From: an uncultured Thermococci archaeon
GTDB lineage: Archaea > Methanobacteriota_B > Thermococci > Thermococcales > Thermococcaceae
Length of the DNA stretch: 20,146 nt
NCBI GenBank assembly: GCA_964615185.1
Contig: CAZTOS010000042.1
Coordinates: 1 to 20,146, forward strand
Reading direction: 5' to 3'
Positions 1 through 20,146 of this stretch are shown piece after piece (within the stretch, counting starts at the first letter, position 1; the number at the start of each line of letters is the position of its first letter). The notes beneath the pieces were generated by a model. That model was not told the origin of the DNA, made no database searches, and was given only the letters and a program-made list of their open reading frames with translations. The translations under genes were made by a program, and so were the position numbers.

Positions 1-137
1 CTCAGAGGCCACCTCACAGGGTTTCAACTACCGAGAGGCAATTTTGAAAGGACGCCTTACGGCGTCAACCCTCCAATGCTGGAGGGTAACGTGAAACCCC
101 TCATCTCATCGGGTTGTTCTTTGGTGGCCTCTCCGAG
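1..137 (-). ncRNA. Structured RNA / 5' leader inside the IS left end
   Basis: Nested stems 4-13/123-132 (10 bp) and 19-26/92-99 (8 bp); hairpins 51-66 (GUAA GNRA loop on - strand) and 68-87 (8 bp); TATA box about 20-25 nt upstream; GC-rich in an AT-rich genome. Confidence 0.7.
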
Positions 138-153
138 GCTTTACTACGTTCAA

Positions 154-170
154 GAGTTTAAAAGGGTTTC
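154..170 (-). promoter_or_regulatory. BRE/TATA promoter driving the IS leader RNA
   Basis: Minus strand GAAACCC-TTTTAAAC, placed to initiate near 137-140. Confidence 0.6.
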
Positions 171-298
171 GATCTTATAAAGAGCCAGATTCTCAATTAC
201 TGCATCCCCGCCCCGAGGCTTTCAAAAGAAAAAGGAAGGGCCAAAGACTTATAACACTTGACCCTACATGAAGTATGAAGGTACAACAGGTGTGAGCA

Positions 299-802
299 AT
301 GGCTGGAACAATAAGCAAAATTGTGAGATTTGAAGACGAAGAAGAGTTTTTAATGGACATGGAAGACGTCATGGAGCACTTTACCTATTTGGCAAGTCGG
401 TATGGAAGTGGAAGTGTCCTTGAAGGCTTTCTTCTGTGGGACTATGTGGGAATTCAGGACGATGAAGGAATAAAGATATTCCGCATTGGGGAGTTTCCAT
501 ACATTGAAGGCACGCTTAAAGTTGATTACGAAACATTGAGAACTTTAGAGAGGTATTTTGATGAGATTGAAAGTCGTTGGAGTGATTTAAGTGTTGAGGA
601 AATTGATTATTTCATTAGGATGCTCAATGAGGCACTGGGAAGGGAAATTGTTTTCTATGAGGCTTATGATTTAGGCTTGAGCAGAAATGAAGCATATCTA
701 ATTTTAAATATTAAGGCACTTCACTATCTTGACCGAGTAGTGGATGCTGAAGATAGGGAAGTTTTGGAAAATGCTGTAAGGCTTTTGATGAAATATGTTT
801 GA
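299..802 (+). CDS. Hypothetical acidic protein (167 aa)
   Basis: ORF with AGGTG RBS and upstream TTATAA; first of three closely spaced genes; no motif recognised. Confidence 0.85.
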   Translation: MAGTISKIVRFEDEEEFLMDMEDVMEHFTYLASRYGSGSVLEGFLLWDYVGIQDDEGIKIFRIGEFPYIEGTLKVDYETLRTLERYFDEIESRWSDLSVEEIDYFIRMLNEALGREIVFYEAYDLGLSRNEAYLILNIKALHYLDRVVDAEDREVLENAVRLLMKYV

Positions 803-813
803 GGTGATAGGCT

Positions 814-1062
814 ATGTTATTCAAAAAGAAAGGGCTCTTCACGGTTAGTGATGCAATGAAGGTAGTTGAGATTGCAAGCAGGAAAAATGCAAAAGAGATC
901 ATAGTGATGTGTGAGACAATTGATGAAGATGCCAAGAGAAGACTATGGGACTATGCAAATGCGGTAAGACTGATGGCAGATTTAACTGGTGAGCAGAGGG
1001 AGGTTAGAATTGAAATTCTTGAAGGCTATGTGAGCGATAAGGTGAAAGGAATTGAGCTATAA
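814..1062 (+). CDS. Small hypothetical protein (82 aa)
   Basis: GAGGTGA RBS; overlaps the queE start; no family recognised. Confidence 0.75.
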   Translation: MLFKKKGLFTVSDAMKVVEIASRKNAKEIIVMCETIDEDAKRRLWDYANAVRLMADLTGEQREVRIEILEGYVSDKVKGIEL

Positions 1063-1819
1063 GCTTATTTTAGCCGAGATCTTCAATAGCTGGCAGGGTG
1101 AAGGCGGAAGCGTGGAGGGTTCAGCTTTTGGAAGGAGGCAGATTTTTGTTAGGTTTGCTGGCTGCGACCTTAGATGTGTGTGGTGCGACTCAAGACAGTT
1201 CATAGATGCCTCAAAAGTCTTACAGTGGCGCTACGAGATTGAGCCTTTTTCTGGAAAATTTGGATACAAGCCCAATCCAGCCACCTTGGATGAAGTTGTT
1301 GATGTTATTTTGAGTCTTGACACGGGGGATATTCATTCAATCAGCTACACTGGAGGGGAGCCAATCCTACAAATTAAGCCTTTAATGGCATTAATGGAAA
1401 AAATGAGTGAACTCGGATTTAAGAACTTCCTTGAAACTCACGGAGGTTTTCCAGAAAAGATTGCCGAGATAGCCCATCTCGTTGATTACGCAAGCGTTGA
1501 CATAAAAGACGAAAGTGCGAGAGCAACAGATGAGTGGAGAGATTTAGTTATAAGGGAAGTTGAAAGCATTAAAATCTTGAGGAAGGCTGGTGCAAAGGTT
1601 TATGCCAAGCTTGTGGTTACAAGAGATACTAAGCTTGAAAACATCGAGTGGTATGCTTCCCTCCTCAAAAGCTTAGCTCCCCTTGCAATTCAGCCAAAGG
1701 AACCAATTGATATCTCACAAAAGCAGGTGATGGAGTTTTACAAGGTTGCTGCTAAGATTTTGGGGAGAGAAAACGTTGGGTTGAGCTTTCAAGTTCATAA
1801 ATATTTGAACGTCTTGTGA
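1052..1819 (+). CDS. queE: 7-carboxy-7-deazaguanine synthase (radical SAM; preQ0/archaeosine pathway)
   Basis: EIFxSWQGEG, FVRFAGCDLRCVWCD (CxxxCxxC), TGGEP, LET, C-terminal QVHK; TTG start with AGGTGA RBS. Confidence 0.88.
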   Translation: MSYKLILAEIFNSWQGEGGSVEGSAFGRRQIFVRFAGCDLRCVWCDSRQFIDASKVLQWRYEIEPFSGKFGYKPNPATLDEVVDVILSLDTGDIHSISYTGGEPILQIKPLMALMEKMSELGFKNFLETHGGFPEKIAEIAHLVDYASVDIKDESARATDEWRDLVIREVESIKILRKAGAKVYAKLVVTRDTKLENIEWYASLLKSLAPLAIQPKEPIDISQKQVMEFYKVAAKILGRENVGLSFQVHKYLNVL

Positions 1820-1855
1820 TTTAACATTTTTAAGCTTCCCCTCCAATGTATGCTC

Positions 1856-1915
1856 AGGCGATGATGTAGATTGGCCTTTGGGGTATTGATGCCCGGGATC
1901 GACGTAGCTGAGCCT
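1856..1915 (+). ncRNA. Probable box C/D sRNA
   Basis: Terminal stem AGGC/GCCT, C box ATGATGT (1861-1867) and D box CTGA (1908-1911) in K-turn geometry; C'-like TTGATGC; 60 nt, GC-rich, fills the gap between convergent genes; TTTTAAG TATA at about 1828-1834. Confidence 0.62.
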
Positions 1916-2791
1916 TCACAACAATCCAACCTCTGTAAGTACAAATTCAATCTCTTGAACAGCTTGCTCATCAAGTGGTAAGGAGGGTGTCCTTGGATAA
2001 CCAACGTTTAAGCCGAGCATGTTCATAGCCTCCTTTATTGCACTTATCTGATTGTATTTTTTCACCAAGATTTCATTGAGGTAATTTATCATTAACTGCA
2101 GACGTTTGGCTCTATCATATTTCTTTTCAAGAAAAGCGGTGTAAAGCTCAACACATAGGCGGGGGGCAACATTTGCAACAGCTATAACCGCTCCATGAGC
2201 TCCTAATGCCAATGCGGGGTAAATTAGATCTGCAGTTCCGGCTAAGATGCTCATATCTTCGCCGAGTCTTCTGATAAGTTCACCTATTCTCCCAATTGAG
2301 CCACTTGAATCTTTAATCCCTATTATGTTTGAATACTCCTCAACTAAACGCTCAATAATTTTAATTGGAATGTTTATCCCGGTAAACTTGGGAACATTGT
2401 AAATCAGAATTGGAGCTTCAATGCTTTGAGCAATTGTGGAATAATGGGCGAAGAGTTCCTTTTCATTTGGCTTGAAGTAGTAAGGTGGAGCTATTAAGAG
2501 GGCATCTACACCAAGATTCCAGGCTTCTTTTGCAAGTCTTATGGTCTCTCGTGTTGAATTTTCAGTCACACCAGCAATAACTGGTAGGTTTGTCTCTTCA
2601 CAGACTATTTTTAAGACTCTTAACTTTTCTTCAAAGCCCAGGTATGGAAACTCACCGTTGCTTCCTAATGTTACAAAACCACTCACTTTGGCATCTTCAA
2701 AGTAATGGATAAGACCTCTCAGGGCTTCTTCATTGATATCCTCATCCTCATCGAAAGGCGTTACATGGGGAACATATATACCCTCAATCAA
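1916..2791 (-). CDS. DHDPS/NAL-family class I aldolase (HOGA/KDG aldolase-like)
   Basis: VTPF, GSNGE, PPYY, IYNVP, Schiff-base Lys in GIKDSSG; likely TTG start at 2791 after GGTG (ORF track extends to 2806). Confidence 0.88.
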   Translation of the reverse strand: MIEGIYVPHVTPFDEDEDINEEALRGLIHYFEDAKVSGFVTLGSNGEFPYLGFEEKLRVLKIVCEETNLPVIAGVTENSTRETIRLAKEAWNLGVDALLIAPPYYFKPNEKELFAHYSTIAQSIEAPILIYNVPKFTGINIPIKIIERLVEEYSNIIGIKDSSGSIGRIGELIRRLGEDMSILAGTADLIYPALALGAHGAVIAVANVAPRLCVELYTAFLEKKYDRAKRLQLMINYLNEILVKKYNQISAIKEAMNMLGLNVGYPRTPSLPLDEQAVQEIEFVLTEVGLL

Positions 2792-2887
2792 ATGAAACAC
2801 CAACAAAAGTTGGATTTTTAGGTAATAAATTTTTTGATGAACAAGCTTTTAAATCGTGATGCATAAGAGCTGAAGTGGGATTTAAGG

Positions 2888-3739
2888 ATGAAGTGCCTGG
2901 TAGTAGGACATTTAACTCATGACATAATACTCAGAGGAAGTACCAGGATTGAGAGAATTGGTGGGGGAGTGTATTATTCCGCTCTTGTGCTCTCCCCTTT
3001 CTGTGATGTAGAGATTATCACCAAAGTCGGAAAGGATTTTCCAAAAGAATGGCTGAAAGAACTTAAAGAAAGTGGAATTAGGACCACGCTTCTTCCTTCA
3101 AAATCTACTACAACCTATGAGCTTAAATATCTTGATGAAAATACGCGAATTCTCAGACTGCTATCTAAAGCCGATTCTTTTAGGGTATCTGAGATTCCTA
3201 CCGATAACTGGGATATTATACTTCTAAATCCTGTTGCCAATGAAATTTCAGGTGAGATTGTGAGGAGAATGAAAGGCTTTATCTCTATTGATGTTCAGGG
3301 ATTCGTCAGGAGTTTTGAAAATGGAAAGGTTGGACTAAAAAGGATTAATGCTTCATTTTTAGGCAATGCTAAAGTTGTTCATGCAGATGTTAATGAGTTT
3401 GAGATGCTCGATGGAATAAGAGATAAGCAGCCAGAGGTTATGCTTATTTCCAATGGAGCTGATAGAGGAGAAGCAGTTTATAAAGGAAATAGGTACCATT
3501 TCGAACCCATAAAAATGTCAGTTACTGAAACAACAGGAGCAGGTGATTCTTTTTTGGCATATTTTTCATACTTCTATAAGCGGTATCCATTCATGAAGGC
3601 ATTAAAAATGACAGTATCGTTTACCGCATTTTTCCTTAAATACCGTACTCCGTTCTTTGATTTTGACGAAGCCAGAGAAAATGCTAAAAATGTGAAAGTC
3701 GAAAAAATAGTAACCGATGAAGAAACGTCAGCACGCTGA
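2888..3739 (+). CDS. PfkB/ribokinase-family carbohydrate kinase
   Basis: N-terminal VVGHxxxD and GGGxxY; C-terminal anion-hole motif TTGAGD. Confidence 0.85.
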   Translation: MKCLVVGHLTHDIILRGSTRIERIGGGVYYSALVLSPFCDVEIITKVGKDFPKEWLKELKESGIRTTLLPSKSTTTYELKYLDENTRILRLLSKADSFRVSEIPTDNWDIILLNPVANEISGEIVRRMKGFISIDVQGFVRSFENGKVGLKRINASFLGNAKVVHADVNEFEMLDGIRDKQPEVMLISNGADRGEAVYKGNRYHFEPIKMSVTETTGAGDSFLAYFSYFYKRYPFMKALKMTVSFTAFFLKYRTPFFDFDEARENAKNVKVEKIVTDEETSAR

Positions 3740-3770
3740 GAAATGATGATACGGGACTTCTCTGAGGTTA
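3711..3770 (+). ncRNA. Box C/D 2'-O-methylation guide sRNA
   Basis: Stem TAACC/GGTTA; C ATGAAGA 3717-3723; 12-nt guide; D' CTGA 3736-3739; C' ATGATGA 3743-3749; 12-nt guide; D CTGA 3762-3765. Canonical Thermococcales layout. Confidence 0.92.
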
Positions 3771-3789
3771 AAAACTTGGGGTGAGAGCC

Positions 3790-4314
3790 ATGGACAGATA
3801 TGTTTTGCTAATTAAGGCTCCTAAGGGCTATGATATGACTCCAGTTAAAAAGGATATAAAAAAGCTCATTTTAGAAAAATACCCTGAATTAAAAGCTGAA
3901 CTTTACAGATGCATTGGCTTAACGGTTGATTTAGTGATTCTCTATAAAGACGGCATTGTTTTGATAAAACGCAAACACGAGCCTTTCAAAGACCACTGGG
4001 CTTTGCCAGGTGGTTTCGTTGAGTATGGGGAGAGAGTGGAAGATGCGGCAATTAGAGAGGCAAAGGAGGAGACAGGGCTGAATGTTGAGCTGATAAAGCT
4101 CATTGGAGTTTACAGCGATCCTAACAGAGACCCAAGGGGGCATACAGTTACAGCGGCGTTTTTAGCCAAGGGGCATGGAAATCTTAAGGGAGGAGATGAT
4201 GCCAGAGAAGCAAAAGTCTTCAGCTTTGATGAAATTAAAAGCTTGAAGCTGGCTTTTGACCATGATAGGATAATTGATGATGCTCTGAAGATTTTAAAGG
4301 AGGTGAGCTTATGA
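3790..4314 (+). CDS. NUDIX hydrolase (ADP-ribose pyrophosphatase-like)
   Basis: Nudix box GGFVEYGE...AAIREAKEETG, RDPRGH, LAFDH; ATG at 3790 after GGTGA. Confidence 0.92.
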   Translation: MDRYVLLIKAPKGYDMTPVKKDIKKLILEKYPELKAELYRCIGLTVDLVILYKDGIVLIKRKHEPFKDHWALPGGFVEYGERVEDAAIREAKEETGLNVELIKLIGVYSDPNRDPRGHTVTAAFLAKGHGNLKGGDDAREAKVFSFDEIKSLKLAFDHDRIIDDALKILKEVSL

Positions 4315-4664
4315 TTGACTCTGTGAAGTTTGGTGAGATTGTTGTTGAAGGGAAGAGATATACCCATGACATCGTTATCTATCCTTCTGGAAAGATTGAG
4401 CGAAGAAAAAAAGAGCTGTCAAAGAGAAAACACGGAACAAGTCATAAGTTTGATCCGGATGAGTTGAAGGAGTATCTTAAGGAGGATTTTGACGTTTTGA
4501 TTGTAGGAACCGGGATTTATGCTGCTTTAAAGCTATTACCTGAAGCTAAAGAACTTGTCAAAGACAAGGAGGTTATAGAAAAACCAACTCCGGAGGCAAT
4601 AAAGCTCTTCAATGAGCTGAGAAAGGAAAAGAAGGTATTAGGGGTCTTTCACATTACATGTTAA
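4311..4664 (+). CDS. Mth938-like (DUF498/AAMDC) protein
   Basis: FGEIVVEG...HD, HGTSH, IVGTG, PTPEA, terminal HITC; ATGA overlap with the NUDIX gene. Confidence 0.88.
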   Translation: MIDSVKFGEIVVEGKRYTHDIVIYPSGKIERRKKELSKRKHGTSHKFDPDELKEYLKEDFDVLIVGTGIYAALKLLPEAKELVKDKEVIEKPTPEAIKLFNELRKEKKVLGVFHITC

Positions 4665-4687
4665 TTCTCTTCAATTCAATTTTATTC

Positions 4688-4738
4688 AAAAGGATTTATA
4701 AGTAATCGGGGCGTTACTTAGTAACGGGGGCATTACTT
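4688..4738 (+). promoter_or_regulatory. BRE/TATA promoter followed by two tandem 19-bp palindromic boxes (putative operator)
   Basis: AAAAGGA-TTTATAA, then AGTAATCGGGGCGTTACTT (4701-4719) and AGTAACGGGGGCATTACTT (4720-4738) directly before the ATG. Confidence 0.65.
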
Positions 4739-5815
4739 ATGTTGTTTGATCCACGACCGAAGATGAATAGAAAAGAGCTTTTTGACAGAGAAGAAGAAAT
4801 TGAGTCGCTTAAGAAGCTTGCTGATAAACCATTGACTCTGCTTTTAGGAATTAGAAGGATAGGCAAAAGTTCAATTTTAAGGGTCGCTCTTAATGAACTC
4901 GGAAATGGCATTTATATTGACGCAAGAAAACTGTACTTTGACTCTGGAGGTTGGATAACAAATGATGTGCTAATTCGAACATTTGAAAAATCCCTAAACT
5001 CTCTAAAAGGGGAATTCAAGGGAAGAATCATAGAGGCATTGAAACATATTAGAGGTGTCAAACTTTTTGGAGTTGAAATAAGGTTCGGAAGAGAAGTCCT
5101 TCTTTCGGAAGTTCTCGAAGCCCTTAATGACGTTGGTGTTGTCATAGGAATTGATGAAGCTCAGTATCTGAGATTTTATGGCTCCAAAGGAGGAAAAGAG
5201 TTCTTGGCACTGCTGGCATACAGCTATGATAATCTTAGGAACGTTCATTTTATCTTAACTGGTTCTGAAGTAGGGCTTCTTTACGACTTTGTTGGAATTA
5301 ACAATTATGAAAGCCCTCTTTATGGGAGGGTCTGCGAGGAACTCACCATTGTCCCATTCTCAAGAGAACTCTCAAAGGAATTCCTTAGACGGGGATTTGA
5401 AGAGGTAAGCATCCAAATAAGCGAAGATGATATTGAAAAAGCCGTTGAGATACTCGATGGGATTCCAGGTTGGCTTGTTGATTTTGGTAACGAATACATT
5501 AAAACTCAAAGTCTCGAAAAAGCCTTGGAAGGTGTTATGAAACGGGCTGAGGATTTTTTAAAAGGAGAATTAAAGGAGCTGGAAAAAAGGAGCCCCCGCT
5601 ACGTTCTGATACTGAAGGCAATAGCGAGAGGGTACGACAGATGGGAGCTTATAAAAGATTATCTGGAGAGAAACAGCAAGAGAGTTCCAAACTCCAGGCT
5701 TGCTGAATTGCTTCGGAATCTTGAAAAAATGAGCTGGATTGTGCCGGAGCTTAAAGATGACAGGAAGAAGTACAAAATTATTGATCCTGTAGTTGAGAGA
5801 GTTCTAAGAAAGTGA
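4739..5815 (+). CDS. Archaeal ATPase (STAND-like ATPase_2 family) with C-terminal winged helix
   Basis: MLFDPRPK...LFDREEE, Walker A GIRRIGKS, Walker B IGIDEAQ, LTGSE, GIPGWL, C-terminal YKIIDP. Confidence 0.9.
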   Translation: MLFDPRPKMNRKELFDREEEIESLKKLADKPLTLLLGIRRIGKSSILRVALNELGNGIYIDARKLYFDSGGWITNDVLIRTFEKSLNSLKGEFKGRIIEALKHIRGVKLFGVEIRFGREVLLSEVLEALNDVGVVIGIDEAQYLRFYGSKGGKEFLALLAYSYDNLRNVHFILTGSEVGLLYDFVGINNYESPLYGRVCEELTIVPFSRELSKEFLRRGFEEVSIQISEDDIEKAVEILDGIPGWLVDFGNEYIKTQSLEKALEGVMKRAEDFLKGELKELEKRSPRYVLILKAIARGYDRWELIKDYLERNSKRVPNSRLAELLRNLEKMSWIVPELKDDRKKYKIIDPVVERVLRK

Positions 5816-5820
5816 TAAAG

Positions 5821-7302
5821 CTAAAGTAGCCTATACAAAATTCCTAAACTCACCAAGCTAATTCCAAAACTCACGAAATATTCGAACGGATAACTAAGCA
5901 GAAACAGAGGGAGAGTAATTATTCCGAAGAGCACTCCAACCAAAATCATGAGCACAATCATATGCCCGATGTTGAATTCTGGAATGCCAAGCTCAATCCC
6001 CTCATAGTGAAAGAAGTAAGCCATTGTTAAAAATGAAGCATTTAGAGGGAGTAGGAACATATAGGGAAACAGGATGAGAGCTTTTGGATCATAATAGATG
6101 GCGAGAACTAAAATCAAGCCAGAGAACAGTATAGGAATTACAGACATTGAAAGAGCTTTGCTAAGAGCGTATTCCCTCTTGGTGAGTGGTAAAGAGTTAA
6201 GGAAGTCTAAGACTTTGCCTTCTACCTTAAGCACGGCATCTGCTCCCGGGATTGCAAAAACTCCTAAGGTGAAGAGAAAATAAGTTGCTCTCGTAAGTGA
6301 AAGATTTCCGCTTTTTATTGCCATGAGTATCTGGGGAAGCAGAACATAAATTGGCATCAAAAACCCAGTTATCATTGCAGTCTTTCGGAAGATTATTTTC
6401 AAATCTTTGAGCATGAGAGCAAAAACTTTTCCTCCAAAAGATGCTCTGAATTTTGAAGTCTTGACTTTTTCAGATACAAGCGTAGGTTCAAGAATTCCGC
6501 TCCAGACTCTTTTGAGAGCAAGCTGATAGAGAGGGATAAACACCATGATATAAAGCAAAAGCATTACAACGCTCTTCTTTGGATCAAAAATTGAGGAAAT
6601 TGTAAAGGGATACGCTATGGAGTACCTACCAATGAGTGCAGCAACCTTTTCGCTGTGCTCCTGAATATACCCCTGCATATAGCTTACTCCATAAAACAGT
6701 CCCATAAACGCAAATATCGCCAGAATCTTGAGGAAGTTTTTTAGGCTTCCGCTTCTGCTTTTTCTGTAGTTAATTCTCAGCCCAAAAGCAGAGTAAATTA
6801 TTAATCCAAGCGCATGTCCAGCAAGCATCCCCACGAAAACCCACAGCAGAACTAAAATTCCATTCAAAGGATACTTTGAAATGACAACAGCTATGCTGGG
6901 CAAAATTATTGCTAAGGCTGGGATTTGGTCAATTATCAAAAGCTCGCTTAAATAGAGTGCTCCAATTCTTATTGGTAGAGCCTTCATTGGTTCAAACAAA
7001 CCAAGCGAGACCACATAAGACGATTGAACTGTGGTAACATAAAGCGAGAATATAAAGGGGATTAATGCCAGAGAAGACAGCATCGCAACTATGTAAGTTT
7101 TATCATCCGAGAAAGAAAGTCCTATGGCCATCATGATTCCAAAGAAAATGAAAGCTATGCTTTGGATTGCAACGTTTCTTTTTATGCTGACGGCATTCTT
7201 AAGTTGCTTTCTAAACTTCTTCTCATCATTGGCTATCTGGGGATTTCTCTTTAAAATCTGGTAGTGGAGCTCGCGGTAGAGAATTTTGACAACCTCGAAC
7301 AT
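5821..7302 (-). CDS. ABC transporter permease (ABC-2/exporter type)
   Basis: Many TM segments with internal duplication (ALPI / SLPL); follows the ABC ATPase; ATG at 7302 after AGGTG. Confidence 0.85.
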   Translation of the reverse strand: MFEVVKILYRELHYQILKRNPQIANDEKKFRKQLKNAVSIKRNVAIQSIAFIFFGIMMAIGLSFSDDKTYIVAMLSSLALIPFIFSLYVTTVQSSYVVSLGLFEPMKALPIRIGALYLSELLIIDQIPALAIILPSIAVVISKYPLNGILVLLWVFVGMLAGHALGLIIYSAFGLRINYRKSRSGSLKNFLKILAIFAFMGLFYGVSYMQGYIQEHSEKVAALIGRYSIAYPFTISSIFDPKKSVVMLLLYIMVFIPLYQLALKRVWSGILEPTLVSEKVKTSKFRASFGGKVFALMLKDLKIIFRKTAMITGFLMPIYVLLPQILMAIKSGNLSLTRATYFLFTLGVFAIPGADAVLKVEGKVLDFLNSLPLTKREYALSKALSMSVIPILFSGLILVLAIYYDPKALILFPYMFLLPLNASFLTMAYFFHYEGIELGIPEFNIGHMIVLMILVGVLFGIITLPLFLLSYPFEYFVSFGISLVSLGILYRLL

Positions 7303-7311
7303 CCGACACAC

Positions 7312-8073
7312 CTACAGGCTTTCCTTAAGTGCTTGAACTATGTGGGCAATTTCATCTTTGCTCTCCGTAAGCTTGAGGAAGACATCTTCAAGGCTTTCTT
7401 CATGGGCTTTCTCTTTAAGCTCTTCAATTGTTCCCTCTGCGATTATCTTCCCCTGATAGATGACGCCGATTCTATCGCAGATTATCTCAGCTAAGGATAA
7501 AATGTGAGTTGAGAAAATTATGCTTTTTCCCTCATTTTTAAACTCAAGCAGAAGTTCCCGCAGAATTCTGGCTGACTTAGGATCCAAACCATTCATGGCT
7601 TCATCTACGATTAGGACTTTTGGGTCATGCAAAAGAGCAGTTATGAGGGAAACCTTCTGCTGGGTTCCAAAGCTGAGGGTTCCGATGAACTGCTCTAAAT
7701 ACTCTTCAATGCCAAAAGCCTTAACGAAATAGTTCACCCTCTCCTCAAGTTTCTCCTTTGGGATTCCCCTTATACTCCCGACAAAGTTGAAAAGCTCGCT
7801 TGGTGTTAGGCTTTCATACAAAATTGGTGTTTCAGGGACATAGCCAACTATCTTTTTAACTTCAATTGGATTTTTAGCGACGTTTATTTCCTCAACTAAA
7901 ACTTTTCCACTCGTGGGCTTTAAAATTCCAGCGAGGATTTTCATAGTGGTTGATTTACCACTTCCATTTGGTCCCAGAAGACCGTATATTTCACCATCGT
8001 GAACGCGAAAGCTTATTCCATCAACGGCAACTTTATCTCCAAACTTTTTAGTGAGATTCTCAACTTCAATCAT
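7312..8073 (-). CDS. ABC transporter ATP-binding protein
   Basis: Walker A GPNGSGKS, signature LSFGT, Walker B LIVDE, D-loop GLD, H-switch STH. Confidence 0.95.
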   Translation of the reverse strand: MIEVENLTKKFGDKVAVDGISFRVHDGEIYGLLGPNGSGKSTTMKILAGILKPTSGKVLVEEINVAKNPIEVKKIVGYVPETPILYESLTPSELFNFVGSIRGIPKEKLEERVNYFVKAFGIEEYLEQFIGTLSFGTQQKVSLITALLHDPKVLIVDEAMNGLDPKSARILRELLLEFKNEGKSIIFSTHILSLAEIICDRIGVIYQGKIIAEGTIEELKEKAHEESLEDVFLKLTESKDEIAHIVQALKESL

Positions 8074-8158
8074 TCAACTCACCTTAGTTAAAGAGGAAGC
8101 ACTTGAGTTAATAAGATTTTGGGAGAGGTTTATAACCTTAAGAAGCAGAGTTAAGTAC

Positions 8159-9679
8159 ATGAAAATCCTTCTCGTAACAGGAAAACTCGCTGAGCCGTTG
8201 GTGAGAAAATACGGTAAAGGCTGTGATGTATTTGTAACTCCAGTTAGCGTAGCCGCTTTTTTAACGCCAAAGCTTATAGCTCACTATCTAAGAAAGGCAG
8301 GAATAAAAAGTGAAGATTACGATTTAATTATAATCCCAGGTCTCGTTAGAGGGTCAGCTCAAATAATCGAGGATGAGCTTGGGATTCCAGCATTTAAAGG
8401 ACCAAGGTATGCTTTTGACTTGCCTCAAGTTTTGAAAGCGTTGAAGGAAGGCTTCAAGCTGAGCAAGAAAGTTCCTGCCGATGATCTCTTTCAACGGGAT
8501 GCACTTAAGAAGGTTGAGGATGTCAAAAACAAGACGAAAAACAAAGTTTACATTGAAAAAGCCCTCAAAAAGCCTCATAACTTCTTAGTTGGAAATTTGC
8601 CTGTTGGTTTTGACTTCCCACATAGAATCCTGGCTGAGATAGTTGATGCACCAAAGCTTAGCCCTGATGAGATAATCAGCAAAGCAGTTTATTATCTCGA
8701 GAGTGGAGCGGACATCATAGACATCGGCATGGTAAGTGGAGAGACAAATTTGGACTTTATCGAGCTGATTCCAGAAGTTCGAGATGCTCTGAGGGAAAGA
8801 GGATATGATGCTCCAGTAAGCTTTGATTCCTTAAACACGAAGGAAATTGAAAGAGCTTTGAACCTTGCTGACTTGTTCCTCAGCATTGACGAGAGCAACC
8901 TCGAGGAGCTTGTGACTGAGAAGCCAATGGTTTTAATACCTACAAACCAGAAAAAAGGATTCTTTCCGAGAAATCCACATGAGAGAGTTGAGTTTTTGGA
9001 AATGCTCAAAGAAAAAGCCCTTGATTTAGGTTATAAACGAATTATCCCCGATCTTATTCTTGAGCATATCCCTCATCTGGCTCGTTCAATAACTGCTTTT
9101 CAACTCTATCGTGAGAGAAATCCTAATGACGTGCTTTTAGCTGGCGTTGGTAATGTGGTTGAGCTAATCGATGCTGATAGCGTTGGGATAAACGCAGTTA
9201 TGGCGAGTTTTGCCAAAGAGCTGAAAATTTCTCTGCTTTTAACCACAGAAGTTAGTCCCAAATGCCGTGGAAGTGTCAAAGAGCTGAGGAGGGCTTTGGA
9301 CATGATGCTCTTCGACATGCCCAAGGATTTAGGTTTTGATCTGCTGATTTTGAAGGAAAAGAGGAGTGAGAAAGTTGAGTATGAAGTTAAATCCCCTATA
9401 ATTGAAGCCAGAGAAAGGAAAGTTAGGCTGGAGGATATTTATTTCAGAATTTTTACAAAAGAGAACAAAATCTGGGTAATTGCTCACAAAGGAACTGGGC
9501 AGATTTTGACGATAGTGGGAGAAGAGCCGAATGCAATAATTGACACAATTTTAGAGCACTTCCAAATCTCACCAAGGCACGCTTTTTACCTTGGAAGGGA
9601 ACTTGAGAAAGCCAAAACCGCTTTAAAATTGAAACGCTCTTATGTACAGGAGGTGGAGCTGTTCAAGAAGTTCTACTGA
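8159..9679 (+). CDS. Dihydropteroate synthase-like (pterin-binding) protein with DUF4346-like C-terminus
   Basis: MKILLVTGKLA start, LAEIVDAP, GADIIDIG, GVGNVVELIDADSVGIN, HAFYLGRELEKA...YVQE; TTTATAA about 25 nt upstream suggests a leaderless ATG at 8159. Confidence 0.85.
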   Translation: MKILLVTGKLAEPLVRKYGKGCDVFVTPVSVAAFLTPKLIAHYLRKAGIKSEDYDLIIIPGLVRGSAQIIEDELGIPAFKGPRYAFDLPQVLKALKEGFKLSKKVPADDLFQRDALKKVEDVKNKTKNKVYIEKALKKPHNFLVGNLPVGFDFPHRILAEIVDAPKLSPDEIISKAVYYLESGADIIDIGMVSGETNLDFIELIPEVRDALRERGYDAPVSFDSLNTKEIERALNLADLFLSIDESNLEELVTEKPMVLIPTNQKKGFFPRNPHERVEFLEMLKEKALDLGYKRIIPDLILEHIPHLARSITAFQLYRERNPNDVLLAGVGNVVELIDADSVGINAVMASFAKELKISLLLTTEVSPKCRGSVKELRRALDMMLFDMPKDLGFDLLILKEKRSEKVEYEVKSPIIEARERKVRLEDIYFRIFTKENKIWVIAHKGTGQILTIVGEEPNAIIDTILEHFQISPRHAFYLGRELEKAKTALKLKRSYVQEVELFKKFY

Positions 9680-9802
9680 AAAGCTTAAAAATTGAGAAAT
9701 AAAACAGTTTAATGGCGGGCATGTGATGACTTTTCTTTTTTCAAGCCTTGCCCTTTAGGGCGGGGTACAGGGTTCAAAAAGAAGGCAACAAACAGGGAAA
9801 GT

Positions 9803-9846
9803 GAAAAGTATTTAAACTATTAACACCATAATACACTATAGGGTGA
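9803..9846 (+). promoter_or_regulatory. Internal IS promoter with candidate RHH operator and RBS
   Basis: GAAAAGTA-TTTAAA, direct repeats ACACCATA (9823-9830) and ACACTATA (9833-9840), RBS GGTGA 9842-9846. Confidence 0.55.
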
Positions 9847-9852
9847 TTAATT

Positions 9853-10008
9853 GTGAAAAGGCTCGACGTGTACATCCCCGACGAACTGGACAAAAAGTTC
9901 AGAGAAATCGTTAGAAGAAAGTACGGGAACAGAAGGGGCGCCTTGAGCATAGCCGTAGAACAAGCAATTAGAGACTGGATCAAAAAAGTCGAGGAAGAGG
10001 GAGAATGA
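9853..10008 (+). CDS. Ribbon-helix-helix (CopG/Arc/MetJ-like) DNA-binding protein, 51 aa
   Basis: Manual translation MKRLDVYIPDELDKKFREIVRRKYGNRRGALSIAVEQAIRDWIKKVEEEGE; alternating beta-strand, PDEL helix, S-x-x-V-x-x-AI helix; GGTGA RBS; ATGA overlap with tnpB; below the ORF-track size cut-off. Confidence 0.88.
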   Translation: MKRLDVYIPDELDKKFREIVRRKYGNRRGALSIAVEQAIRDWIKKVEEEGE

Positions 10009-11320
10009 AGAGGAGCGTAACAGTAAAACTTCAACCCTCAAAAGAACAAGAGAGGATCCTTTTCGAGATAGCCCAAGCAACAGCGCTAATCTGGAATAAA
10101 ATCAACTATGAGAGATTAAAACAGTTCAAAAAATTCGGCAAAATAAACTTCACGACAACAGAAAAAGAAGCCTATTACACCTTCAAAGACTGGATTGGCG
10201 GCTCAACAGTCCAACAACTGGCCAGAAAGAACGCTGAAGCCTGGCGGAGCTTCTTCACCCTCAACAGAAAGAAAAAGAAGGGAGAACTCTCCTCTTGGTT
10301 CAAGCCCAAGCCACCAAACTTCATCAAGGAAAAGCACGGGAGAAAACTCTTCATTATACCGTTAAGGAACGATCAGTACAGGATTGAGGGTAACGTTATC
10401 GAGCTGAGGCGCCTCGGAAAGTTTGGACGATTAAAAATCCAGTTCAAGGGTAGAATTCACTTGAAGGGTAAACAGGGAAGGCTTGAAATTGTTTACGATG
10501 ATGTTAAACGCAAGTGGTATGCTCACATTAGTTTTAATGTTGAAGAGAAGTTGTCCAAAAACGGTTGGGTTAGAATTCCGAGAGAGCCGAAGGGGGACCT
10601 CTCCGCAGGAATTGACTTGGGAGTAAACAACTTGATGGCTGTTTATGTAGAGAACGGTGAAAGTTTCCTCGTGAATGGAAGACCATTAAAGAGCATAGCA
10701 TTCTACGGGCAGAAAAGAATAGCAGAGTACCAGTCGAAACTCAACAAGTCTGGTGCTAAAACGAGTAGAAAACTCAGAAGAATGCATGAAAAGGTTAAAC
10801 TCCAAGCAAAGCACTACATTAACACCGCAGTTAGGCAGACTGTTGAAAGGCTCTATCAATTAGGCGTTAGCAGAATTGTTGTTGGGTATCCAAAGGAAAT
10901 CGCAAGAGAACCTAATAAGGGTAAAAAGCAGAATTTTATCCTCTCTCACGTGTGGCGTTTCAATTACGTTATCAAACGCTTAACTGAAGTCTCGGAAGAG
11001 TATGGTATTCAAGTTGTAATTACGGATGAAGCTTTCACTTCTCAGCTTTGCCCCGTTTGCGGGAAGCCCCACGAAGGGGCCCGCTTCGTTCGTGGATTGT
11101 TTAAGTGTCCCGCAGAGAGGGCGTTGTAATGAACGCTGACTTGGTTGGAGCGTTCAACATTTTAAAGAAGGTTGTGAAAACCATAACCCCGAGCCTTCTG
11201 GGTTTAGCGGGAGGTAGGGGTAATTGGCCGAAGACCCGGCCAGAGGGGTTCGAAGAACCCTTTGTAAAGGGTTCTCTAATGAGAACCCCTCAAACCTCCC
11301 CATCACTGGCGAGGGGTTAA
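10005..11320 (+). pseudogene. tnpB: RNA-guided nuclease TnpB, frameshifted before RuvC-III
   Basis: RuvC-I AGIDLG, IVVGYP, DEAFTSQLCPVCG zinc-finger region; MNADLVGAFNI (RuvC-III) lies in another frame after the AGAGAG run at 11114-11119; removing 2 nt gives a 437-aa ORF. Confidence 0.9.
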
Positions 11321-11380
11321 TTTGTTGGAACCCTCGCCGTTCACGGCAGGGAGGAGGTCGGATAAATATAGGTTTAGCCG
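11190..11380 (+). ncRNA. TnpB omega-RNA (reRNA/sotRNA) scaffold plus flanking guide
   Basis: Hairpins 11225-11242, 11243-11251/11283-11291 enclosing 11254-11275, and the right-end hairpin; ACCTCC 11294-11299 complementary to GGAGGT 11353-11358 (pseudoknot); 5' end and guide length are estimates. Confidence 0.72.
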
Positions 11381-11469
11381 CATATATTAGAAAATTTTGC
11401 AGGTTATTAACGTATTTTTTGACGAAACCATTATTAACTTAACAAAATTAACCAATCTTGGTGATGCCA

Positions 11470-12417
11470 ATGGTAGTTAGCTTGGCTGGAAGAGATATTC
11501 TCTGCTTACAGGACTTTACAAGAGAAGAAATAGAGACAATTCTCGAAACAGCAAAGATGATGAAGATTTGGAATAAGATAGGAAAACCTCACAGAGTTCT
11601 TGAGGGCAAAACTTTAGCCATGATATTCCAAAAGCCCTCAACAAGAACAAGAATCAGCTTTGAAGTTGGAATGTATCAGCTCGGAGGTTATGCCCTCTAT
11701 TTAAACGCCCAAGACCTCCAACTGAGAAGGGGAGAAACGATAGCAGATACTGCCCGTGTATTGAGCCGATACGTTGATGGCATTATGGCAAGGGTTTACG
11801 CCCACAAGGACGTTGAAGACTTAGCAAAGTACGCAACTGTTCCTGTAATCAATGGTTTGAGTGACTTCTCACATCCATGTCAGGCTTTGGCAGACTACAT
11901 GACAATCTGGGAGAAAAAAGGAAAGATTGCCGGTGTTAAAGTCGTATATGTTGGAGATGGAAACAACGTCTGCCATTCTCTCATGATAGCTGGAACGAAG
12001 CTTGGTGCAAATGTTGTGGTTGCTACACCAGAAGGATATGAACCAGATGAGAAAGTCATTAAGTGGGCTGAGAAGAACGCTGCTGAGAGTGGTGGAAGCT
12101 TTGAGCTTCTGCATGACCCAGTTAAAGCTGTAAAAGATGCCGATGTAATTTACACTGATGTCTGGGCTTCAATGGGACAGGAAGCTGAGGCTGAGATGAG
12201 AAGGAAGATATTCAAGCCATTCCAAGTCAACAAGGAGTTAGTCAAGCACGCAAAACCTGACTACATCTTTATGCACTGTCTTCCAGCACATAGGGGCGAA
12301 GAGGTTACAGATGACGTAATTGACTCACCAAACAGCGTTGTTTGGGATCAGGCAGAGAACAGATTACATGCCCAAAAGGCAGCTCTGTCCTTGATTATGG
12401 GTGGTATTAAGGTTTGA
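11470..12417 (+). CDS. argF: Ornithine carbamoyltransferase
   Basis: STRT, HPCQ, DVWASMG, HCLP, QAENRLH; ATG at 11470 after GGTGA. Confidence 0.97.
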   Translation: MVVSLAGRDILCLQDFTREEIETILETAKMMKIWNKIGKPHRVLEGKTLAMIFQKPSTRTRISFEVGMYQLGGYALYLNAQDLQLRRGETIADTARVLSRYVDGIMARVYAHKDVEDLAKYATVPVINGLSDFSHPCQALADYMTIWEKKGKIAGVKVVYVGDGNNVCHSLMIAGTKLGANVVVATPEGYEPDEKVIKWAEKNAAESGGSFELLHDPVKAVKDADVIYTDVWASMGQEAEAEMRRKIFKPFQVNKELVKHAKPDYIFMHCLPAHRGEEVTDDVIDSPNSVVWDQAENRLHAQKAALSLIMGGIKV

Positions 12418-12419
12418 TA

Positions 12420-12438
12420 CTCCCTTCTTTTCTTTTCC
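12420..12438 (+). terminator. Pyrimidine/T-rich archaeal terminator of argF
   Basis: CTCCCTTCTTTTCTTTTCC directly after the stop codon. Confidence 0.45.
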
Positions 12439-12474
12439 AAAACTTCTATAAATGAAAGCTGAGATTACTCAACC

Positions 12475-13407
12475 ATGCTCGAAAGACTCTTCAGCCTTGG
12501 ATACTCAAAGACTTTTGCTGAACGATATTATCAGCTCTGGGGAGAAAGAGTAGTAAAAATAGCTGAAGCTATGGAAAAGCCCCTACCAAGATGTTTTAGG
12601 GTAAATACACTTAGAATTGAAATCCCAAAGCTTACTAAGTTGTTGAACAAAAAAGGCTTTCAGTTTAAGAGAGTTCCTTGGGCAAGAGAGGGATTTTGTT
12701 TAACGAGAGAGCCATTTTCAATAACTTCAACCCCTGAATACTTAAGCGGTCTCCTTTACATTCAAGAAGCATCTTCCATGTATCCGCCCATTGCTCTTGA
12801 ACCAAAGCCAGGAGAAATCGTTGCAGATATGGCTGCTGCTCCGGGTGGGAAAACCTCTTATATGGCTCAACTTATGAAGAACAAAGGGGTAATTTATGCC
12901 TTTGATGTAGGAGAAGAAAGGCTAAAGGAAATGCGTCTCAACTTATCCCGTTTGGGAGTTACGAACACAATAATATTCCACAAATCCTCGCTTTACTTGG
13001 GCGAACTTGGAATTGAGTTTGATAAAATTCTTCTTGATGCTCCATGTACTGGAAGTGGAACCATTCACAAAAACCCAGAGAGAAAAGCAAACAGAACACT
13101 GGAAGATGTTAGATTCTGTCAGAACTTGCAGATGAAACTAATTAAAGTCGCTCTGGAAAATTTGAAAAAAGGTGGAATTTTAGTTTACTCTACATGCTCC
13201 CTCGAGCCAGAGGAAAATGAATTTGTAATCCAATGGGTTTTAGATAACTTTAAAGTTGAATTGTTGCCCCTCCACTATGGTGAACCCGCTTTAGTTAAGC
13301 CCTTTGGAGTTGAATTGAATGAAGAGATTATAAAAGCACGCCGTTTCTATCCAGACAAACACAATACAAGTGGATTTTTTATTGCAAAGATTATGAAATT
13401 AGAATGA
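12475..13407 (+). CDS. NOL1/NOP2/Sun (RsmB/RsmF) family RNA m5C methyltransferase
   Basis: RVNTL, YIQEASS, DMAAAPGGKT, LLDAPCTG (motif IV), YSTCS (motif VI), GFFIA. Confidence 0.95.
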   Translation: MLERLFSLGYSKTFAERYYQLWGERVVKIAEAMEKPLPRCFRVNTLRIEIPKLTKLLNKKGFQFKRVPWAREGFCLTREPFSITSTPEYLSGLLYIQEASSMYPPIALEPKPGEIVADMAAAPGGKTSYMAQLMKNKGVIYAFDVGEERLKEMRLNLSRLGVTNTIIFHKSSLYLGELGIEFDKILLDAPCTGSGTIHKNPERKANRTLEDVRFCQNLQMKLIKVALENLKKGGILVYSTCSLEPEENEFVIQWVLDNFKVELLPLHYGEPALVKPFGVELNEEIIKARRFYPDKHNTSGFFIAKIMKLE

Positions 13408-13500
13408 GTGCAACCGGGGGAAATCATATTAATCGAGCACTCTTCAGCTGATCATCCAGAACTCATTTTTTGTAAATGCCCTAGTTCCCATCAAGATTAA
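13408..13500 (+). pseudogene. Possible remnant of a DUF257-like gene
   Basis: Reads VQPGEIILIEHSSADHPELIF then degenerates; recalls the (K)PGETVLVEYSS...PELLF N-terminus of Thermococcales DUF257 proteins; the 330-bp gap is unusually long. Confidence 0.4.
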
Positions 13501-13736
13501 AAATCGGTTTGGATGATTATAGTGCTCATGTGTGAGCGTTCAACCAAGCACAATGCACAACCAAAGACATTATGGAAGTAGGATAAAAGTGCATAATCTT
13601 CTTCTCGTCACTTCTAAGCAATATTTCTGGAAGCTTTCTCCTTCTCAGAAAGTTAGGTAAATTAAACCTCATCTCTTCCAATTTCAAGAGAGCATTATAT
13701 ATACCTATTGGATTAAAAGTGAAGTGGTGAAAAAGG

Positions 13737-15463
<1,727 letters not shown>

Positions 15464-15558
15464 GATACCATGCTGAAAACTAAACATACCTTTCTTTCAA
15501 AAATTTTTTAAATGAGCAAATCAAACTCCACTTAGAACGCTTATTGGAGGTTTGGAAA

Positions 15559-15969
15559 ATGGGAGACAAAACTAAAGTTCAGGTCAGCAAGCTCAAACCT
15601 GGGAGATATATAATAATCGACGGAGAGCCATGCAGAATCGTAAACATCACAGTTTCATCACCAGGAAAACACGGCTCAGCAAAGGCAAGAATAGAAGCCG
15701 TTGGTGTATTTGATGGAAAAGTTAGGAGTATAGTCAAGCCAACAAGTGCTGAAGTCGATGTTCCAATAATCGACAAGAGAACTGGACAGATTATTGCAAT
15801 AACACCGGATACTGTTCAGCTCATGGATATGGAAACCTATGACCTCTTTGATGTCCCCATAGACACAGGGGTTGACGATGAAATCAAAGACCAGCTTAAA
15901 GAGGGTATTAATGTTGAATACTGGGAAACCCTTGGAAGAGTCAAGATCATGAAAATTAAGGGGGAGTAA
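15559..15969 (+). CDS. eif5a: Translation factor aIF5A
   Basis: Hypusine-site motif [20 protein letters not shown] at 15559 after GGAGG. Confidence 0.97.
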
Positions 15970-16050
15970 TTTAGTTCCGCTTCCTTTCTGAATTTTTGTA
16001 AACCCTAAATCTTATAATCTAAATTCTTGACTTCTTCTTTGGTGATAGGA

Positions 16051-16908
16051 ATGGAGTTCTTTTACACCTATGAGACCATAAAAACTGCTCTACCTCTAAT
16101 TGATGCTGAAAAGGCTGATTTTGTAATATTTGGCGTGCCTTTTGATTCAACTACCTCATATAAACCCGGAGCAAGGTTTGGCCCCACTTTAATAAGACAA
16201 GCTACAATAAATCTTGAGAGTTACATTTTGGATTATGACATCGATTTATCCGATTTAAAAATCGCGGATATTGGTGATATAGAAATTGCAGCTGGAAACC
16301 CACTTGAGACAATAAAAAGAATAATAGAGACAATAAAGGAGCTCGGAGAATCAAACCCAAAAGCCATACCCATAATGCTGGGTGGGGAGCATTCAATGAC
16401 ATATGCTCCAGTGAGAGCTCTAAAACCAAAAAGCTACATTGTTTTTGATGCTCATTTAGATTTAAGGGACGAATATGAAAGCAATCCATGGAACCATGCA
16501 TGTGTGGCGAGAAGGATTTCAGAACTTGGAGTAGATATAGCAGAATTTGGAATAAGAAGCGGTATAAGAGAAGAAGTCAAATATGCTAAAGAAAAAAACA
16601 TAAGATGGATACATGCGAGAGATTATAGCCCTGAAAAGTTTAAGGAGATTGTAAAAAACATGCCTGAGCCCATTTATATTTCAATTGACATTGATGTATT
16701 TGACCTATCAATGGTTCCATCAACTGGAACGCCTGAAGCCGGGGGCTTGGGATTTTGGGATGTTGTAGAGGCTCTGGAGTGGCTCACAAAAGAGAAAAAG
16801 ATTGTTGGTTTTGATATCATGGAGGTTGCTGGAACTGAGCTTGGAGATATTACCGCATTAACTGGAGCAAAGCTGATGTTCTATCTAATTGGAATGCTGT
16901 CAAGATGA
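16051..16908 (+). CDS. speB: Agmatinase / aminopropylagmatine ureohydrolase
   Basis: GVPFD, PGARFGP, GGEHS, DAHLD, SIDIDVFD, TGTPEAGG; ATG at 16051 after GGTGA. Confidence 0.93.
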   Translation: MEFFYTYETIKTALPLIDAEKADFVIFGVPFDSTTSYKPGARFGPTLIRQATINLESYILDYDIDLSDLKIADIGDIEIAAGNPLETIKRIIETIKELGESNPKAIPIMLGGEHSMTYAPVRALKPKSYIVFDAHLDLRDEYESNPWNHACVARRISELGVDIAEFGIRSGIREEVKYAKEKNIRWIHARDYSPEKFKEIVKNMPEPIYISIDIDVFDLSMVPSTGTPEAGGLGFWDVVEALEWLTKEKKIVGFDIMEVAGTELGDITALTGAKLMFYLIGMLSR

Positions 16909-16940
16909 TTTTGGTTTATAATCTTCTCTTGTCATACTTC

Positions 16941-17219
16941 TTATGCCTTCAGCCTCAAGAAGTTTTCCCTTAAAATTGGAATTCAGAGGGTTTCCACAAT
17001 CACGGATACAAGCACAGTGATTACAGTTGCACTTAGGATTAGCTCCTCCCGCTGAATCATCTGCTGATTGTTATATATCAAGCCAAGTGCTGGGCCAGAT
17101 AGGATTCCAAAACACACAAATAGAGGAACATAGGATATGTTGAACTTTCTGCTTATCAATATTCCAACTGCAAGAACCATAAAAAGATGTAAGCTTAGGC
17201 ATTAGTACATCGATGTCAT
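16941..17219 (-). pseudogene. Internally deleted cation:proton antiporter (CPA1/NhaP-like) remnant
   Basis: GGTGAT RBS and ATG followed by an early stop; ISRKFNISYVPLFVCFGILSGPALGLI (antiporter TM1-2 pattern) joined to ELILSATVITVLVSVIVETL*IPIL (last-TM pattern). Confidence 0.62.
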
Positions 17220-17252
17220 TTAGATCACCGCATTACTTGATTAGGATTCAGA

Positions 17253-18962
17253 TTATTCGAGATACATGCCCTCCAAACCTCTATAGTATGCCCTGTATAT
17301 GTCTCTTTTGGTTATCACACCAATAAGCCTATTTCTTTTCGGACTTTCAACAACGGGAAGAAGATTCTGATTAAAACTTATAAGCTTCTCAAGTGCCTGC
17401 TGGGCTGTTTCTGTAGGATATGCGACAGCATAGGGTCTTTGTATAAATTTCCCAACACTCATGCTCTTATCAGGACAAGTTATTAGATCCCTTACTCCCA
17501 CTATCCCAACGACCCTCATTTTTTCATCAACTACCGGAAAACAGTCATGTCCCGTTTCTGAAATCAATTTTTCAACTCGAAACAGGAGATCTGATGAGTA
17601 CACAAAAACCGGTTCCCTTGTCATTATATCCCCAACGGAGATAGTTTCAAGGATAAGGGGTTTTCCTGTTTTAATTTTAATCCCTCTGCGTTCAAGCTTC
17701 AACGTGTAAACTGAGGATCCTTTTAAAAGAACTCTTGCACTTAAAAAGCCAGCAACAGAGGAAAGCATAGCTGGAGGTATCATAGTGTAATTTTTAGTCA
17801 ATTCAGCAACCATGAGAATTTGATTTATAGGAGCTTGGGCAACTCCACTGAAAAATGCTGCCATTCCAGCAAGAGCATAAGAAGAGGGATTCACCCAGGG
17901 TAGGAAAAGGCGCAAAACCATCCCAAAGACAGCACCAAATAGTGTTCCAATGTACAAGCTTGGCGCAAAGATTCCCCCACTGTACCCAGAAGCTATAGAA
18001 AAAACCGTTGCAATAACCTTCAGAAATATTAGGAGTATAAGAAGATGAATAGGCAGAAGTCCAAACATTGCAAGTCTCATGCCTTCATAACCAATACCAA
18101 AAATACCATATTTAGGAAACAGCATGCCTGAAATTCCAACAATAGTTCCTCCGATAAGCAGCCTTAATGTAAGTGGGAAATCCGAGCTTTCAAATTTGTC
18201 TGTTACAAAATACAAGAGTTTCACAAAAAGTGCCGCCAATATCCCAGAAAACACTCCCATCAGGAAAAAGAATGGCAATTCCACACCAGTATAGCCTAAG
18301 GATTTTGGAATTTCAATGCCAGAAACAGAACCCAGAACTGCAAGTGTTACAGCGTTCCCAGTTATAGATGCAATGAAAATAGGTACCAGATTGAGAGAAA
18401 AAGCTCCCATATATAGAACTTCAAGGGCAAAGAGGGCTCCAGCACAAGGTGCATTAAAAGTTCCAGCAATTCCTGCAGCTAAACCACAAGCTGTTAAAAG
18501 CTTCTTAATCTCTTTGGGAAGATTAAAGAACTGGCTGATTATAGATGAGAGGGACGCCCCTATAAATCCTGTGGGCCCCTCTCTTCCAAGGCTTGCTCCA
18601 GAGCCAATGGCCACAGAAGTAGCTATTATCTTCAAGATTGCAAATTTACTATGTATTGTACCATCTCTAAAGATAAATGCCTCAATAACTTCTGGAACCC
18701 CATTTCCCCGAATGTTGGGAGCATACATTATAAGAGGAGCAATTAAAACGCCCCCAATTACTGGAAGGATAATGTACCCAAGGTTAAATCCACCTATATA
18801 AAAGCTGATGTGAGGTAGAAGCGTGGAGAAGAAGAACGTGTGAAAAAATTCAATCATGAGCCTAAACATCACCGCTCCAATTCCTCCAACTAATCCGGCC
18901 ATAAAAGAAAAAATTAGAATGACTGCCCATTTCTTAGCGTATTTTCTTGTTTTCCACTCCAT
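17253..18962 (-). CDS. ClC-family anion channel / H+ antiporter with CBS domain pair
   Basis: GNGVP, GREGP, AGTFNAP, LFALE, SGGIFAP, SVY; C-terminal CBS repeats (IMTREP...FPVVD; LPVV...GVITKRD). Confidence 0.95.
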   Translation of the reverse strand: MEWKTRKYAKKWAVILIFSFMAGLVGGIGAVMFRLMIEFFHTFFFSTLLPHISFYIGGFNLGYIILPVIGGVLIAPLIMYAPNIRGNGVPEVIEAFIFRDGTIHSKFAILKIIATSVAIGSGASLGREGPTGFIGASLSSIISQFFNLPKEIKKLLTACGLAAGIAGTFNAPCAGALFALEVLYMGAFSLNLVPIFIASITGNAVTLAVLGSVSGIEIPKSLGYTGVELPFFFLMGVFSGILAALFVKLLYFVTDKFESSDFPLTLRLLIGGTIVGISGMLFPKYGIFGIGYEGMRLAMFGLLPIHLLILLIFLKVIATVFSIASGYSGGIFAPSLYIGTLFGAVFGMVLRLFLPWVNPSSYALAGMAAFFSGVAQAPINQILMVAELTKNYTMIPPAMLSSVAGFLSARVLLKGSSVYTLKLERRGIKIKTGKPLILETISVGDIMTREPVFVYSSDLLFRVEKLISETGHDCFPVVDEKMRVVGIVGVRDLITCPDKSMSVGKFIQRPYAVAYPTETAQQALEKLISFNQNLLPVVESPKRNRLIGVITKRDIYRAYYRGLEGMYLE

Positions 18963-18997
18963 CAAAAAGTCATTTCACCTTTTTTATTTTAAAAGGT

Positions 18998-19606
18998 TTA
19001 GTTAAGCTCAAAAGGATACTTCTTCGTTTTAACAAGCCATAAGCCACTTAACGCTCCCAAGGTATTCATGAGTAAATCCCTAAACTTATTTGTAAGTGTT
19101 TCATGAATAAAGGAAATCTCACTTTCAGTGAGCTTTTCAGCGATTTCCCACCCTACGCTGAGCATAAATAGAATCAGAAAAGAATATACTACAACTTGCT
19201 TTGAGTTTATGGAATACTTTCCTGAAAGCTCGTTTAGGATACAGGCAATTGCCACCCAAACCGTCAATCCACCTAAGAAATGACTTATCATATCTGCATC
19301 TGTCCATTCTTTGTGAAAAAGGTCAATTGTTGTGAATGGTACATTTACAAGAGAAACATGAACAGCAATAAAAACTGCCAAGATTGCGATAATTTTGTCA
19401 TTATAAAGCGGGCTTAAGAAGGGCTTTAATTTTTCTGGAGGATTCAACTTTCTTTGGAAAATATCTGGGACAAAGAGCCCTATTAGTGCAACACCACTCC
19501 TATAAATGTGATCAGTGCGCATATACATAAGACCGCTTAGAAGCCCTATAAGTACCATAAATCTGCCAATATTTATTATCCTCCTCTCCCGTGTAATTCT
19601 AATCAC
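18998..19606 (-). CDS. Hypothetical membrane protein (DUF2238/VanZ-like DxxxH...WE..E...D pattern)
   Basis: Several TM helices; [22 protein letters not shown]; start uncertain (GTG 19606 chosen, ORF open to 19678). Confidence 0.78.
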
Positions 19607-19690
19607 CAAGCTACATTTTGTTCTCATCATTTTTAGTTTTTCTTGGAAATCTTGGATGCATAAACCTTCAGTTGCCAAGGGAAAGTTGCA

Positions 19691-19734
19691 AAAAGGTTTT
19701 TATATGGTGTTACTGCTTAATATACAGATAGCAC
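19691..19734 (+). promoter_or_regulatory. BRE/TATA promoter with NikR-type operator
   Basis: AAAAGG-TTTTTATAT followed by GTGTTA-N16-TAGCAC (19707-19734), the 6-16-6 NikR geometry, upstream of a Ni/Co transporter. Confidence 0.7.
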
Positions 19735-19757
19735 TATTTAGCACGGAGGTGGAAGTA

Positions 19758-20114
19758 TTGCACATCCCAGACGGGCTTTTAAGCATGCCTGTGATAGTTG
19801 TGACGTATGCCATAATGATAGCGGTAGTAGTGTATTCAGCAAAGAAACTTAAGAACCTACCAGAGAACAAGATTCCCCTTCTTGGGCTTTTCGCAGCTGG
19901 AATCTTTGCAGCTCAAATGGTAAACTTCCCAATAATCGGAGGAGTCAGTGGACATTTGCTTGGAGCAACACTTGTAGCAATATTACTCGGCCCCTATGCC
20001 GCTGTATTGGTAATGACTGCTGTTCTAATAATCCAAACATTACTCTTTGGGGATGGCGGGATTACAGCGCTTGGAGCTAACATACTCAACATGGGCTGTT
20101 TTGTAAATGGTTAA
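19758..20114 (+). pseudogene. cbiM: ECF-type Ni/Co transporter S component (CbiM/NikM), truncated
   Basis: TTG start gives [40 protein letters not shown], then CFVNG and a stop at about half the normal length. Confidence 0.88.
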
Positions 20115-20146
20115 AAGCGTGAAGTTTGTTAGTGGGTGTTATCGTA
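20094..20146. mobile_element. Probable terminus of a DDE-type IS inserted in cbiM
   Basis: CbiM similarity stops at GGCTGTTTTGTAAAT, which resembles the GGC-starting inverted repeats of IS5(IS903)/IS6-type elements; RBS-like GGGTG near the window edge. Confidence 0.55.

Follow-up and report, generated by a model that had tools for sequence, protein, structure and literature searches.

A ribbon-helix-helix gene in the transposase slot of a Thermococcales tnpB element, a likely autorepressor of its operon

Why does a gene of 51 codons stand between the promoter and the tnpB of an archaeal insertion element? The question arises in the window, that is, the whole 20,146-nucleotide stretch of Thermococcales DNA analysed here, the order being the one to which the names of homologues point. 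From the letters alone, an earlier note had described a hidden ribbon-helix-helix (RHH) gene coupled to tnpB behind a candidate operator, and had read the pair either as an autoregulated repressor–nuclease operon or as TnpB with an accessory or antitoxin-like partner. Based on comparison of sequences, it is likely, with a probability of roughly three in four, that the RHH protein represses the RHH–tnpB operon. The features discussed are given in Table 1.

Table 1. Features of the element and its insertion site, in window positions
Feature	Position	Strand	Basis
Target TGAC (host side), in the C box of C/D sRNA sR19	9727..9730	+	Empty sites; contig loose ends at 9727
Left end: pyrimidine run, guide-like CAAG (9742–9745), hairpin (9745–9766)	9731..9766	+	Shared ends
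BRE-like purine run and TATA box (TTTAAAC at 9811)	9803..9818	+	Sequence; fits TTWTAW at −30 to −20 (PMC5316973)
Candidate operator: ACACC (9823–9827), ACACT (9833–9837), GTG (9843–9845)	9823..9845	+	Conservation
Ribosome-binding site GGTGA	9842..9846	+	Sequence; fits GGDGRD (PMC5316973)
51-aa RHH protein, GTG start	9853..10008	+	ORF, Pfam, AlphaFold2 model, structural matches, homologues
tnpB, RuvC-II Glu-to-Gly type; frameshifted near 11114, 374 aa	10005..11129	+	NF040570, motif comparison
Out-of-frame tnpB remainder with RuvC-III motif	11105..11320	+	ORF compared with intact relatives
omegaRNA/sotRNA-like region	11181..11361	+	Rfam matches short of the gathering score: sot0042 (E=2e-7), HgcC (E=7e-6)
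Right end: hairpin and terminal GGTCGG	11331..11361	+	End comparison, folding, empty junction

The element and the occupants of its slot

The element spans 9731–11361 on contig C42 and is a non-autonomous IS200/IS605-family transposon. It is inserted 3′ of a fixed tetranucleotide without duplication and has subterminal hairpins. In six genomes of the same genus that lack it, TGAC runs on into an intact sR19, and the right junction is empty in locus L162, where GAC/ATAAAT lies upstream of argF. Among 49 ends, target and guide covary (TGAC with CAAG in 25, TTAC with AAAG in 20, other pairings in four); this is expected for Y1 peel-and-paste transposition, as in IS608 and ISDra2. Folding of the element ends and of the operator gave z-scores of −1.0 to −1.5, that of the left-end hairpin (−1.0) not being significant alone. 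The right end of this copy reads TCGG at 11358–11361 where the other complete ends listed read TCAG (GTCAG), a difference that may impair its excision.

One left end serves three layouts, promoter–tnpB, promoter–RHH–tnpB, and promoter–tnpA–tnpB, all with a TATA/BRE-like promoter, and the distance from the left end to the tnpB start is about 100–117 nt in solo copies, 259–269 nt with an RHH gene, and 527 nt with tnpA. The tnpA–tnpB pair on contig C16, with the sole Y1 tnpA of this genome, has the same left end and hairpin as the window element, and the same left end precedes solo tnpB. RHH genes of the window's family are absent from 30 Y1 loci. Because the left end is shared and these loci lack the RHH gene, a single slot takes either the RHH gene or tnpA, and it is empty in solo copies. 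It had been stated earlier that no Y1 or serine transposase is present; this is true of the element and of the window, in which no transposase gene was found, but the genome has the Y1 tnpA on C16 and two resolvase-family genes elsewhere.

The tnpB gene matches NF040570 (guided_TnpB) at 150 bits, over the cut-off of 100, as well as PF01385 and PF07282, and is of the RuvC plus zinc finger type. Its intact relatives have 431–437 aa and a RuvC-III motif that reads NADLVGAFN, with the Asp kept. The frameshift, which the earlier note does not mention, is of 2 nt. Among the contigs of four DNA runs, those that lack the two letters come from divergent copies and none extends across the whole element, so that biological and assembly origins both fit the contig data. 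Decayed copies are common. Because tnpB is frameshifted, the window copy probably makes the repressor but no active nuclease.

The flanking genes, a DHPS-like gene to the left and argF to the right, lie far apart in relatives (586 kb versus 155 kb in genome G092, for example), and the element may therefore be a recombinant of two copies or an assembly join. The promoter, the RHH gene, and the tnpB start are on one contig piece without differences (9736–10190). The rest of sR19 follows another right end, at the second TGAC in the C′ box (G000:C102:1–60), and the 31 nt between the two sR19 TGAC sites were not found in the assembly (window 9716–9730; L151:1920–1979; C102). A C box that happens to precede a C may supply such a target as it stands. 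Short derivatives that encode no protein but keep the same left end and an omegaRNA-like region are seen at G000:C1:15572–15875, C4:5612–6030, and C31:4500–4885, and in L057, L060, L089, and L104 what stands directly before tnpB is a decayed or truncated relic of the RHH gene, which marks loss of the cassette.

The RHH gene and its promoter

The open reading frame at 9853–10008 is confirmed as a real RHH gene under purifying selection. Both Pfam matches, to RHH_6 (E=0.0024) and RHH_1 (E=0.0053), are under the curated cut-offs, as are weak RHH matches in NCBIfam. The fold check proposed in the earlier note came out in favour of an RHH protein: an AlphaFold2 monomer model from 13 sequences has a pLDDT of 93, with residues 1–9 extended and helices at 10–24 and 30–50, that is, an N-terminal strand followed by two helices. 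The best structural matches of this model are the RHH proteins StnY, TacA1, PutA52, NikR, and TraM (Z 6.0–6.4, rmsd 1.4–2.1 Å over 44–50 of the 51 residues, a Z of about 6 being middling). Foldseek gave no match to the model at E<=0.001, and the sole match in a PDB sequence search was XACb0070 (E=0.039). Neighbours of the protein in the Atlas are unnamed, or have RHH_6 in 38 % of members.

Pooled dN/dS of the RHH gene is 0.038 and 0.039 in two groups of sequences with Asp at residue 5 (seven and six sequences), and in seven of eight groups it lies between 0.02 and 0.045, the pairs compared not being independent; the eighth, of three nearly identical sequences, gives 0.28. Synonymous sites are 50–70 % diverged in the larger groups. 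The RHH gene of locus L002 differs from that of the window by nine synonymous and no non-synonymous changes. As had been described, GGTGA ends 6 nt upstream of the GTG start, and the RHH stop and the tnpB start overlap as ATGA at 10005–10008; this 4-nt overlap is kept in 40 of 42 intact loci of the window's element clade. To call the gene hidden is an overstatement, however, since its homologues are annotated, among them TK0849 in T. kodakarensis and a UniRef entry for an ‘XACb0070 RHH domain’.

By analogy to known RHH proteins, residues 3, 5, and 7 were taken as facing outward from the beta-strand; in the window protein these would be Arg3, Asp5, and Tyr7. Upstream of the gene, the repeats reported before, ACACCATA (9823–9830) and ACACTATA (9833–9840), are spaced 10 bp, and CACC at 9824–9827 faces GGTG at 9842–9845. 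All of this is in the sequence, although what is conserved is neither the full 8-mer nor CACC but CAC-N7-CAC-N6-GTG. Every one of the 12 distinct Asp5 promoters in the window's element clade has this pattern, with CAC, CAC, and GGTG invariant; both spaced pairs are in all 12, and one pair is in one of 56 other promoters. The third box, the GTG arm, is weak evidence because GTG doubles as part of the ribosome-binding site. In 13 Asp5-class sequences, 12 of 34 upstream columns are invariant, as against none of six four-fold sites and three of 45 third positions. There are seven occurrences of CAC-N7-CAC-N6-GTG in the genome, and the two that lie behind a TATA box are both in Asp5-class RHH promoters. 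The repeat by itself is modest (223 of the 6125 34-mers that follow TTTAWA in the genome, 3.6 %, hold a 7-of-8 repeat at a spacing of 9–11), and it is not among the top families of a repeat finder run on 9600–11500; it is therefore by its conservation that the candidate operator exceeds chance. The promoter scan was of the sigma-70 type and is uninformative for this stretch.

Among 24 runs that were listed, none from RNA contains this stretch; published transcription starts are mapped for two homologues. TK0849 (P0121 here) has a primary start 10 nt upstream of its start codon, with modest read counts of 1–246 over five conditions, and for the tnpB homologue TK0850 the supplement rows shown give only antisense and internal starts (PMC4247193), an internal start there bearing on the putative omegaRNA. 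TON_1245, which from gene lengths appears to be P0023, is listed with TON_1244 as one unit with a primary start (PMC5316973), and in these data the start is 13 nt upstream of a likely TTG codon. On the loci with identical RHHs (L014 and L019), the TATA box begins 26–30 nt upstream of the mapped start. By comparison with these homologues, transcription in the window would start at 9837–9841, which places both CAC boxes between the TATA box and the start, and a protein bound there would be expected to obstruct the polymerase. An RNA hairpin hiding the ribosome-binding site was considered and rejected, both CAC boxes being upstream of the predicted transcription start.

Residue-5 classes and the spread of the cassette

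A profile search of the fetched loci gave 89 distinct RHH loci, of which 75 with a start codon and upstream DNA were analysed, 14 having been dropped as truncated, relic, or without upstream DNA. Classes were defined by which residues occupy the outward positions 3, 5, and 7 of the beta-strand, and the class motifs were derived from the same sequences on which they are counted. In the Thr5 classes, which span three distant TnpB clades, AATAC/AGTAT is enriched, with ATACT at 10-bp steps in one locus (L014). Asn5 promoters are enriched for AATC/GATT, the spaced AATC/GATT pattern being present in only three of six. His5 promoters are enriched for TCGTG/GTACAC, which is also found before the His5 RHH of plasmid pGT5. 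A KMTIV-type RHH keeps a GCCATA promoter in two unrelated element types, and the second box of the window, ACACT, is one base apart from the Thr5 box ATACT. The idea that the RHH proteins repress tnpA in trans was rejected for now, since none of 26 tnpA promoters has CAC-N7-CAC or two ATACT, the arrays of the Asp5 and Thr5 classes.

The code is not clean. ATAC/GTAT occurs 1.33 times per Asp5 promoter versus 1.4–2.2 times in the Thr5 classes, and His5 promoters have CAC/GTG as often as Asp5 promoters do. An unlinked Asp5 homologue (L113) does have ACACAT repeats, in line with the covariation, but at 8-bp, not 10-bp, steps. The promoter and the beta-strand codons lie within 60 bp, and linkage alone therefore makes both travel together. 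Independent changes of residue 5 are few, there being about four states. A quick TnpB tree of 55 rows shows 13 changes of state at residue 5 and 10 changes in the presence of the RHH gene; recombination between copies blurs trees of this kind. The RHH helix tree is weak, with only 37 columns and 23 of 50 forks open. In the literature searched on TnpB, RHH proteins, and Thermococcales, neither the covariation of residue 5 with the operator nor a slot-swapping cassette was found described, nor was any study of the operators of this RHH family or any work on TK0849; likewise, nothing on RHH–tnpB was found in passages of PMC8987985.

The survey of RHH–tnpB co-occurrence that the earlier note had proposed found RHH homologues in 42 of 99 genomes of the order. 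There are eight in this genome, in at least four classes. No match to profile A1 turned up among 36 genomes from five further families within the order and phylum, viral contigs searched with the RHH query contain no relative, and elsewhere there are distant single matches. Members of this one RHH family precede TnpBs only about 25 % alike and plasmid genes including a primase-polymerase; with the window protein, the RHH that precedes the pTI1 primase-polymerase shares 53 % identity, and the N-terminus of pGT5 ORF2 shares 51 %. These relationships suggest that the promoter and RHH gene form a portable cassette exchanged among TnpBs.

Several relatives stand in other settings. pGT5 ORF2 (L168:2230–3423), a 397-aa hypothetical protein, starts with an unannotated RHH domain of the family that has no Pfam match. 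A second element type, with ends GGGCTGTT ... CAGAACGG and a canonical D-E-D TnpB, carries the same RHH family (L018, L026–L030, L074, L077–L084, L090–L094; up to four copies per genome, with different flanks); its ends are of the GG type and its features IS607-like. A His5-class RHH (L021, L022, L024, L088) lies upstream of a gene whose 474-aa product has a winged helix at its C-terminus and which may derive from an integrated plasmid. At G000:C21:12913–14100 and in L096–L103 the RHH gene is followed by a TnpB without zinc finger and with RuvC-III Asp-to-His, the RIIIr-4 type. In these loci an upstream stretch is conserved and the 3′ end is shared, while the flanks beyond that end differ; the loci may therefore be mobile here, unlike in the published description (PMC10691335).

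Repression, its alternatives, and known systems

The case for an autorepressor is made by the selection on the RHH gene, its fold, the overlap with tnpB, the conservation and covariation of the operator, the transcription starts of homologues, and the precedent of the bacterial Arc proteins. Of the two interpretations proposed originally, the autoregulated repressor–nuclease operon is thus supported, and the antitoxin-like partner is not supported by the distribution of the gene. DNA binding, repression, residue-to-base contacts, and benefit to the element are all predictions of the following scheme. A Y1 TnpA made elsewhere would move the non-autonomous element. One archaeal promoter would give a single RHH–tnpB mRNA, on which the ATGA overlap would couple translation of the two genes. 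RHH dimers would bind the 10-bp-phased ACAC(C/T) boxes, between TATA box and start, through their beta-strands (Arg3, Asp5, Tyr7), and bound RHH would block initiation, giving negative feedback. This feedback would hold TnpB low, and TnpB would rise when repressor is scarce, for instance on entry into a new cell. The promoter–RHH cassette, related to the RHH genes of Thermococcales plasmids, would have dropped into the transposase slot.

A wider reading of the classes is possible but doubtful. Portable promoter–RHH cassettes may have diversified into orthogonal repressor–operator classes, told apart by a code of nearly a single residue (Thr5 with ATACT, Asp5 with ACAC(C/T), Asn5 with AATC/GATT, His5 with TCGTG) and acting like phage immunity groups, such that a copy of a new class would escape resident repression and keep making protective TnpB, and dead copies like that of the window would silence their own class in trans. 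The same cassette would fill the transposase slot of Y1-type and of GG-ended (IS607-like) elements, and would also stand before the RIIIr-4 TnpB; in that case the protein proposed there as an antitoxin would be an autorepressor.

Were the RHH protein an antitoxin-like partner, it would bind TnpB and block RNA-guided cleavage, and its promoter binding would be that of a type II toxin–antitoxin system. The translational coupling is conserved, many RHH fold neighbours of the model are antitoxins, and RHHs 41 % identical to that of the window precede the TnpB clade with Asp-to-His and no zinc finger, for which such a role was proposed from co-folding (PMC10691335). Nevertheless, this is unlikely given how the gene is distributed. 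Pairing is not obligate, since among the 30 closest tnpB loci (77–85 % identical, the best 30 of 290 matches) eight have an intact RHH gene, two a relic, and 20 none; the gene comes and goes repeatedly on the TnpB tree, as counted above; and the same family serves TnpBs of very low similarity, a plasmid primase-polymerase, and other genes. In addition, the protein ends at helix 2 without an extra neutralising tail, and its acidic C-terminal end may be explained by the purine-rich ribosome-binding site of tnpB.

It is less probable still that the RHH protein activates or tunes transcription, or that the gene serves to give tnpB a leadered, coupled start in place of the leaderless one of solo copies. 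The TATA box of solo tnpB is about 32 nt before the ATG, which suggests a leaderless mRNA, and some RHH proteins, such as AlgZ/AmrZ, are activators according to the Arc literature. The boxes lie between the TATA box and the start, however, where RNA polymerase binds, and a leader peptide would not keep a dN/dS near 0.04 or an RHH fold. Least probable is an accessory role in transposition, in which an RHH protein bound near the left end would help or hinder TnpA in trans: the gene is in the tnpA slot, 60–100 bp from the left-end hairpin, but the covarying sites are in the promoter and not in the conserved ends, plasmids and elements whose GG-type ends are unrelated have RHH genes as well, and TnpA acts on single-stranded ends while RHH proteins bind duplex DNA.

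The autorepressor can be compared with several known systems. Bacterial Arc binds and represses the tnpB promoter of IS605-family elements, although some Arc homologues show no specific binding (Moon, Zedaveinyte, Wiegand and Sternberg, bioRxiv 10.64898/2026.09.24.754181; Arc was first noted in bioRxiv 10.1101/2023.11.20.567912). Like the window protein, Arc is an RHH protein of about 50 aa, often unannotated, encoded beside tnpB in an IS200/IS605-family element, its sites overlap the element's promoter, and elements with arc and tnpB without tnpA are mentioned. It differs in that arc is mostly divergent from tnpB, overlaps tnpA, and has a bidirectional sigma-70 promoter, with contact residues Asn5/Asn7/Thr9, whereas the window gene replaces tnpA, is co-directional with and coupled to tnpB, and has an archaeal TATA box. 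The two are compared here by arrangement and proposed mode of action. The main text of the preprint contains no Thermococc, Pyrococc, or IS1341, and ‘archae’ only in a reference, although its set of 8,024 proteins may include those of the family treated here.

Given Arc, the concept of an element-encoded RHH repressor of tnpB is itself no longer new; what is added here is the slot-swapping cassette and the covariation of residue 5 with the operator. Archaea would join bacteria in having TnpB controlled by an element-encoded protein, though with another arrangement of the genes, and a simpler reading is offered for archaeal RHH–TnpB pairs now called toxin–antitoxin systems. The family provides a natural set of predicted 51-aa repressors that differ in their beta-strand residues and have promoter repeats to match, in which RHH recognition rules and cross-talk between co-resident elements are testable; T. 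kodakarensis, which is open to genetic work, has TK0849 as an annotated member. Repressor–operator pairs that are small, thermostable, and orthogonal could also serve archaeal gene control.

The archaeal RHH/MazE–TnpB branch RIIIr-4 has been read as a non-mobile toxin–antitoxin candidate (Altae-Tran et al., 2023, PMC10691335). It shares with the window a small RHH gene directly upstream of tnpB, and the 41 % identical RHH noted above belongs to the matching loci, those of clade C (e.g. G000:C21). RuvC-III Asp-to-His is, however, found only in clade C, whereas the intact relatives of the window keep the Asp, and the TnpB of the window element combines the RuvC-II Glu-to-Gly change described for RIIr-5 with a zinc finger, while the element itself has IS ends, empty sites, and many copies with different flanks. 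The window pair therefore lacks both defining features of RIIIr-4, although its RHH is homologous to theirs.

Among plasmid RHH autorepressors, namely Orf56 of Sulfolobus pRN1, CopG, and the RHH genes of Thermococcales plasmids, which serve as the functional model, the RHH gene is the first of an operon that it represses, as Orf56 does its own (PMC3543421) and as is predicted here; the difference is that the downstream gene here is an RNA-guided nuclease in an insertion sequence and not a replicase. With the IS1341-type (tnpB-only) elements the window element shares the lack of a transposase, a tnpB with a 3′ sotRNA/omegaRNA (a candidate one in the window), and multiple copies (PMC4615843), and it differs from them in having an extra conserved gene and candidate operator between the promoter and tnpB.
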